Shown here piece after piece: positions 1 through 64,000 of a stretch of DNA of 64,000 nt (the first letter of the stretch is position 1; each line of letters begins with the position of its first letter). Under the pieces are notes generated by a model. That model was not told the DNA's origin. It searched no databases and saw only the letters and a list, made by a program, of their open reading frames with translations. Source of the DNA: a virus; IMG/VR virus record IMGVR_UViG_3300027850_000002, positions 96,001 through 160,000 of that record; one strand, 5' to 3'. The translations under genes were made by a program, and so were the position numbers.

Positions 1-330
1 GCGATCGGCGAAACGCTTGCCGAAGGCGTCCTACATCACACTGCGGGCACGTCCATGACACAGCCGATGGTCGATCAACTCGTTCGCCACGGAATCACAA
101 CCGTCGCGACCGCGAATCCCGGTCCGCGCGCACTGCCTTTCATGCGGCCCGCGTCACGTACGCCGCTGCTCAACCCTGATTGGATGGCACGTCTCGCACA
201 CCGTTACTTGAAAGAGTCACTGTTGACGGGCATCCACCGTGGTGATGTTTCGAACTTGCATGGAGCGTCACCCGTACCTGCGTACGTTGCAGGCACTGAG
301 TTTGGCTTAGGCGAAGAGGGCCATTACTGA
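1..330 (+). CDS. C-terminal fragment of a phage multisubunit RNA polymerase beta'-like subunit (5'-truncated by window)
   Basis: Frame is open from base 1 (AIGETLAEGVLHHTAGTSMTQPMVDQL...). The C-terminus DWMARLAHRYLKESLLTGIHRGDVSNLHGASPVPAYVAGTEFG parallels the bacterial beta' C-terminal block (SFxxAASFQETxxVLxEAAxxGxxDxLxG...IPAGTG). Confidence 0.6.
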   Translation, partial: AIGETLAEGVLHHTAGTSMTQPMVDQLVRHGITTVATANPGPRALPFMRPASRTPLLNPDWMARLAHRYLKESLLTGIHRGDVSNLHGASPVPAYVAGTEFGLGEEGHY

Positions 331-776
331 TGCTTGAGCGTGCACATACGAAGGGCATCGACGATGCCCTCACGTGTTTCCAGATCAAAGAGTCACGCTT
401 TATTGATTCGGTCAAACGTATGGCGATCGGTCAACCTGGACGTGTCTTCGTCGAAGGGCCCAAGGCGTTCGCTCCCGGCGGTCTACTCGGACACAAGAAC
501 GTCTGGTGGCCCGATGTCAAAGGCGCGCCTCTGAACTGGCTCGGTCGTGCGGGTACAGTCGCCGCACCCCTCATGGCATTGTCTGCTATGCGCTCAAATC
601 CACACGAAGGCACTTTGTCAAACGCGCTTGGTGCGCTTGGTGGTATCGCAGGAAGCGCGTACGGTTTCCCTGCGCTCGGTATGATCGGTGGTCCTATGCT
701 CGGAGCTGCGGGTGCGCATCTCGGGCGTGGTGTTGGCCACTTGCTCAGCAGTGAACCAAAGAATCCAAACCAATGA
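330..776 (+). CDS. putative virion cargo protein with N-terminal tag and Gly-zipper membrane segments
   Basis: Starts MLERAHTKGIDDALTCFQIKES. C-terminal GALGGIAGSAYGFPALGMIGGPMLGAAGAHLG. TGA/ATG coupled to the upstream gene. Confidence 0.7.
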   Translation: MLERAHTKGIDDALTCFQIKESRFIDSVKRMAIGQPGRVFVEGPKAFAPGGLLGHKNVWWPDVKGAPLNWLGRAGTVAAPLMALSAMRSNPHEGTLSNALGALGGIAGSAYGFPALGMIGGPMLGAAGAHLGRGVGHLLSSEPKNPNQ

Positions 777-985
777 TCAACAACGCGTACAACAAAGGCC
801 GAGCTGACGCACTCACACGCTTCAAGCTCAGCAATATACAAACGGGTGCAGCTGGCGCAAATCCGATGCTCGGCGGTCAAGCCGCGACAGGTTCGCGACC
901 ACAGCCAGGCACTTCTTTGGCGCCGCCAACTTCTTCTGCTCCTCCAATGGCGGCAGCCGCTCCGAAGGCTCACGCCCTCGGTTAG
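773..985 (+). CDS. small tagged virion protein
   Basis: MINNAYNKGRADALTRFKL tag, then a Pro/Ala-rich tail. ATGA overlap. Confidence 0.7.
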   Translation: MINNAYNKGRADALTRFKLSNIQTGAAGANPMLGGQAATGSRPQPGTSLAPPTSSAPPMAAAAPKAHALG

Positions 986-1014
986 TGCAACTGTTGGATA
1001 TTTGAGAGTCCCGC

Positions 1015-1023
1015 CCTATCATT
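1015..1023 (+). promoter_or_regulatory. putative late promoter motif CCTATCATT
   Basis: Intergenic, about 35 nt upstream of ATG 1058. Recurs at 8 other intergenic sites. Confidence 0.7.
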
Positions 1024-1057
1024 TCGTCAATCTCTGTACGACTTCCCCGAGGCAAAA

Positions 1058-2362
1058 ATGTTCAAGCATGCGTACGTCCGAGGCATCCAGACCGCGTTGG
1101 TCAACAACGGCGCAGCCGTGTTCCCCGACGAGACCACCGCGGCCAAGGTCGCGGACTACATCGCAGAGCGTGTCGAGATCGACCCGCTGACGGCGGTGCC
1201 ACGTGAGCTGACCCACAAGGTCGCCACTGACATCGTCGCTGCTTCGGATTGGATCAAGAAGCAGCCGAACTTCAAGGCGGCATCGTTCAACAAGCTCGCG
1301 ACGTGGGAAGACGTTGCGCAGGTCGCGGACCGCAACGCGACCCAGTTGATGACGAAGGCCGCCGAGGGTTCCACCATCGAAGGTGGCGACAAGGGAAACA
1401 CCGAGGGCCAGTCGCCTGTTGGTGAGACCAAGATGGACGCGACCCAGCGTCCTCCGGGCTACGCCGAGAACAGCCTCGGCAAGACCGACGTCGACACCCG
1501 TCCGGGCGCAGTTGGCAAGGAAGAGCCGCAGCCGGTTCAGCCCAAGGAGACTGACCACAAGGACAACTCGGTCGTGGAGCACTCGCGCACCGCGTCGCTC
1601 GCGGACATGTTCCGCAAGTCGGCTGAGGGTTCGACGATCCTCGGCGGAGACAAGGGCAACAAGGAGCCGACGACTGGCGAAGGCAAGATGGACGCGACGC
1701 AGCGTCCTCCGGGCTATGCCGTCCTTCCCCACCAGGGCGCCCTCGGTGCCATGATGGAGCAGGTCACGGGCCCCGCAGTGATCGGTCGCGAGACCCCGCA
1801 GCCGCACATGCCGAAGGAGTCGCCGAGCGGTTCGAACTCGCTCACCGAGCACTCGGCCAAGGCCGCTGCTGAAGACCCGTACATCACGCTCTTCAAGAAG
1901 GTCGCGTCCGAGATCCACGAGTACCTTCCGGGCGGTCTTCACGAGGACAGCAAGATCGCCGCGGTTCGCGCCTGCATGGGCATGACGACCGAAGAGAAGG
2001 CGTACTACCTCCGTGGCTTGCAGAAGGAAGCGGCCGACGCGTCGGTTGGTTCGGAAACGCGCACGGGTATGGGTCGCTCGCGTCCCGGTGCCTACGACGG
2101 TCGCTCTGCCAACCAGAGCACCAAGCAGACCGATGACCTTCCGCCGTTCATGAAGAAGGACGACGACGAGAAGAAGGACGAGAAGAAGGACGACGACAAG
2201 GGTGAGAGCAAGGGCGGAATGCCGGCATTCATCCAAGACAAGATCGACGCCCGCAACGCCGACAAGAAGGACGGCAACAAGGACGAGAAGAAGGATGACG
2301 ACAAGAAGGAAGCTTCGTTGCGCGACTTCTTCCGTCGCATCGACGCGGCCCAGCGCGCGTGA
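1058..2362 (+). CDS. putative internal head/core polyprotein with tag, many K-x-A sites and an internal duplication
   Basis: MFKHAYVRGIQTAL tag. About 10 K-x-A motifs, two ~80-aa repeats and an acidic/Lys-rich tail. Strong GC3 codon bias. Confidence 0.8.
   Translation: MFKHAYVRGIQTALVNNGAAVFPDETTAAKVADYIAERVEIDPLTAVPRELTHKVATDIVAASDWIKKQPNFKAASFNKLATWEDVAQVADRNATQLMTKAAEGSTIEGGDKGNTEGQSPVGETKMDATQRPPGYAENSLGKTDVDTRPGAVGKEEPQPVQPKETDHKDNSVVEHSRTASLADMFRKSAEGSTILGGDKGNKEPTTGEGKMDATQRPPGYAVLPHQGALGAMMEQVTGPAVIGRETPQPHMPKESPSGSNSLTEHSAKAAAEDPYITLFKKVASEIHEYLPGGLHEDSKIAAVRACMGMTTEEKAYYLRGLQKEAADASVGSETRTGMGRSRPGAYDGRSANQSTKQTDDLPPFMKKDDDEKKDEKKDDDKGESKGGMPAFIQDKIDARNADKKDGNKDEKKDDDKKEASLRDFFRRIDAAQRA
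1355..1855 (+). repeat. two ~80-aa direct repeats inside the 434-aa protein
   Basis: KAAEGSTIEGGDKGN..GETKMDATQRPPGYA..PQP..PKET..NSVVEHS (~1355-1585) versus KSAEGSTILGGDKGN..GEGKMDATQRPPGYA..PQP..PKES..NSLTEHS (~1616-1855). Confidence 0.9.
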
Positions 2363-2526
2363 GCCTTCTGCGTCACATCCGAGAAGCAGGTCGTCTCGCC
2401 GTCGAGAGCAAGCTCGCCGAGATCCTGAACCCTAGCCTCGGCACGCTCAAAGCGAAGAAGACGAAGGAGCTAGGCGGCCTCCCTGACGCAAATCTTCCCA
2501 AGGTCGTCTCTTTTCCCGCAGCGTAG
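2359..2526 (+). CDS. 55-aa protein not in the ORF track (MSLLRHIREAGRLAVESKLAE...)
   Basis: GTGA overlap with the upstream stop, fills the gap. N-terminus resembles that of 15372 (MSLLR..G..A) and contains KLA. Confidence 0.6.
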   Translation: MSLLRHIREAGRLAVESKLAEILNPSLGTLKAKKTKELGGLPDANLPKVVSFPAA

Positions 2527-2538
2527 ACGAGGTCCCAT

Positions 2539-5526
2539 ATGCCGGCGATGAGCCCACGCACACAGCAATTTCAAGCGGGCATGAATACCGGTCCGGACCA
2601 AGAGTCCGCTCTGTTCGAGCAGGGCATGTCCGAGATGGCATACAACCTGTTGTCATCGCGCATGCCCGACTTGATGCAGGACGTGGTCACCTTCAAGGTG
2701 CTCAACGTCGACATCGACAAGGGATCTGGTGTTGGTGCGTTCGTGGTCTTGCGCCAAGACTCGCCGATCTACGTCCCGGTCGTGATGGTCGACAATGCCA
2801 TCAAGCCGCTGGAAATTTTCTACCACAAGGCGCTGAGCGTCTTTCTGCCCCTCTCCAAGGGGTGGCTGGATGAGATCGAAAAGACGGCGCTCGCGTCACT
2901 CGGCTCTGGTGTCAAAACGCCCGAGACGCTCTACACGGACGTCGACATCCGCAACGTGGTCGTTCCCCCGATCACGGGTCGGTTCTCGTACGCCGCGTGG
3001 GTTCCCGCGGCTCTCGTTGACGTCGCACGTGTGATGTCCTCTGAGACCCTCGAGAAGGTCGCAAGCGAAGGAAGCCTCATGCTTCCGTCGCTCCTCACAG
3101 CTGCGCCGAACCGTCTGAAAACGGCGTACACCAAGCTGCTCGAACGCAACCCTCAGCTGTTCAAGCAGGCAGCTGCAACGTACGGCGTGTCCGTACTTGC
3201 TGCAGCGTTGCAGCACCGGCTCGAGAAGGTCGCTGCCAAGCAGCAGCACGGTGGCGCGCTTTGGATCGCGGACTCCGACAACACACCGACTGATTTCAGA
3301 CGCATCTTCGGCGACAAGGCCGGAGAAGCGTACGCAGGCGTGCGCGTGAAGGGCTACGCGTCGAAGGACGAGCGGCTGAACCGCAACCTGGCAGTGCAAG
3401 AGCAACCCTACGCGCAGTGGGTCGAGCCCAAGCAGCCGGGCGTCTACACGCTCTTCGCTTCTGATGCGAAGGAGCGCACTGCGTTTGTGATGCCTTTCCC
3501 GATTGACCTGTTCGACAAGGGCACGCGCTACGGCCGACGTCCGGCAGTGCCGGGACACAACCCGCTCATCAACAACTCGTACACAGACCCTGGTACCGAG
3601 AACCAGATCAAGACGTACCCCCACAGTCGGCCAAACGAGGGGGACTTTGCAACCCGTCGGCGTTTTGGCGCTGAACCGTTCCTCGCGGTGTTCGACAACG
3701 GAGACTACATCGAGCCGTCGATGCTCGTGGGACGTCCTTCCGTTGCAGATGATCTCAGCGGGTCACTGCACAAGCGGATGTTCACAGATGTGAGCGGAGC
3801 GCCGAAGGTCGGCAAGGGCTTCTTCGTTCGTCAGATGGGTACGACGTACCAAGCCACGGTGCCCATCGAGATCAAGTCGATGTCGACGGGCTCGGACGGT
3901 GTTCGTCGCATCAAGGCGACCAGCATGGGTGGCTACGAAGAGAAGACGATCGCAACAGACCCCGAGCATCCGTACAACACGATCTGGATGCCCAAGGGCG
4001 CGGACATCGCGTACCTCCCTGCGGACTTCATCTGGGTGCCGCTCAAGGAGCGCCTCAACGAGAAGTCCTGGTTCAGGTCTGCACTTGACCTACAGGCACA
4101 CGTTTCGTCGATGTTGGCTTCAGCAGGCGCGAAGAAGGTCGCGATCAAAGACGCGGGTGCCAAGCAGTTCTCCATCAACGGGATGGCACCACTCAGCTAC
4201 GTCCCTGCGCTCAAGAAACTTGCGCACGGTTGCAACATCTCGGTCGATGACGCTGAAGCACTGCTCGAAAAGACTGCGGCCGATCGATCAACGACCGCAT
4301 GGATCGCCACGAAGATGCAGCTCGCACAGGTGCAGATGCACCTCGACAAGCTTGCCGAGGACGGAGACAAGAAGAAGTCCGACGACAAGCCGAAGAAGAA
4401 GGCGCCTCCGAGCGATTCCGGAGCGCCTCCGGATGGCGGTGATCCAGGCATGGACCCGGGCATGGATCCAAACCTCGGCCAGGACGCGGCGATGGCTGCA
4501 ATGGGCCCTCCGCCGGCACCGCCGCAGCCAGCGCCGCTCGACCTCGCCGCAATGGAAATGGACCAGCACATCCAGCAGGAGATGCAGAAGCTGGTCGACA
4601 AACAGCAGACCATCCAGATGCTGCTGCAGCGTTCGAGTGAGATTGCAGGCGGCGCACCGCCCGCACCTACCGTTCAGACTCAAGCGATGGGCGCACCTCC
4701 GTCGTCGATGAACCTCGCGACGGGCGCTCCAGGCATGCAGCCCGGCATGACCGCCAGCATGGGTCAGCCGCAGCAGCCCGGCATGGATCCGTCGATGCAG
4801 GGTGGAGCGTTTCCACCTGCAGCGAACGACCCGTCGATGATGGGTGGACAGCCGCCCGGCGGTGGTCAGCCCGGCATGGACCCATCGATGGGCATGGACC
4901 CGACGATGGGTGGTCAGCCCGGCATGGACCCATCGATGGGCATGGACCCATCGATGGGCATGGACCCGACGATGGGTGGTCAGCCCGGCATGGATCCGTC
5001 GATGGGCATGGACCCGACGATGGGTGGTCAGCCCGGCATGGATCCGTCGATGGGTGCAGGCGGACCGCCTGCTATGGGTCAGGATCCGTCAATGATGGGC
5101 GGCATGGGCGGACAGCCCAGCATGGAACAGCCGCCACAACAGCCCAGCGCAATGATGCCGCCGGATGGTCCGAACGCGCAGACGCTTCCTCAGGAAGTCA
5201 ATCCGCACTTCCTCGACCAGGCGGCGCAGTTGCATTCGGCCGACATGTTCGACGCCGCAGCCGTTGCGACGCTCGCCCAGTCGCCGGCGCTTCACGGGAT
5301 CGTCGGGCAGTACCTGCCGAACCTCGAGAAGGCTGTCGACAACCTTGCACGTGTTCTCTTGACCTTGTGGATGCAGGAGTCGGACCTCAAGCCGCAGATC
5401 GGCGAACAGACCTTCTCGGGCCTCGAGGACAACCTGCAGACGACGTTCAAGGGTCTCGGAGACCTCGTGCTCCGTTTGAGCCGTGGTGTTCAGGCGGTCA
5501 AGGAGCCGGACAACCATGCGTCATGA
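2539..5526 (+). CDS. large putative internal head protein with K-x-A sites and Met/Gly/Pro repeat region
   Basis: 995 aa. Globular N-terminal part, EKVA/EKTA/DKLA motifs, GMDPSMGMDPTMGGQP repeats, helical C-terminus. Confidence 0.8.
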   Translation: MPAMSPRTQQFQAGMNTGPDQESALFEQGMSEMAYNLLSSRMPDLMQDVVTFKVLNVDIDKGSGVGAFVVLRQDSPIYVPVVMVDNAIKPLEIFYHKALSVFLPLSKGWLDEIEKTALASLGSGVKTPETLYTDVDIRNVVVPPITGRFSYAAWVPAALVDVARVMSSETLEKVASEGSLMLPSLLTAAPNRLKTAYTKLLERNPQLFKQAAATYGVSVLAAALQHRLEKVAAKQQHGGALWIADSDNTPTDFRRIFGDKAGEAYAGVRVKGYASKDERLNRNLAVQEQPYAQWVEPKQPGVYTLFASDAKERTAFVMPFPIDLFDKGTRYGRRPAVPGHNPLINNSYTDPGTENQIKTYPHSRPNEGDFATRRRFGAEPFLAVFDNGDYIEPSMLVGRPSVADDLSGSLHKRMFTDVSGAPKVGKGFFVRQMGTTYQATVPIEIKSMSTGSDGVRRIKATSMGGYEEKTIATDPEHPYNTIWMPKGADIAYLPADFIWVPLKERLNEKSWFRSALDLQAHVSSMLASAGAKKVAIKDAGAKQFSINGMAPLSYVPALKKLAHGCNISVDDAEALLEKTAADRSTTAWIATKMQLAQVQMHLDKLAEDGDKKKSDDKPKKKAPPSDSGAPPDGGDPGMDPGMDPNLGQDAAMAAMGPPPAPPQPAPLDLAAMEMDQHIQQEMQKLVDKQQTIQMLLQRSSEIAGGAPPAPTVQTQAMGAPPSSMNLATGAPGMQPGMTASMGQPQQPGMDPSMQGGAFPPAANDPSMMGGQPPGGGQPGMDPSMGMDPTMGGQPGMDPSMGMDPSMGMDPTMGGQPGMDPSMGMDPTMGGQPGMDPSMGAGGPPAMGQDPSMMGGMGGQPSMEQPPQQPSAMMPPDGPNAQTLPQEVNPHFLDQAAQLHSADMFDAAAVATLAQSPALHGIVGQYLPNLEKAVDNLARVLLTLWMQESDLKPQIGEQTFSGLEDNLQTTFKGLGDLVLRLSRGVQAVKEPDNHAS
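4771..5100 (+). repeat. coding tandem repeat (QPGMDPSMGMDPTMGG)n
   Basis: Repeated cagcccggcatgga(c/t)cc(a/g)tcgatgggcatggacccgacgatgggtggt units, in frame. Confidence 0.9.
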
Positions 5527-6187
5527 ACGCAGTCCCGACGACCGATTTCACGCCACTCTCCGGTCTCCGCATGCACCGGCGCATCCGTACGAAAACGCAC
5601 TCTGGCAGCACAAGACCGCGGGTGTGGCTGATGCCGTCGTTGAGCGTGTAGTCGACGCATACGAAGACCACTTCGAGCGCGAACTGCTTCAGGCATGGAT
5701 CATTGCGGGTGCAACCGACGAAGACATCAACAGGCGCATCGGCATGTCGCTTGATATGTTGATTCAGTACCGCCATCTCTGCTGCAACGTTTTCGCGTTT
5801 CGCGACAAACTAGAGATGATGCGATGGGTCAATAACTACAAGGGTTCTCGCTCGGGCAAGATTCTGCTCGAGAAGGCGCTCCACTTCGACGGCATCGAAG
5901 CAATCGCACACTTGAGCGGTCTTCCGACCAATCTCAGCGCAGACCATGTCAACGAGCAAGTACTGCGTGAATCATACTTCCGAGGCATCAGCACACTACG
6001 CGCCTCGAGCATCTCGGGACCTGACGCATTGGCCGCACATCAACTGATGAAGACTGCGACTGCTACGGCTGCGGCTGTGGCAAATCGAGGTGGACCGAAC
6101 ATGTCGGAGACGTTGCTCAAACTCAAGCACCGCGAGGTGACGTGGCATGTCGAGGACATCGCGCCTCACGGGGAGATTCTTCACTGA
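5516..6187 (+). CDS. hypothetical phage protein, possible HTH
   Basis: ATG 5516 overlaps the upstream end. GATDEDINRRIGMSLDMLIQY is HTH-like. Confidence 0.65.
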   Translation: MRHERSPDDRFHATLRSPHAPAHPYENALWQHKTAGVADAVVERVVDAYEDHFERELLQAWIIAGATDEDINRRIGMSLDMLIQYRHLCCNVFAFRDKLEMMRWVNNYKGSRSGKILLEKALHFDGIEAIAHLSGLPTNLSADHVNEQVLRESYFRGISTLRASSISGPDALAAHQLMKTATATAAAVANRGGPNMSETLLKLKHREVTWHVEDIAPHGEILH

Positions 6188-7203
6188 TGCGTGCATTCCG
6201 AGAACAAGACTTCGATCAGATGGCTGAGCGTGTCGTCGATCGTTTCATGAATGGCGCAAAGCTTGCGGATGCAGCGACTGCTGAAGCCGCGGGCGGTGCG
6301 TTGAACCCCGACCAGATCGCGCGCATGGTCCAGGCGGCGAACACACAGGCGTTCTTGCGTCTCATGGACCAACAGAAGGCCCAGGGCGTTCCGGACATGA
6401 CGAACGAGTTCGACCCCATCGACGCTCGCCAGATCGTCCAGCAGCTGATCAACCAGGTCCACGTTCCACACATGGACGGTCCCGGCGGCGAAATGCCTTC
6501 GATGCCAGGCGCAGGCGGAATGCCTCCACACGGTCCCGAAGACGACGCGATGTTGCCGCCGCACGCAGAACCTGACGGTGACGAAGGCGGGATGCCTCCG
6601 ATGCCACCCGGCGGCGACGACGGTCCGTTGCCGAACGAGATGGGTCTGCACGACCTCAGCGGCGATGAACCGGACGAGCCTGCGCACGGCGCCGGTGATG
6701 ACGACGACGGTCCGTTCCCCAAGGGCAAGAAGCAGAAGGCCAAGGACGACGGCGACAAGAAAGACAAGAAGAAGTCGCCGTTCCCGCCCAAGAAGGACGA
6801 AGCGAAGGAAGCGGCGTTCCGCGGTCGTCGCATCGACAAACTCGCGAGCGTACTCGAGGACCAGTACAAGCAGGCAGAGTGGGCGTTCGAAGACGTGTTC
6901 GCCAATCTCGGTCAGCAACTACGCCGTGCACACGGTGCACCTTCGGCAGCGGCATTCGAAAAGGACGCTCTCGCACTTCACAATCATGAGATCGGCCTCG
7001 TCGTGCTGAACATGGTCAAGGAGAGCCAAGGGCTGCCCCCAATCTCTGCGGATGACGCGGCCACGAAGACCGCGGCACTCGCAGACCGACATCTCGTCGA
7101 CGACACCGAGACCAATCGGACGTTCGCAACCCTGGTCAAGATCGCGGTCGACGCGAATCGTCTATGCCTCGGCGCCGCCCATGCGAGGTCCCAGTGCAGC
7201 TGA
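6187..7203 (+). CDS. putative head-core protein with K-x-A sites
   Basis: TGATG coupling. LNPDQIARMVQAANTQAFL...FDPID N-terminal domain, Pro/Asp-rich linker, KEAA/DKLA/TKTA/VKIA motifs. Confidence 0.75.
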   Translation: MRAFREQDFDQMAERVVDRFMNGAKLADAATAEAAGGALNPDQIARMVQAANTQAFLRLMDQQKAQGVPDMTNEFDPIDARQIVQQLINQVHVPHMDGPGGEMPSMPGAGGMPPHGPEDDAMLPPHAEPDGDEGGMPPMPPGGDDGPLPNEMGLHDLSGDEPDEPAHGAGDDDDGPFPKGKKQKAKDDGDKKDKKKSPFPPKKDEAKEAAFRGRRIDKLASVLEDQYKQAEWAFEDVFANLGQQLRRAHGAPSAAAFEKDALALHNHEIGLVVLNMVKESQGLPPISADDAATKTAALADRHLVDDTETNRTFATLVKIAVDANRLCLGAAHARSQCS

Positions 7204-7988
7204 CCGATGTGCTTCTACTGGCCGTGCGTGAAGGCGTACGTCGTCATGTCGAGAAACGTGCGGGTATCATGTTGCCACTCGCGGTCGGAGCGATGCTTCC
7301 CGGCATCGTGAACAAGGTGGTCAACCGCGCACACTCGACCGAGAAGCAGATCGAAAAGACGCACTACGACCCGATGAAGGTGGCAGCCATGTCGTCGTTG
7401 GCCGGGCTTTTTGGAGGCCTGGGTCGAGGTGCGTCGTCCGCAGGACACGGGATGTTTGGACAAGAAAACAAAAGCAACAAACCCAGCGGCTTTCGTGGTG
7501 GCCTCAGTGACCTGGGCGCGTCTCCAGTCGCGGGTGTTGCGAAGGGCATCTCTGGCGGCATCGGTCGTCGCATTGACCAAATGTTCGGCGGCCACGAGTT
7601 CGGTGAAAAAAAGGACCCGTACCACATGGGTGCGGGCGCCGCTGTACAGTCGTTCGGCAAAGAGATGGGTACGTCAGGGGCAAACCTGCTACGCGATATC
7701 GCGAACAAGGCGATGGAGGCAGCGGGTCACACAGGCGACGCTTCGGCACGCGAAGCCATCATCGGCGACCTCAAGCGTTCCGATTCCGTCCTCGCGAACG
7801 CGGACGACAAGACGCTCATGGAGGCCTACCACACGATGGCGCGCTTCGCGCCCGTGCTCTCGACGGACAAGAACGCCGTACGATCGTTCCTCCGCCAGGC
7901 CGTGATGGCTGGCTCAGGTCCTGACTTCATGTCCATCAAGCTGCTCGCAGACTCCGAACGCGCCGTCACGGGCGACAAGGATCGATAA
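7194..7988 (+). CDS. putative virion protein with hydrophobic/Gly-rich segments after K-x-A sites
   Basis: EKRA|GIMLPLAVGAML and MKVA|AMSSLAGLFGG. C-terminal helical domain. Confidence 0.7.
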   Translation: MQLTDVLLLAVREGVRRHVEKRAGIMLPLAVGAMLPGIVNKVVNRAHSTEKQIEKTHYDPMKVAAMSSLAGLFGGLGRGASSAGHGMFGQENKSNKPSGFRGGLSDLGASPVAGVAKGISGGIGRRIDQMFGGHEFGEKKDPYHMGAGAAVQSFGKEMGTSGANLLRDIANKAMEAAGHTGDASAREAIIGDLKRSDSVLANADDKTLMEAYHTMARFAPVLSTDKNAVRSFLRQAVMAGSGPDFMSIKLLADSERAVTGDKDR

Positions 7989-8446
7989 TGACCCTCGACG
8001 ACCTCATCCCGCCGAACGTCACTGCTGCTGTTCGCGATCTTGGACTTCACAAGATCGCAGGCGCGATGCTCGGCGTCCCTGAGCTGACCATCAAAGAGGC
8101 TGTGGCCACGGTTGGCGCGAAGGCCTACCTCCGTCGCAAGGAAGCGCGCAGCATCGTCGATGGCATCGTAGCCTTCGCCGCACTGACGAACGAGAAGGTC
8201 GCGGACAACGCTGCGCTCATGGCGATGCTTCGCCGTGCTGCAATGCCGGCGCTCGCGGGCGCGGGTATCGCGGCGATTCCCCAGCTCATGTCGAACGACC
8301 CGAACCAATATGGTCACGAAAGTCTCTTGCCCGCGATGGGTATGGGCGCCCTACTCGGCGGCGGCATGGGTGCGATGAACTCCATGCGGCAGCTCCCACC
8401 TGATGTCAGCCAAGGCGCGGCACACGCTTTCCGCCAGATGCCATGA
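7988..8446 (+). CDS. Gly-zipper membrane-type virion protein
   Basis: HKIA and EKVA, then AAMPALAGAGIAAI and AMGMGALLGGGMGA. Confidence 0.7.
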   Translation: MTLDDLIPPNVTAAVRDLGLHKIAGAMLGVPELTIKEAVATVGAKAYLRRKEARSIVDGIVAFAALTNEKVADNAALMAMLRRAAMPALAGAGIAAIPQLMSNDPNQYGHESLLPAMGMGALLGGGMGAMNSMRQLPPDVSQGAAHAFRQMP

Positions 8447-9012
8447 CGTCCTTTGCTCGCGCTCTCGAAACGTCGGTCCTTCTCGCGGAGAAGATCGCGT
8501 CGTCGCGCTCGGAAAACCCGACGTTACGAGAGAAGCTCGCGCTCGCTGACTTCGCTGCGTTCGGCCTCTTCAAGCGGGCAGCGCTCGACCCAGCGGCCTT
8601 GTCTTCGCTGCAGCGTGGACTCGGTTGGGGTGTTGGGCTCGGAATCCCCGCGCTCGCTGCGGGACACATGTTCTTGAACGATGCGCGCGACCACAGCGGC
8701 GAAGTCCTGCGTGATGCACGCAACCAAGCGCTCATCACGGCAGCGGGCGTTGGCGGCATGCAAGCGCTCGGGGAGGCTTTCAAACGGAAGCCACAACCGT
8801 CGCAACACAACGTCAACGTTTCAATGCCGCAACAGCCAGAGCAGCCACAGCTCGACGATCAGCAAAGGCTCGCCGCCGCCATCATGGTCGATGATGTGCT
8901 CGAGGCAGCGTGCAGTCAGCTTAGCGATCCTGTCGCAAAGCACGCAGCGCTCGTGGAACTCATCAAACACCGCAGTGAAGCGACGAACCTTCTACGGAGT
9001 CTTTTGTCGTGA
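8443..9012 (+). CDS. Gly-zipper membrane-type virion protein
   Basis: EKIA/EKLA/FKRA, then GLGWGVGLGIPALAAG and ITAAGVGGM. Confidence 0.7.
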   Translation: MTSFARALETSVLLAEKIASSRSENPTLREKLALADFAAFGLFKRAALDPAALSSLQRGLGWGVGLGIPALAAGHMFLNDARDHSGEVLRDARNQALITAAGVGGMQALGEAFKRKPQPSQHNVNVSMPQQPEQPQLDDQQRLAAAIMVDDVLEAACSQLSDPVAKHAALVELIKHRSEATNLLRSLLS

Positions 9013-10751
9013 AGAAGATCATCGAGCTGGATGACTACTTTCCGACGGGTGAACCGACCGTTCAAATCATCCTGCCGTGGAACAACGGACGTAGCGTCGA
9101 CACGAGTCGTGTTACCAAGTACGCGTCCGAAGCGCTCGATTACATCAAGCACGTCGCACCTGAGCCTGGCAAAACCGCGCTCCTGCTCAACGCGATGGGC
9201 GCCGAGGAGACCTACGGACCGAACCGCAACGGCGATGGGTTCCCTGAGTTTCCCGTCCCAGCTCGCGGCAAGATTGCATCGGCAGATCGTCGTTGGTTCG
9301 TACCACCGGGCGAAGAGCTGACGCACCATTACGCGTCGTTCGAAAAGAATCCTGCCCACGCGTTCATGCACCACGCAAACCGAGATCCGTCGAAGGCCTC
9401 TGGCGTGGTGAAGAAGGCGTTCTGGAATCCGCGCATGCATCGCGTGGAGCTGCTTACCCTTGTCGACAACGACAAGGACCCCGAGTGGATCAAGCGTGCG
9501 AGCGACGGTGAGTTCGTGCCCGTCAGCATGGGCTGTCGAATCAAGCGTGATGTCTGCGCACGATGCGGCAACGAAGCGCCCACGCGCGCGGACTACTGCG
9601 ACCACGTGAAGTTCGCGATGAATCAGGTCGACTCGAACGGGTTCAAGGACTATGTCCACAACCCATCGCCCGACTTTTTCGACATCTCGCGCGTGTTCCG
9701 CCCTGCGGATCGTACGGGCTACACACTCAAGAAAGTCGCAGAGACCTACGAGGTCCGACTCTCGGCAGACCTCGGCGAGATCGCCGATCGTCTCGCGCTC
9801 AAGAGCGGTGCTTCGCAAAAGCTATCCGACATCGACAAAGTGATTCGCGCTGAACCGCTCGCGTCCAGTACGCTCACACCAGACGAGAAATCGTTCATCG
9901 TAAAATTCCGGGACCACGCGGGTCCCAAGCTCGCGGCTGCACCGCGCATCAACACGGCAGGTCTGCATGTGTGGTCTCTCGGAGAGACGCTCACCGCTGC
10001 CGCAAAACACGGTGTCGTATTCAACGACCGTGAATTCATCGGACTCGCAACAAGCAAGCTCGCAGGACATCCAGTCACATTGCTTGAAGCACAGACGGAC
10101 AAGATCGCAGCCGCCGGTCGTTGGTCGCTCGCGCTGTTTGCTGAACGCCCTGAGCTACTCGCCGAAGTGATTGATAGCGGCGTGCTCGAGTCTTCAAAGA
10201 CCGCGAAGGAGTTAGATGTATTCTTCGCGAGTGTGAGCGAGAAGCGTGCGTACGCCGGAGAGATGCTCTATCGACGTCTCGTACCTGAAGATATCGGACT
10301 TGGCCCTGACGCTGCGCCCACCACGGACGTGCTGCACACGCAATACGGTGACACCACACGCGGTGCAGCGATCGATGCACAAGACGCAGTCACGCGAGCA
10401 CACATGGGCAAGGTGGTTGGCGGTGCAGGTCTGCTCCTCGGCGGATACAAAGCGCTCACTGCATTTCCATGGATGCGTAAATTCAAGGTGCCGCTTGCGA
10501 TCGGAGCAGGGGCTCTCGGCGCATCCACGTTGGGCAAACGTCCTGGTGGAACAATGCGTACCGATGAAGGCTACGACATTCCAGACATCACAGAACTGAC
10601 GTCGAAGACTGCATCGCAGGCGGCGTTTGTTCACCTTATCGAATGCGCACAAACAATGACGCGCAGATTCGATTTCTCGAGTATCAAGGTTGCGAACCTG
10701 GCGTCGTTAGATCAGGTGGCCATGGCGCTCGGTTCCATCGTCTTGACTTGA
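9009..10751 (+). CDS. prohead (capsid maturation) serine protease with Zn ribbon and C-terminal extension
   Basis: NRNGDGFP, FMHHAN (candidate His), VSMGC (candidate Ser), CARCGN..CDH. This is the layout of HK97/assemblin-fold phage proteases. Lies upstream of scaffold-like genes and the MCP. Confidence 0.75.
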   Translation: MKKIIELDDYFPTGEPTVQIILPWNNGRSVDTSRVTKYASEALDYIKHVAPEPGKTALLLNAMGAEETYGPNRNGDGFPEFPVPARGKIASADRRWFVPPGEELTHHYASFEKNPAHAFMHHANRDPSKASGVVKKAFWNPRMHRVELLTLVDNDKDPEWIKRASDGEFVPVSMGCRIKRDVCARCGNEAPTRADYCDHVKFAMNQVDSNGFKDYVHNPSPDFFDISRVFRPADRTGYTLKKVAETYEVRLSADLGEIADRLALKSGASQKLSDIDKVIRAEPLASSTLTPDEKSFIVKFRDHAGPKLAAAPRINTAGLHVWSLGETLTAAAKHGVVFNDREFIGLATSKLAGHPVTLLEAQTDKIAAAGRWSLALFAERPELLAEVIDSGVLESSKTAKELDVFFASVSEKRAYAGEMLYRRLVPEDIGLGPDAAPTTDVLHTQYGDTTRGAAIDAQDAVTRAHMGKVVGGAGLLLGGYKALTAFPWMRKFKVPLAIGAGALGASTLGKRPGGTMRTDEGYDIPDITELTSKTASQAAFVHLIECAQTMTRRFDFSSIKVANLASLDQVAMALGSIVLT

Positions 10752-10774
10752 ATTTGTTTTTCACCGCACGGCCC

Positions 10775-10783
10775 CCTATCATT
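10775..10783 (+). promoter_or_regulatory. putative late promoter motif CCTATCATT
   Basis: Intergenic, preceded by a T-rich tract, upstream of the scaffold-capsid operon (GGAG RBS, ATG 10810). Confidence 0.7.
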
Positions 10784-10809
10784 TTCACCGTAACGGAGAC
10801 GGCAATTCC

Positions 10810-11388
10810 ATGAAGCTCTCAAACGCACTCGGGATGATCAAAGGCGGCGAAAAGACCGCGAGCGCACCTGCGCCCACGGGAACTGCCTCTTCGTCGAGCG
10901 ACGCCGGCGAGCGCCTCAAGCAGGCACTCAAAGAAGCGACCGCTCCGGCACTACAGGCCAAGACGGCGGGTCAAGCCTCGCCCATCGAGGACCTGACCAA
11001 GATCGCCAATGACCTGAGCAAGGCCGAACATGACGCGCTGACCAAGGAGGCGCAGATGTATGGCGCCGCGGTCTGCGATGGTTTCATGGCGCGCGCAGCT
11101 CAGTACCAGGAAGCGGCCACGAAGGTCGCGGCCACGATGCCCACGAAGACCGCCGCGGTTGCAGGGGGCACATCGGACTTCGAGAAGTTCGCGTTCGAGA
11201 ACCCCGACCTGGTGAAGGAAGCCGCGGAACTCGGCTACGCCACCACGAAGAACCAGCTCGAGAAGCTCGGCGAAGCAGCCTACGCCAAGGGCTGGAACGA
11301 CACGGTCGAGACAATCCACAAGACGGCGAGCGATGCATTCATCGCCGGCTTCAAGGACACCCTCGCTCTGTTCGAGGGCGCACGCTGA
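10810..11388 (+). CDS. scaffold-like helical protein, very K-x-A rich
   Basis: EKTA, AKTA, TKIA, TKEA, TKVA, TKTA, EKFA, VKEA, HKTA in 192 aa. Internal AYAKGW motif. Sits between protease and MCP. Confidence 0.7.
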   Translation: MKLSNALGMIKGGEKTASAPAPTGTASSSSDAGERLKQALKEATAPALQAKTAGQASPIEDLTKIANDLSKAEHDALTKEAQMYGAAVCDGFMARAAQYQEAATKVAATMPTKTAAVAGGTSDFEKFAFENPDLVKEAAELGYATTKNQLEKLGEAAYAKGWNDTVETIHKTASDAFIAGFKDTLALFEGAR

Positions 11389-11391
11389 TCC

Positions 11392-11667
11392 ATGTCCGAT
11401 GTGAGCTACATCGACGCGGTCTCTCGCCTCAAGCATGCAGCTGAGGTGAAGGCCGCCGCAGATCCGGCGCTCGTCAAGGCGCTGCTCGGCGGAGGTGCAC
11501 TACTCGGTGGTGGTGCACTGCTCGGAAGCCATGTCGCGCACAAGCGCGATGAGGCAGCGCGCGAGCGCGCGAAGAACACTGGCTTCGGAGCTGGTGTTGC
11601 AACAGGTATGGTGGGTCCCCAGATCATTGATGCATTGCACGCCGTGATGCACCGAGGTGGTCAGTGA
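11392..11667 (+). CDS. small Gly-zipper protein
   Basis: LKHA/VKAA then LLGGGALLGGGALLG and GFGAGVATG. Confidence 0.7.
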   Translation: MSDVSYIDAVSRLKHAAEVKAAADPALVKALLGGGALLGGGALLGSHVAHKRDEAARERAKNTGFGAGVATGMVGPQIIDALHAVMHRGGQ

Positions 11668-11873
11668 GCCGCGTCCATCTTTCTCTTGTCGTTGACGAGG
11701 TGCTCGCCGAGGCGAACACCGTGTCCATGCGCAAGAACGCCGAAACGACTGCGATCAAGGTCGCAGCAGCGCAACCCAAGACCGAGACAGCGCGCAGCCT
11801 GCGTGCCCTCGCTGACGAAGTTCGTACTGCATCTGACGATGTGACGTACGATGACTTCACGGGTGCACTGTGA
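11664..11873 (+). CDS. small helical head-assembly protein
   Basis: GTGA overlap. RKNA and IKVA motifs. Confidence 0.65.
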   Translation: MSRVHLSLVVDEVLAEANTVSMRKNAETTAIKVAAAQPKTETARSLRALADEVRTASDDVTYDDFTGAL

Positions 11874-12025
11874 AGGAATCTGAAATGCTTCGTTCGATTG
11901 CGAATGACCTGCGCGAGCAGGGCACAAAGCAAGCCGAGACCCGCAAGGTCAAGGCAGCAAGCATCCTCGTTGCAGCGACCGGATTCGGTATGCTGCGCGC
12001 CAAGCTCGGAGGCACTCGTGGTTAA
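11870..12025 (+). CDS. 51-aa protein not in the ORF track (MKESEMLRSIANDLREQG...)
   Basis: GTGA overlap with the upstream stop, fills the gap. Resembles LRALADEVR of the upstream ORF. Confidence 0.6.
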   Translation: MKESEMLRSIANDLREQGTKQAETRKVKAASILVAATGFGMLRAKLGGTRG

Positions 12026-12371
12026 TCACGCCAAGCTCGCGGCGGTCTTCGACGCGATGGCCGACTACATCGACGAAGTCGAGACCGAGAAGACCTCATC
12101 TGTCGAAAGCGCGCGTCAAGCTCGCATCGACAAGGTTGCAACCCTACACGCCGCCGCGCACGGTGAAGAGTTGTCCGAGACCACACGCAAGAAGCTCGCT
12201 TCTAGCGATGCGGCCCTCGATTATGTCGAGGACTTGCTGTCCAAGCAGGCCGGCGTCGTTACTCCCCTCGGTGCAGGAGCGTCATCGGACGATGACACTC
12301 AGCCCAAGACAATCAAACAAGCAGCTGATGCGGCGGACGAACGATTCGTCAGCTGGATCGTTTCCTCGTAG
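12018..12371 (+). CDS. scaffold-like protein
   Basis: GGAGG RBS before GTG 12018. AKLA/DKVA/KKLA/SKQA/IKQA motifs. Ends ADERFVSWIVS. Confidence 0.7.
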   Translation: MVNHAKLAAVFDAMADYIDEVETEKTSSVESARQARIDKVATLHAAAHGEELSETTRKKLASSDAALDYVEDLLSKQAGVVTPLGAGASSDDDTQPKTIKQAADAADERFVSWIVSS

Positions 12372-12397
12372 CGCATTCTTTCCGGAGGCAGACTAAG

Positions 12398-12862
12398 ATG
12401 ATCCTGAACAGCAAGTTCGACGTTCTGCGCGGTTGGCCCCGTGAAGGCGCAATCGACGAGTCCTTCACCATCAAACAGACCGTGCCCGGAACGGATGACC
12501 TGCTGCCACTCGGCACGGTCATCTCCGTTACCGCGACCGGCGTCGTTGCAGTGACTTCCACGCCAAATCGTGCAACGACCAACCCCGTTGCAACATGGGT
12601 CGTGGTCGCCGGCAACGACGACTTCTCGAGCCAGTTCGTCCACAAGGTTGTGGCGCTCCGCAGCAATGCAGAGTTCAAGCTGGACCCAGCGAACTTCAAC
12701 GCAGGTGTCTACACCCCGGGCACCAAGCTGACGTTCAGCGCCGGCAAGTGGCAGCCCGCCGTCGCGGGCAACCAGATCATCGGTGAGGTCCTCCAGGACA
12801 ACACCGCGACCGACGGCACGATCGTCGTGTTCTACACCGGCGGCGACGCCGCGGCCCTCTGA
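12398..12862 (+). CDS. capsid decoration/cement protein
   Basis: Beta-rich 154-aa protein directly upstream of the MCP, ending in GTKLTFSAGKW...IIGEV. Confidence 0.6.
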   Translation: MILNSKFDVLRGWPREGAIDESFTIKQTVPGTDDLLPLGTVISVTATGVVAVTSTPNRATTNPVATWVVVAGNDDFSSQFVHKVVALRSNAEFKLDPANFNAGVYTPGTKLTFSAGKWQPAVAGNQIIGEVLQDNTATDGTIVVFYTGGDAAAL

Positions 12863-12889
12863 GCCCTGGACTAAGGAGAACCACACAAC

Positions 12890-13828
12890 ATGTCGGCAGC
12901 GTACAAAACTCAGACCCAGCAGGTCTCGGCTCAGTTCATCAACTCCAACTTCGTCCGTAAGGTCGAGGACGGTCGCACCAAGGAGGCGGAGGCCGAGGGC
13001 ACCGCCTTCATCCGCCAGAAGCTCCGTCAGGAATCCTTCGCGCGCGAGATCATCGAGCCAGTCATGCTGGCGGACGATGAGATCGACCGCGACGAGAACA
13101 CGGATCAGCCCAAGAAGATCGTCGAGAAGGAGCCCGACTCCGTCGCCACGTTCGTGCCGTTCAACGGTACGGCGCAGCGCACGTGGTTCCGTGGCAAGCG
13201 CTTCTCGGTCTTCTTCGGCAAGACCGAGTCGCAGCGGTTCACCAAGAACAAGTTCGAGCTGATGACGTATCAGAACGACATCCGCAAGATCCTCTCCGAC
13301 AACTCGGTGAAGGACATGTCGGACCAGGAAGACCAGAAGTTCCTGGACACCATCAACGCGATCATCGCGTTGAACCTCGCGACGCAGCGCACCCTCGCGG
13401 GCGCGTTCAACTCGAGCGCGTTCAAGCAAGGCTTCCAGGCGCTCGTCAATCGGAAGCAGCCAATCGGCAAGCTCCTGATGTCGAAGTCGACGTACTACGA
13501 GGCCCTCGACCTGCCGGCGACCGCCGTCGGTAACGACGTGGCGTCGCGGCACTACGACGTGGGCATCGAGGCCGAGGAGAAGCTGTGGGGCATCCCCGTG
13601 GTTTCGACCATCAAGCGTGAGATCGTCGACGACGTCGCCGGTGCCACCCGCCGCTCGGTCTACGTGTTCGCGCCGCAGAACTACCTCGGCGTGTTCTTCC
13701 TGCTGCAGGACGCAACCCTGTACATCAAGCAGGAAGCCGACATCATCGAGTTCTGGAGCTACGCAGCCCCGGGCATCGGGATCGGCAACACGCTCGCGTC
13801 GCAGCGTATCGACCTGCCGTTCGCCTGA
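12890..13828 (+). CDS. major capsid protein (HK97 fold)
   Basis: Strong RBS TAAGGAG, strong codon bias, 312 aa. FIRQKLRQESFAREII N-arm, backbone helix DIRKILSDNSVKDMSDQEDQKFL, LWGIPVVSTIK, VYVFAP..LG. Followed by a hairpin. Confidence 0.8.
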   Translation: MSAAYKTQTQQVSAQFINSNFVRKVEDGRTKEAEAEGTAFIRQKLRQESFAREIIEPVMLADDEIDRDENTDQPKKIVEKEPDSVATFVPFNGTAQRTWFRGKRFSVFFGKTESQRFTKNKFELMTYQNDIRKILSDNSVKDMSDQEDQKFLDTINAIIALNLATQRTLAGAFNSSAFKQGFQALVNRKQPIGKLLMSKSTYYEALDLPATAVGNDVASRHYDVGIEAEEKLWGIPVVSTIKREIVDDVAGATRRSVYVFAPQNYLGVFFLLQDATLYIKQEADIIEFWSYAAPGIGIGNTLASQRIDLPFA

Positions 13829-13855
13829 ACAGCGTCCCTAACCCAGGGTAGGCTG

Positions 13856-13899
13856 AGGCCTTCTTCCTCCCTTGTTTGGGGATTCAGGAAGAGGGCCTT
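13856..13899 (+). terminator. stem-loop downstream of MCP (terminator or mRNA stabiliser)
   Basis: AGGCCTTCTTCCT...AGGAAGAGGGCCT inverted repeat with a weak U tract. Confidence 0.55.
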
Positions 13900-13923
13900 C
13901 GTCGTTTCACCATTGGAGACTTC

Positions 13924-14361
13924 ATGTCGAACAAGATCATCAAGAACACACAAGAGAGCACCCTTGACCTTACGCCGATGCGAGACGTCTTCGATGTCGT
14001 CCTCGTCCTGCGTCCGAAAGGAACGCCCGGCGACTCGCGCGAGATCTCCGAGGAGACTGCGAACGATGAAGTGGTCGCACGTGTTCTGGGAGCCCGCTGG
14101 GTGACCCTCAGCGACGCGACCTCGACCGCTGTCGCTGAGATCACCGTCGCCCCGCCCGTTGCGGAAGTCGTGACACCCGTCGACACCGCACCGATGTTCG
14201 AGGAGCCCAAGGCCGAAGAGTCCAAGGCGGAGCCGGAGCCGGTCGCCGAGGAGCCCAAGACCGAAGTGCCGACGGAAGCTGCGACGGTGTCTGAGACGCC
14301 GGTCGAGCCCAGCAGCCGTACGTTTCCCGCCGAGCCGCCACACAAGTCCAAGCGCCGCTAA
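13924..14361 (+). CDS. hypothetical protein with Glu/Pro-rich tail
   Basis: GGAG RBS before ATG 13924. Confidence 0.7.
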   Translation: MSNKIIKNTQESTLDLTPMRDVFDVVLVLRPKGTPGDSREISEETANDEVVARVLGARWVTLSDATSTAVAEITVAPPVAEVVTPVDTAPMFEEPKAEESKAEPEPVAEEPKTEVPTEAATVSETPVEPSSRTFPAEPPHKSKRR

Positions 14362-14419
14362 GTCTTCGGCTACAATAGAGGCACGTCATGTTTAGCCTCG
14401 AGAGGACGTTCACACGCTA

Positions 14420-14899
14420 ATGCCGGTCATTGGAACACCGACGACGCCGACGGTGGTCTCAAAGGACCAAGTCCGCATGTTCATGCGTGACTATGCGAAC
14501 AACAACATCCTCCTCGACGATGTACAGTTCACCGATAAAGAACTGAACCTGGCGCTAGCCATGGCGACGAGTGCGTTCAATACCGTCACTCCCCAGACGA
14601 ACTTCACACCGTCGACATTTCCTCCGCAGCTGATGTACCTCCTGCTCATTGGTACGGTTCGATTCCTGCTCATGAGCGAGTCGTTCATGCAGGCAAGAAA
14701 CCAGGCGACCGTGCAGGACGGTGACATCTCACCAATCGGCATTTCAGATAAGGCCCAGCTGTATTCGTCGCTGGCGCAACAACTCAAGGCCGAGTGGGAT
14801 GAACTAACACGCGGTGTGAAGACGCAGAACAACATGGAAGCGGCCTACGCTTCATTGGGTTCTGGGTACCGAAACACGTCGCGGTTCAATCACTCGTGA
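14420..14899 (+). CDS. head-tail adaptor (neck) protein
   Basis: Helical 159 aa after MCP (VRMFMRD...FTDKELNLAL...). Position and pattern fit neck adaptors. Confidence 0.55.
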   Translation: MPVIGTPTTPTVVSKDQVRMFMRDYANNNILLDDVQFTDKELNLALAMATSAFNTVTPQTNFTPSTFPPQLMYLLLIGTVRFLLMSESFMQARNQATVQDGDISPIGISDKAQLYSSLAQQLKAEWDELTRGVKTQNNMEAAYASLGSGYRNTSRFNHS

Positions 14900-15165
14900 C
14901 CGTTCGCGCGTCATACGTGTGCGGACGGAATGCAGCGCTCGCACGGTTCAAGCTCGCAGGTACGATGGGTGCGAGCATCGGCGTCCAGCCAAAAGGTCCC
15001 GAGGTCAGCCACGGCACGGATCGCACGCAGTACCCGCCACAATCCGGCGGCACCAGTGCAGCACGTTCGAACATGCCTGATTGGTTGTGGGACCACTTCA
15101 CATCCTACGACAAGGTCGCGCCAGGGCGCGCGGATGGTACGTACGGACAAGAAGTCATCGGGTAA
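14896..15165 (+). CDS. small tagged virion protein
   Basis: MTVRASYVCGRNAALARFKLAG: tag followed by KLA. Confidence 0.7.
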   Translation: MTVRASYVCGRNAALARFKLAGTMGASIGVQPKGPEVSHGTDRTQYPPQSGGTSAARSNMPDWLWDHFTSYDKVAPGRADGTYGQEVIG

Positions 15166-15172
15166 AATTCGC

Positions 15173-15181
15173 CCTATAATT
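15173..15181 (+). promoter_or_regulatory. putative late promoter motif CCTATAATT (leaderless start)
   Basis: 5 nt before ATG 15187, no SD. Confidence 0.7.
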
Positions 15182-15186
15182 CAACC

Positions 15187-15363
15187 ATGTCGAACCACCT
15201 GAAGACCGCACACGAGTACGGCGTCCAGAAGGCGCTCGAGAACGTCGGATACAAGAGCGCGGAGGAAGTCCGCCGCGATGCCGAGGCGCTCGGCATTCTC
15301 GAGCAGCCGACGAAGACGGCATCGACCTCGCTCGACGACCTGTTCCGCGCGCTCCAGAAGTAA
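15187..15363 (+). CDS. 58-aa tagged protein not in the ORF track
   Basis: MSNHLKTAHEYGVQKALENVGYKSAEE...TKTAS...; good codon usage. Confidence 0.75.
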   Translation: MSNHLKTAHEYGVQKALENVGYKSAEEVRRDAEALGILEQPTKTASTSLDDLFRALQK

Positions 15364-15371
15364 ACACACCC

Positions 15372-15767
15372 ATGTCGCTGTTGCGCCAAAGGTCGGCTGA
15401 GGGCGGGCGCGCAGCGCTCGCGGCCTTTGGCGTGGTTAAGACTGCGACGGGGTTCAAGCAACCGGGGTTCAAGTCCGTCGGAATCCTACTTCCGAAGGCT
15501 GCGGATCTTCCGCCGATCCCACCGCCAAGCGTGCCTTCGCCGCTCGGTATTGGTAGGATCGAGAGCAACTACGACTTCGTACCCAAGGTCGCCTTCAACG
15601 TCGGAATGGGGGCTTCGACTTCCACTGACGGAGCGGGCGCTCAGCGGGGAGTTCCAGCGGATACGGGACGTCGTCAACGCAGCGTCATCGACCGGGCGTT
15701 CCAACGCAACGAAGACGATTACGCAACAAGCAGCATGCCGTTGCCAGGGGACGTTGTCGCGCCATGA
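15372..15767 (+). CDS. tagged virion protein
   Basis: MSLLRQRSAEGGRAALAAFGVVKTA; PKAA and PKVA motifs. Confidence 0.7.
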   Translation: MSLLRQRSAEGGRAALAAFGVVKTATGFKQPGFKSVGILLPKAADLPPIPPPSVPSPLGIGRIESNYDFVPKVAFNVGMGASTSTDGAGAQRGVPADTGRRQRSVIDRAFQRNEDDYATSSMPLPGDVVAP

Positions 15768-16561
15768 CGCTCGAACTCATCTACGCAAATGGGCAGCTCG
15801 CGGCACTCGAACGCTACAAGCTCGGATTCCCCGCGCACCCAACGGTCGCGAACAGCGCCGTGCTGACGACGAAGAAAACTTCACCGACACTGCCCGCTGC
15901 AGCACAGCAGGGGATGGCGCCACCATCAACGCCCATGGGCCTCTCTCAGATCTTCGATGCGCACGAACAAGGTGAAACGCGCTCGGAACCTCGGCGCAAG
16001 CTGTCGGCCGATAATCTATGCACGTCGTGCCGAAGGATGAAGCACTACGGCAAATGCAGTCGTCCGCGTGCGATTCCCGAGAAGGCCGCTGATTTAAACA
16101 TCGGGATGCAGGGCTACAGCCCTGAACAGGGCAACAACCCATCCACGAGCCCTAACTACCGCTCAGCGGTCAGCTCGATCAGCTCGCTCACGCGCGCGTT
16201 AGAGGGTCGCCCCGCCGATGAGCAGGCAGCATCTGGGTTCGCGGACCTGTACCGCGGGGGCGGGATTTCGAACATGGCGGATGAGCCGGGCCAGATGTCG
16301 GGCAGCCTCGCCAAAGTCGCGAACAAGCTCAGCGCCTTCATGTTGCCCGACGCAGGGCTCCATTCGATGCACGAGCAGCGGGGACCGACCGTGAACCCGT
16401 ACGAAGAGCAGCGAACACGGATGGGAGCGCCTGTCGGCTTCGGCGACGAGGGGCTGCAACGCATCAATCGGGCCTTCAATCAGATCGACCACGCGGCCGA
16501 CACCACGAACATCGGGGGCGGCGCCGGCGATCCAGAGCCAGGGCCGGCGGTCCTTGGCTGA
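15764..16561 (+). CDS. tagged virion protein with short C-x2-C..H..C motif
   Basis: MTLELIYANGQLAALERYKLG; CTSCRRMKHYGKC; EKAA and AKVA motifs. Confidence 0.7.
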   Translation: MTLELIYANGQLAALERYKLGFPAHPTVANSAVLTTKKTSPTLPAAAQQGMAPPSTPMGLSQIFDAHEQGETRSEPRRKLSADNLCTSCRRMKHYGKCSRPRAIPEKAADLNIGMQGYSPEQGNNPSTSPNYRSAVSSISSLTRALEGRPADEQAASGFADLYRGGGISNMADEPGQMSGSLAKVANKLSAFMLPDAGLHSMHEQRGPTVNPYEEQRTRMGAPVGFGDEGLQRINRAFNQIDHAADTTNIGGGAGDPEPGPAVLG

Positions 16562-17396
16562 AGTTCACATCACGCGAACTACCGCACTGTTTCCGAGCGC
16601 CGTGTTCGTGCAATGGAACGTGGAATCGGAGGAGAGTGGAGCGTTCTTCGTCGATGTTGCGCGATCCGAGAGTCCCGACGGCCCATGGGAATACATCGCG
16701 ACAGGTCTTCGTGAAGCGTACAACTTCGTCGACGATCAGTTCAACCTGCCTCCAGCAGACCCGCGGAACGCAGGTCGCGAGGGCTTGAACCTGTTCTCGC
16801 TCGCGCGTGCGGTCTACTACCAAATTACAGTGACGCCGCCGTCGGGCTCCGCGAACGCGTTTCACAGCCACGCGGAACCTGTCGAACCTGGACTTGACCG
16901 ACGCACACGTTTGTTCAAACGCAAAATCCTCCACGATCAAGCGGTCGGATACCGACGTCTAAACGGGATCCCACTCATCGTGTTGAAACGTCGTCGCTGG
17001 GGTGACCGTTGTCCGAAATGCTACGACCCCGTGACACGGGAATCGACACTCGAGCACTGCTTGACGTGCTTTGGAACGACGTTCGTCGGAGGCTACTGGA
17101 CTCCGACGCCGATCCGCGGACGTCGTGAAGCAGCGACGGTCGAAACGAACATCACGGCACATGGCGATAGCGACGTGAAGTTCAACGACTTCAATATCCT
17201 TGACTACCCTCTTGTCGAATACAAAGACATCATTGTTGATGTCGTACGGAATGAACGCTACCAAGTTCAACGCGTTCACCCTACAGAACTGAAAAGCGTC
17301 ACGGTACACCAGAAACTAACGACGTCTCTACTCGGTCACAACTCGATTGAATACAAGCTGCTCGTGGACCTGACGGCAACGCCGTCTCTGTACTAA
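16554..17396 (+). CDS. neck/head-closure protein with Zn finger
   Basis: FN3-like N-terminus, then RCPKCYD..CLTCFGTTFVGGY. Sits between capsid and tail genes. Confidence 0.55.
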   Translation: MAEVHITRTTALFPSAVFVQWNVESEESGAFFVDVARSESPDGPWEYIATGLREAYNFVDDQFNLPPADPRNAGREGLNLFSLARAVYYQITVTPPSGSANAFHSHAEPVEPGLDRRTRLFKRKILHDQAVGYRRLNGIPLIVLKRRRWGDRCPKCYDPVTRESTLEHCLTCFGTTFVGGYWTPTPIRGRREAATVETNITAHGDSDVKFNDFNILDYPLVEYKDIIVDVVRNERYQVQRVHPTELKSVTVHQKLTTSLLGHNSIEYKLLVDLTATPSLY

Positions 17397-17399
17397 CCC

Positions 17400-18107
17400 A
17401 TGGCCGACAACTATCCCAAGTACGTACCGGACCCGAAGGTAGTACCTTCACCGGAAGAAACGCAGCAAGTCAGCATCCGTCCTGGGTCAAAACTTGCGGT
17501 GTTGGGAGTATTTGTCGAAATCATCCGAAGGCGTTTCGGGCGAGACATCGTGGGGGATGAATTCCAGTGGCGCTGGGACTCAGATATCAAGGTCACAAAG
17601 CTAGCCGTCGAGAGCGCGTTCAACGAAGACAAAACGCACCGGAACTTCCGTCCTGCCGTCTACGTGGATTGTGACGACCAGACGATGGGCCGTGTCGTAC
17701 TCGGAGACCGGGCGGGTCTCAACCTCAAGACCGGGCTTGAAGGCTTCTGGAATCTGCAAACGGTTCCAATCCTGATCGAGTGCGTCACGGGAAAGCGCGC
17801 AGAGAGTGCTGCACTCGGCGACATCATCGGAATTTTCTTGCAGGCCTCGAGTGACCTCATCCAAGGCAAGTTCGGTTTCCACGACATGACGCCTGTTACG
17901 GTTGGACGAACACAGCCAGCGCAGCGCGACAAAGACCAATGGGTGACGTCCGTGACTTTCGTGGTGCAGTACCCGCAGCGTTGGACGAATGCTCCAACGG
18001 CACCGCTGCTGCGAGAGCTGGAGATGGATATCTCCCGTTCCGGTGCAGAATCAGCGACCGAGTTCTTCGAGTCTATCGCCCTGTCTTGGCAGGACGTGCC
18101 CGAGTAG
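17400..18107 (+). CDS. tail terminator/completion protein
   Basis: RPAVYVD motif, directly before the sheath. Confidence 0.55.
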   Translation: MADNYPKYVPDPKVVPSPEETQQVSIRPGSKLAVLGVFVEIIRRRFGRDIVGDEFQWRWDSDIKVTKLAVESAFNEDKTHRNFRPAVYVDCDDQTMGRVVLGDRAGLNLKTGLEGFWNLQTVPILIECVTGKRAESAALGDIIGIFLQASSDLIQGKFGFHDMTPVTVGRTQPAQRDKDQWVTSVTFVVQYPQRWTNAPTAPLLRELEMDISRSGAESATEFFESIALSWQDVPE

Positions 18108-18137
18108 GGCCCTTCGTCGTGTTTCGTTGCCCAACAC

Positions 18138-18146
18138 CCTATAATT
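18138..18146 (+). promoter_or_regulatory. putative late promoter motif CCTATAATT
   Basis: Intergenic, upstream of the sheath gene. Confidence 0.7.
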
Positions 18147-18177
18147 TCCGCAACCCTATGGACTCGGAGAACTGATC

Positions 18178-20571
18178 ATGGCCATCCGACCTGTCGTACT
18201 TGTTTACCAGGACCTGGCCACGCCGACGATTACGCCGACGTCGCCAGACCTGAACTGTTTGGTCGTTGGTCCGGCGTTTTGGATCCAGGACTACTTCCAA
18301 CCCGGCACCACCGACTACGCAGACAAGGCCGATATTCAGGTCACGTCTGCGTACGGTGCGCTGGAAACCAGCCCCGCTGCAGCGTTGCCGACGGGGGCCG
18401 CCGTGATCACGGTGGCATCGCCGCCAAACAACGCGGTGGGAGCGCTACTCGACGGAGACAGCGTCCAGATCTACTTCGACCAGGCCCGTGTTCGCATCGC
18501 GGGCAAAGGCGTCGACGTTGGTGGCGGCGTTCAAGGAACGACCACGGTCCTGACGCCGAACGTGTTCGACACGGCCGAGGGAACTCCGACCACGTTCGCG
18601 ACGCCTGGTCCCGGTCGTGCTCTTCCCGGTGACCGTTTGGTCATCGTGGATGCAGGCGCAGTCGTCATCGCGCGCACCGTGCTCACGGTTGTTACGGACA
18701 CGCAGCTGCTGCTCACGTCGGATGTGACCGGCGGTACGTTCGTGCCCGCGGCGAACCAGAGCTGGTACATCGAGCGCCAGGTCAACGACATCCAGATCAA
18801 CTCGTCGTTCGTTTCCAGCACCGGAAACATCGTGAAGATCGCTGGTGGCGTCACGCTCCCCGTCACCGGCCAGGGCAGCAAGCCCGTGTCGTACGCGGTC
18901 GTGTACGAGGCGTATCGCAGCCTCCAGCAGTCGCTGGTCGATCTCGACACCGTCGAGTCGCTGGTGGACATCGAGTCGAAGATCGGTCGTGTCGACGCGC
19001 GCAACCCACTCGCGACGGGTGCCTTCGTGGCGCTTCAAAACACGACGTCCGTCGTTCAGTTCATCGGTGTCGTGTCGGACGATCTCCAGGGACATGTGTC
19101 CGTGCGAGACCATCTCTCGGCGCGACCCGACGTCTACGCCATCGTTCCGATGACGACGGACATTTCCATCTTCGTGATGTGGAATGTCGACTGTGTCGGT
19201 CTCGCACTGCCCGACAACGTTCGCGGCCGTCCGCAGCGTTTCCGTGTCGTGATCGGTAGCGGCACGCTGCCCGTCACTAAGACGATCATCGAGCCTTCGG
19301 CCACCGGCCAGTCCGTGCAGCTCGCGGCCAGCGCGCCCACGGCAATCACCCGCCTCACGCTGACCGGCACGCTGAGCTTGGTCACGAACGGCGTGATTCC
19401 GGGCGACGTCCTGAGCGTCACCGTCACCAGCGCTGCGGGTGTTGTTGCGCTCGGTCTGTACCCGATCGGTGCCGTCGAAAATGCGACGATCGTCGAGGTC
19501 GACACAACGTCGCCCTTCGCGAGCGCCGGTGTCGCCAACATCAGCGTCACGATCTTCGAAGCGGACGGTGTGACGGTTCGTCTCGCGTCACAGGCACTGG
19601 TCGGCACAGTCACCGCGACGAGCGACGACCTCTATCTGATCCTCAAGGATCCGAGCGGGACGTTCGTCGTGAGCGGTGTTGTAGCCGGTGATCTCATCAA
19701 GATCCCCGTCGACCCGAACGCGGCCATCGACGACAACAGCGTGTTCGTCACCCTTGTGGTGAACAACATCATCAGCGACCAACGCTTGCAGCTCGTAAAT
19801 AACGGGCAGGACTTGTCGACGGCTCAAAATGAGCTGCCGCACGGCGTGAAGCGAACCGGCAGCGCTCTTGTCGGCCTGACGACGATCAACTACCAAGTCG
19901 TGCGTACGCTGTCGAAAAGCCAGCAGGTGACCGAGCTGGTTGCGGTTGCGCAGTCGTTCAACTCCAAGCGCACGATTCTCGTGTGGCCGGATCGTTGTGA
20001 TGTCGCAGGCGTGACCGGCGGCAACAACCAGCCGGGCTACTACCTCGCAGCGGCAGTTGGCGGCATGACTGCAGGTCTGCCGTCGCAGCAGGGGTTCACG
20101 AACCTCGGCATCGCCGGCGTCAGTCAGATCTTCAACTCAAACACGTACTTCACGGACACCCAGCTCACTGACATCTCGAACGGCGGTTGGTACGTGTTCG
20201 CGCAGCAGACGACGACGTCGTTGCCGTACACCATCCACCAGCTCACGACGGATCCTTCGACGCTCGAGTCGGGCGAATTCTCGGTCGTCAAGAACTTCGA
20301 CTTCGTGTCGCTGTTCTTCGTCGACATCGTCGAGGACTTCCTCGGTCAGTACAACGTCACGGTCGACACGCTGACGTTGCTCGGCGCCGCGCTCAACACG
20401 GGAGCGCAGCTTCTCTTGCTGCGTACCGTTGCGAAGATCGGCGCACCGCTGACCTCGTTCACGCTCACCGGCATCAACGTCTCGCCGGCGTCGGCAGACC
20501 GTGTGCTCGTGTACTGCGCAATCGGTCTACCGAAGCCGCTCAACGTCATCGAACTCCACCTGGTGGCATAA
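18178..20571 (+). CDS. contractile tail sheath protein
   Basis: 797 aa. RPVVLVYQ start. C-terminal sheath domain YLAAAVGG..QGFTN..NGGWYVF..HQLTT..EFSVVKNFDFV..PKPLNVIELHL. Confidence 0.85.
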   Translation: MAIRPVVLVYQDLATPTITPTSPDLNCLVVGPAFWIQDYFQPGTTDYADKADIQVTSAYGALETSPAAALPTGAAVITVASPPNNAVGALLDGDSVQIYFDQARVRIAGKGVDVGGGVQGTTTVLTPNVFDTAEGTPTTFATPGPGRALPGDRLVIVDAGAVVIARTVLTVVTDTQLLLTSDVTGGTFVPAANQSWYIERQVNDIQINSSFVSSTGNIVKIAGGVTLPVTGQGSKPVSYAVVYEAYRSLQQSLVDLDTVESLVDIESKIGRVDARNPLATGAFVALQNTTSVVQFIGVVSDDLQGHVSVRDHLSARPDVYAIVPMTTDISIFVMWNVDCVGLALPDNVRGRPQRFRVVIGSGTLPVTKTIIEPSATGQSVQLAASAPTAITRLTLTGTLSLVTNGVIPGDVLSVTVTSAAGVVALGLYPIGAVENATIVEVDTTSPFASAGVANISVTIFEADGVTVRLASQALVGTVTATSDDLYLILKDPSGTFVVSGVVAGDLIKIPVDPNAAIDDNSVFVTLVVNNIISDQRLQLVNNGQDLSTAQNELPHGVKRTGSALVGLTTINYQVVRTLSKSQQVTELVAVAQSFNSKRTILVWPDRCDVAGVTGGNNQPGYYLAAAVGGMTAGLPSQQGFTNLGIAGVSQIFNSNTYFTDTQLTDISNGGWYVFAQQTTTSLPYTIHQLTTDPSTLESGEFSVVKNFDFVSLFFVDIVEDFLGQYNVTVDTLTLLGAALNTGAQLLLLRTVAKIGAPLTSFTLTGINVSPASADRVLVYCAIGLPKPLNVIELHLVA

Positions 20572-20573
20572 CC

Positions 20574-21026
20574 GTGTCGGACTCCTTTTTCGACAAGTTC
20601 ATCGCTGACCTCGTGAAAGGTGCCAACACCAACTCGAGGGAGAATGGCGGGCCCGGCGTGAACATCATCGTGGCGCGCGAAAACCACGGATGTGAAGAGA
20701 AACTCGCGAGCGAGAAGCTTGGAACGATCGCAGACGCCTATGCCAACGGTGCAACGGCAGCTGCTGCGGCGTTCGGAGTCAAGGAAGCGTTTCTCCCGGC
20801 GCTCCTTCCGCTCGCTGGTTCTCTGCTTGGAGGCACTGCGCTCCGTGCCGGTGCGGGCGCCGTCGCCAAAGGGGCGATGGGTCGCGGTGCAGCCGGTCTT
20901 GCTTCCAAGGTGGTGCCGAAGATGACGGGCGGCATCGGTGGCGCAGCCACGGACATGGCAGGTTCGATGGTAGGCGGTGCCATCGGCAACAAGCTCGCGC
21001 CGCAGCCGCAGCAGCAGCCGCAATAG
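20574..21026 (+). CDS. tagged Gly-zipper protein
   Basis: DAYANGATAAAAAFGVKEA|FLPALLPLAGSLLGG... Confidence 0.7.
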   Translation: MSDSFFDKFIADLVKGANTNSRENGGPGVNIIVARENHGCEEKLASEKLGTIADAYANGATAAAAAFGVKEAFLPALLPLAGSLLGGTALRAGAGAVAKGAMGRGAAGLASKVVPKMTGGIGGAATDMAGSMVGGAIGNKLAPQPQQQPQ

Positions 21027-21034
21027 ATGAACTG

Positions 21035-21634
21035 ATGAGCGTCGAACGTTTCAAGATCAAGACCGCAAGCTTCGCTTCCGTGTTCCCGTCAGTGGCGGGA
21101 CCTGCGGTAGGCGGCTTTGTGGGCTATGGCCTGGGACGTCGATACGGCAACCCAGAACTGGGTGCGTTGCTCGGCACGCTCACCATGGGCACTGCAGGCA
21201 AGCTTCTCGGCGAGAAGGTCCAGCAGGCAGAGGCGCAGGCACAGGCGGTTCCGCCAGGTGCGCCCTTCGATCTCGACGCTACGTCCCAAGACATTCCGGC
21301 GTGGGCGCTGCAGGGTGCGCACCTACTACAGCCACAGATAAAGCAGTCTGGGCACTTCGACGACATCGTAGGCAGCGACATGATGGGCGCCGCATGGCCG
21401 GTCGTCGAAGGTGTTCGCGAACACCAGCCGGCAGGGCAAATCGCGAAAAATGTTGCTGGTCAGGGTCTCGGAACTTTGGGCGGCGGACTGGTCGGACACG
21501 GACTCGGTGCACTCATCAACAATGCCGCGGGACACCAGGTCCCCGGTATTCTCGGCGTTCCTCTTTCAACCCTGTTAACTGGTCTTGGCGCTACAATCGG
21601 TAACGTCAAGGGCCTCGATTTCGCACGCAAGTAA
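21035..21634 (+). CDS. multi-Gly-zipper membrane-type protein
   Basis: IKTA|SF..GPAVGGFVGYGLG..; a second module after IKQS with GLGTLGGGLVGHGLG. Confidence 0.7.
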   Translation: MSVERFKIKTASFASVFPSVAGPAVGGFVGYGLGRRYGNPELGALLGTLTMGTAGKLLGEKVQQAEAQAQAVPPGAPFDLDATSQDIPAWALQGAHLLQPQIKQSGHFDDIVGSDMMGAAWPVVEGVREHQPAGQIAKNVAGQGLGTLGGGLVGHGLGALINNAAGHQVPGILGVPLSTLLTGLGATIGNVKGLDFARK

Positions 21635-21643
21635 GGAGCAACC

Positions 21644-22414
21644 ATGGCGCTCGGTGTAGTCAAAGGTTTCGATACCTGGTCCTTCCAGGAAAGCTACGTC
21701 GAGCGCGTGATGGACAACGCTGCGTACACCGCAGCGCATCCTGACGACACGCTCGTTCTCGCAGGGCCTGCGCGAAAGCAGAACCTGTCGCAGGGTTTTG
21801 CCAACCTCCTCGCAATCGGCATGCTGCAGGCGGTCAACTTCACCCAGACCAAGCCGACACAGCCGATGATGGCGATCGGTTCAGGCCGCTCGTTCTACGT
21901 CAGCGGTAAGGCGCAGACACAGTGGACGATGGGTCGCCTGTTCGTGAACGGACGCAACCTACTTCGCGTGCTCTCGCACAACGCGGTCGCCAGCGGCATC
22001 GACGTGTCACAGTTTGACGACATTGCGGCCGAGTCAGATCCGCAGAGCAAGAAGTACTTCATCAACCTCGACTCCGAGCTGTTCCTCATTCCGTTCGGGA
22101 TGGGAGCGGTGTTCCGGGACAAGACGCACGGCTTCTGCGGCGGGTTCTACGCTGAGCTGTCGATGATCACGTCGTACGCGATCGGCTGGAACGCGGGTCA
22201 GAACCTGGTGCTCGAGAACGTCTCGGGTATGTCGGATCGGTTGCTTCCGTTCGGACACAACGCGACGCCGCCGGGTCTTCGACCGCACGCACAGGGCGGT
22301 ATCGGTGTTCGTGCATCCAGCATCGATGCGGTGCTTGGATTCATTGATGACAACAACACCGGTGACAATCAGTCGAATGCGCCAGGGGACACGATCCCCA
22401 ACGAAAACGTCTAA
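21644..22414 (+). CDS. tail tube protein
   Basis: TAAGGAG RBS. IGMLQAVNFTQ..AIGSGRSFYVSGK..TMGRL pattern typical of myovirus tubes. Confidence 0.7.
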   Translation: MALGVVKGFDTWSFQESYVERVMDNAAYTAAHPDDTLVLAGPARKQNLSQGFANLLAIGMLQAVNFTQTKPTQPMMAIGSGRSFYVSGKAQTQWTMGRLFVNGRNLLRVLSHNAVASGIDVSQFDDIAAESDPQSKKYFINLDSELFLIPFGMGAVFRDKTHGFCGGFYAELSMITSYAIGWNAGQNLVLENVSGMSDRLLPFGHNATPPGLRPHAQGGIGVRASSIDAVLGFIDDNNTGDNQSNAPGDTIPNENV

Positions 22415-22680
22415 TGCGCTACTCCCGTGAATGGTTTTTCCTCGTCATCGCTGTGCTCTGTATGGGTGCGGACAGTGCGAGCACAAACACGGACATCGCG
22501 GGGTTGCTCAGGGAGTTCGGATTTCCAATCTTCGTTAGCCTCTGGTTCATGTGGCGTGTCGAGAAACGTATGGACCGTTTCACCGATACGATCCAAAACC
22601 TGCTCACGGCAGTCACCGTCATGGCGAAAACCATTGACGGCCTGCCGCCCCGAGCATCAACACACCAGCCGCATCCGTAA
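22414..22680 (+). CDS. YvrJ/BhlA-like small membrane protein (holin candidate)
   Basis: FGFPIFVSLWFMWRVEKRMDRFTDTIQNL. Confidence 0.55.
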   Translation: MRYSREWFFLVIAVLCMGADSASTNTDIAGLLREFGFPIFVSLWFMWRVEKRMDRFTDTIQNLLTAVTVMAKTIDGLPPRASTHQPHP

Positions 22681-22689
22681 GGGAACTCC

Positions 22690-22923
22690 ATGTCTTGGAT
22701 CATGACAGGCGTTCTGGCGTTCGTGGTGGGGGTGATTGTGTGGGCGGAGATTCGTTGCGGTCGTCGCAACAAGATCTTCCAAGCAATGATCGACCCCGAG
22801 ATCGACACGCTCAAGACCAACGCCATTTCCAAGTATCGTGAACGGTTTGGCAAGGACCCCACGGGCCCGTACCTGATCGTCAGCGAACCTCGCGCACGCG
22901 ACGGGCTCGAAAAACGGTCATGA
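22690..22923 (+). CDS. small membrane protein
   Basis: N-terminal TM segment. Confidence 0.6.
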   Translation: MSWIMTGVLAFVVGVIVWAEIRCGRRNKIFQAMIDPEIDTLKTNAISKYRERFGKDPTGPYLIVSEPRARDGLEKRS

Positions 22924-23270
22924 CCATCGCGCTCGTCGTCGCTTCAATCGTGCTCGCGATTGCGTGGCTCCCGCTCGCCGTTCGCTTCCTGCGCGGTTGG
23001 CGAAACCGTAAGAACCCCGTCAGCCTCGCCATCTGCGCAGCGCTCTGTTTGTTCGCGTACTCGAACATCATGTTCGCGCTTGTGCTCATCGACGGTGCGT
23101 CACTGCGATTTCTCGCTGTTGCGACCCACACGTTTGAACTCGTCGTCTTGGCCAACTTCTACGTCGCGTTCAAATGGTCTGCGAAAAAGTTTCCAGACGC
23201 GCGCACTAGCAAGCCGCCCGAGTACACCGTGCCGCCAATGAACACGTCGAACACCTCGCGCGAGGCGTGA
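22920..23270 (+). CDS. three-TM membrane protein
   Basis: Three hydrophobic segments; ATGA overlap. Confidence 0.65.
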   Translation: MTIALVVASIVLAIAWLPLAVRFLRGWRNRKNPVSLAICAALCLFAYSNIMFALVLIDGASLRFLAVATHTFELVVLANFYVAFKWSAKKFPDARTSKPPEYTVPPMNTSNTSREA

Positions 23271-23282
23271 TACGGTCGGGTC

Positions 23283-24689
23283 GTGAAGGACCCTCTAAGC
23301 GCACAACGTGGCGCCGCCAACCGCGGCGCTGCAGGTCTAGGACGTGTCGGTAAGGGGAACTGGGAGTTGGGGGTAGTTGTCGCCTACAACTCAGCGACTC
23401 ATACGTCCATCGTGCGTACGCACAGTGGACGCCCTCTCCATGACGTGCCGCAGATCAAAGCGAGCGCGAGTGGCTTCGACCACATTCCCACAGGAACAAC
23501 CGTTGTGATCTCGTGGGACCTCGGCATTCCAGCAATCGTTGGATGTATGGACATGCCGCGCTCTCCCCAGCCGGCGACGCAATCTCCCACGCTCACGGGC
23601 GTCGAGGGAGTTGGAAACGCAGACCCAACCCAGCTGACGCAGGGTTCGAACAACTACAAACCGACGAACGCACCCACCGACATGGGACAGGGTGACTGGG
23701 CCCAAGTAGGCACGATGGGCAACCACGTTGCCGTGCTCGAGGGCGGCGTCTCGCTCTTGGGCAGCCCCTCCGCACACCTGCAGTCGCTGGGGACGTCTGG
23801 AACGATGCGAACCATCGCGCGACGCATCCAACAGTTCTCGGACTTCGGTCAAATGCGAATCGAGAACGACCAAGGCAAGACGTCGTTCATCCTTCGCGCG
23901 GGGTCCAACCAGACAACACAAACGGGGCAAGACGAACAGCACTGGACCATTCGATTGGACCTAGGCGCCACCGGCGACATGTTCGACTTCCGAATCCTTG
24001 AGCCCGAAGGTGCTGTGCTGTTCCGCCTCCACGCGGGCGCGGATGGACGTGTTCAGATCTTCGGCGAAGGCGGTGTCGATCTATCGTCGGGAGCGAGTGG
24101 GACCGGTCAAATGCGTCACGACATCGCAGGAGCCCGCGCGACTACCGTAGCCGGCGATGACACCCACGTCGTGGATGGGGCTTCTGACACCGTCGTTGCT
24201 GCGTCCGCAACCTACGCCATCGGACGGGACATAACACGTTCGGTAGGACGCAACGCAACGGAGTTCATCGGAGGGGGCCGAGATGTTGGCGTGAGCGGCG
24301 ATGAAACGCTCGCAACCGCCGGTGATCGATCTACCAAAGTAGGTGGTAACGATAAGACCGATGTCACAGGAAACTCGACCATCAAGGCGATACGGGTAAA
24401 CACGATCGACGGTGTTCAGGTCAAGCTCGGTTCGAACGCGGTGCAACCCGTCACCCGGAGCCTGGATTTTGGATCGAAGGTGCTAGCGCCTATCAGCGCA
24501 GCAGCGACCACGCTACTCGCGGGGGCAGCCGCCGCCACGGTCATCGGTTCGGCGCTCCCCGGCCCGCCCGTGACCACTCCGTTGGCGCTCGCCGCACTGA
24601 ATGCAGCAGTATCGAGCTTTGCATCCGCGGTGATCTCAGCCATCGCTGCATTCCCAGGAACCCTCTCCACGAAAGTGAAGACGGAGTAA
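23283..24689 (+). CDS. baseplate central spike (gp5/gpV/VgrG-like)
   Basis: OB-fold N-terminus (GVVVAYN..PTGTTVVI) followed by beta-helix repeats (VAGDDTHVVDG, VGRNATEFIGG, VGGNDKTDVTG). Confidence 0.7.
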   Translation: MKDPLSAQRGAANRGAAGLGRVGKGNWELGVVVAYNSATHTSIVRTHSGRPLHDVPQIKASASGFDHIPTGTTVVISWDLGIPAIVGCMDMPRSPQPATQSPTLTGVEGVGNADPTQLTQGSNNYKPTNAPTDMGQGDWAQVGTMGNHVAVLEGGVSLLGSPSAHLQSLGTSGTMRTIARRIQQFSDFGQMRIENDQGKTSFILRAGSNQTTQTGQDEQHWTIRLDLGATGDMFDFRILEPEGAVLFRLHAGADGRVQIFGEGGVDLSSGASGTGQMRHDIAGARATTVAGDDTHVVDGASDTVVAASATYAIGRDITRSVGRNATEFIGGGRDVGVSGDETLATAGDRSTKVGGNDKTDVTGNSTIKAIRVNTIDGVQVKLGSNAVQPVTRSLDFGSKVLAPISAAATTLLAGAAAATVIGSALPGPPVTTPLALAALNAAVSSFASAVISAIAAFPGTLSTKVKTE

Positions 24690-24691
24690 GC

Positions 24692-24850
24692 ATGGCTGAA
24701 GACCCCAAATGGGACGGTACACCTGCGTTAGGCGTCATCCTTGCGCGGATGGCTGAACTCTACGCACGCGTGGTTCAAGTAGAACTCGCGCAGCAAAAAA
24801 AGAACGCGGACCGCGTCGCTGCAATGTTCACAGAGAGCCCGTCCAAATGA
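24692..24850 (+). CDS. 52-aa protein not in the ORF track
   Basis: GGAG RBS; ATGA overlap with the next gene. Confidence 0.5.
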   Translation: MAEDPKWDGTPALGVILARMAELYARVVQVELAQQKKNADRVAAMFTESPSK

Positions 24851-26592
24851 GTACGTGGAACTCCATCAACCCGAATCAGTTGATCCCCAGTAGTGTCGTT
24901 GCAGCCGTAACCGCGATAGGCGACACCCTCACAAGTGCAATCAGTGCAGCGTCAAATCCGCTCAGTAAATTTCCTTCCTTATCGGCACCGAACGTTCCCG
25001 ACCCCATCACAGCAGTCGTTAATGCGATTTTGGATACATTGTCAGGTCTCCTCAAGGCCGGTCGTATTCACACACTTGCCGTACCCATTGTAAAAACGGT
25101 TCCTAACAAACCGTCGCCTCGGTTGCCGTCCACTCTAAACGACCTACAAGCCATGCTTGCAGTGCGATTAGGTCCCGCGTCTACCGCGGAACATGACGCA
25201 TATACGAACATGGTCATGCGTACAGGTGGTAATGCGGGCTTCTACCAAACATTCGCCGCGTCGATCATGGATCCGCAAGACTCCAACAGACCGAAATATG
25301 ACAACGGTAAAGATGCCGTTGCGATGACGGTCTTAATGATCGGTGCGCCAAGGTTCTCAAGCATCGCATCAGCAGCATCGACGCTAGACCTTCTAACGCG
25401 TCCGACGAGTGACAACAGCTTCGTCTCTCGCATCATCCCTGTCCCACAAAATCTAGGTACGAAAGTTGTAGGGTCTACGAAACCTCCGGGAATTGGTGTA
25501 CGTCTCGATTGGGATCCTCCAAAACCAGAGAACACACGTCAATTCTTCCCAGGTCTATCTGTCGAAGTAAAACGTTATGCCGTCATTCGAACAACGGACC
25601 CACGCGGAGCACGTGCACGCATGGTCATGGACTTGTTCAAGACGCAAAAGCTGACTGAAGGTCTAACAACAGGAAAGGCCAAGGTCGTCAAAATCGGGTC
25701 GGGCAGAAATACAGCGTATCTAGATACCGACGCGAGCCTCAAGCCCGCGACCCCCGTCTACTACTTCATCGCGTGGGAATGCACCGTGAAAGAGAACGGG
25801 GAGACTGTCACACTACCGTTCGATAAACTTTCGAACGTGTCCAAGGTTGCGGTAACGAGTCCTGCTGCACCGCAAACGGGAAGCGCACCCAACTGGGTTG
25901 CTACGGACTCGGCGATCTCTGCATTTCCAAGTCTCGATAACGCGGCCCGTCGCCTCATCGCAGAGACCCAAGTTCTGCTCAAGCCTTCCGCGAGTCCGCT
26001 GTCGCGCATTGATGCGGCGCTCAAAATATCTAAGGATGCAACTGCACGCTTGTCTGCGCGTTCAACGGAATTGATTGACGACGTCAAGCGGTTGACTGCA
26101 GCGCTGTCGGCGCCCATTCCCGCGGTCTACGTCACCCAGATGTCGAGCGCTACAGGCGGAACAGCGTTTCTTCTAGCTGAGCTAGCTAAACGTCTCGGCG
26201 ATACAAGTGACCCTTCACGCCCCCCGTTTGATAACGGTGAGTATGTGATTGGTGTTTGCTTTGTTGCAGGTGCGCCCCGTCTCGCGGACCTAGCGAAGGT
26301 CATCGCATTCTTCAAGGCGCTATTCGGTCCTGCCAACGCTGCGAATCCGCTACTCGGTCTTCTTGCTTCAATCGACACATTGGTGGCTCAAGCAGAAACG
26401 GTAGTTTTCCAGCCAGACATGACGCCGTTCCCTCCAGGAACGGACCTGACGGCCATCGACCCCGCGACGGGACGGCCTCCAACACTTGGTACGGCGGTGA
26501 TCGCTGCAGATGGAACGCCTGTCGCAGCTGACAGCCCGGACAATCCGAACGCAGGTAACACGAACGTCCCGCCGTCTGCCGAGCGCTGCTAG
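24847..26592 (+). CDS. putative baseplate-associated protein with FN3-like segment
   Basis: 581 aa after the spike; VRLDWDPP...YYFIA. Confidence 0.5.
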   Translation: MSTWNSINPNQLIPSSVVAAVTAIGDTLTSAISAASNPLSKFPSLSAPNVPDPITAVVNAILDTLSGLLKAGRIHTLAVPIVKTVPNKPSPRLPSTLNDLQAMLAVRLGPASTAEHDAYTNMVMRTGGNAGFYQTFAASIMDPQDSNRPKYDNGKDAVAMTVLMIGAPRFSSIASAASTLDLLTRPTSDNSFVSRIIPVPQNLGTKVVGSTKPPGIGVRLDWDPPKPENTRQFFPGLSVEVKRYAVIRTTDPRGARARMVMDLFKTQKLTEGLTTGKAKVVKIGSGRNTAYLDTDASLKPATPVYYFIAWECTVKENGETVTLPFDKLSNVSKVAVTSPAAPQTGSAPNWVATDSAISAFPSLDNAARRLIAETQVLLKPSASPLSRIDAALKISKDATARLSARSTELIDDVKRLTAALSAPIPAVYVTQMSSATGGTAFLLAELAKRLGDTSDPSRPPFDNGEYVIGVCFVAGAPRLADLAKVIAFFKALFGPANAANPLLGLLASIDTLVAQAETVVFQPDMTPFPPGTDLTAIDPATGRPPTLGTAVIAADGTPVAADSPDNPNAGNTNVPPSAERC

Positions 26593-26622
26593 CTGCCTGA
26601 TTTGTTTATTAGGTAAGCGGCG

Positions 26623-26631
26623 CCTATCATT
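26623..26631 (+). promoter_or_regulatory. putative late promoter motif CCTATCATT (leaderless start)
   Basis: 4 nt before GTG 26636, preceded by a T-rich tract. Heads the lysis cluster. Confidence 0.7.
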
Positions 26632-26635
26632 CCGC

Positions 26636-26899
26636 GTGCCCAAGATTCGTGAATACACGTGCGATTGTGGTGCCCGTTTCGAACACATGCACATGACCGA
26701 AGATGAGGTCGCGCTGTGTCCGACGTGCGCGCAATCAGTCGGTCCAAAGGACGAAATGTTGGGCGGGCATTCGTGTACAACAATCGTTCCGATGTCCCGG
26801 ACCTCGTTGAAAAACAAGGCGGGCTACGTCCACTCGCACGGCGACAAGCCGGCTGAAAAGGGCTCGGTTAGCGTGCCGAGCAACAAGGGGAGCTTCTGA
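26636..26899 (+). CDS. FmdB-like zinc-ribbon protein
   Basis: MPKIREYTCDCGARFE...CPTC. Confidence 0.7.
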   Translation: MPKIREYTCDCGARFEHMHMTEDEVALCPTCAQSVGPKDEMLGGHSCTTIVPMSRTSLKNKAGYVHSHGDKPAEKGSVSVPSNKGSF

Positions 26900-27405
26900 T
26901 GCAGGACCAGATCGAAACCGTCAGCATGTTGATCGTCAAGGGTGTTGTACTGCCGCTCGTAGGACTCTTTGTCGCGTGGGCATCCATGATGCTGCCGGCG
27001 TGGATCAAGGCAAAGGTGAAGAACGAGAGTGTCGCGGGCGTCCTCGAGCGCCTCTCGACGCTTGCGTTCTCCGTCGTAACGGAGATCCAGCAGACGATCG
27101 TCTCAGGTCTCGGCGACCAAGCGACCACAGAAGAGCTGCAAAAGGCGCGCGACCAAGCGATCGCAACCCTAAAATCACACCTCGGTGCGAAGGGTATGAA
27201 GGAACTGATGACAGTGTTGGGTCTTGCGGACGCCGCCGTCAACAAGCTGCTCGTCACATTCATCGAATCGGCGGTGCACAACCTTCCAAAGACGTTGATG
27301 GCAGGAACGTTGATCGAGACAAAGTCGACCACGACACCAGAAACGGCGAGCGAACCAGCTACCACCACTGTCACTACCACCGCAGCAACTTCGACCCCGA
27401 CCTGA
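26899..27405 (+). CDS. holin-like membrane protein
   Basis: One N-terminal TM then amphipathic helices (LL-H-type layout), upstream of the endolysin. Confidence 0.5.
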   Translation: MQDQIETVSMLIVKGVVLPLVGLFVAWASMMLPAWIKAKVKNESVAGVLERLSTLAFSVVTEIQQTIVSGLGDQATTEELQKARDQAIATLKSHLGAKGMKELMTVLGLADAAVNKLLVTFIESAVHNLPKTLMAGTLIETKSTTTPETASEPATTTVTTTAATSTPT

Positions 27406-27416
27406 AAGGCCTTCCT

Positions 27417-27824
27417 ATGCGCTTCATTCTCGTCCTCGTTCTCGTCATCGGTCTGGCCAGCACGACCGCGTGTCCTCCAGGTCCAGGTCCTGTCGGTCCG
27501 GTGATCAACGCCGTTGTCGATTGTCTCGGTGCGAACCGCCCGCAAATCGACACCCTTATCAACGAGTTCAAGGGACCGATTCTCGGTGGTGGTTCGGTCT
27601 CGTGGCCGGACGTCAAGCTTCGGGCAACACAGGCCGGCAAGGACATCGGCGGCTGTTTCATCATGGAACTGACGCAGTGGTTCCTCAGTGGAACGCGCGC
27701 AGCGCCGGATGCAAAGGCGGCGCACGACGCTGCAGAGGAATTCCGTAGGACCGTCGGAGGAAACGCGACGTACTCCACGATCTGCGTGCGGGAAGACGGT
27801 ACCAAGTCGGCGTGTAAGCTGTGA
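27417..27824 (+). CDS. lipoprotein
   Basis: MRFILVLVLVIGLASTTAC lipobox-like signal. Confidence 0.65.
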   Translation: MRFILVLVLVIGLASTTACPPGPGPVGPVINAVVDCLGANRPQIDTLINEFKGPILGGGSVSWPDVKLRATQAGKDIGGCFIMELTQWFLSGTRAAPDAKAAHDAAEEFRRTVGGNATYSTICVREDGTKSACKL

Positions 27825-28567
27825 CGCTGAAGATCGGCAAAACGGGCGCAGTACCGTCGCGACATGATCCAAAGACGGTCACGTACAAGGCGATCCACAA
27901 AGCGCTCGCAATTGCCGATCCGAGACGTACACCGCCATTTCACGTCGACACTCGGCCACGCAACGCACGCTGGGACATCAACGGCAACGACCGCTACGGC
28001 TGCTGCACGTTCGCTGGCATCGTCCGTATCATGCAGAACAACGCGGCCCGCAAGGGCCGTACGCTTGACATCACGGACGAGGACGTCATCAAGGCGTACC
28101 TGGACAGCACAGGTGGCGTCGACGCAGGGCAGATGCCGATCAACGCGCTGAACTACATGCGCAGCATCGGCATCAAGGGCCACAAGGTGTTGGCGTATGC
28201 ACGGGTCGGTGACCGAGACGTGTACGAACGACAAAGCGCGCTCGCGACGTTCGGTTCGCTGTACGTCGCCGCAGGGCTGCCTGCCAAACTCAATGATGAT
28301 CGGGACCTACGGTGGGAGTTGACGCCGCGTGAGAAACGCACGGCTAGCGACGAGCCGCGCTCGATGGGCGGACACGCCTACCCGATTTTTGGTTTTCAAC
28401 GCGGTGAAGAGTTCTCCGTACCGTGGGACCAGGAGGTCATCGAAGAGGCCAACTGGACGGACTATTACCGCGAGGAGACCTGGGTGTTCGCTGACAACCA
28501 GGAAACGGACCAACTTCTGCTCGGTGTCATGTTCGCGCAACTCGCAGCGATCAAGGAGACCGCATGA
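27821..28567 (+). CDS. papain-like (C1-type) cysteine peptidase
   Basis: GNDRYGCCTFAG (Cys), GGHAY (His), VPW. Confidence 0.6.
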   Translation: MTLKIGKTGAVPSRHDPKTVTYKAIHKALAIADPRRTPPFHVDTRPRNARWDINGNDRYGCCTFAGIVRIMQNNAARKGRTLDITDEDVIKAYLDSTGGVDAGQMPINALNYMRSIGIKGHKVLAYARVGDRDVYERQSALATFGSLYVAAGLPAKLNDDRDLRWELTPREKRTASDEPRSMGGHAYPIFGFQRGEEFSVPWDQEVIEEANWTDYYREETWVFADNQETDQLLLGVMFAQLAAIKETA

Positions 28568-29562
28568 CCCTCAAGCTAGGCAGTCAAGGACCCGAGGTCG
28601 AACAGCTGCAGCTCAAGTTGAAGGCCGCCGGGTACGACCCTGGCAACGTCGATGGAGACTACGGCAAGCGTACTGTGGACGCCGTGCTCGCGTTCCAAAC
28701 AGACCGTCCAGATCTCGACGATGACGGTGCTGCAGGTCCAATGACCCTCGGCGCTCTGGATGCTGCGATTGCAAAGACGAAGCCCGCGTCTGCAACGCCC
28801 GTGGCGCCGACATCCACCGTGCCTTGCGACGCGACAACGTGGGCCGCTTTCATGTCACTTGTCGACAAGGTCACAAAGCTTCCCGTCAAGTACGGACCTG
28901 GGCGAGGTCTTTGGTCCAAAGACAAATTCGTCATCACGTACAATCCCGGATCGCTCGTGAAAGACGTCAGGTGGACCGGCTGGCCGAACGTTCTCGGAAA
29001 GCCGTACCCAAGCTTTCACTGTACGTCGTGGTGCAACTTCTTCATGAGCTGGTTGTGTCGCCGCAACCAGGACTACACGCACGCGGGCAACATCCCCTCG
29101 CTGTTCGACCTTCTTTCGAAAGGTCCAGAGGTCCATCAGAACCCGGGCGCTGGTCCGTACCGAGGCTTTGGGGACGTGTGCTATCCGATTGTCCCCGATG
29201 GGTCAGCTGTGAAGCGCAGCGGCGTGCCCAAGGTCATGGATGTACGTGAGCTGTACGCACGTCGGGCGGACTTGCCGACCTTCGTCGTGTTCGGCCAATC
29301 GACGAAGAAAACCGGCGGCTGGAATTGGTGGCATCACACAGGGCTGTACGTCGCGCGCGACGGCAAGCTGTTCCGGATCGCCGCCGATGGCTTCAAGGGG
29401 TCGAACGGCTACTCTGCGAGCCCGATGAAGTACGTGGAAATCACGCCCCAGAACCTCAGTGCGTTCGACGGCTGTGTGTACCGCTGCTACGGCGTCCGCA
29501 CGACGGACGGTACCTACGGCGACAAGAGCAGGCCGTACGCGACCGTGGACTTCGAAGCGTAA
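28564..29562 (+). CDS. endolysin candidate: peptidoglycan-binding domain plus Cys/His (NlpC/CHAP-like) domain
   Basis: LKLGSQGPEVEQLQ..GYDPG.VDGDYG.RT..AV.AFQ..DDDG.AGPMT (PG_binding_1); FHCTSWC..WHHTG. Confidence 0.7.
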   Translation: MTLKLGSQGPEVEQLQLKLKAAGYDPGNVDGDYGKRTVDAVLAFQTDRPDLDDDGAAGPMTLGALDAAIAKTKPASATPVAPTSTVPCDATTWAAFMSLVDKVTKLPVKYGPGRGLWSKDKFVITYNPGSLVKDVRWTGWPNVLGKPYPSFHCTSWCNFFMSWLCRRNQDYTHAGNIPSLFDLLSKGPEVHQNPGAGPYRGFGDVCYPIVPDGSAVKRSGVPKVMDVRELYARRADLPTFVVFGQSTKKTGGWNWWHHTGLYVARDGKLFRIAADGFKGSNGYSASPMKYVEITPQNLSAFDGCVYRCYGVRTTDGTYGDKSRPYATVDFEA

Positions 29563-29576
29563 TCCCGCGTCGGTCC

Positions 29577-29585
29577 ACTATAATT
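29577..29585 (+). promoter_or_regulatory. putative late promoter variant ACTATAATT (leaderless start)
   Basis: 5 nt before ATG 29591. Confidence 0.65.
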
Positions 29586-29590
29586 AGGGC

Positions 29591-29956
29591 ATGGCGCAGA
29601 CCCTGACCGTCGCTGGCGCGGCCTCCTGTCCTTTCGTGGACGGTGGCGCCGTTGCTCCCATTCCCCTTGCGACTGCTCTCGGCTTCACGTCACGAGCAGA
29701 CTTCCAGCGGAGCTATCTCGGCGCCATTGTCGATGATCCTGTCAACTTCGGGACGCTCGCAGTGCCGGGTGCCAAGGGCGTCATCGTCATGTGCACGGCA
29801 GGCAGTTGCACGATCAAGTTCAACGGCGGTCTCGATGCGTGGCCCCTCTCGCCCGGCGGCTACTTCATTTGGATCAACACCGCGCAGCCATTCCCGACGT
29901 CGGCTCTGATCTCGACGACAGGTGCTGCAGGCGTGTTCTTCCTCGCGGTAGGATGA
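29591..29956 (+). CDS. small beta-rich virion protein
   Basis: 121 aa under the late motif. Confidence 0.65.
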   Translation: MAQTLTVAGAASCPFVDGGAVAPIPLATALGFTSRADFQRSYLGAIVDDPVNFGTLAVPGAKGVIVMCTAGSCTIKFNGGLDAWPLSPGGYFIWINTAQPFPTSALISTTGAAGVFFLAVG

Positions 29957-29959
29957 CCA

Positions 29960-30409
29960 ATGCTACAAAGGGCTTTCGAACAGGGCTGTAGCAACGCGTG
30001 CGCACGCTTCGGCGTGAAGATCGCAGCTGTCCCTCTCGCGCGCCCGATACCGCGAATGACGACGCCACACGTGCCAAAGCCCGGCTTCAAGCTCACACCT
30101 CAAGAAGAAGCGCAGGCGTTACGCATGAAGAGTCAGTCGCCTGCACAACGGCAACAAGAACTCGGCTTGGACCGTGACACGCAGAACACGCAGTTCGCAC
30201 AGCGGCACGACCTGCCCTCTGCATCCCCTGTGGCGGCTGCCGGGCGGGGTGCGCGTGGTGCGGGTGGTTTCATGCGTCCCATCAAGCGGGGCCTCGGTCT
30301 CGCTGCGCTCGGGGCCGCGGGTACGGCAGCCTACGGTCTCCACAAGCAGCACCATATTGACGAAGAGAAAATTCCGCTCGTCTACGCCCCTCTGCAAGGT
30401 GGTTTCTGA
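29960..30409 (+). CDS. tagged virion protein with C-terminal Gly-rich TM
   Basis: MLQRAFEQGCSNACARFGVKIA|AV; GLGLAALGAAGTAAYGL. Confidence 0.7.
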   Translation: MLQRAFEQGCSNACARFGVKIAAVPLARPIPRMTTPHVPKPGFKLTPQEEAQALRMKSQSPAQRQQELGLDRDTQNTQFAQRHDLPSASPVAAAGRGARGAGGFMRPIKRGLGLAALGAAGTAAYGLHKQHHIDEEKIPLVYAPLQGGF

Positions 30410-30684
30410 TGACGCTCAAGCACGCGTACGCGAGAGGTTGTCGAGCGGCGCTCGAGAAGTTCGCGCTCGATCCTCCAACCGCTGTTGACGCGTTCATGGG
30501 CGCGGTGGAATCAGGCAAGGATGTTGCGCCTGAACCGGCATTGCCGCCGATGTCTCATGCACCCGGCGAGATGCTTCCTGCACTCGACGGCACGACGCCA
30601 CTCTCGACGTCGCCGCCCATGTCGCCGGACCTCGGTTCCACCATCGGTGCACCGCCACCACCCATGATGGGCGCGCTGGGCTGA
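30409..30684 (+). CDS. small tagged virion protein
   Basis: MTLKHAYARGCRAALEKFA|L; Pro-rich tail. Confidence 0.7.
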   Translation: MTLKHAYARGCRAALEKFALDPPTAVDAFMGAVESGKDVAPEPALPPMSHAPGEMLPALDGTTPLSTSPPMSPDLGSTIGAPPPPMMGALG

Positions 30685-30685
30685 T

Positions 30686-32290
30686 GTGATGATCGGCAAG
30701 GGCTGGCTCAAGTTTGCGATCCTTGGAAGCACGTATGCACGGGCGCTCGAGAATGCGAACACGCGCGCAGGACGCCCTGGCGGAATGTTCTCGTCGATTG
30801 CAGAACAGCCACTGGCCAAACTCAAGCCAGGCGCATCAGCGTATGTGCGTGCGCCCGGTGCGCTGACGCCGACCGCAGACCAACGCGGCATGCAACAGAT
30901 GCTCGCGAAAACGCCGTGGGCGGGTGATGACCATGGTGGGTCGCCGCACGCCGAAGCGACGTACAACGCGCTGTTGAAACGTCGGGGTATGGACGTGAAG
31001 ACGCCGGGCGGCGATACGAACGCGCAAATCGCGAAGAGCTTCGGGGTCGGAGCCCGTGAACCGTCCGAATCCCATACCGCAGTGACGCGTAAAACGGACC
31101 TGCAGGGCCGGGCAGCGCAGACGCCGGACGGACGGAACCCACTCGAACATCAAGACCGTCGACTGCGAACGCCCAATCCAATGGGTGCGGGGGCTGTTGA
31201 GGACGTGCATCAGGCGCGTCCTATCCAACGGGAACGTCCGCGCGAGCCGCTACCCATGGAACGACACCGCCCGCTTCCTCCGATGCAGCAGGCGGCTCCA
31301 ATGGCTGCGCCCATGCCTGCTGCACACAGCAGCGCAGCCACCAACGTGCTCACGGCGCCGCGCCCACCACAGCGGAACATTGCGACGAGTGTCATGAAGG
31401 CGGGGGCTGCTCAATTCAAGATCGCCGGTCCGCTCGCGACGGCCGTGGGCATCGGTATCCCGCTGGCTGTCGGCGGAAGCATGCTCGCGGGTAAGCCGGG
31501 CATTCAGTCGAACATCAAGAACCTGTTCGCGGGCAAAGGCACGACGGAGGAACAGGACAAAACGAACGAGCTGCCCGCAGGCGCGTTGCGACAAGCAGAC
31601 GCAGTCCATCAAACACTGTTGGCTCGCGGGTTCGACCCGACGTCGATGCGCATCGGGATTGACGCGCCACCCGGTTCCGGCAAGACGACGCTAGCGCGCG
31701 CGCTCGCTCACCGCACCGGCATGAAGCACTACGGCCTCGACTGGGAGCCCGGCAATGCCTGGAAGTCGACGATTGGTCTGGGTCGTAACGTCGAGAAGAT
31801 GCCGCACGCGCCTCGAGCGGGCGAGATCATGGAGCACTACCTGCTCAACCGTACACACGATCCGGAACTGTTCGACGCTCAGATCCACTTGCGTAGAGAC
31901 CCGAACATCATCCGTCAGCAGCTCAACCATCGCGGCAACGCCGCATACATCGGGGACATGATGGACCTCGACAAGTCGCTCGCCGTTGCCGACCTTGGCT
32001 TTGACACGCTGGGCGGCGAGACGATCGATCTCGGCGACGGCACGGTCATGAAGCTTCGGCCGCATGGAGGCTGGGGAGACAACCTCGACCAAGCGCTCAT
32101 GGCGAAGGGCATCAACCCAGCAGGCATGAGTCGTCATTCGAAGCTGCTCTCGCTCCACCGCGGGACACCTACGGAAGGTGCTGGCTGGACGCCGTACGTG
32201 AAAAATCCACTGTCAGGCGGTCAGACGCTTGCGCTGGGTGCGTCGATCCCGTTGGGCGTCATGGCTGCGCGCGCGCTCGCTCGTCACTGA
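30686..32290 (+). CDS. polyprotein with membrane-anchored P-loop (NMP-kinase-like) domain
   Basis: LKFA and FKIA sites; GPLATAVGIGIPLAVGG TM; IGIDAPPGSGKTTLARALA Walker A; C-terminal hydrophobic helix. Confidence 0.7.
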   Translation: MMIGKGWLKFAILGSTYARALENANTRAGRPGGMFSSIAEQPLAKLKPGASAYVRAPGALTPTADQRGMQQMLAKTPWAGDDHGGSPHAEATYNALLKRRGMDVKTPGGDTNAQIAKSFGVGAREPSESHTAVTRKTDLQGRAAQTPDGRNPLEHQDRRLRTPNPMGAGAVEDVHQARPIQRERPREPLPMERHRPLPPMQQAAPMAAPMPAAHSSAATNVLTAPRPPQRNIATSVMKAGAAQFKIAGPLATAVGIGIPLAVGGSMLAGKPGIQSNIKNLFAGKGTTEEQDKTNELPAGALRQADAVHQTLLARGFDPTSMRIGIDAPPGSGKTTLARALAHRTGMKHYGLDWEPGNAWKSTIGLGRNVEKMPHAPRAGEIMEHYLLNRTHDPELFDAQIHLRRDPNIIRQQLNHRGNAAYIGDMMDLDKSLAVADLGFDTLGGETIDLGDGTVMKLRPHGGWGDNLDQALMAKGINPAGMSRHSKLLSLHRGTPTEGAGWTPYVKNPLSGGQTLALGASIPLGVMAARALARH

Positions 32291-32292
32291 TC

Positions 32293-32326
32293 AAAAAAAA
32301 AGGCGGGCCCGCTAAACCCGAGCCCC
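32293..32326 (-). terminator. intrinsic terminator of the minus-strand cluster
   Basis: GGGCTCG-loop-CGGGCCC stem then GCC and T9 on the minus strand, where the two gene blocks converge. Confidence 0.65.
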
Positions 32327-32339
32327 GGAGAAACCCTTG

Positions 32340-32633
32340 CTAGGGCGTCTCCTGATCTGTTTTGTCACGGTCAGGGTTCGCTCGACGCAGGCCCGCGAGG
32401 ATGTAGATGGCGGCCGGCTTGCCCGCGCGCGTCTTACGTCGAGCGGCACGCGCTTCAACGAGCGGCTTCGGCTTCCAGTTCGCCAGTTCATTCACGCGCG
32501 CCGAGATGCTCTGGTGCGAGCGCTTCAATTCAATTTCGATTTCGTCGGTCGTCTTTCCGTCCCAGCCAGCGGTACGGATGATGTTGTAGACCTGCAGCTG
32601 CAGATCGCTCAAAAGGCTTTCGACGTCAGCCAT
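32340..32633 (-). CDS. winged-HTH DNA-binding protein
   Basis: GKTTDEIEIELKRSHQSISARVNEL...RKTRAGKPA. Confidence 0.7.
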   Translation of the reverse strand: MADVESLLSDLQLQVYNIIRTAGWDGKTTDEIEIELKRSHQSISARVNELANWKPKPLVEARAARRKTRAGKPAAIYILAGLRRANPDRDKTDQETP

Positions 32634-32832
32634 CTCCCATATGCTCCCTGCATGCCTTACATTCCTTGAACGATTTCTCCTGGATGTTTGATTGGCACGC
32701 TTTACATGTTTTGTATCCAGAGAAGTCTGACCGTCCCTGTGTCTCGGCTGCGTATGCCAGCCGTGAGACTTGTTGTGTCAGCATCCCGATTGCTTCAATC
32801 GCACGTTCGAACAACCGTTCGATGTCACGCAT
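32626..32832 (-). CDS. small Zn-finger protein
   Basis: CKAC..CKAC. Confidence 0.5.
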   Translation of the reverse strand: MRDIERLFERAIEAIGMLTQQVSRLAYAAETQGRSDFSGYKTCKACQSNIQEKSFKECKACREHMGDG

Positions 32833-33048
32833 TGTCGAGAATATTCTTCTCGGCCCACCACATCTTCACAACCAACTGTCCGACGTCGTCTTGCTTCCAC
32901 ACCTCTGAGTCGTCGTGAACAACGGATTTGGGAATCCAACGCTGTCCTTCCGCGCTGGTGAAGGCGACAAGAATCGCCTTTTCAGATTCGCGGATACACT
33001 TTCCTTCGCCCATCTTGTGCGGTTCGTCGCCGCTGTTATCGCGTGGCA
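32825..33048 (-). CDS. small conserved phage protein
   Basis: AAGGAG RBS; ESEKAILV...WIPKS pattern. Confidence 0.6.
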
Positions 33049-33080
33049 TGTTTCTCCTTCGAGGTCTTGTACCAAGAAAT

Positions 33081-34826
33081 TCAATCAAACAAGGTAGGGC
33101 TCGCCATCACGAGCCCGCGCCCTGCTTTCGAAACCAGTTTCTTGGCCGCAAGCTGTCGCATGTACTCGTAGCGACTTGTGGCTTTGTACTTCGTGGCTTC
33201 CTCGAGCGCTTCGTTCGTAACGGCTTCCGGGTACGCTTCAATCAAAACGTCGAGCAGTGCGCGTTCACCCTTCGACAGGCGGTGTCGCCACCAATCCTGC
33301 AACTCAGACCCCACCGGCAACGGAGCAGCGTCAGGAAGCGCCCGTACACCAACATCTGTCGCGCGAACGATGTCGCCTTGCTCAACAGTGAGATCCTCTT
33401 GTTTTAGGATGCGCAGGAACTCATATAGGCTGGTGGCTTTGTACCCCGTGAGCACGGTCAGCTGTTCACGACGAAGACCCGCGGGATATTGAATCAACGC
33501 AGTCAGAATGTTCCGCGGCCCTTTCGCAAGCGGACTGGCATCGACGATTCCTTTGGGGACCGCCATACGTCCGGTTCCCATCGGTGGATGGCGCTGTGCA
33601 CCAATCGCAGGAGGTGCGTCAATCCTCGCTGAGGTCCGCTGTTTCATCGCAAGGTCGATAACAGTCTGACGGAGCATGTTATCGGCGTGCTTGTTGTTGA
33701 CCTCCGCCTGCGCGACCTTGCCGAGCTGGATTGCGACCATCGAACGGAAGTTGTGCAGCTCGCTGACGACGACCTGCTGCGCCTGCGCGAGCGTGTCCGT
33801 GACTTTGGCAAGCTTGTCGACAGCACGTTCAACGACGGCGACTTGCTTCGGATCGAAGATGCGAACTTTCTCAACTTTGGTCTTTGACAGCGCCGTCTCG
33901 GGCAGCTTTGTGATTTTGATCTGGCGCTCGAGGTCGCGGACGCGTGTACGCAGCTCGGACACGGTTTGTTGCTCGACCTCGACTTCCTTGGGCAGGTCAG
34001 CGAGCTGTGCCAGGATGCGCTTCACACTGGCACGCGGAGGTGTTGGCGGGGCTGCGCGTTCGCCTGCACGCGGGTGTGTTGTCTGAACCTCGCCGATCTT
34101 GATAGTGCGAACGTCGTCGCAGATCGCAGGACCAAACGCATAGAACTGGCCTGCCTTGAGCGCACGAAGTCCGAGCATGTCCGTCGAGTTCGACATGCCC
34201 AACTCCGCAGACGCGCGACGCATGTCGATATCGAGACCGCAGCGTCCGATGAGCTTGTTGTTGCACTCAGCTGCTGCGTCCTTGCTGAGCTTGCTGATCC
34301 GCTGGGTAGCAAGCACGCCACAGAAGCCGCGCTTGCGTCCGCGCGTCATCAGATCAATGACGGCATGTGCGCTCTCGGCCTTGTCCTTCTCAGGACAGAA
34401 CATGTGGGCCTCATCAATAATGACGAGAACCGGATGCCACAGCTCACGCGGCGCCGACATCATAGACTCGAGGAACAGCTTCACGAATCGTTGGCGTTGT
34501 GCGCCCAGTTCGTAAATGTCGATGATCGCAGAGACGTTCAACTCGAGCAGTCGCCGCGCCAGCAACGCAGCGCTCTTACAGTCGGCCGGACAGTCGCCGC
34601 CTTTTTGACCTGCGAGCACGTAGTCGTACTTCTCGCGCAAGGAGTGAAACTCGCCTTCGACGTCAATCAGGATCTGTTGGGGTCCGCCGTATGTGGTCTC
34701 ACACAGCTTGCGGAGCGCGTAGCTCTTACCTCCGCCAGAGTTGGCCTGGAGCAACAGCCGCGTTTCGACGAGGCGCTGAACGTCGATGGAGACGTTCGGC
34801 GCCAGTTGTGCGAGGAGCTTGGTCAC
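33081..34826 (-). CDS. HerA/DUF87-type ATPase with C-terminal tandem wHTH
   Basis: ANSGGGKS Walker A, IDVEGEF, VIIDEAH, TRGRKRG, ATQR. Confidence 0.85.
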   Translation of the reverse strand: MTKLLAQLAPNVSIDVQRLVETRLLLQANSGGGKSYALRKLCETTYGGPQQILIDVEGEFHSLREKYDYVLAGQKGGDCPADCKSAALLARRLLELNVSAIIDIYELGAQRQRFVKLFLESMMSAPRELWHPVLVIIDEAHMFCPEKDKAESAHAVIDLMTRGRKRGFCGVLATQRISKLSKDAAAECNNKLIGRCGLDIDMRRASAELGMSNSTDMLGLRALKAGQFYAFGPAICDDVRTIKIGEVQTTHPRAGERAAPPTPPRASVKRILAQLADLPKEVEVEQQTVSELRTRVRDLERQIKITKLPETALSKTKVEKVRIFDPKQVAVVERAVDKLAKVTDTLAQAQQVVVSELHNFRSMVAIQLGKVAQAEVNNKHADNMLRQTVIDLAMKQRTSARIDAPPAIGAQRHPPMGTGRMAVPKGIVDASPLAKGPRNILTALIQYPAGLRREQLTVLTGYKATSLYEFLRILKQEDLTVEQGDIVRATDVGVRALPDAAPLPVGSELQDWWRHRLSKGERALLDVLIEAYPEAVTNEALEEATKYKATSRYEYMRQLAAKKLVSKAGRGLVMASPTLFD

Positions 34827-35389
34827 GGTCGGAGCGCCGTAATTGCTGCAACGACCCCGCCCCAGTCGTTCGCGGACGTGCCTTCCCACCCATCACGCGT
34901 GTTGTAGCTACGACGGAACAAAACACCGTGACCTTTGGGGTGGTGCGAACACCACTCCACAAGCGTGGACGTCTTGTCTTCGATGAGAAAGTCACCAGAC
35001 ACGACGTGCTTCCGGCTACTGCGGACATGTAGTACGTCATCTTTGTGAAAGCCGAGGTTCTGAATGCACCACTGATCCCGTTCGTGCATCCAGTGGTTGC
35101 CGCCGAACGGCGACGTCACAGCTAAGACCTCGGCAATCTTACGTAGCTCTTCGACGCCCTCCTTGGCGCCTGGGTAGACCGGAATGCCCAAACACAGACC
35201 CGGCGCCTGCATCGATTCATAGATGGTCTTGGCGTCGGGCCCTTCGATGCCGAGAGACTTCATGATGTCCCAGTCACCGATGTCTTCAGGCGTGAAACGT
35301 TTCCCGGTATGTTGAAACACAGCTTCCAGACACGGCGTGAGAAAGTCTCCGCAGACTCCGTCGATATCAAGTAGAACACGTGGCTTCAC
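34823..35389 (-). CDS. HAD 5'(3')-deoxyribonucleotidase (NT5C-like)
   Basis: LLDIDGVCGDF; DFLIEDK. Confidence 0.85.
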   Translation of the reverse strand: MKPRVLLDIDGVCGDFLTPCLEAVFQHTGKRFTPEDIGDWDIMKSLGIEGPDAKTIYESMQAPGLCLGIPVYPGAKEGVEELRKIAEVLAVTSPFGGNHWMHERDQWCIQNLGFHKDDVLHVRSSRKHVVSGDFLIEDKTSTLVEWCSHHPKGHGVLFRRSYNTRDGWEGTSANDWGGVVAAITALRP

Positions 35390-36216
35390 GAAGTTGCTCC
35401 ATAACTGGTGATGATCACTTCGGCGACCTTGCCTCGTTTGTCACCTTTGCTGTTGATTGACCGCCCACACTGGACGGTGTCCATACAGAAATCTTGGTAG
35501 AGGTCACGGATGTAAGGTGTGTCGTTGTTTGACAACATGACGTTCGTGCCACGTTTGCGTAGCTCGCGTGAGTACTCTGCCAACTGTTCTTGTTGTTTCT
35601 GACCAAAGACATCCTTGGTGTACGATGTAAAATTAGATGTCTTTGAATGCGGGTCGTAGGGCGGATCGAAATACACGAAATCGCCCGCGGTCGCGGAAGC
35701 AGTCGTCAATTCGTACGACGTCTTACGTAGACTGACCCTACCCAATACTTGACTCGCGGTGCGTAACGTTGCGGGTTCAAATATTTTGGGGTTCTCGTAG
35801 TCACCGCGTGGGACATTGAAACCGCCTGCACGGTTCACGCGCCACAGTCCGTTAAAACAAGTCTTGTTCAGGTAGAGAAACGCGGACGCTCGCGCACTGG
35901 GATCCTCTATCCATCCGCCTTCGTTCCAAATGTCACGAATCTCATAGTAATACTTGGGACGAACATGGGCTCGACGGTGCACTTCAAGCATCCCGATGAT
36001 TTGTTCAACGTCGTCAGCGACTGCTTGATATGTGTTGATCAAGGCGTCGTTCATGTCGCCAAGCACCGCGTCCTTGGGCTCAAGAGCGAAGAACAAGGCG
36101 GCGCCGCCCGCGAACGGTTCGAAATAGCATTTGAACGTCTTAGGTAGACGCGCACGCAATTCAGGGAGGAGTTTGGACTTCCCTCCAACCCACTTCACGA
36201 TAGGCGAGGCCGGCAC
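35386..36216 (-). CDS. dam: DNA adenine methyltransferase (D12/Dam family)
   Basis: KWVGGK, EPFAGG, YLNKTCFNGL.RVN, YFDPPY. Confidence 0.9.
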   Translation of the reverse strand: MPASPIVKWVGGKSKLLPELRARLPKTFKCYFEPFAGGAALFFALEPKDAVLGDMNDALINTYQAVADDVEQIIGMLEVHRRAHVRPKYYYEIRDIWNEGGWIEDPSARASAFLYLNKTCFNGLWRVNRAGGFNVPRGDYENPKIFEPATLRTASQVLGRVSLRKTSYELTTASATAGDFVYFDPPYDPHSKTSNFTSYTKDVFGQKQQEQLAEYSRELRKRGTNVMLSNNDTPYIRDLYQDFCMDTVQCGRSINSKGDKRGKVAEVIITSYGATS

Positions 36217-36378
36217 CGAGGAACCCTATATGTTTATGCCGCAAACGTCAACTAACGGCCAAAAAACAACCAGGTGCGATCTCTCGCCAATCCCACCGTC
36301 CAAGACGGCACCGCCACCACGCGAATGCTCGCCCATGCAGATACGCATGTTCAGCAAGCACTCGCGCGATGTTGGAGG

Positions 36379-36639
36379 TCATCGATTCTTACGTTCGTCC
36401 GATGTTAGTTCGCTGGTGAAGCCGAATAGTTGGTCCAACTCGTCCGCGAACCCTTCAAACGATTCACGCATAGCCGCATTCCTGACGCCATCCAGGTCCG
36501 ACGTGTAGTGGTCGTCGTGCATCCAATACGCACGTGAACGAAACCGTTTGGCCAACGTGAACATCTGCCCAACAGTTACCGTTTGGACCGCGTCGGGCGG
36601 CTGCCACATCTGGTTGTCGTCGTTGTCGCCTGTCATCAC
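36379..36639 (-). CDS. hypothetical protein
   Basis: Overlap-coupled in the minus-strand run. Confidence 0.5.
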   Translation of the reverse strand: MMTGDNDDNQMWQPPDAVQTVTVGQMFTLAKRFRSRAYWMHDDHYTSDLDGVRNAAMRESFEGFADELDQLFGFTSELTSDERKNR

Positions 36640-36929
36640 GACACGACAGGTTCGAAATCCAACACGTCAACAAGCGTCTTGGGACGATCGCCACCAAGGA
36701 GCAGAACGGTTTGACCGCGGTCCTTGAGCTGGTTTGCAGCCCACGCCGCAGCGTCATACGGGGTCGTAAAGCCGTTCTTCCCCAAGTGAACGACGGCACG
36801 TTCCATCTGACGGTACTCCGGGCAGAGCGACAACGTCGCAGCCCACCTCCCGTCTTGGCCGTCGAGAAGGACTTCCCACGCGGCCCAGCGTGCGGCCCAG
36901 AGACCTGTATCGAGCTGTACCGCCTTCAC
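36636..36929 (-). CDS. hypothetical protein
   Basis: GTGA coupling. Confidence 0.55.
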   Translation of the reverse strand: MKAVQLDTGLWAARWAAWEVLLDGQDGRWAATLSLCPEYRQMERAVVHLGKNGFTTPYDAAAWAANQLKDRGQTVLLLGGDRPKTLVDVLDFEPVVS

Positions 36930-37198
36930 GAAGCGACCTCGAAGGCGAGAGACGCGTTGTGTAGTTTGCGAGCGAGCACGATACGACGTTCGACCTGCGC
37001 GAGTTTGTCATCGTACGCAAAGTAGTGTTTGTCGTCGGGGTAGCGGGTCTCAACGTACGACGCTGCAGGTGTACGACGTGCAGCGAACTCGCCAAGCGCG
37101 TCCACGAGCAGGTAGCGGAGGTCGGTCTGTTCTTGTTCGGTGAGTCCGTCTTCGACTGTCAGAACGATTTTGGTAATCATATTCGTTGGTCCTTTCAT
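36926..37198 (-). CDS. hypothetical protein
   Basis: Coupled ORF. Confidence 0.55.
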   Translation of the reverse strand: MKGPTNMITKIVLTVEDGLTEQEQTDLRYLLVDALGEFAARRTPAASYVETRYPDDKHYFAYDDKLAQVERRIVLARKLHNASLAFEVAS

Positions 37199-37203
37199 GC
37201 GCG

Positions 37204-37425
37204 TCAGCGCGAACCAGTGTCTTTGGAAATTCGAATAACAAGAGGTAATTCGTTCGGCCTGCCGTCAACAGGCGTCAGGTCGTCATTTTCATCAAGTTCA
37301 TCGGAAAGACGCAGGCGAACTTGAAACTCGGCGATCAATGCCGCTTTGACTGTCCGAGCAAGCATCAGTACATCCTCTGATGGTTGTTCGGGCAGGCAAA
37401 GCAAGACGCGTCGTCGACGCATCAA
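37204..37425 (-). CDS. hypothetical protein
   Basis: Coupled ORF. Confidence 0.45.
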   Translation of the reverse strand: MMRRRRVLLCLPEQPSEDVLMLARTVKAALIAEFQVRLRLSDELDENDDLTPVDGRPNELPLVIRISKDTGSR

Positions 37426-37748
37426 TGCACCAAGTGCATGTGTTTCATCAGACCGTCACGATTGCGGTCATAGAGCACATACGTATCGTGGTCGTCAGAA
37501 GACCCGGAAACTTGGAACTCGCCTTTCTTGCGTGTGCCATCACGTAAGATCACTTCGATCTCGTAATCCACAACGGACTCGTCGTGGTCGGGGCATTGGT
37601 GCACCGTCACCGCGCGAACGTCGCGAACATCGACATCTTGCATCAGCTCCCGAACGCGGACCGGCAGTGCGAACGCCACGGGGAGTTCACACCGCAGGCC
37701 CGCTTGCAGGAGCGCGTTGCTCAGGCAGTTGAACTCGTTGTTGCTCAC
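37422..37748 (-). CDS. hypothetical protein
   Basis: Coupled ORF. Confidence 0.55.
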   Translation of the reverse strand: MSNNEFNCLSNALLQAGLRCELPVAFALPVRVRELMQDVDVRDVRAVTVHQCPDHDESVVDYEIEVILRDGTRKKGEFQVSGSSDDHDTYVLYDRNRDGLMKHMHLVH

Positions 37749-37763
37749 AGACAGAAGTGTAGG

Positions 37764-38051
37764 TCACGCATCGTCTGGAGCCACACTACGAAAATCATCT
37801 TCAGTAACAGCCGTGTCGATCTCCTCAGTGGTCAAGAAGCCGATCTCGAGAATCAAATCTTCGGTCTGTCGCATGAGGCGGTTGACGTGTTTCATGAGCC
37901 AGAACGCGGCTTCCTTTTCTGTCTTGCCGGCTGCGTGAACGATCTTGCGTTCGTTCTCGTAGACAGTGAGATGAACCGAGCCATCCCGTACTTCTTGGGA
38001 GAGCTTCAGCTTCCGTTCGTATTGAAGAATCGTCCGCGGTTTGAGCGGCAT
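37764..38051 (-). CDS. hypothetical protein
   Basis: ORF in the minus-strand run. Confidence 0.55.
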   Translation of the reverse strand: MPLKPRTILQYERKLKLSQEVRDGSVHLTVYENERKIVHAAGKTEKEAAFWLMKHVNRLMRQTEDLILEIGFLTTEEIDTAVTEDDFRSVAPDDA

Positions 38052-38054
38052 GAC

Positions 38055-39770
38055 TCAAACCTTCTTACCAGAGAACGCTCCCTGAAAGACCTTGGCCAAC
38101 GCCACCGGCTTGCTCTCGACCTCGACAGCGCTTCCGTTCAAGGCGCGGTCGACACTGTTACGCGCGTCCATGACGATATCCTTCACGAGCCGCTTGGCTG
38201 CAGCTTTGTGACGGTCCGACTTGAGTGCGACGCCCAGCGCTTCAGCGTCATACATCCGCGTGTGGCGGTCGTAAGTCACTGTTCCAACAACGTCGCCGTT
38301 GTCGAGCAAGCCCCACTGACGAGCGTGCTCGACGTTGTCACGCGTCCGCCACGACGACATCGCCAACCACTGCATCTCTGCAGAGTTGGCTTTTGACGCG
38401 ATGTACTCCGGAGAAGCTTCGATACCCGCCGGAAGCAGCGGCACATGTACGTGCCGCGCCTTGAGCGACACGCCTGTGAACCGCAACGCGTCTTCTTCGC
38501 ACTGCGCATCGAAGCACGGCGAGCAGAGGCCGTTCGTTTCGACCGAGCCTTCCGTCGCCGACCGCATTCCCGGTTCCGTCGTGCCGCACGCGAAGCACGG
38601 TGTGTTCACCGCGATCGCATGACCTTCGTCGGCGTCGTCGTGAACGACGACCATCGTCGGCGGAACGTCGTGCGCCGTGCCCCACAACTCCTCCGTGCCC
38701 TTTGCGCGCAGGGTGTTCCCGCGCGTCCAGGTCTCGGGATTGTTCGGGGCGTCCGCCGGCGTGATGTCGATTCCATGATCGTGCGCAACCCGAAGAACTC
38801 GGGCCTGCGCGACACCTTCCGTGGTTCCCACACGGGATTCGCTCGTGACGATTTTTGGGACGGCCGCCTCGAACTTACCTTGTAGAGCAAGTCCGAGCGG
38901 CGAATCCGCGGGAACCTCCCGAACGGCGGGTGCGACCACTTCGATCGACTTCGACTTGGTCGTCAACATCGTGCGCACGCGGACAGACGGCTTACGAGGA
39001 GCCACTGCACCTTCCGTCACGAGCTGCGACGACGCACCGTTCATCGCAGAACGAATCATGTCGGGAATGGTCGCGGAGGTCCAGTTCCCGATCGAACGCA
39101 TCACCAACTCGGTGATGAACACGAGCGCCAGCGGCAACGAGATTGAAGCGGCGAGCAGCGTCATCGCGCCTGCGCCCACGTAGAGCGCGACGCGAACGGC
39201 CTGAGCCACTGCTTCGAGGAAGTCCCGTGTGAACTTCGCCAGCTTCGACTTCGACTTCTCGAGCCAGCCGACGCCCTGCGCGGCTGCGAGTGCCACGAGA
39301 CCTGCTGCCGCGGTCACTGCCGATGTCGCCAACGGCGCAATCGAGAGCGAGACCAACCACGCGGCGGCGCCGAACAGAAAGCCCCAGTCCTGGAGGAAGG
39401 GGCGGAGGACCGTGCGCCACGCGTGCGCCACGCGCGCCCACGCCGCCTGACCCAACTCACGGAGCGCGACGACCGGCCGGCTGTTCGCTGCCTTGCTGTA
39501 GACCCGGACGATCCGCTTCGTGACCGGCTCGACGAGCTTGGCGACCTTGAGTGCTGCCGCCTTGGTCGAGCGCGCCACACGGAGCGCTGCCGCCTTCGTC
39601 ATGCGCGCAAGCCGCTTCGCCGCTGCCTTGGCGCGGTGACCGGCTGCCGAACCCATCCGTGCGACCTTGCGGAGGGCGCGCTTGATTGAACCTTCCGAAC
39701 GAACGGTGCGTGCCTTGCGAACGGTCTTACGGCTCGTGCGGGGAACTGAAACTGTTGCTGTCGTTGCCAT
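38055..39770 (-). CDS. membrane protein with basic N-terminus, about 4 TMs and a C-terminal Cys4 Zn site
   Basis: AGGAGAG RBS before ATG 39770. Lys/Arg/Ala-rich N-terminus, hydrophobic core, CFAC..CSPC. Confidence 0.7.
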   Translation of the reverse strand: MATTATVSVPRTSRKTVRKARTVRSEGSIKRALRKVARMGSAAGHRAKAAAKRLARMTKAAALRVARSTKAAALKVAKLVEPVTKRIVRVYSKAANSRPVVALRELGQAAWARVAHAWRTVLRPFLQDWGFLFGAAAWLVSLSIAPLATSAVTAAAGLVALAAAQGVGWLEKSKSKLAKFTRDFLEAVAQAVRVALYVGAGAMTLLAASISLPLALVFITELVMRSIGNWTSATIPDMIRSAMNGASSQLVTEGAVAPRKPSVRVRTMLTTKSKSIEVVAPAVREVPADSPLGLALQGKFEAAVPKIVTSESRVGTTEGVAQARVLRVAHDHGIDITPADAPNNPETWTRGNTLRAKGTEELWGTAHDVPPTMVVVHDDADEGHAIAVNTPCFACGTTEPGMRSATEGSVETNGLCSPCFDAQCEEDALRFTGVSLKARHVHVPLLPAGIEASPEYIASKANSAEMQWLAMSSWRTRDNVEHARQWGLLDNGDVVGTVTYDRHTRMYDAEALGVALKSDRHKAAAKRLVKDIVMDARNSVDRALNGSAVEVESKPVALAKVFQGAFSGKKV

Positions 39771-39778
39771 AGTGATTC

Positions 39779-39805
39779 TCTCCTGCCCGTCTGGGCGTTG
39801 TTGAA
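39779..39805 (-). promoter_or_regulatory. conserved RBS-adjacent hairpin, copy 1 (GCCC-AGAC-GGGC-AGGAGA)
   Basis: One of four related elements directly 5' of an SD. Confidence 0.65.
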
Positions 39806-39882
39806 CAGATACCGACGGGAAGGGGTTGAAGCGGAATTGCTTCAATCCTTTCCCGTAGGCGCGACCGCGAGGTCGCGTGGGA

Positions 39883-40215
39883 CTAGTTCGAAATGAACGG
39901 GACCACGAAGGCTTCGTCCGTCTTGTCGACGAACTCCATCTTCGACGCGTGTGCTTCTGGAGTCGGATCGTGCATCCGCGCCAAGAAGTTGCGCGCCTGG
40001 GTCTTCAGCTCGTCGGCCGTCGACGTCTCGCGAACAACCACGACGGTTGCCTTGTCGATGTCATCAGACACGACGATAACGGGCATGATCGTGAACAACA
40101 CGCCACGCAACGAACTGACGCGATACTCACTGCCCGTGAGACGTGCCAACTTCAGCGCGGCCACGATGACGTGGTCGAGCGCTGCCTTGATCTCTGCATC
40201 ACACTTAGTACACAT
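39883..40215 (-). CDS. hypothetical protein
   Basis: GAGGAG RBS. Confidence 0.65.
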   Translation of the reverse strand: MCTKCDAEIKAALDHVIVAALKLARLTGSEYRVSSLRGVLFTIMPVIVVSDDIDKATVVVVRETSTADELKTQARNFLARMHDPTPEAHASKMEFVDKTDEAFVVPFISN

Positions 40216-40220
40216 GGAAA

Positions 40221-40246
40221 TCTCCTCACCCGTCAGGGTGGTTGTT
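40221..40246 (-). promoter_or_regulatory. conserved RBS-adjacent hairpin, copy 2 (CACCC-TGAC-GGGTG-AGGAGA)
   Basis: Compensatory stem change relative to the other copies. Confidence 0.65.
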
Positions 40247-40603
40247 CGTTAGTACGTTCTGAATGGTTGAGCGAAGCACTGGGACGTCCGAGCCTTTGGC
40301 GACGCAGGGCACGCCGCGGTCTTGAGCAGATTCGTCCGACGTCAGGAACAAGAACCGCTTCACGAGATGTGAAACGTGAGTCTCGACCCATTCGAGAACG
40401 TCCCCACCCGTACGCGGTCCGATCAGATTCCAGTCGCAGATGATCAAGTCGAACTCGCGTTCGAGCACGCTCTCCTTGAGGTACTCGATTGCGAGGTCGG
40501 CGTTGTCTGAGACCCAGACGTCTACGTCGCCGTACTGACGACGTAGAAGCCTGGCGAGAACCCGTTGAATGTCCGCGCAATCTTCAACGAGGAGGACCTT
40601 CAC
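40226..40603 (-). CDS. stand-alone response-regulator receiver domain
   Basis: VLLVED, FDLIICDWNL (phospho-Asp), FLFLTS, VAKG. Confidence 0.85.
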   Translation of the reverse strand: MKVLLVEDCADIQRVLARLLRRQYGDVDVWVSDNADLAIEYLKESVLEREFDLIICDWNLIGPRTGGDVLEWVETHVSHLVKRFLFLTSDESAQDRGVPCVAKGSDVPVLRSTIQNVLTNNHPDG

Positions 40604-41262
40604 GGCGTCACGCTCCTACCGCGACGGTAGATGTACATGTCGTCATGAATGCCGTCCCAGTTGGGAAGGTGCACTGCCTTCACCTCAGTCCAATCCCTCT
40701 CGAGCGCGTCATGGAACGCGTAGTCGCCGGTACATCCTCCGCGACCTTCACCGATGTACGCCACCGTGTCGCCGGTGTAGTACCAAAGACACGACGACGC
40801 GAAGTCGGTGTTGTAGTTCGGCCAGCACAAGAAGAGGGCGCGGTCAGCGCGCTTCTTGAGCTTGCCTGGCAGACCGTGCACCACACCCGTCCACCGCTTG
40901 GTGAACTGGTAGTGGTTGGTTTTGCCCGGGTGCTTGTCGTACGCCTGAACGTCCACGCCACGCTTGCGCAGCAAGTACGCCCAGTATCCCGACCCGGCGC
41001 CCATCTCGATGATGGGCCCCAGAGCCGCGAGTGCGTCGATAGCCTCGTCGTTGGGAATCGCGAACGAGAACTGCTTGATCAGCTCGCCGCGGACCGTGAA
41101 CGATGAGCACACTGAGCCGTAGCGCCAGGAATCACGCGTAGTGTTCTTGGTGGCCTCGAAGCGCGCGCGGTAGTCGTCCTCGGGCAGCTTCGCGAGCCGC
41201 TCGAGAAACGTTTCGTGCGCAATCTTGTACTGGGTCAAGTACTGCCCGTAGCCCAGGTTCAC
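40600..41262 (-). CDS. class I SAM-dependent methyltransferase-like protein
   Basis: IIEMGAGSGYWAYLL..VQAYD..LFLCWP..YIGE. Confidence 0.75.
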   Translation of the reverse strand: MNLGYGQYLTQYKIAHETFLERLAKLPEDDYRARFEATKNTTRDSWRYGSVCSSFTVRGELIKQFSFAIPNDEAIDALAALGPIIEMGAGSGYWAYLLRKRGVDVQAYDKHPGKTNHYQFTKRWTGVVHGLPGKLKKRADRALFLCWPNYNTDFASSCLWYYTGDTVAYIGEGRGGCTGDYAFHDALERDWTEVKAVHLPNWDGIHDDMYIYRRGRSVTP

Positions 41263-41882
41263 AGCGCGGCTCCGTTCGGCGCAACGAGCGCGTGCGTGGC
41301 CCAGAAGATCTGAGCCTCGCTGAGCTGCGCCTCGAGCCGTGCCCGCCTCTCCAAGCCCTCCTGCGTGCTGTCCTCGGGGAGCGCAGCGAGCTTGTTCTCG
41401 AGGTCGCCAGCCTCCATCGACGCAGTCGGCATATCGAGCGAAGCGACGCCGTACGCCGTGTAGAGGACGCAGGCGACCGCGGTCACCTTGGTGCCCTTGC
41501 ACTCCACACACTCGACCTGGAACTTCACGCTCGGTCCACTGAGACCTGCGGTCCAAGTCCAACCCTCACCCATGCAGTAGTCGCACTTCTCCTCGTGGGG
41601 ACCTGCGATGACGCGCACGAATCGCGTCGGCCGCTTGGGCTTGGCGACCAGGCGCGAGTCGCACGTACGCATGCCGCGCTTGGCATAGAACACCTCGCCC
41701 TCGTCGACCGGCGCGTCGCCTGCCGTCGGTCCGTACAGTTCGTTCGTGACCGTCCCGAGGTCTTCGGGCAGCTCGAGTGTTTCGATGAAGAACGCCGTCT
41801 TGTCAGCGTACTTCGCGAAGATGTGATCCCACTGCGCCTGAGTGAAACCGTGGTCCATATGTGATTCAGCGTGCTTCTTCAT
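41259..41882 (-). CDS. hypothetical phage protein with DnaJ-like Zn insert
   Basis: CDYCMGEG..CVECKGT; LYTAYG. Confidence 0.7.
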   Translation of the reverse strand: MKKHAESHMDHGFTQAQWDHIFAKYADKTAFFIETLELPEDLGTVTNELYGPTAGDAPVDEGEVFYAKRGMRTCDSRLVAKPKRPTRFVRVIAGPHEEKCDYCMGEGWTWTAGLSGPSVKFQVECVECKGTKVTAVACVLYTAYGVASLDMPTASMEAGDLENKLAALPEDSTQEGLERRARLEAQLSEAQIFWATHALVAPNGAAL

Positions 41883-41887
41883 GTTGA

Positions 41888-41910
41888 TCTCCTTGCCCGT
41901 CAGGGCGGTT
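41888..41910 (-). promoter_or_regulatory. conserved RBS-adjacent hairpin, copy 3 (AACCGCCCTGACGGGCAAGGAGA)
   Basis: Identical over 23 nt to 42119-42141. Confidence 0.7.
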
Positions 41911-41918
41911 GAATGTGT

Positions 41919-42110
41919 TTAGTAACGATACCTGGTGGTTGCTCCGATGCCGAGTCGTGCGTACCGCTCGGCCGTGGCGTAGTCACCGCGCTCGGCAGCC
42001 TTGCTCGCTTCGGCGTACCAGTACTTCGGAGAGGTCGTCTTCTCGACCGCCACAGCCATAACCGCGAGCCCGCCGCCGATTGCTTTCATCGCTTTCTTGA
42101 ACTTACCCAT
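41919..42110 (-). CDS. small protein with hydrophobic N-terminal segment and a TPR-like helix
   Basis: AAGGAG RBS; AAERGDYATAERY. Confidence 0.6.
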   Translation of the reverse strand: MGKFKKAMKAIGGGLAVMAVAVEKTTSPKYWYAEASKAAERGDYATAERYARLGIGATTRYRY

Positions 42111-42118
42111 AACATCTG

Positions 42119-42141
42119 TCTCCTTGCCCGTCAGGGCGGTT
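42119..42141 (-). promoter_or_regulatory. conserved RBS-adjacent hairpin, copy 4
   Basis: Identical over 23 nt to 41888-41910. Confidence 0.7.
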
Positions 42142-42181
42142 TATTGAATGCCTAGTGAAAGGCATGGTTTATCGACATAGT

Positions 42182-42212
42182 CTTATACCTATTTTCGAGG
42201 TCATTTTTTAGA
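42182..42212 (-). promoter_or_regulatory. candidate early promoter TCTAAA-N17-GGTATAAG
   Basis: AT-rich intergenic; matches 44829-44858. Confidence 0.45.
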
Positions 42213-42328
42213 CTCATTGGGTCAAGGATAGACGGCCATCTAGACCGCCCATCGTTCAACCAATGCGTATTAACGGAGGTCTCGGATATCCATAGGCACC
42301 TCCTTTCTTTGAATGAAAGAGGGGCCTG

Positions 42329-42529
42329 CTAGGGCTTGAACACGATCTTCGATTCGCCGTTCACGCGAGCATCGGGGTCACGGACGATAGCGCCGTCCAC
42401 CGTGACCTTGCCTCGCAGGATGGCTTTTCGAGCCTTGCCCTTCGACAGTTTGACGTCCTCGGAAACGACGTCGAGTAGCGCGAATGTGAACACCGTCGGG
42501 ATGTTCTGGAGGGGTGGTAGGCCTTTCAC
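42329..42529 (-). CDS. S4 RNA-binding domain protein
   Basis: LSKGKARKAILRGKVTVDGAIVRDPDARV. Confidence 0.75.
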   Translation of the reverse strand: MKGLPPLQNIPTVFTFALLDVVSEDVKLSKGKARKAILRGKVTVDGAIVRDPDARVNGESKIVFKP

Positions 42530-42535
42530 GGAACT

Positions 42536-42544
42536 CCTATAATT
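42536..42544 (+). promoter_or_regulatory. putative late promoter motif CCTATAATT
   Basis: 8 nt before GTG 42553, heading an isolated + strand tagged gene. Confidence 0.7.
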
Positions 42545-42552
42545 ACAGCGAC

Positions 42553-43947
42553 GTGGAAAATTACCTGAAGATAGCTTTCCTCGACGGAGCGCAGGATGCC
42601 CTGTCACGACATGGCCTCGCTCCCAAGCGGGAGAAATCCATGCTTCGGAAGGTGCTTCCTTGGGCAGCGGCGCTTGGCGCGGGGGCAGGGGCGTACAAAT
42701 TCTTACGGACGCCATCGTTCTCCGCGAACCCGCTCCTTCGGAAGGTGCAACAGCAAGCCGCGAGCAAGGGCTTCCACCGCATCGTCGACGTCACGCCGGA
42801 CGGAACCGGCGGACTGTTTCGTCCGGTGGCCAACGCCGAAGGCAAGCTGTCTCCGTGGAACAAGCTGAAGATGTTCCTCAACGAGGGTACGACCGAAGCG
42901 ATTCCGATCTCGCACGCAGGTGACGTTCCGAAAGTCGTCGGGCACAAGGGGCCGCGTCGCGTGCAGGGCGTCACCCACGGGCGGCATGACGTCTTCGGAA
43001 CCTCCGACGCCGTACGTGGCGGCATCGACATCGAGGGGCCGCAAGAGACGATGACAGCGATGAACCGCGTATCCAAGGGCGGCAAGAAGTTCGAAGCAAA
43101 CCTGTTGAACAAACACGCTCCGGGGTCGATGCCCGAGACACATACCGACCTCGGTCAACTGTTCGAAGGTCTACCTGCCGATCGCCAGCAAGCCGTTGCG
43201 GAGCTGCAGAGCCGGGTTCTTTCAAACCACGGCGAGAACGTATTGCTGAAACCGAACCAGGGCTTGGCATCCGGAGGAAAGTTCCCTCGTGCAAACCAGG
43301 ACTGGAGTTCACAGCTTCAAGCATACGATGCACACATGGCAGACCCTGCCAAACGCCAAACGTGGCGAGCAGCGAAGCAAGTCGGCGGAAACGAACTGTC
43401 GAAATACATGATCGACAACGGATTGTATGAAGGTGGCGTTCTCCATCAGGCGCTGCGCAACCCGAAGTCGGTGCTTGCACAGAAACTGATCGAGAATCCA
43501 TTGGGTGAATGGCGGGCACACACGATGGCGGGCAGCGTGCCTGCGAACATGATGTTCCCGCGTTTCTCCAAAGGACCGAAGGCCATCGCGGGCGTCATCC
43601 ATCGTGACAAGGCGATGCAGAGTTTTCTCGAGGATACGGTCGCGAAGCTGCCGCCGAAGTATCAGTCGGGGAACTACGCGTTCGATGTGATGCCACACCG
43701 CCAACCGGATGGTTCCATCGGATACAAGATTCTCGAGATGAACCCAACCGAACAAGCCACGGCGACGGCGGCGGGTGGTGGATCTGGTTTCTTGGATCCG
43801 TCCACCGTACCGTTCACCGGACACTCGCATTACCGCGCTGCGACGGGCCGCCACACGCCGTTGGTGGCGGGCTTGGGCGGCGTCGGCGCCGCGAGTCTCG
43901 CAGGTCTCGGCACGCGCGCGCTCACTCGTGACGAGGACGAACAATAA
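42553..43947 (+). CDS. tagged, membrane-anchored ATP-grasp enzyme
   Basis: MENYLKIAFLDGAQDALSRHGL tag; TM WAAALGAGAGAYKF; MPET, LLKPNQG..SGG, LAQKLI..EWR, AFDV..ILEMNP; C-terminal Gly-rich TM. Confidence 0.75.
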   Translation: MENYLKIAFLDGAQDALSRHGLAPKREKSMLRKVLPWAAALGAGAGAYKFLRTPSFSANPLLRKVQQQAASKGFHRIVDVTPDGTGGLFRPVANAEGKLSPWNKLKMFLNEGTTEAIPISHAGDVPKVVGHKGPRRVQGVTHGRHDVFGTSDAVRGGIDIEGPQETMTAMNRVSKGGKKFEANLLNKHAPGSMPETHTDLGQLFEGLPADRQQAVAELQSRVLSNHGENVLLKPNQGLASGGKFPRANQDWSSQLQAYDAHMADPAKRQTWRAAKQVGGNELSKYMIDNGLYEGGVLHQALRNPKSVLAQKLIENPLGEWRAHTMAGSVPANMMFPRFSKGPKAIAGVIHRDKAMQSFLEDTVAKLPPKYQSGNYAFDVMPHRQPDGSIGYKILEMNPTEQATATAAGGGSGFLDPSTVPFTGHSHYRAATGRHTPLVAGLGGVGAASLAGLGTRALTRDEDEQ

Positions 43948-44407
43948 CCCCGTCGTTCATCCACCGCTGCTTGAAGCGTTGGATGGGCGTCCACCGGCGC
44001 AGTTGTCGGCGAACGCTCGGATCAGCGAGGTAGACAATGTCTTCATCCTCGTCGATCGCATGTACGACGCCGTAATGGTCGTCGTCCAAGCCAACCAGGA
44101 CCACGTTGCCACGCTTCAATGCGCGCACGAGGCCTAACCAACTTAGGCGTTCGCGCGGAGCGACCCGCAGGTCACACGAACGCAAGAACCGAACGATCGG
44201 TCCCTCCGCGGTGCCTTCACTCGTGGTGCCGACTGCGTCGAGAACCTCTGTGTAACTAACGTCAGCACCGAAGAACGACGCAATCGCGTAGGTGCAGCAA
44301 GGGCCGCACGTGTAGCGCGTGAACTGAAGCTCGCGTGGAAAGTCGATGTAGCCGACAAGCACTGGGCGCCTCCGAGGCAGGTCTTCGTGAGTGTTCACGG
44401 TGATCAT
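43922..44407 (-). CDS. C39-like cysteine peptidase
   Basis: QFTRYTCGPCC, GT..GT, HYGVV, YLADPS. Confidence 0.8.
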   Translation of the reverse strand: MITVNTHEDLPRRRPVLVGYIDFPRELQFTRYTCGPCCTYAIASFFGADVSYTEVLDAVGTTSEGTAEGPIVRFLRSCDLRVAPRERLSWLGLVRALKRGNVVLVGLDDDHYGVVHAIDEDEDIVYLADPSVRRQLRRWTPIQRFKQRWMNDGVIVRPRHE

Positions 44408-44781
44408 GACGGCAGCACGAAGACGGCGGACGTAAAGGTTTCGCAAACTACGACTGCGTGACCATCGCCCACGAACAGCGCGGAGCCTGCTAAAGACCGT
44501 GTGACTGTACGACCGCCCAGTTGACTCGCAGCTCCAACACGCCACGCCGTTAGCTGGAGCAAGTCCGAAGCTGTTTTGCCTGGGTACAGGTGAATGGCGT
44601 ACCCGTTGGAACACGTCACGGTCGCCGTCGACACCATCGACACAGCACCACTGTCGGTAACGGCCGTGCCACCGCCGTCTATCGCTACACTGCCGGCATC
44701 AGGAAGTATTTCCTCTCGACCATCGTTCCGACCTTCGACACCGCAACCGAACATTAAAGCGAGAACCAGGACGATCTTCAT
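44404..44781 (-). CDS. lipoprotein
   Basis: MKIVLVLALMFGC lipobox, then a PDAG/IDGG linker. Confidence 0.7.
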   Translation of the reverse strand: MKIVLVLALMFGCGVEGRNDGREEILPDAGSVAIDGGGTAVTDSGAVSMVSTATVTCSNGYAIHLYPGKTASDLLQLTAWRVGAASQLGGRTVTRSLAGSALFVGDGHAVVVCETFTSAVFVLPS

Positions 44782-44828
44782 AGAGAGCCTTTGGTTGAAT
44801 GTGTATTCCGCATACCTGTAGACACATC

Positions 44829-44858
44829 CTTATGCCCAAATCGTAGGGCCGATTTAGA
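44829..44858 (-). promoter_or_regulatory. candidate early promoter TCTAAA-N16-GGCATAAG
   Basis: Matches the element at 42182-42212. Confidence 0.45.
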
Positions 44859-45013
44859 CCGCCCCTTGACAGGGTCCAACCGACGAGGCTGCCAGCGTGC
44901 GGGTGTGGGTGTTGTGACGTCCAACCGCGGCCCGGCAGGACCGGACCCCGCTGCCCGCCCTCAAACCATCGCCAACGAGTTGCGTGCGTGTCCTCCCAAC
45001 TAAGGAGGATCGA

Positions 45014-45274
45014 ATGGCAGCAGCTACCCCCCGACCGTTGTCCGGCGACGACCCGCCACGCAACGCGTTCACAACCCAGCCTGAATGGATCTCCGCTGCT
45101 CGTCTAGCGAACCTCCTGGATGTTCGCGTAGACCATCTCCGTTCTCTGGTCGCCCGGCGCGAAATCCCGTTCGGCCGGGTCGGCAGACTCGTCAGGTTTC
45201 ACTGGCCGACGATCCAGCGCTGGATCGGTGAAGCAGCGGCAGCAGGCCGGGCCCCCGCCAGGGTGTCCCCGTGA
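45014..45274 (+). CDS. excisionase-like HTH (HTH_17) protein
   Basis: TAAGGAGG RBS; WISAARLANLLDV..LVARREIPFGRVGRLVRF. Confidence 0.8.
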   Translation: MAAATPRPLSGDDPPRNAFTTQPEWISAARLANLLDVRVDHLRSLVARREIPFGRVGRLVRFHWPTIQRWIGEAAAAGRAPARVSP

Positions 45275-45539
45275 CGTCGCGCCAGCTGAGCATGTTGAAC
45301 GAGCGCGATCGCCGCTACGTCGGCGCGGACGCCTCGTTCATGATCAACATCGCGAAGCGCTGCACGAGCGTGCCATCAACGATCAGCGCGTTCGTGGCGG
45401 ACGTCGTGTCCGGATCGCCGAAGGCCGTCATGTTCTCCGAACAGAGCCGATCCCAGCGTGGGAGCAACTGACCATAGAGGAGCGATCGAACTGGTGCGCC
45501 ACTGCAATGGCGGTGTTCCCACAGCTGAACGACGCGTAG

Positions 45540-45803
45540 CTACGCGTCTGCGGGCGGGTTCGCCTTCGCGAACGCCTTGAACACGCGCTTGTACTCAGCC
45601 TTGTTCTTGAGCTTGAGCTGAGCACTGCCCGCGAGATTCTGCAGCTGTTCAGCAGCAAGCTCACTGAGCACATCCATCGACGCGTCCGGATCACGGCCTT
45701 CGCTGAGGGCGGACGCGAGATCGACAGGGAGGTTGATGATGATCGGCGTCTTGCCGATCTTGGTGGTGAACTGCGCAGTGATGGTGGACTTGGTCTTAGG
45801 CAT
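45540..45803 (-). CDS. hypothetical protein
   Basis: Good codon usage. Confidence 0.6.
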   Translation of the reverse strand: MPKTKSTITAQFTTKIGKTPIIINLPVDLASALSEGRDPDASMDVLSELAAEQLQNLAGSAQLKLKNKAEYKRVFKAFAKANPPADA

Positions 45804-45815
45804 GGCGATGTTTAT

Positions 45816-46310
45816 CTAGCAACCCGATGCAGTCGTCAACTCTTGATCCTGCCATTGCAGCTGCTTCACTTGACGTTTCACATGCGCCGCGTACTCAAGG
45901 CAGTTGAACGTTCCGCCTGCTGAGCCGTCGTGCACAGACAAGAGCAGGCTGCAGTGGTCGACCATCCACTCGTTACGTCGTTGCATCTTCCAAGGCTTGT
46001 ACGGTCCCGCGGAGACGACGTGGATCTCTTTTGCTTTGTTCAGGAGTGCTCGGTACCGCTCTTGAGAAGGCAGTGGCCAGTTCTCGCCCCACCCATCGCA
46101 AGGCAGCGCCGCGATGAACGGTATGCCCAGCTCGACGCATGTCTCGGCTGCCCAGGTATCGACACCGAGTGCCATGCCCGAGATTGCGTAGACTGGCCAG
46201 TTCGCGCAAAGGGCATTACGTAACGCAATACGGATGCACAATACGACGGGGTGAAGAGGGTCCCAGCCGCCCAACTTGTCTGGACGATGTCCCGTGAATG
46301 CAACAATCAC
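45816..46310 (-). CDS. YspA/SLOG-family protein (DUF1273-like)
   Basis: AFTGHRP, ISGMALGVD, RRNEWMVD, GGT. Confidence 0.85.
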   Translation of the reverse strand: MIVAFTGHRPDKLGGWDPLHPVVLCIRIALRNALCANWPVYAISGMALGVDTWAAETCVELGIPFIAALPCDGWGENWPLPSQERYRALLNKAKEIHVVSAGPYKPWKMQRRNEWMVDHCSLLLSVHDGSAGGTFNCLEYAAHVKRQVKQLQWQDQELTTASGC

Positions 46311-46328
46311 GCGTGGTACCGTCCGAGG

Positions 46329-46508
46329 ACGTTCACTCTCATTGCAGTTATTGTTGCCGTTGGTGTCATTGTGTGGGCGATCAACTACGCCATCCCGATG
46401 GAGCCGATGTTCAAGCGGGCGGTTACCGCGGTGGCTGTTGTATGTGTCGTACTTTACGCGCTGAAGGTCTTTGGCCTGTTCACAGGCCACATGCGTTTCC
46501 CGGGCTAA
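46329..46508 (+). CDS. two-TM Thivi_2564-like membrane protein (start uncertain)
   Basis: LIAVIVAVGVIVWAINYAIPMEPMFKRAVTAVAVVCVVLYALKVFGL; no nearby ATG/GTG. Confidence 0.55.
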   Translation, partial: TFTLIAVIVAVGVIVWAINYAIPMEPMFKRAVTAVAVVCVVLYALKVFGLFTGHMRFPG

Positions 46509-46852
46509 GGCTCATTCCGCCAGCCCGGCGGCAACCTGCAGTTCGTAGGAGCGGACTCGAACATCGGAGCGATTTCAGCTTCGGTGAAGCCTGCGAGTCC
46601 GCAACCAATCTTGACGACCTGGAACTCCAGTTCGGGGTGTTCGTGCGCGTACGCGACGAACGTTTTGACGGACGACGCGACGTCGTCGAGAGGGCGTACA
46701 CGAAGGTTCGCGTCCTTGGTCGGAATTGCGTAGGCCCTGCTGGTGCGGCCTTCGCCGACGCCGTAGACCGCGCCGTAGGTCTCGCGTGCCTCGAGCGCGG
46801 AGCCCTTGCCGTGGCGACCGGCGAGGTTGGAACCGAAGACGAAGATCTTCAA
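46505..46852 (-). CDS. conserved phage protein (A1S_2505-like, macro-like fold)
   Basis: IFVFGSNLAGRHGKG, YAIPT, IGCGLAG. Confidence 0.8.
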   Translation of the reverse strand: MKIFVFGSNLAGRHGKGSALEARETYGAVYGVGEGRTSRAYAIPTKDANLRVRPLDDVASSVKTFVAYAHEHPELEFQVVKIGCGLAGFTEAEIAPMFESAPTNCRLPPGWRNEP

Positions 46853-47196
46853 GGTCCCGTCATCCTCACACCGTGCAGCCGCCCGACATCCCGCACCTGC
46901 TTGACCACGTTCTCCCAGTGCTTGGAGCCGCTTCGCGTCAGCTCGCCTTCGACGATCCCGGGGTGTGTCTTTTTTTCTTCGTCCAGGACGCGGTCCCAGC
47001 GCCAGCCCTGCAACGTCATCGCGAGGAACCAGGCGCTGCGTGTGAAGTCAGGGCTGCCTGTGTTCAATGCAGCGTCTGCAACTGCGTAGGCGGCGACCCG
47101 ACGCCAATCCGGCGCCTCAGTCCACGGGACTGGATCGAAGTCGTGCTCGAGAGCGGCCTTCGCACACGTCGTGAAGTACTCGTCGTACGGCCTCAT
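46849..47196 (-). CDS. RyR-domain protein (diverged)
   Basis: WTEAPDW...GWRWDRVLDEEKKTHP. Confidence 0.65.
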   Translation of the reverse strand: MRPYDEYFTTCAKAALEHDFDPVPWTEAPDWRRVAAYAVADAALNTGSPDFTRSAWFLAMTLQGWRWDRVLDEEKKTHPGIVEGELTRSGSKHWENVVKQVRDVGRLHGVRMTGP

Positions 47197-47621
47197 GCCG
47201 GGCGCGGGGTGACCTGAAGGCTCTCACGCACATTCAGCGCCGTGCTCCCCATCACTGGGTGGTTGAGCGCCATCGCAACCGAGAGCACCGTGCTCACGAA
47301 CAGGAAGTCCTTTGCCTTCTGTTCTTCGGTCAGCTCGTCGTAGGGAACGAAGCACGGATGCTCCTTCTTCGTTGGGTCTTTCACCGCGCCGAACTTCCAA
47401 CCGTCCGCGGCCTTCTCTGCCAACCACGACTCGTGGGCCGCGCGAGGATTGTTCCCTGCGAACACGCCGTCAACGCCGTTGATCGCGCTCTTACGCTGCC
47501 AGTCCTCGGCTGCGCTCCAGGAGGGTTGGGTGAAGTCGCCCAGGGCCCTGCAGTAAGTCGCATTAACCTCGTGCGCAGCTTCCGCGCAAATCAATCGAAC
47601 CTCTTTACACGTTCGCGGCAT
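47193..47621 (-). CDS. RyR-domain protein
   Basis: HESWLAEKAADGWKFGAVKDPTKKEHPCFVPYDELTEEQKAKD. Confidence 0.85.
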   Translation of the reverse strand: MPRTCKEVRLICAEAAHEVNATYCRALGDFTQPSWSAAEDWQRKSAINGVDGVFAGNNPRAAHESWLAEKAADGWKFGAVKDPTKKEHPCFVPYDELTEEQKAKDFLFVSTVLSVAMALNHPVMGSTALNVRESLQVTPRPA

Positions 47622-48222
47622 TTCGCATTCTCTCGTGGTAGGCCTTCGTCGCCGCGCTCAATTTGGCGCGTTTCTCCGGTGTACATTTTTGGGCAGCCAT
47701 ACTCAATTTGGCACGATGTTCGTCGGACTGCGGTCCGAGTTTTTGTCCGCGCTTCATTAGACTGACCTTGGCGCGCACATCAGGACGCAGCATGGGGTTG
47801 CGTCCAATCAACGCAGTACGTTGTTTCGCGCGAAACGCCTCGGATCGAGGCGGACGTGTTCGTCCCGCGTTCGCCGCGCTGATCTTGGCACGTGTTTCGG
47901 CTGAAACGACTTTTCCGGGTGTGCCTTGACCGCCGTCAGTCGTGTTCGTTAACCGACAACCGATGGTACGAAAGAATTTAATCCAATACCGCTCAGCGGT
48001 CGCCCATTCCGTCAACGGGACTTCCTGCAAAAGTAGAATGATCGGAACCATCGTCAGTCGACGGAGTACCTCTAGCCATTGAGCGCGATGGAATGTCTTG
48101 TGTTTCTCGCGCAGGTGGCAAGCGAGACGTCTCTGAAGTGTCTTGTTCGTCCAACCCACGTAACGGATCTCCCCGTCGTGGGAGTCCACTAGCACGTAGA
48201 TTCGAGCAATCATCGACTCCAT
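47605..48222 (-). mobile_element. free-standing GIY-YIG homing endonuclease with NUMOD3 repeats
   Basis: IYVL..YVGWT..RLACH..E.YWI..LTN.TDGG; SAETRAKIS and SDEHRAKLS. Confidence 0.8.
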
Positions 48223-48300
48223 GTTTACCTCGCAAGCAAGGCCAGGTGCAAGGGGTCTCCATGCCGGAGAGCCATCCGTCGTCGTACGGAGACACGGACA

Positions 48301-48903
48301 TCAATCAGCGTCAGAAACGCCGCAAACCACGCACACATCGTTGGAGAAACGATGAATCGCACAGGACTCAGGAGAAACGAGCGTGGAGTGTTGAGCACCG
48401 CCGAAGTCCTGTGATGCGATGTCCGTAGGGGCGTCGAGCATGCCCATCAGCGACTTGAACCGTGTCATCTGATCGGGTCCCATACGGTCAACGACGATGC
48501 CGGCCTCCCGCAGGAAATCGGGAACATCGGCGCTCTTGCCGTAGCGGCTCTCGTAGTGCTCGTCGTAGCAGACCCTCGAGATGCCCGCATTGACGACGCG
48601 CTTGGCACAATCCCAACACGGAGTGACCGTTACGTAGAGCGTGCAGCCCTCCGCGAAGCGGCCCGCGAAATCGATCGCGTTCGACTCGGCGTGAAGGGTT
48701 CGTACACAGTGCCCTTCGACCATCTGGCAACCAACCTCATCGCACGATGGCTGGTGTCGGGGAGCGCCGTTGTAGCCTGTGGCCACGATACGGTGCGCCG
48801 AATCGGTGATGATCGCGCCAACGTGTTTGCGAGGGCAACTTGCCCGCATCGCAGCAACGTAAGCGAAGCGCATCATGTAGGTATCCCAATCAGGGCGAGA
48901 CAT
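48301..48903 (-). CDS. dCMP deaminase
   Basis: VGAII..ATGYNG, HAESNA, PCWDC. Confidence 0.9.
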   Translation of the reverse strand: MSRPDWDTYMMRFAYVAAMRASCPRKHVGAIITDSAHRIVATGYNGAPRHQPSCDEVGCQMVEGHCVRTLHAESNAIDFAGRFAEGCTLYVTVTPCWDCAKRVVNAGISRVCYDEHYESRYGKSADVPDFLREAGIVVDRMGPDQMTRFKSLMGMLDAPTDIASQDFGGAQHSTLVSPESCAIHRFSNDVCVVCGVSDAD

Positions 48904-49124
48904 CAGATGTCCTTCCGTTTGTAGGTCAAGACCAGCGTGAATTCGCCGGTGGGCTTGTATTCAACGCGGCCCGCCGCGTTGGACGTCGGCATCGCGTTCT
49001 GCGACGTTTCAATGTTGCCGAGGTCGTAGGAACTGTCCCGCAATCCTGCGGCGATGTGTTCAAGTGTCTTCACGGCATGGGCCGTCACTGCGGGTGCTCC
49101 TCGAAGCCGTCGGTAGGCCGCCAA
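48903..49124 (-). CDS. hypothetical protein
   Basis: Coupled ORF; start uncertain. Confidence 0.4.
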   Translation of the reverse strand: MAAYRRLRGAPAVTAHAVKTLEHIAAGLRDSSYDLGNIETSQNAMPTSNAAGRVEYKPTGEFTLVLTYKRKDI

Positions 49125-49396
49125 CCGGCTCGTTGAAACGGTGCAGTATGCGCTTCGTCGTCTTGGGAGACGTGCATGAAACGCGGCTGTCCGTCCTTCT
49201 CACCCAGAAAGACCGAGAGCGCACGTACCCATACAATGCCGTCGGGACCTGCGTAGATGACGACAGGTGCAAGCGTTGCTTCGTCGATGCCCGTAGCGAT
49301 TACGGTATAGCGGCGTCCCGTCTTCCCATGCAGCCAGCTCTGTCCAGGACAGACCTCGGATGCGTCAATCGTCTGCAACGCGTCTTCCTTCGTCAT
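49085..49396 (-). CDS. DUF1653-like protein
   Basis: WLHGKTGRRYTV..E.T..VVIY..WVR..F..RF. Confidence 0.7.
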   Translation of the reverse strand: MTKEDALQTIDASEVCPGQSWLHGKTGRRYTVIATGIDEATLAPVVIYAGPDGIVWVRALSVFLGEKDGQPRFMHVSQDDEAHTAPFQRAGWRPTDGFEEHPQ

Positions 49397-49630
49397 CCAC
49401 CGTCCGTATCACGCACGTCAGTCCACTGCCAACACCTTGCGTACGCACTCGCTAAATTCTTCGAAGGGATGCTCCGCGAATTTTCGACCGCACCCACCAC
49501 ATTGCTCTTGTTGTTGCCGTGTCTGTTCAAGACGTGCAATTGCCTTTAGAAACCGTTCATCCCATTCACGACGGAGCCGAGCGATTGGTTGCCATACACT
49601 CACGTGCGGTCTCCTAGATGGGATGTCCGG

Positions 49631-49975
49631 TCATCGGCCAGCCTTGGCCTCGTACAAAAAGAGCGGCATGCCGGTGGCCTCGTCGACGTAGGAGTAGAGG
49701 AATTTCAGATCGCCTGGATACTCGAGCGCTTTGCCGGCAGGCAACCACACGTACGAACGCTTGCGCGGTGTGGTGTCGGGATCCACTTCAAACACGAGGG
49801 CAGGCCGCGCGATCATCTCCGCTGCGGGCGGCTGTCCCATCGACGCGGGAATGATCGAGCTGGGAGGCTCGTATCCGGTAAGGATCGTACGGAGTACTCC
49901 CGGATCTTTCACTTCAAGCGTGAACGGCGAATAACTGTCGTTGGGTGAACTCAGGACTTCGATGGCGCGCTTCAT
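49631..49975 (-). CDS. hypothetical protein
   Basis: ATGA coupling. Confidence 0.6.
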   Translation of the reverse strand: MKRAIEVLSSPNDSYSPFTLEVKDPGVLRTILTGYEPPSSIIPASMGQPPAAEMIARPALVFEVDPDTTPRKRSYVWLPAGKALEYPGDLKFLYSYVDEATGMPLFLYEAKAGR

Positions 49976-50235
49976 GGCTGCCTCATATCACGGACGACCT
50001 CGAGCAGTTCAATCCGTTTCTCAAGAGACCGTGTGCGTTCGTGGCCCCAAAATTTGATCAGTGAGGACGCAACCAAGGCGATCGCAATAACAACAGTGGA
50101 CCAACGAATAGTGCGCCGTGCTTGAGCAATCGTCTCGGGTATAGACACACTCTTAGCAACGATTTCAAGAGCGCTAACCTGAAGTTTCAGATCGGCGAGA
50201 CTGCGGGATACTTGTTCGACGTCTTGCGGTGCCAC
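49972..50235 (-). CDS. small membrane protein
   Basis: Single TM. Confidence 0.5.
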   Translation of the reverse strand: MAPQDVEQVSRSLADLKLQVSALEIVAKSVSIPETIAQARRTIRWSTVVIAIALVASSLIKFWGHERTRSLEKRIELLEVVRDMRQP

Positions 50236-50239
50236 AAGT

Positions 50240-50566
50240 TCACGGAGTCACAACGGCAATCTCATCGGTCTCATACGCGACGAGAAAGGCCCGTTTATAC
50301 ATGCTGGGTAGGCTCAGGCTGGCGGGCTGTTGTACGCGCATGTTGTCGATAATGTTTTCCATCGCCATGAGCACAACGTTGATCGCTGTTGGAACAACGA
50401 TACGAACCGGATCTTGTGAAAGGGAGAGGTTGAGCGGGTCGGCGTCGGGGCGCGGTGCAGGCAGCGCGGGCACAGGCACGGACTGTGTGATCATGCCCTT
50501 CGTGGTGACCGTGACGCCGCGCCCCGACGGGGAGCCTTTTGAACCGTGTGCTCCGCCGTTGCTCAC
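50240..50566 (-). CDS. hypothetical protein
   Basis: Coupled to the upstream virion gene. Confidence 0.55.
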   Translation of the reverse strand: MSNGGAHGSKGSPSGRGVTVTTKGMITQSVPVPALPAPRPDADPLNLSLSQDPVRIVVPTAINVVLMAMENIIDNMRVQQPASLSLPSMYKRAFLVAYETDEIAVVTP

Positions 50567-51189
50567 TGGCGGACCGCCCGATGTGTTGCGATCTTGTTAG
50601 GACCTGTGTACGTGGTCGTGATGTTGAATGTCGCGAACTCGCCTTGGCCCGAGCCGCCGTCGGTGGCGAGAGCTGTAGCTGCGCCCGTTCGGAACACGCG
50701 TAGCCGCGCGAATATTTGTCCGTTCGGGTCAGTGTTGTTTGTCTGGTCCATGTAGAAGTTGCCTTGGAGAAGACCGGCGGCGACTGCGATCGCATCTCCG
50801 ACACTGCCGACGACGGCGTGTGCCGTGAGCAAGTCGTCGAGGACGGCAGCGGCGATCGCGGGTGCAAGAGGAAGATCGTCGGTGTTGCGCGTCAGGATGT
50901 TGAACGACGCGACGCCGCTGACCGGGCATCGTGCAGTCACGCCGCCGACAGTGACCTCGGCGTAGCTGCTGTACTCGTGACCCACGAGAAAGCCGTTGCC
51001 TGTCGTCAAGACCGCCTGAATCTCGTAAAGCCCGACAGCCTTCAACGCGACGACAGGCGCGTAGCCCATCGGCGTGCCTTGATCGAGGATCACACAGACC
51101 GGAAGGGAATCTGCGTTCTGTGCAGCGCCCGTTCCAAAATTCGCAGTCCCAAAGGTTCCGCGGAGGGTTTCACCAAGTTTGACGTACAT
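50563..51189 (-). CDS. putative virion/fibre-associated protein
   Basis: Ig-like N-terminus (GLYE..), IAAAVLDD linker. Confidence 0.55.
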   Translation of the reverse strand: MYVKLGETLRGTFGTANFGTGAAQNADSLPVCVILDQGTPMGYAPVVALKAVGLYEIQAVLTTGNGFLVGHEYSSYAEVTVGGVTARCPVSGVASFNILTRNTDDLPLAPAIAAAVLDDLLTAHAVVGSVGDAIAVAAGLLQGNFYMDQTNNTDPNGQIFARLRVFRTGAATALATDGGSGQGEFATFNITTTYTGPNKIATHRAVRQ

Positions 51190-54100
51190 CAGCCACCTCC
51201 ACGCAGAATGTTCGAACCCACCAAGACGCCGCCGCCGCCACTGCCGCCAGCAATGATCTCGAGCGGATCTTGCGCCAGGAGAAGCGGATCGACTTCAACC
51301 TCGACTTGACTCGGCAACACGATGATCGAGCCGGTCACCGCTTGAATGGGCACGCCAATCGAACTACGCGAACCGTCAGCCACTGTACGGAACTCGGTGT
51401 TGCCGCTGTACGGTCCTTGCGGGTCGACGCTGTTGAGCGGGACGCTGCCGTTCCAAGGTACAGCGAATGCGTGACGCGACTGATCGGTTTGATACAAGTT
51501 GTTCGTCTTGAACACGACCTTGTGCATCATGTAGTCGCGGGCAGTGCTCACCGTGATCGAAGTGCCGCCGTAGCCGTACGCTCGATCCGGCAAGTGCAAG
51601 AAGGACGATTCGCCCTTGATGCCACGACCCGCAGGCGCACCGCCGGTCTGTAACCACACCCACGGCCACAACCGCAGGTGGTTGCCTCCGACAGCAGGGT
51701 CACACCCAAAGAGTCCTCCGCCACCGCTACCACCACCCGCGATGGTGCCGTAGAGCGTCTCGTAGGTCGGAGAGCCGACGTTCGTCCAAAGCGCGTTCTC
51801 AGCAGTGAACGCCTCGCCGTAAAAAAACGCTGCGAAGGGTTGTGCGAACGGCGGGTAGTTGCTGTTTCCGCTGGAGTTGAATGCGCCCTGCATCCCGGAG
51901 AAGCCTTGTCCAGGCGAACTCCGCTGAGACACGTAGACAACGTACGGATCAGGGTCGGACGGGTCTGCGTTCTTGATCGGGTCATAGAACATGAACCCGG
52001 ACGCTGAGCCGTTGAACTTGCCGGTGTACCAGTGGTGTCCTGCGTGAACGAAGTGCGCACGACTTCGTGAGACGTCGTACGCGGTCGCGGCATATCCGTC
52101 GGAGCCTCCGGTGTATGGCAACGCCTGGCCTTGGTTGTTGCCAGTCGGCGCCTCGAAGAAGTCCGTCTCCTGTTGCCAACCAAACACGGTGTCGACACGG
52201 TCCCAGAAGTATCCAGGTCCAGGGATGAAGCCTGAGTAGTTGCGCCCGCCTGCCATCGCGAGAACACCGCGCGCGTTGTCAAACCACATCGACCCGCCGA
52301 CGCGCGGCAGGCTTGCCGGCAGAAACGTTTGCAGGACCCAATTTCCGCCGACCCATTTCCACGTATCGGTAGGAAAGATGCTGCCGTTGTACCCGCCGTA
52401 CAGCCACACATTCGTTCCATCGCCACACATCGCCACCGACTCGCGCGTCCCTGGATTGTTCGCGGGTGCGAGCAAAGTCCAGTTTGATCCGTTCCACGAG
52501 TACGTCGAGGACTGGAGTGTCGGAGAACCGTCGTAGCCTCCGTACAAGATGACGCGGTCGCCGGCGCCATCCCATGCCATCGCGTGAAGAAACCGTGTCG
52601 CGGGTGTCGTCACGGGAACGGCGTTCGTCCACGTCACGCCGTTGTACATCCACGTGTCCGAGAGTGCGCTGTTGTTGCGATCACGACCGCCGAAGAGCAC
52701 GACACGGCTGTTGGCCACGTCGTATGCCATCGAATGGTGGTACCGCGCTGACGGAGACGTTGTAGGAAAGATGCGTGTCCACTTCGTGCCGTCGAATTCC
52801 CATGTTCGATCGGTCGCGCCGTTTGGTGGCGTAACCGTGTCGTTGTATCCACCGAACCAGACGAGCACCTGTCGAACAGGGTCATAAACCATCTGTGAGC
52901 CGTGCCCAGCAGACGGAATGGCGCGGACAACACTCCACTGCGTACCGTTCCACAACCAGGTTTGGTTGCTGGTCTGGTTGCTGAACCCCCACGGAGCGTA
53001 GTCGTTTCCCGATGGAAACCCGGAATGCACAACCATACGTGCTCGATCAGAATCGAAACACGTAGCTGCACTGGCACGCCGACTCGGGGCACGTTCGTCC
53101 GGAAGCGAAAACGGTGTCGACGGTGATGCGACGGCCAGTGTCCAGTTCGTGCCGTTCCATGTGTATGTAGCACCGTCGTAGATGCCGCCAGCGAGCAACC
53201 CGCCCAACATCACAATCTTACCGTTGGTCGTGTCTGTCACCATCGCTTGCGTCGAGCGTGCTGGTGGTATGGTGCCCGGAGCAAGCAACGTCCACGTATT
53301 GGTCGCTGTATTGAACTCGTACGTCTGGCTGTTCGGGACTCCGCCGTTCTCGCCGCCGAACATGATGATGCGTCCGTTGGACGGGCTGATGCCCATGCCA
53401 GCGCCCGCGCATGCGGTCGGTGTTCCAACGGTTACGAGCAACGACCAATCCGTGCCGTCCCACTTCCAGGTGTCGTTCAGATACGTGCCACCCTGATCCT
53501 TGCCGCCGAACATGATGATCGCATCCGCCGCGGGCGACCACACCATGGATTGTTGCTGGCGTGCGGGCGGTGTCGTAGTGACTGTAGTCGATGGGTGCCA
53601 ACGCACGCCGTTCCAGATCATGGTCGTGGGCGTGGTTTCGATGTTGAAGTTGTCGATGAGGCCACCGAACAACACAACCTCTTGACGAGTCTCGTCGTAC
53701 GCCATCGCGCCATTGCGACGAGGCCGCGGAGATCCGTTCCACGAGACCGTCGCAGCTTTCCAATCCGTGCCGTCCCACAGCCATGTTTGGATGTCGACGA
53801 AGTTGCCGCCAAACAAAACGCCTCGCTGACGAGCCTTGTCGTAGGCCATCATCGCGCCATCAGCAGCCGGCGGTGAATGTGCCAGTGAGTCAGGGTTACT
53901 GTCCCCACTGGTATCGAGCACGACCCAATCGTCGACGGCCAGCCCGCCTGCAACGAACCACCCGTCAAGATTGTAGCCGTACCCGCCTGCCCACCATCCA
54001 TAGGGCGCAGCGTTGTCAGCGCTGATCGTGAACGTCTGATCCCCGTCTGGGTAGAGCGGGACGACGGCGAACGTCGGTGCTGCATCTGTTCCGCCACCGA

Positions 54101-54524
54101 CAATGATGTGCTCATCAACAGACGTCGGTGTTTCGATTGCGGACGGTGTTCCGCTCGTGAAAGGCGCAAACAGCGTGTACTTGATACGCCAACACAGGTT
54201 TGCAGAAAATCCAAGGAGGGGCGCGTACCCGAGTGTGTTGAGCGCTGCCGGATACACCGTGGCGTCGTCGACACGCTGAAAACAGAACATCGCACCGCTG
54301 TCCGGCTTCTTGATTACAAACCACGCGAGTGTGTTCGCCATGCCGCCTGCGCCTGCGCCTGCGGTCGTGATGACGTCGTTGACGTTGCCTGGCGTTGTAG
54401 AGAACGTCGTACCATCACTCGACGCTTGTACGACCCAACCGCAGCTCTTGAGCAACTGCTTGATTCGGAAGATCGCCTCCGCGAACGTGGCGGGAATGAA
54501 ATTGGCGTCGAATTGCATGGTCAT
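51189..54524 (-). CDS. fibre/receptor-binding protein with inserted Kelch beta-propellers
   Basis: Many MAYD..VLFGG..TWxWDG repeats flanked by a domain shared with the two upstream paralogs. Confidence 0.75.
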   Translation of the reverse strand: MTMQFDANFIPATFAEAIFRIKQLLKSCGWVVQASSDGTTFSTTPGNVNDVITTAGAGAGGMANTLAWFVIKKPDSGAMFCFQRVDDATVYPAALNTLGYAPLLGFSANLCWRIKYTLFAPFTSGTPSAIETPTSVDEHIIVGGGTDAAPTFAVVPLYPDGDQTFTISADNAAPYGWWAGGYGYNLDGWFVAGGLAVDDWVVLDTSGDSNPDSLAHSPPAADGAMMAYDKARQRGVLFGGNFVDIQTWLWDGTDWKAATVSWNGSPRPRRNGAMAYDETRQEVVLFGGLIDNFNIETTPTTMIWNGVRWHPSTTVTTTPPARQQQSMVWSPAADAIIMFGGKDQGGTYLNDTWKWDGTDWSLLVTVGTPTACAGAGMGISPSNGRIIMFGGENGGVPNSQTYEFNTATNTWTLLAPGTIPPARSTQAMVTDTTNGKIVMLGGLLAGGIYDGATYTWNGTNWTLAVASPSTPFSLPDERAPSRRASAATCFDSDRARMVVHSGFPSGNDYAPWGFSNQTSNQTWLWNGTQWSVVRAIPSAGHGSQMVYDPVRQVLVWFGGYNDTVTPPNGATDRTWEFDGTKWTRIFPTTSPSARYHHSMAYDVANSRVVLFGGRDRNNSALSDTWMYNGVTWTNAVPVTTPATRFLHAMAWDGAGDRVILYGGYDGSPTLQSSTYSWNGSNWTLLAPANNPGTRESVAMCGDGTNVWLYGGYNGSIFPTDTWKWVGGNWVLQTFLPASLPRVGGSMWFDNARGVLAMAGGRNYSGFIPGPGYFWDRVDTVFGWQQETDFFEAPTGNNQGQALPYTGGSDGYAATAYDVSRSRAHFVHAGHHWYTGKFNGSASGFMFYDPIKNADPSDPDPYVVYVSQRSSPGQGFSGMQGAFNSSGNSNYPPFAQPFAAFFYGEAFTAENALWTNVGSPTYETLYGTIAGGGSGGGGLFGCDPAVGGNHLRLWPWVWLQTGGAPAGRGIKGESSFLHLPDRAYGYGGTSITVSTARDYMMHKVVFKTNNLYQTDQSRHAFAVPWNGSVPLNSVDPQGPYSGNTEFRTVADGSRSSIGVPIQAVTGSIIVLPSQVEVEVDPLLLAQDPLEIIAGGSGGGGVLVGSNILRGGG

Positions 54525-54528
54525 GGGT

Positions 54529-55662
54529 TCACGTCAACGGCAGCGAGCCGTTCCAATCGAGGATGACCTTGCCCACGACGATCTTATCGCGTGAGGTGAC
54601 GGCCTTGAGTGCTTGTCCGTTGGAAAGATGTGCGTTGCAGAACTGCATCAACGACGACACCCCTTTGTAGCCGCGGATCATGCCGGGTGCAGACAATCCA
54701 AACCCGTCGGTGCCCACTTGAAATTGGGGGGCTGTGATTTTGTTGTTGTAGCTGTTGTACGACCAACCCATGGGGAGGCCGTACACGACAGGCCACCGAT
54801 CAACTTTGTTGTTGATCGGATTTTGCATTCGTCGTTCAGACGCTACGTAGTCCGGGAAGTGTGTTTGCATCGGAAGCCACGTCTCGACAGGGCCGCCGTA
54901 GTCGATGTACCCCCAGATCGAACTCTGTCCGGGTTGAAACGCGTATTGAAGCTCGTCGTCGAGAGCGTTTCCGTAACCCGCCCACGTGAAGTAGAACGCG
55001 TACGGATCGAGGTCTCCTGGAACAGCATGCATGATCGGGTCGAACACGGCGGCCCAGCCTGTGCGTCCGCTGAGGTGTCCGTCACCTTGCATGCCGTAGC
55101 CAACTATCCACCAGCCATACGGGGCAGCGTTGTCAGCCGCAATGTGGAAGATGGTGCCGGTGATGCGCTGCGACCCGAGCCACTCGGACCATTGAGGCGA
55201 CGCATCTGTTCCAAACCGTGCGGGGTCTGATCCGTATTTGCCGAGTACGAACTGTTCATCCAGCGCGTACGGAGTCTGGATGGCACTCGGTGTACCGCTG
55301 GTGAAGCCAACGTTGACGGAGTATTTGATTCGAAACCCCGTGGACTGCGGATTCGCGGTATCGCCCAATCGACGCTGAATCTGAAAACACAACTGTCGGT
55401 TGTCGTCGGGCTTCTTGATCACGAACCACGCGAAGTCTTGGTTCATCTTGTCAACGGTCGTGATGACATCATTGGCGTTGCCCGGCGTCGTGTTGAACGA
55501 CGTGCCGTCACTCGATGCTTGGATGACCCAGCCCACCGACTTCAAGTGCTCCTTCAGCGTGAAAAGCATTGTTGCATGTAGACCTGCGGTCCCCAGACCC
55601 CCACTGGTGCTCCAGTCAGGATCAAAGCCGCGCAGAATATTGTTTGCGCTGAATTGCATCAT
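54529..55662 (-). CDS. fibre-like paralog without Kelch
   Basis: LKSVGWVIQASSDGTSFNTTPGN.NDVITT, WFVIKKPD, ADNAAPYGWW, DPY, YKG.S. Confidence 0.7.
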   Translation of the reverse strand: MMQFSANNILRGFDPDWSTSGGLGTAGLHATMLFTLKEHLKSVGWVIQASSDGTSFNTTPGNANDVITTVDKMNQDFAWFVIKKPDDNRQLCFQIQRRLGDTANPQSTGFRIKYSVNVGFTSGTPSAIQTPYALDEQFVLGKYGSDPARFGTDASPQWSEWLGSQRITGTIFHIAADNAAPYGWWIVGYGMQGDGHLSGRTGWAAVFDPIMHAVPGDLDPYAFYFTWAGYGNALDDELQYAFQPGQSSIWGYIDYGGPVETWLPMQTHFPDYVASERRMQNPINNKVDRWPVVYGLPMGWSYNSYNNKITAPQFQVGTDGFGLSAPGMIRGYKGVSSLMQFCNAHLSNGQALKAVTSRDKIVVGKVILDWNGSLPLT

Positions 55663-56633
55663 GCGATGTCTCGCTTCGGCAGGGTGCCGTTCCAGGGTGC
55701 CGCGACGAGATAGCCGAACCCAGGGCCAAGGATGATGCGATCGCCTAGGGTGTCGACGGTCAAGACTGTGCCGATCGATCGCGGATTCAACACGTTCTTG
55801 AACAACGACGACAACCCTTTGACGCCTTGTCCCATGCTCTTCGTGAAGCCGTAGATGATAGGACCGAGGTCGTCTTTGCCGTTGTATGGATTCGCACCTT
55901 GTCCATCGTATTCTGAACCAGGCATCACGATCCCCGAGGAGTAGTCATCGTAGAGCCACTGACCGTCGTACATCGCGAAGCGTTGCTGTGTGCCCGTACC
56001 GACGTACCCCCAACCAAACAAGTAATGGTCGGCCGTGCAGATGTACACGTATGGATCCGGGTCGATGGACACAGCAAGTGTGTTTGGATGGAGTGCGTCC
56101 ATCGCGATCATCTGCGCGTATTCGTAGTCGCCGTTGCTGCCGTCCAACACGGCGGCATAGAATCGCCAGGGCGCCGTGTCTTCGACACAAATGTTCCACC
56201 GGATATCGCGATTGAAGCCGCCGAGATTGAACCCGTAAAAGTTGTCGTCGGAGACGAAACCACTGTCTGGTGCGGTTGGCTTGTCCGTCGCGGGGATCGC
56301 GCCTGCGACGAACCCCGCAGTCTTCGACACTCCGATGTACCAGTACTGAGAGCTAATGTTGTTGTCTGGGCCTTGTGGAAACAAGCCGCGCTGGAACATC
56401 CACTCATGTAGATTGTCCGGCGCCCGGACAACGAACCACGCGTTGTTGTTGTCCATGCCGTTGGCGCCGCTGTTGCGGTGTGCGATCTGATCGCCTGAGG
56501 CGTTGTACGTGATGCCGTCGGACGAGATCGGCACCGTCCACCCCACCGCCTTCAACGCTTCCTTGAGTGCGAAGACGGCCCACGGTGTGAACCCGTAGCG
56601 CAGGAAGATGTTGTTGTTGAAAACGAAGGCCAC
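55659..56633 (-). CDS. fibre-like paralog without Kelch
   Basis: GGAG RBS before GTG 56633; LKAVGWTV..SSDG, AWFVV, FQR, DPDPYVY, VKGLS. Confidence 0.7.
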   Translation of the reverse strand: MAFVFNNNIFLRYGFTPWAVFALKEALKAVGWTVPISSDGITYNASGDQIAHRNSGANGMDNNNAWFVVRAPDNLHEWMFQRGLFPQGPDNNISSQYWYIGVSKTAGFVAGAIPATDKPTAPDSGFVSDDNFYGFNLGGFNRDIRWNICVEDTAPWRFYAAVLDGSNGDYEYAQMIAMDALHPNTLAVSIDPDPYVYICTADHYLFGWGYVGTGTQQRFAMYDGQWLYDDYSSGIVMPGSEYDGQGANPYNGKDDLGPIIYGFTKSMGQGVKGLSSLFKNVLNPRSIGTVLTVDTLGDRIILGPGFGYLVAAPWNGTLPKRDIA

Positions 56634-56634
56634 G

Positions 56635-57051
56635 TTAGGGCTCCTTGGGCTTGTCGGGCTTGTCGGGTTTATCGTGTTTGGCGGGCTCGCCTGCTTCACC
56701 GTTCACGAGCAATCGATCGGGAATCGGCGGCATCAGAACAGGTGTTGGTGTCGGCTCGACGGGCAAGACAGTCGGACCGACGATCCAACCGCCCGCCTTC
56801 AAGATCGACAGGGCCTCGAGAGGTGCGTCGAACTCGGTCTCCGGTTCTCCGAGAAAATCAACAAGGCCCCATGTGATGGGAAACCGCCCTCGCTTCACAC
56901 GAGCACGCACCCGCACGCGCACAGTGTTGTTGGGGACGGGCGCGTCCTTGGACTCGGGCTCAGCTTTACCCAGTGCAGCAGGTGCGCCTTGAAGTTCAGT
57001 TTTTTCCTGTGCAACAGGTGCACGCAGCGGTCGTTTCACCTGACGCTTCAT
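56635..57051 (-). CDS. hypothetical protein with DKP repeats
   Basis: ATGA coupling; ends HDKPDKPDKPKEP. Confidence 0.55.
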   Translation of the reverse strand: MKRQVKRPLRAPVAQEKTELQGAPAALGKAEPESKDAPVPNNTVRVRVRARVKRGRFPITWGLVDFLGEPETEFDAPLEALSILKAGGWIVGPTVLPVEPTPTPVLMPPIPDRLLVNGEAGEPAKHDKPDKPDKPKEP

Positions 57052-57560
57052 GGTTGCGGCTCCCATACTCCATTGGTGACGTGACCGTGAGCGCCGCACG
57101 TACGGCACTTCAAGCTCGGCGTCAGCGTGAGCGGTTCAACGCAGATGATCTGGTGGACCGGAGCCCCGTCGAGAGGTCGCACGGCGCAGAACGACTGGCA
57201 CACGGCGTTCGAGTTGCGTGCGTCGATGTGCGTGTGCAGCCAGCCGATGAGGATCTCGTCTTTATCGAGCACGGCCTCGAACGTGTGGCCATGTCCCAGC
57301 TCAAGTGCTCCGACGTGGACAAGCGGCTCCTTGGATGTAGGCTGCGCCTTCGTGGGATCATCACGCCACGCGGGCCTGCCATTGATCTCGTCGAGGTCAT
57401 CGGCGGTGCGCGCGATCGGCTCCTCGAACCTTTGCTTACGCAAGCAGTCACTGCACAACGGGCGGTGTGCGAGCGGCGTGTTCGGGACATGATAGAGACG
57501 CTCGTCGATGCGCTTGCAGTCGCACTCGCCGACGCCGACGTAGACCGGACGCTCCATCAT
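57048..57560 (-). CDS. Cys/His-rich protein (DUF6527-like C-terminus)
   Basis: EPLTLTPSLKCRTCGAHGHVTNGVW. Confidence 0.65.
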   Translation of the reverse strand: MMERPVYVGVGECDCKRIDERLYHVPNTPLAHRPLCSDCLRKQRFEEPIARTADDLDEINGRPAWRDDPTKAQPTSKEPLVHVGALELGHGHTFEAVLDKDEILIGWLHTHIDARNSNAVCQSFCAVRPLDGAPVHQIICVEPLTLTPSLKCRTCGAHGHVTNGVWEPQP

Positions 57561-58948
57561 CAGCGCCGTCCCGGCAACGCGAACGCGGCAGCGGCGGCTT
57601 CCTCACCCAGCGAGGCCCACTTCGGATTCTGTGGTGGGCTGTGTTCTTGGATGAGGGGCTTCGCGTTGCCGAACGCCTGGCCCATCAGGTTGCCGGGACG
57701 GGCCGGGTCCTTGATGTAGTTCGTGAACGCGTGGTTCATGCCGTGCTGGTGCGCAGCTGCAGCAGCTTCGCCGCGCTCTATCACATCAGTACGAAGGCCC
57801 GTGGGCTGACCCGGCTTGATCGGAAGGTAGTCCACGGCTTTGCCACCGACGATGTTGCCTTCGTGCACGTCGTGCAGACGCATGCCGTTGGGACGCTCGC
57901 CGCGCACGCGCGTGGCCGCTTCGAAGCTGGACGTCGCGCCCGGGTGATCGGTGGCGTGCTCGTAGAAGTGCGCGGGTCCGATCTTTGTCGGGGTCTCACC
58001 CTTGTACTGCGCGACGTACGGGTTGCCGCGCAGTGCGGTTCCGGCCTCCGCCTTGTTCGCGACCATCAGGGGACCGGAGATGCCTTGCGGGTCGTAGACC
58101 TTGCGGACCGCGATGCCGTGCTCGGGGTGCGCGACGAGCGTCGACGTTCCCTCCATGCCGCTGCCGATGTGTTTGATCTGGCTGCCGGCCGCAGACGGCT
58201 TGAGCACGCCGGGCGTGGTAGCGAGCCGGTTCGCTGCACCCATGTTGCCGGTGTTGATGTGCTGCTGGATTGCACGCATGCCTGCGCGCGCAGCCGTCTT
58301 CTCCGTTGAGAACGATGCGGCCTTCTCGCCGAGCGACTTCTCGCGTCCGGTCAGCGGGATCTCGTGGTGATCGCGTGCCGCTACGTGCGCGTGGTCGATC
58401 GTGAACTTTGCATCGAACGCGGGAAGGTGACCTTCAACGCGCCCCTTGTCGCCGAGGTAGCCAAGCGTAATGTGCGGGGTGAAGGTGTGGAGATCGGACG
58501 GGTCGATACCGTGCGTAGAAAGAGCACGCGACATGTCGACGTGGAGGTGTTCGAGGCCTGGCGCGTCGAGTAGCGCGACCAGAGCAGTCGAAGGCTTGCC
58601 GCCGCTCGAGGCGCCATCGAAGTAGCCCCAGCCTTGGATCTTGGCGTCGATGGGTTCGGTCTTTTCGCCGACCTGGCGAAGCGCGGAGAGTGCGGCATGT
58701 ACCTTCTCGGGTGGATGGTCCTCGGCGGGCTTGCGCGTGTAGACCAACGTGACGTGGTCAATGTCCTTGTGCTTCGACGCATCCGGGATGACCTTCCTCT
58801 GGATTTCCCGAAGGTTGTCAGCGACATGCTCGGGCACGCGAACGTGCACGAAGAACGTCTTTGGATCAGTCGAAATCCTCGCAGTCTTCACCTGGCTGGA
58901 GGCCAGAAGAAGCTCATCGAGCACCGCGGCAAACGAGACGGTTCGCAC
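57560..58948 (-). CDS. polyprotein: Acb1-like 2H phosphoesterase plus protein-kinase-like domain, separated by K-x-A sites
   Basis: VKTA| then HVTLVY..LVALLD..TPHITLGY; EKAA/EKTA| then IGSGMEG..VRKVY..HDVHEGNI..VDY. Confidence 0.75.
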   Translation of the reverse strand: MRTVSFAAVLDELLLASSQVKTARISTDPKTFFVHVRVPEHVADNLREIQRKVIPDASKHKDIDHVTLVYTRKPAEDHPPEKVHAALSALRQVGEKTEPIDAKIQGWGYFDGASSGGKPSTALVALLDAPGLEHLHVDMSRALSTHGIDPSDLHTFTPHITLGYLGDKGRVEGHLPAFDAKFTIDHAHVAARDHHEIPLTGREKSLGEKAASFSTEKTAARAGMRAIQQHINTGNMGAANRLATTPGVLKPSAAGSQIKHIGSGMEGTSTLVAHPEHGIAVRKVYDPQGISGPLMVANKAEAGTALRGNPYVAQYKGETPTKIGPAHFYEHATDHPGATSSFEAATRVRGERPNGMRLHDVHEGNIVGGKAVDYLPIKPGQPTGLRTDVIERGEAAAAAHQHGMNHAFTNYIKDPARPGNLMGQAFGNAKPLIQEHSPPQNPKWASLGEEAAAAAFALPGRR

Positions 58949-58953
58949 GGGGA

Positions 58954-58962
58954 AATTATAGG
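58954..58962 (-). promoter_or_regulatory. putative late promoter motif CCTATAATT (minus strand, leaderless)
   Basis: 5 nt before GTG 58948. Confidence 0.7.
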
Positions 58963-59000
58963 TGTTCCGGCCGTTTGCACCGGAACCAAAAAAAAATCCA

Positions 59001-59009
59001 CCTATCATT
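59001..59009 (+). promoter_or_regulatory. putative late promoter motif CCTATCATT (divergent partner)
   Basis: Preceded by an A tract; 2-5 nt before ATG 59012/59015. Confidence 0.7.
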
Positions 59010-59011
59010 AC

Positions 59012-59443
59012 ATGATGGTCCCACCACCACCGAAGACGATCGCGGCGATCATTGCTGGTGTCGTCATCGCAATCACGCCTGCACTGTTTGGTTACTTGCA
59101 GAGCCGTGATGAGATCAGCGCGAAGTATCGACTGACCCAGGATGAAGCCGCGAACGGCTACACCGCGCTTGCCACGTCAGTCAAAGAACTTCAGGCCGCG
59201 ATGACGGCACAGCACGACTACATCGTGAAGCTCGAGGGACATCTCGAGGCGATGGACAAATTCGTGCTGTCGAACATCGACAAGCCCATGCTGATGCCTA
59301 CGGTCGACGGCCATCAGCCGCCTGGAAAGCCTGTCACACCGGAGCAACCACCCAAGCCGATCGAACCGCCTGCAAAGCCCTCGTTTGGGGATCTACCGGC
59401 CGATTTCACTGCGGCGACGCAACAGGCTGCACCGTCGTCGTAG
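59012..59443 (+). CDS. membrane-anchored coiled-coil protein (spanin/holin-like)
   Basis: N-terminal TM, coiled coil, Pro-rich tail. Confidence 0.6.
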   Translation: MMVPPPPKTIAAIIAGVVIAITPALFGYLQSRDEISAKYRLTQDEAANGYTALATSVKELQAAMTAQHDYIVKLEGHLEAMDKFVLSNIDKPMLMPTVDGHQPPGKPVTPEQPPKPIEPPAKPSFGDLPADFTAATQQAAPSS

Positions 59444-59461
59444 TGTGTTAAGATCCGCGAC

Positions 59462-59992
59462 ATGTCAATCATTATCGCGTTTCTGACGTTGTTTCTTGTA
59501 TCGGCAGATGATGTAGAGACCTTCCGAGCGACCGCGCCGTCCTACCTCACGACAGAGACCGCACGTGATCACCTGGTCGCAGCACGTATGGCCGCTGTGT
59601 ATCATCGTGTCGATGCGGACTTGCTGCTCTCGATCGCATGGTTCGAGAGTCGTTACACCATCGACGCGGTAGGGCCGATGGTCCGCGGCAAGCGTGCATG
59701 TGGCGTCCTCCAGCCGATCATGGAGCAGAGGTGCAGCGAGACGCCGTCTCTGATGGGCGGATACTTCGAAGGCGCCAAGCACCTGCGCGAATGGATGAAC
59801 GCGGCGCGTGGTGACATGCGCACGGCGATGCTCGGGTACGCCGGCGGCTACGCACTGATCAAGGCCTGCGACGAAGGGCCGTTGATGGTGCAACGCGGCG
59901 GCCGTGAGGTGGACCTGTGCACCGTCGTCAACGCCCGCTTCTCCCGCATGCGTTGGATTCAACGTATGAGAGCAAAAAAGACCGCCGTCTAG
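59462..59992 (+). CDS. SLT-type lytic transglycosylase with N-terminal signal/anchor
   Basis: LLLSIAWFESRY, ACGVLQ, GAKHL, AMLGYAGG. Confidence 0.8.
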   Translation: MSIIIAFLTLFLVSADDVETFRATAPSYLTTETARDHLVAARMAAVYHRVDADLLLSIAWFESRYTIDAVGPMVRGKRACGVLQPIMEQRCSETPSLMGGYFEGAKHLREWMNAARGDMRTAMLGYAGGYALIKACDEGPLMVQRGGREVDLCTVVNARFSRMRWIQRMRAKKTAV

Positions 59993-60080
59993 CGAAGCTT
60001 GATCTACACAAGCGCACCCGCGCTTGTGTTGACCGCCGCTACACAGCGGATCTCGTGAGAGGTCCACGGAGTGGCTGGAG

Positions 60081-60278
60081 CTACTCGAACAGGTCGAGCA
60101 GGTCGCCACCCGTGCTTTCGTCCTCCAACGGGGCCTCGCCTGCTACTTGCCGGCGTAGCCACGTGCGGTGACGTCGTTTGAGCAACGCCAGTCGCTTCGC
60201 TTTGCTGAACGCTTCCGCGAAGCTCGTCGCGCCGAGAAAGGGCACGCCATGGGGCTTGCCGTTGGTCCACGTCATCAC
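60081..60278 (-). CDS. hypothetical protein
   Basis: Coupled ORF. Confidence 0.45.
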   Translation of the reverse strand: MMTWTNGKPHGVPFLGATSFAEAFSKAKRLALLKRRHRTWLRRQVAGEAPLEDESTGGDLLDLFE

Positions 60279-60523
60279 TCACCGCTTGGTATCACATCGT
60301 CAAGAGGCGCAGCAACGATACATTGAAGACACGTCGGGAAGCCGTCGACCTTCGTTCGAGCGTTGACGTCGTCCACCGTTACTTGCAGACGACAGAGAGT
60401 TGTGTATTCGACACGGTCAACACCGTGGGGCGTGCCGTACACGAGCTTGAGGATCGAGTGCTTCAGCTTTCGTAGAGGATCGAACCAGAGCCAGGGTATG
60501 TTCTCGCGGGTTTGAAACGTCAC
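60275..60523 (-). CDS. HC3-type Zn-finger paralog
   Basis: DPLRKLKH..TTLC..PTCLQCI. Confidence 0.7.
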   Translation of the reverse strand: MTFQTRENIPWLWFDPLRKLKHSILKLVYGTPHGVDRVEYTTLCRLQVTVDDVNARTKVDGFPTCLQCIVAAPLDDVIPSGE

Positions 60524-61011
60524 GGCTTGGGCATTGTGGTAAGCATCCCGGCGAGCCACGCTTGGTAGTCGACGATGTTCTTGTAGTCGTCGAAGATGGA
60601 GACGACGCGCCGACCGTTCATCTTCGGCGGAGGTATGTTCTGTAGTGGAATTTGCGGTCCAGGATACGGCGTACGTCCGGAGACGGTCTTTCCATATCGT
60701 GCGGCGAACGTCAGGGTCTTCTGTTCGTAGCGAAAGCTGACGCCGTCCGTTGAGTGTCCAGACAAACAACGAATACATGTGAGCATGTGGTCGTCGTTGA
60801 TGTAGACGCCTTCACGTGCGCGTCCTTTAGACCCGGGGTACAACGTGACAAGGACGCCACACTCCGTGATGCCCTCGACGGGATACATATCGTTGACGTC
60901 CATCTGTTCGTAGCTCGTGACGTAGGTTGCAAGCACTGTATGCGTGAGACTGTCGTGGTCGGGACCACGATCGTAAAAGAACGTCCAACGGTTGCGGCCG
61001 AGGGGCTTCAC
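60520..61011 (-). CDS. HC3-type Zn-finger paralog with C-terminal extension
   Basis: DHDSLTH..ITEC..LTCIRCL. Confidence 0.7.
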   Translation of the reverse strand: MKPLGRNRWTFFYDRGPDHDSLTHTVLATYVTSYEQMDVNDMYPVEGITECGVLVTLYPGSKGRAREGVYINDDHMLTCIRCLSGHSTDGVSFRYEQKTLTFAARYGKTVSGRTPYPGPQIPLQNIPPPKMNGRRVVSIFDDYKNIVDYQAWLAGMLTTMPKP

Positions 61012-61298
61012 TCCACCTGCTCCCGTGTCCCCAAACACTCGAGGCAGTTGATTATGGCTGGTTCGTCGGTTTGCGCGTCGTCCCATGTTTTAGCCAACAC
61101 GTCTGTGCAGAGGATGGTGTAGCCGATGATGACATCGACGTGATCGACGCCGGCACCGAGGATGTTGTCTGCGGATTGCCGTACCAGCACGGCGCCGTGG
61201 TGAACGAGCTGCGTCGCAGGGTCACGCCAGCGAAACGCTGCGGGCAGGAGCAGGATTCGAGGAACGACTCTTCGTGAGTCGAGTTTTCCAAAGCTCAT
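61008..61298 (-). CDS. HC3-type Zn-finger paralog
   Basis: DPATQLVH..TILC..INCLECL. Confidence 0.7.
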   Translation of the reverse strand: MSFGKLDSRRVVPRILLLPAAFRWRDPATQLVHHGAVLVRQSADNILGAGVDHVDVIIGYTILCTDVLAKTWDDAQTDEPAIINCLECLGTREQVE

Positions 61299-61477
61299 CA
61301 CTCCTCCTTGGCCAGGCACTGTAAGCATGTGCGTACCCGGTCGCCTTGTTGAACTTCGTCGCTGCCGAACGTCTGATCGCACAACGTCAGGTAGGCCATC
61401 GCGCTGCGGCCCGGAAACACGATGGCGTGCACGAGGCCTGTGCTATCGACGACCGACCAGATGGTTCGGGCCGTCAT
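61298..61477 (-). CDS. HC3-type Zn-finger paralog
   Basis: DSTGLVH..LTLC..RTCLQCL. Confidence 0.7.
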   Translation of the reverse strand: MTARTIWSVVDSTGLVHAIVFPGRSAMAYLTLCDQTFGSDEVQQGDRVRTCLQCLAKEE

Positions 61478-61644
61478 CGCAGGCATTCAGGCTTCACCAT
61501 CTCCTTGACGGTGTCGTGCACGCGGTCCTCGTAGCCGTGTGAATAGTTCCACGACCGTTCGAGCTGCCACGCGCCGTAGCTGACGAAGCTGAGAACAATG
61601 ACCACGACGACGTAGAACGCCACGGACGGCTTGAAGGTCTTCAC
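61474..61644 (-). CDS. 56-aa membrane protein not in the ORF track
   Basis: MKTFKPSVAFYVVVVIVLSFVSYGAW..; coupled at both ends. Confidence 0.55.
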   Translation of the reverse strand: MKTFKPSVAFYVVVVIVLSFVSYGAWQLERSWNYSHGYEDRVHDTVKEMVKPECLR

Positions 61645-62219
61645 GGCTTTTCTTTCTCCTTCTCGAGTTTCTCCTGTTCCTCGTACGCACGCATCAGTGC
61701 TTCCTGTTTGAGGCGCTCGGGCCAGTAGTACTCAGGCGTGTCGTAGTACGAGACCTTCTCTTCAACGACGGGCCGCACATAGTGCTCACGTTGGACATCC
61801 TTGTTCTTAGGCCAGTCTTCCCAAGCGCTGTCCTCTATCTCGTCTTGATCGAAGTACCACTCCATCCGCGCGTCGATGAGCTTCTGCTTCGCAGCGGGCG
61901 ATAACCCTGTCATGCACTGGCCGCCGGCCTTCATGTCGGGGAAGAAGTTCTCCTCCAGGTCGTTCCAAAGCTGTTCGTAGATCCAACCCTCGCACGCGAA
62001 GTGATCGCGGATCTCGACACACAACAAGCACGTCTTGAACGAATCGGGTCGACCGTCCCAGACGCTGGTAGCGTAGTCGTACTTCGTGCCTGCGGAGATG
62101 ACCTCACGGCATTCACCGCATACATGCTCCTTGCGGGCCTTGCGTACCGTTCGTGACGAACACGTCGGGCCTTCGCCGTCGTTGCCTTGAAGCGGACAGC
62201 AGACGATGTCACCCATCAC
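61641..62219 (-). CDS. Cys4 Zn-finger phage protein
   Basis: ARKEHVCGEC..I..G..Y..WDG..KTCLLC. Confidence 0.75.
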   Translation of the reverse strand: MMGDIVCCPLQGNDGEGPTCSSRTVRKARKEHVCGECREVISAGTKYDYATSVWDGRPDSFKTCLLCVEIRDHFACEGWIYEQLWNDLEENFFPDMKAGGQCMTGLSPAAKQKLIDARMEWYFDQDEIEDSAWEDWPKNKDVQREHYVRPVVEEKVSYYDTPEYYWPERLKQEALMRAYEEQEKLEKEKEKP

Positions 62220-62410
62220 AGCACCCAGTAGATGGGTTCAAGACCAATACACGCGAAGCATGTCAACGGACCGTCCACGGTGTCCCATGTTCGGGTGAGC
62301 TGACTCTCGTTGCACAACGAGAGATGGTGACGAGGCCGTTCAATGTGAACAAGCCCGTCACCACCTGAGTGCACGGAAAGCGTTACGTAGTCGAACCGAG
62401 GTTGCGTGAG
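62216..62410 (-). CDS. HC3-type Zn-finger paralog (start uncertain)
   Basis: GDGLVH..LSLC..LTCFACI. Confidence 0.6.
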   Translation of the reverse strand, partial: LTQPRFDYVTLSVHSGGDGLVHIERPRHHLSLCNESQLTRTWDTVDGPLTCFACIGLEPIYWVL

Positions 62411-62412
62411 AC

Positions 62413-62658
62413 CTACGGTGCTGCGTCCTTCGCAATCTTGTTGAGGGCTGAAACGTCGATCGGACGAGCCACGCGACGCGGCATCATCTTGAGCTTGACG
62501 CCTTCCTTGCGGAGGCGCGTCGACATTGCCGACACTGTGTTGCGGGAGAGGCCCGTCGCGGCCACCACCTCGGCGATGTTCGTCGCCTTCTGCCAGTTCT
62601 TCACAAAGGCCTCGTAAGCGTACGGGGCCGTCTTGGTCTTTCCATTCATCTTGGTCAT
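62413..62658 (-). CDS. HTH protein
   Basis: NIAEVVAATGLSRNTVSAMSTRLRKEGV. Confidence 0.75.
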   Translation of the reverse strand: MTKMNGKTKTAPYAYEAFVKNWQKATNIAEVVAATGLSRNTVSAMSTRLRKEGVKLKMMPRRVARPIDVSALNKIAKDAAP

Positions 62659-62728
62659 ATTGCTTTTCTGGCATGGCTCGGCACCTCCGTCAAGAGTCTA
62701 GTCAGTTCAATAAACACAGCTCGACAGT

Positions 62729-62932
62729 TCAGAACTCGCCCCACGGCCTTTCAACCAGGCAGCGAAAGCATGTGGTAGGTCCGAACTCGTAGTACACGGG
62801 CGACTTTGTACGGCCCATCCCGCATACAGTGGTGCCCCGAGAATTAGCACGGTGCATGAGGTCGTCGTGACCAGCCACATAGCCGTAGCGCCAGAGTCGG
62901 CGTTCAGCATCGAAGTCGACTATATCCCTCAG
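62729..62932 (-). CDS. HC3-type Zn-finger paralog (start uncertain)
   Basis: HDDLMH..TTVC..TTCFRCL. Confidence 0.6.
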   Translation of the reverse strand: MRDIVDFDAERRLWRYGYVAGHDDLMHRANSRGTTVCGMGRTKSPVYYEFGPTTCFRCLVERPWGEF

Positions 62933-63147
62933 GTTGTTGGATCTTTCGTCCAATCGTGCATCGTAACGCCGGCAGCGCAGCCCATGCACGAGACCGGCAA
63001 CGAGGTGACTGACGACATCGCGAAGCCCCAGCCGCATGTGAACCAGGGCCACTCAGATTTGTTGTCCCGTTCGTTGGTCTCGCCGATATGGACAAGGCCG
63101 GTCGTGCGGTCGAGGAAGTGGTTATTGATGAGTGTTGGCGTTGGCAC
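62929..63147 (-). CDS. HC3-type Zn-finger paralog
   Basis: DRTTGLVH..WFTC..VSCMGCA. Confidence 0.7.
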   Translation of the reverse strand: MPTPTLINNHFLDRTTGLVHIGETNERDNKSEWPWFTCGWGFAMSSVTSLPVSCMGCAAGVTMHDWTKDPTT

Positions 63148-63541
63148 GTACCTCTCCTTCCCGTGCGATGCACTGCAGGCAGTTGACGGTCACTTCGTGG
63201 CTGAGAATACATTCGGCGTCGACACTCTCGTAGTCGCAGAACCGCATCCAGTGATCAATGCCGTCCCGAGTGTTGATGCCGGCGGAGTGCGTGAGCTGCT
63301 CGCGGCCAAGCGCACGCCACTGGCGATAGGGTTCGTGAACGATGGGTGCGACCAAGAAGACCTGCGAGATGAACAAGAGGCGGCTCATCATCGATGAAGT
63401 GGTCGGCGACCAAGGCCCGACCTTGTTCTTGGTCATCTCGTCGACAGGCTGTCCGATCATCGGCTTGAGCGCGTCCCTCAAGTAGTCCGACATCCGTTGA
63501 TGGATCTTCTTGATCCGCTTGTTGCGCTGTCGTTTGTTCAT
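63122..63541 (-). CDS. protein with C-terminal HC3-type Zn finger
   Basis: RDGIDH..FC..C..VNCLQCI. Confidence 0.65.
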   Translation of the reverse strand: MNKRQRNKRIKKIHQRMSDYLRDALKPMIGQPVDEMTKNKVGPWSPTTSSMMSRLLFISQVFLVAPIVHEPYRQWRALGREQLTHSAGINTRDGIDHWMRFCDYESVDAECILSHEVTVNCLQCIAREGEVRANANTHQ

Positions 63542-64000
63542 TCGTGTTCCGCCGCGATGCACTGAAGGCACGACAGGATGGGCGGGTCCTTGGGCAAGTA
63601 CATGAAGCATGTGACTGTGGTCGTTTGCGGGCACTGCCACAGGAACAGCATCCCACACAAGAGAACGCCGGCCTGTTCAGCGAACGGCCACACCTGGACA
63701 CGGTGAGCGAGGTCCGTGTTGGCGTCGGCGACAATGAACGGACGCTTGGTTTCGTTGCCTCGTAGCGGACTCTCTTGAATCTCGAGCGACTCGTCCTCGA
63801 CCTCGGTGGTGTAGAGGCGGTGGCACAACATGAAGTCGTCGTTCTCGTAGGCGTCAGCGATAGCGCGTCGAACATCGGCGTCGGACACTTCGTCCTCGAT
63901 GTTATTCATGATGATTTCGGCACGCGCCTCCCGGGCGTCTTCAAGGGAGGCCCACGTGGTCACGTTTTCTCCGTGCCGATGCTTGTAGTGCAGCACGTAC
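63538..64000 (-). CDS. protein with C-terminal HC3-type Zn finger (5' end may lie outside the window)
   Basis: DANTDLAH..VLLC..LSCLQCI. Confidence 0.65.
   Translation of the reverse strand, partial: YVLHYKHRHGENVTTWASLEDAREARAEIIMNNIEDEVSDADVRRAIADAYENDDFMLCHRLYTTEVEDESLEIQESPLRGNETKRPFIVADANTDLAHRVQVWPFAEQAGVLLCGMLFLWQCPQTTTVTCFMYLPKDPPILSCLQCIAAEHE

Follow-up and report, generated by a model that had tools for sequence, protein, structure and literature searches.

A small phage protein joining a LigT-type 2H phosphoesterase to a reduced protein kinase, and its possible role as a polyvalent effector

A minus-strand gene of an uncultured phage encodes a protein whose 2H phosphoesterase domain groups with the LigT/ThpR-type cyclic phosphodiesterases and not with Acb1, and whose second half has, according to its structural model, the N-lobe and catalytic segment of a protein kinase but no C-lobe. 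On balance, and judging from sequence comparisons, we favour reading its product as a small polyvalent effector of the phage, belonging to a kind that had already been predicted computationally in 2017. The gene lies in the window, by which we mean the whole 64,000-nucleotide stretch analysed (positions 96,001 to 160,000 of IMG/VR record IMGVR_UViG_3300027850_000002), and all coordinates refer to that stretch; the features of this gene are on its minus strand.

Gene structure and promoter

The list of open reading frames and their translations gives a minus-strand ORF at 57560-59008 that could encode up to 482 aa. Since most homologues start at its residue 21, the GTG at 58948, we take the real gene to be 57560-58948, encoding 462 aa that comprise a leader, the 2H phosphoesterase, a junction, the kinase-like domain and a tag-like C-terminal helix. 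That the gene is real follows from its GC3 of 0.77 and from homologues with E-values down to 1e-227 (114 of them at E≤0.001). Its stop codon overlaps the ATG of a downstream 170-aa gene in a directly readable TGATG (57558-57562), an arrangement expected to couple translation of the two; the downstream gene has 66% identity in relative L002. Searches of 50,697 phage records with the full-length protein (tblastn) and with 14 kb of sequence (megablast) returned no match, and cultured phages were matched only when the query was cut down to the 2H domain and the E-value limit relaxed. A profile search of the phage genome identifies this as its sole 2H gene.

The sequence elements reported in the first-pass annotation can all be read here: a short leader ending in VKTA, the HVT and HIT motifs, a junction with EKAA and EKTA, and the segment LVALLDAPGLEHLH, which is present in the translation. 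Its description of these elements holds; the second half of the protein, the kinase-like residues 243-482 of the 482-aa ORF, had been left out.

The promoter-like motif CCTATAATT (58954-58962) is followed by TCCCC and then by the GTG, which confirms the earlier placement of a late motif exactly 5 nt from the start. This motif recurs in the genome, where CCTAT[AC]ATT is found in 13 copies over 175 kb compared with 1.1 expected, mostly 2-10 nt upstream of a start codon. Copies also stand before the tail sheath gene and before a head-region operon adjoining the head maturation protease, and structural genes thus share the motif. Orthologues in L002 and L003 have the identical motif and spacing upstream, and the L004 orthologue carries a variant motif, CCTACAATT, 5 nt upstream of an ATG. 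The gene is probably transcribed from this conserved CCTATAATT promoter, which also serves structural genes, to give a nearly leaderless mRNA. Late promoters drive non-structural genes too.

A back-to-back partner motif, CCTATCATT (59001-59009, plus strand), is assigned to a divergent operon for a TM protein and an SLT-like protein, and this layout is kept in L002 and L003. The divergent operon resembles a lysis cassette. No head-module context was found around the gene or in loci L002/L003, L004 and L005; the neighbours in this phage and in those loci are unknown genes, with a dCMP deaminase nearby. The head maturation protease of this phage is a separate gene (9009-10751 of the window), 48 kb from the 2H-kinase gene. 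The 2H domain is 79% identical, compared with 43-66% for the compared neighbouring genes, the exception being the dCMP deaminase at 77%.

The 2H domain is of the LigT type

The domain at 58343-58864 is assigned by Pfam (PF13563 and PF02834), by its AF2 model and by fold matches. Both catalytic motifs were read directly, H-V-T at 58748-58756 and H-I-T at 58466-58474. Among 44 homologues the His of the first is invariant and its Thr is kept in at least 90%, and the His and Thr of the second are both invariant; at least two Hx[TS] motifs are present in 211 of 211 family members examined. Motif conservation, Pfam and fold together uphold the earlier recognition of a 2H phosphoesterase with two HxT motifs, and the enzyme appears to be catalytically intact.

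T4 Acb1 (gp57B) is a 2H phosphoesterase with two HxT motifs that degrades cyclic-nucleotide signals, and the domain described here had been called Acb1-like. LigT-type families nevertheless outscore Acb1 by each measure used. The Pfam family 2_5_RNA_ligase2 (PF13563) scores 54.8 bits against a gathering cut-off of 27 (58.5 bits in the genome search) and LigT_PEase (PF02834) scores 36.5 bits against a cut-off of 23.3, whereas Acb1 (PF23474, cut-off 27 bits) is borderline, at 25.1 bits in hmmscan of the protein and 27.0 bits in a six-frame genome search. The Acb1 match spans only positions 2-121 of the 144 in the model, and the C-terminal lid part is unmatched. When the family profile was compared to the PDB, the Deinococcus CPDase was recovered with an E-value of 2.5e-9 and Acb1 with 0.096, and an hhalign comparison of the 2H family with a true Acb1, Arash gp143 (itself recognised as Acb1 at 57.8 bits), gave a probability of only 0.7%. 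The AF2 model (pLDDT 89) has the two-lobed alpha+beta 2H fold, with 5h7e, 1iuh and E. coli LigT as its top fold matches; VIA gives a Z of 17.7 to drCPDase 5h7e (rmsd 3.3, 166 aligned) and 16.7 to E. coli LigT (rmsd 2.3, 158 aligned), compared with 11.2 to Acb1 (rmsd 3.4, 133 aligned). The first-pass annotation had itself proposed comparing structure and HMM between Acb1 and LigT, and had named clustering with LigT as an outcome that would speak against its reading; the domain does cluster with LigT, and the Acb1, or anti-CBASS, reading is therefore not supported.

The phage domain shares with LigT/ThpR enzymes (drCPDase 5h7e, E. coli LigT 5ldm and T. thermophilus TT0787 1iuh) the full-size two-lobed domain and both HxT motifs, although it is only 16-24% identical to them, its second motif reads HITLGY where drCPDase has HITLAR, and, unlike these enzymes, it is part of a multidomain protein. 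It shares with Acb1 (T4 gp57B, Erwinia phage FBB1) the 2H superfamily, the two catalytic His and the fact of being phage-encoded, but Acb1 is compact at 137-152 aa and has a C-terminal lid, whereas the domain here is LigT-sized at ~175 aa, continues into the junction helix and shows no match to the lid. Acb1 has been described as a ~150 aa protein whose C-terminal lid closes over cGAMP (PMC9117128). As a LigT-type enzyme the 2H domain would act on 2',3'-cyclic-phosphate or 2'-5' phosphodiester substrates, which could be RNA ends or nucleotide signals.

A kinase-like domain lacking the C-lobe

The kinase-like domain (57626-58282) has no Pfam match even at E≤10, and its best E-value in a PDB profile search is only 0.45. 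Its AF2 model is of high confidence (pLDDT 94.4), and in an exhaustive structural search with VIA the best 50 of 48,161 chains were all protein kinases or pseudokinases (Z 8.1-10.6), the top match being ULK4 (Z 10.6, rmsd 3.1, 127 aligned); Foldseek agrees with VIA on the kinase fold. The VIA matches align ~115-148 residues and fall within model residues 47-181, covering the N-lobe and catalytic segment only.

The catalytic positions are all recognizable. The glycine-rich loop GSGMEG (58148-58165), with three invariant Gly and an invariant Glu, aligns with the kinase G-loop, and the Lys of AVRK (58100-58102), part of an invariant R-K pair, aligns with the ATP-binding Lys of VAIK. DVHEGN (57854-57871), a D-x4-N motif with invariant Asp and Asn, is equivalent to the catalytic loop and aligns with the kinase D-x-K-x-x-N, and the invariant Asp of VDY (57827-57835) aligns with that of DFG. 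These four elements are invariant in 47 sequences and align with the motifs of MEK2 and ROCK1. On the strength of the model, then, the second half has kept the N-lobe, the catalytic segment and every catalytic residue of a protein kinase and lacks the C-lobe.

The kinase-like domain is also encoded by stand-alone genes, none of which adjoins a 2H gene at the loci examined, and the products of these genes start with the same helix as the junction described below. The likeness to minimal effector kinases of the Shigella OspG family and to T7 gp0.7 lies in the use of a small kinase core against host proteins, and an OspG-family cluster was among the nearest named clusters in a language-model search, which serves as a lead only. 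At the sequence level the phage kinase matches no family, and the helices downstream of its catalytic segment are unique to this phage family. By analogy, the kinase would phosphorylate host proteins in the manner of T7 gp0.7.

Leader, junction and C-terminal helix

Three short elements flank the two enzymatic domains. For the N-terminal leader VRTVSFAAVLDELLLASSQVKTA (58880-58948), ending in VKTA, AF2 predicts, with low to middling confidence, a helix that stands apart, and behind it a linker that is disordered; the Lys of its K-x-A is at least 90% conserved. The leader is absent where the 2H domain sits behind a portal, and it does not match the N-terminal tag consensus of this phage.

The junction EKSLGEKAASFSTEKTAARA (58283-58342; also EKSLGEKAASFSTEKTA) contains EKAA, EKTA and a conserved [LM]G.[KEQ]AA, and AF2 predicts it with high confidence as one long helix running into the kinase domain. 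Most homologues have the [LM]G.[KEQ]AA motif behind the 2H domain, irrespective of the partner that comes next, and it occurs again near the C-terminal end; in one homologue, P0044, there is a recombination scar at the junction motif. The C-terminal helix PKWASLGEEAAAAAFA (57578-57625) holds the second copy of the motif in our protein and resembles a putative tag shared among proteins of this phage, having the same G..AA...FAL spacing as the putative tag AYARGCRAALEKFAL at window position 30427. The four K-x-A motifs of the protein are about what its composition would give and are suggestive only by their position and conservation. We considered whether Pfam DUF5661 corresponds to the shared tag and rejected it; two tagged proteins were scanned and had no Pfam match, and DUF5661 segments have an EHT...EIAMDHL motif of their own.

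Modularity of the family and fusions to head proteins

A search with the 2H family gave 3,684 hits, and the layout and motif counts cover 211 members. In 129 of the 211 the 2H domain is N-terminal and followed by more than 40 further residues, in 50 it is internal, and 19 of the proteins are of at least 1000 aa. More than 60 metagenomic phage proteins have a 2H domain 55-79% identical to this one with a C-terminal partner that varies, being kinase-like, a cupin, a GNAT plus a kinase-like domain, or DUF5661. Cupin, GNAT, HD, ligase-type and protease domains accompany the 2H domain among the relatives, and most of their variable cargo regions match no Pfam family. The view that the 2H domain is one module of a multi-module protein is thus well founded, both in the kinase half here and in the swappable partners elsewhere.

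Several relatives join the 2H module to head-assembly proteins. P0126, P0133 and P0135 have a whole Phage_portal_3 fused to 2H, P0084 has a portal shortened by the contig end, and P0140 and P0145 combine 2H, a ligase-type domain and an XkdF prohead protease in a single chain. Among the nearest cultured-phage matches in tblastn with the 2H domain are Microbacterium phage ValentiniPuff (gp7, E 4e-6) and Arthrobacter phage Kovu (gp20, E 4e-2), both 2H-XkdF protease fusions within head modules, and the best viral fold matches of the domain are large actinophage proteins annotated as 'structural' or 'capsid morphogenesis'. In ValentiniPuff and Kovu it is the protease that the 2H domain is joined to, in a gene flanked by those for portal and capsid; unlike these, our phage has its protease as the separate, distant gene noted above, and the protein studied has no portal, MuF, peptidase or head-protease domain of its own. 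Because portal proteins and prohead proteases carry the 2H domain in close relatives, delivery by the virion is plausible, and the earlier idea of a virion cargo polyprotein appears to gain comparative support.

A proposed virion-delivered effector

Iyer et al. (2017, PMC5512222) described polyvalent proteins, a class, itself a computational prediction, in which 2H domains occur joined to MuF or portal and whose members are expected to travel into the host inside the capsid. Their repertoire includes GNATs and kinases lacking the C-terminal subdomain, and their 2H domains were proposed to be able to degrade nucleotide signals and were found without association with RNA ligases (PMC5512222). 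The protein described here carries at least two unrelated effector-type domains of that repertoire in one polypeptide, the 2H domain and the C-lobe-less kinase, and its relatives share the GNAT and the portal fusion. It differs from the polyvalent proteins of PMC5512222 in being small, with two enzymatic modules only, and its conserved leader, duplicated junction motif and tag-like C-terminus are features not described there; its kinase shares one of the three special features of the polyvalent kinase clade, a Glu before strand 2.

The protein consists, in this order, of an amphipathic leader helix, the LigT/ThpR-type 2H enzyme, the conserved junction, the reduced kinase and the tag-like C-terminal helix. 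By a modest preference, we propose that it is packaged into the prohead and reaches the cell together with the DNA. In addition, the head maturation protease may cut at the K-x-A/LGxKAA junctions to release separate enzymes, a step that we put forward tentatively. The internal proteins IPI-III and Alt of T4 are capsid-targeted and cleaved by gp21, and the protein described here would share with them a scheme in which it is expressed late, carries a short targeting helix, loses it to the protease and is injected with the DNA. The T4 motif is an unrelated one, L/I-x-E as compared with K-x-A here, and the tag-like element of the phage protein is C-terminal.

It is unlikely, although some observations fit it well, that this is an uncleaved late protein that stays in the cytoplasm and is never packaged, with the junction and terminal helices acting as structural linkers only. 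The gene is not part of the head module and stands back to back with a probable lysis cassette, the junction is a confidently modelled single helix, and stand-alone kinase-like homologues open with that helix; but this leaves aside the repeated fusion of the 2H module to portals and prohead proteases, the loss of the leader from portal-fused forms and the duplication of the junction motif around swappable cargo.

Somewhat less likely still is an RNA end-healing pair, in which 2',3'-cyclic phosphate ends produced by metal-independent RNases of the host, anticodon nucleases among them, would be opened by the 2H domain, and 5'-OH ends would be phosphorylated by the kinase-like domain. Fungal and plant tRNA ligases, with their CPDase and kinase modules, offer an analogue. 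The closest relatives in sequence and fold are RNA 2',3'-cyclic phosphodiesterases, the 2H domain shows the degree of conservation of a core enzyme, and the ligase-type domain of P0140 and P0145 is an ATP-dependent nucleotidyltransferase. However, searches of this phage's genome (estimated to be 94% complete) for Rnl2-type, RtcB and ATP-dependent ligase families found none, the fold of the second half is that of a protein kinase and not of a P-loop polynucleotide kinase, and the 2H domain occurs with interchangeable partners, and therefore the 2H and kinase domains are not obligately coupled; the separation of polyvalent-type 2H domains from RNA ligases also counts against it.

That the protein is an Acb1-type enzyme, pre-packaged and injected to destroy the cyclic-oligonucleotide signals of CBASS at the start of infection, is improbable given the lead of the LigT-type families, the unmatched lid, the hhalign result and the domain size, notwithstanding the two HxT motifs in a 2H fold, the borderline Pfam score, the single 2H gene, the proposal that polyvalent 2H domains degrade nucleotide signals, and the detection of the true Acb1 of the cultured phage Arash, gp143, in a virion preparation (PMC10585845).

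The small polyvalent effector remains our preferred reading, and a broader form of it is possible but doubtful. Leader, LigT-type 2H, LGxKAA junction, variable cargo and LGEEAA tag could constitute a programmable capsid-cargo cassette in a large clade of uncultured phages, with the 2H enzyme as the constant injected part, which at time zero would neutralise defences that cleave RNA or signal through nucleotides. The junctions would then serve the prohead protease as cleavage sites, with K-x-A as a new specificity, and double as recombination points for effectors such as the minimal kinase.

Biological significance

These comparisons caution that HxT motifs alone are insufficient to label phage 2H domains as Acb1. 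To our knowledge, no experimental function has been found for the 2H domains of polyvalent proteins since their prediction in 2017, and a small member with two cleanly bounded domains is convenient for expression and assay. The 2H domain is more conserved than all but one of the compared neighbours, and this points to an important substrate. If packaging is true, the family would offer a tractable example of enzymes delivered by a phage along with its DNA.

Gene extent and promoter-like motif

The longest ORF at this locus, from ORF listing and translation, lies on the minus strand at 57560–59008 and encodes 482 aa. Almost every homologue begins at the position of its residue 21 (GTG, 58948), and the ATG at 59008 sits upstream of a promoter-like motif, CCTATAATT; we therefore place the 2H-kinase gene at 57560–58948 (minus strand, 462 aa). 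The features quoted in the first-pass annotation are all present on direct reading: a leader ending in VKTA, the catalytic motifs HVT (58748–58756, minus) and HIT (58466–58474, minus), LVALLDAPGLEHLH, and the junction EKSLGEKAASFSTEKTA. The motif CCTATAATT (58954–58962, minus) is followed by TCCCC and then the GTG, which confirms its reported distance of 5 nt from the start.

A second copy, CCTATCATT (59001–59009, plus), stands back to back with the first, separated from it by a T-run and a 7-bp hairpin (window 58954–59012). Each is located 2–5 nt before its own start codon, which implies that the mRNAs would be nearly leaderless, one of them beginning with GTG. The motif, CCTAT[AC]ATT, is real: the 175,415-bp genome holds 13 copies where 1.1 would be expected, and most of them stand 2–10 nt before a start codon. 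PHROG matches place one copy upstream of the tail sheath gene and another upstream of a head-region operon adjoining the head maturation protease gene. Two relative phages (L002 and L003) keep the divergent pair with identical 5-nt spacing to the GTG, and in L004, a relative with 46% identity, CCTACAATT precedes the ATG by 5 nt; some homologue gene calls run too long and begin with 'TYNF' or 'TYHF', which is the motif translated. Because it also precedes the sheath gene and the head-region operon and is conserved in relatives, this motif makes 'late' a reasonable, if inferred, label for the 2H-kinase gene.

The divergent operon behind CCTATCATT (59012–59992, plus) could be a lysis cassette controlled by the motif that also precedes the 2H-kinase gene. 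One of its genes (143 aa) has by eye the look of a membrane protein, with a hydrophobic N-terminal stretch, and another (176 aa) weakly matches SLT transglycosylase (17.6 bits).

The N-terminal 2H domain

Residues 59–215 of the longest ORF match Pfam 2_5_RNA_ligase2 (54.8 bits, cut-off 27) and LigT_PEase (36.5 bits, cut-off 23.3), whereas Pfam Acb1 scores 25.1 bits on the protein, under its cut-off of 27 and over model positions 2–121 of 144 only; in a six-frame search of the genome it reaches exactly 27.0 bits. A profile of 44 homologues matches the Deinococcus RNA 2',3'-cyclic phosphodiesterase drCPDase at E 2.5e-9 versus 0.096 for an Acb1 chain. The AF2 model (pLDDT 89) is likewise closest to drCPDase (Z 17.7, rmsd 3.3, 166 aligned), followed by TT0787, a LigT-type protein of T. 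thermophilus (16.8), E. coli LigT (16.7), Usb1 (15.8), AKAP18 (14.6) and MHV ns2 (13.6), with Acb1 at Z 11.2 (rmsd 3.4, 133 aligned). The published description of Acb1 is of a compact fold whose C-terminal lid shuts over cGAMP (PMC9117128); the lid is unmatched here. No match was found by hhalign between the family profile and a true Acb1, Arash gp143 (probability 0.7%).

Pfam, profile, fold, hhalign and the unmatched lid together argue against membership of the Acb1 family, and the earlier labels 'Acb1-like' and 'anti-CBASS' are unsupported; the HMM and structure comparison that had been proposed puts the domain with LigT. We conclude that it is a predicted 2H enzyme of LigT/ThpR type, its catalytic motifs intact.

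The C-terminal kinase-like domain

Residues 243–461 have zero Pfam matches. GxGxEG, R-K, D-x4-N and D-[YF] are invariant across 47 homologues of this half, and AF2 models it with very high confidence (pLDDT 94.4). Of 48,161 chains compared exhaustively with that model, the 50 best are all protein kinases or pseudokinases (Z 8.1–10.6), the alignment spanning model residues 47–181, that is, the N-lobe and catalytic segment; Foldseek is concordant. Weak profile matches to MEK2 and ROCK1 align the G-loop, Lys, catalytic loop and DFG Asp. As modelled, the C-terminal half thus has a protein-kinase fold, with a few unique helices in place of the usual C-lobe. The domain stands alone in ∼40 phage proteins, and in the loci examined none of these genes adjoins a 2H gene.

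A modular 2H family

An exhaustive profile search recovers 3,684 relatives at E≤0.001, with 75 cluster representatives at E≤1e-30. Both Hx[TS] motifs are kept in 211 of 211 family members examined; 129 have an N-terminal 2H domain with >40 more residues behind it, in 50 it is internal, and 19 are at least 1000 aa long. The domain is 55–79% identical in >60 metagenomic phage proteins, in which the partner behind it is kinase-like, a cupin, a GNAT plus kinase-like domain, DUF5661, or unknown. Compared with L002 it is 79% identical while its neighbours are 43–66%, except a dCMP deaminase at 77%, which suggests that it is the best conserved of its neighbourhood.

The motif [LM]G.[KEQ]AA occurs after the 2H domain and again 10–40 residues before the C-end, so that the variable part is bracketed; it was not found in the stand-alone kinase-like proteins. 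In the 2H-kinase protein the C-terminal copy reads WASLGEEAAAAAFAL, and its G..AA...FAL spacing is that of a helical tag which other proteins of this phage share (e.g. AYARGCRAALEKFAL). In the homologue P0044 (residues 470–500) the 2H domain's final 20 residues occur a second time, ahead of a DUF5661 module, and this resembles a recombination scar at the junction. Small DUF5661 modules (conserved EHT...EIAMDHL...YY.KL) recur between the cargo domains of this family, as in P0044, P0008, P0012 and P0045.

Links to head proteins and probable virion delivery

The 2H-kinase gene lies outside the head module, 48 kb from the head maturation protease. It is the first gene of an operon that continues with a 170-aa gene (57048–57560, minus), whose ATG its stop codon overlaps (TGATG, translational coupling), and three fibre-like paralogues (51189–56699, minus; 346, 377 and 1111 aa, with Kelch repeats in the longest). 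The 170-aa protein is 66% identical in L002, with a Cys/His-rich, finger-like C-end. Similarity between the paralogues and three 342–359 aa genes at the same L002 position is undetectable at E≤1e-3; the flanking genes are conserved.

Relatives of the 2H domain are joined to head proteins. P0126, P0133 and P0135 carry it behind a complete Phage_portal_3 protein, and P0084 is a contig-truncated portal-2H fusion; portal-fused forms are without the leader helix. The nearest cultured-phage matches include 'capsid maturation protease' genes, and ValentiniPuff gp7 and Kovu gp20 are 2H and Peptidase_S78_2 fusions encoded beside the portal. Among viral proteins, the closest folds belong to large actinophage proteins labelled RNA ligase, structural protein or capsid morphogenesis protein. 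In P0140 and P0145 a single chain holds 2H, an ATP-dependent ligase-type domain and, at its C-end, a prohead protease of XkdF type; P0140 (2016 aa, 2H N-terminal) also contains a LAGLIDADG intein (residues 796–1150, Hint and intein-splicing matches) adjoining the ligase-type domain.

A role of 2H and kinase in RNA repair gains a little from such ligase-type fusions in relatives, but it is unlikely: searches of the phage's own genome (estimated 94% complete) for Rnl2-type, RtcB and ATP-dependent ligases revealed no RNA or DNA ligase domain, the kinase-like domain has a protein-kinase fold, and the partner of 2H is interchangeable.

As for Acb1 itself, Arash gp143 (L009:13466–13918), from a Salmonella phage, is annotated 'RNA ligase' but is clearly Acb1 by Pfam (57.8 bits). 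It is among 116 proteins reported from Arash virion preparations, along with RNA polymerase subunits (PMC10585845), and is represented by 14 peptides. Lysate contamination is possible since so many proteins are reported, and this cultured phage may have a true Acb1 associated with its virions.

The fusions of 2H relatives to head proteins match the polyvalent proteins described by Iyer et al. (2017), in which 2H is fused to MuF or portal and which include kinases without the C-terminal subdomain and GNATs; these are predicted to be packaged and delivered into the host, with their 2H domains suggested as Usb1-like RNases or degraders of 2'-5' oligoadenylate or other nucleotide signals (PMC5512222). 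By this comparison the 2H-kinase protein is probably late, modular and virion-delivered, and would be a new, compact member of that predicted class.
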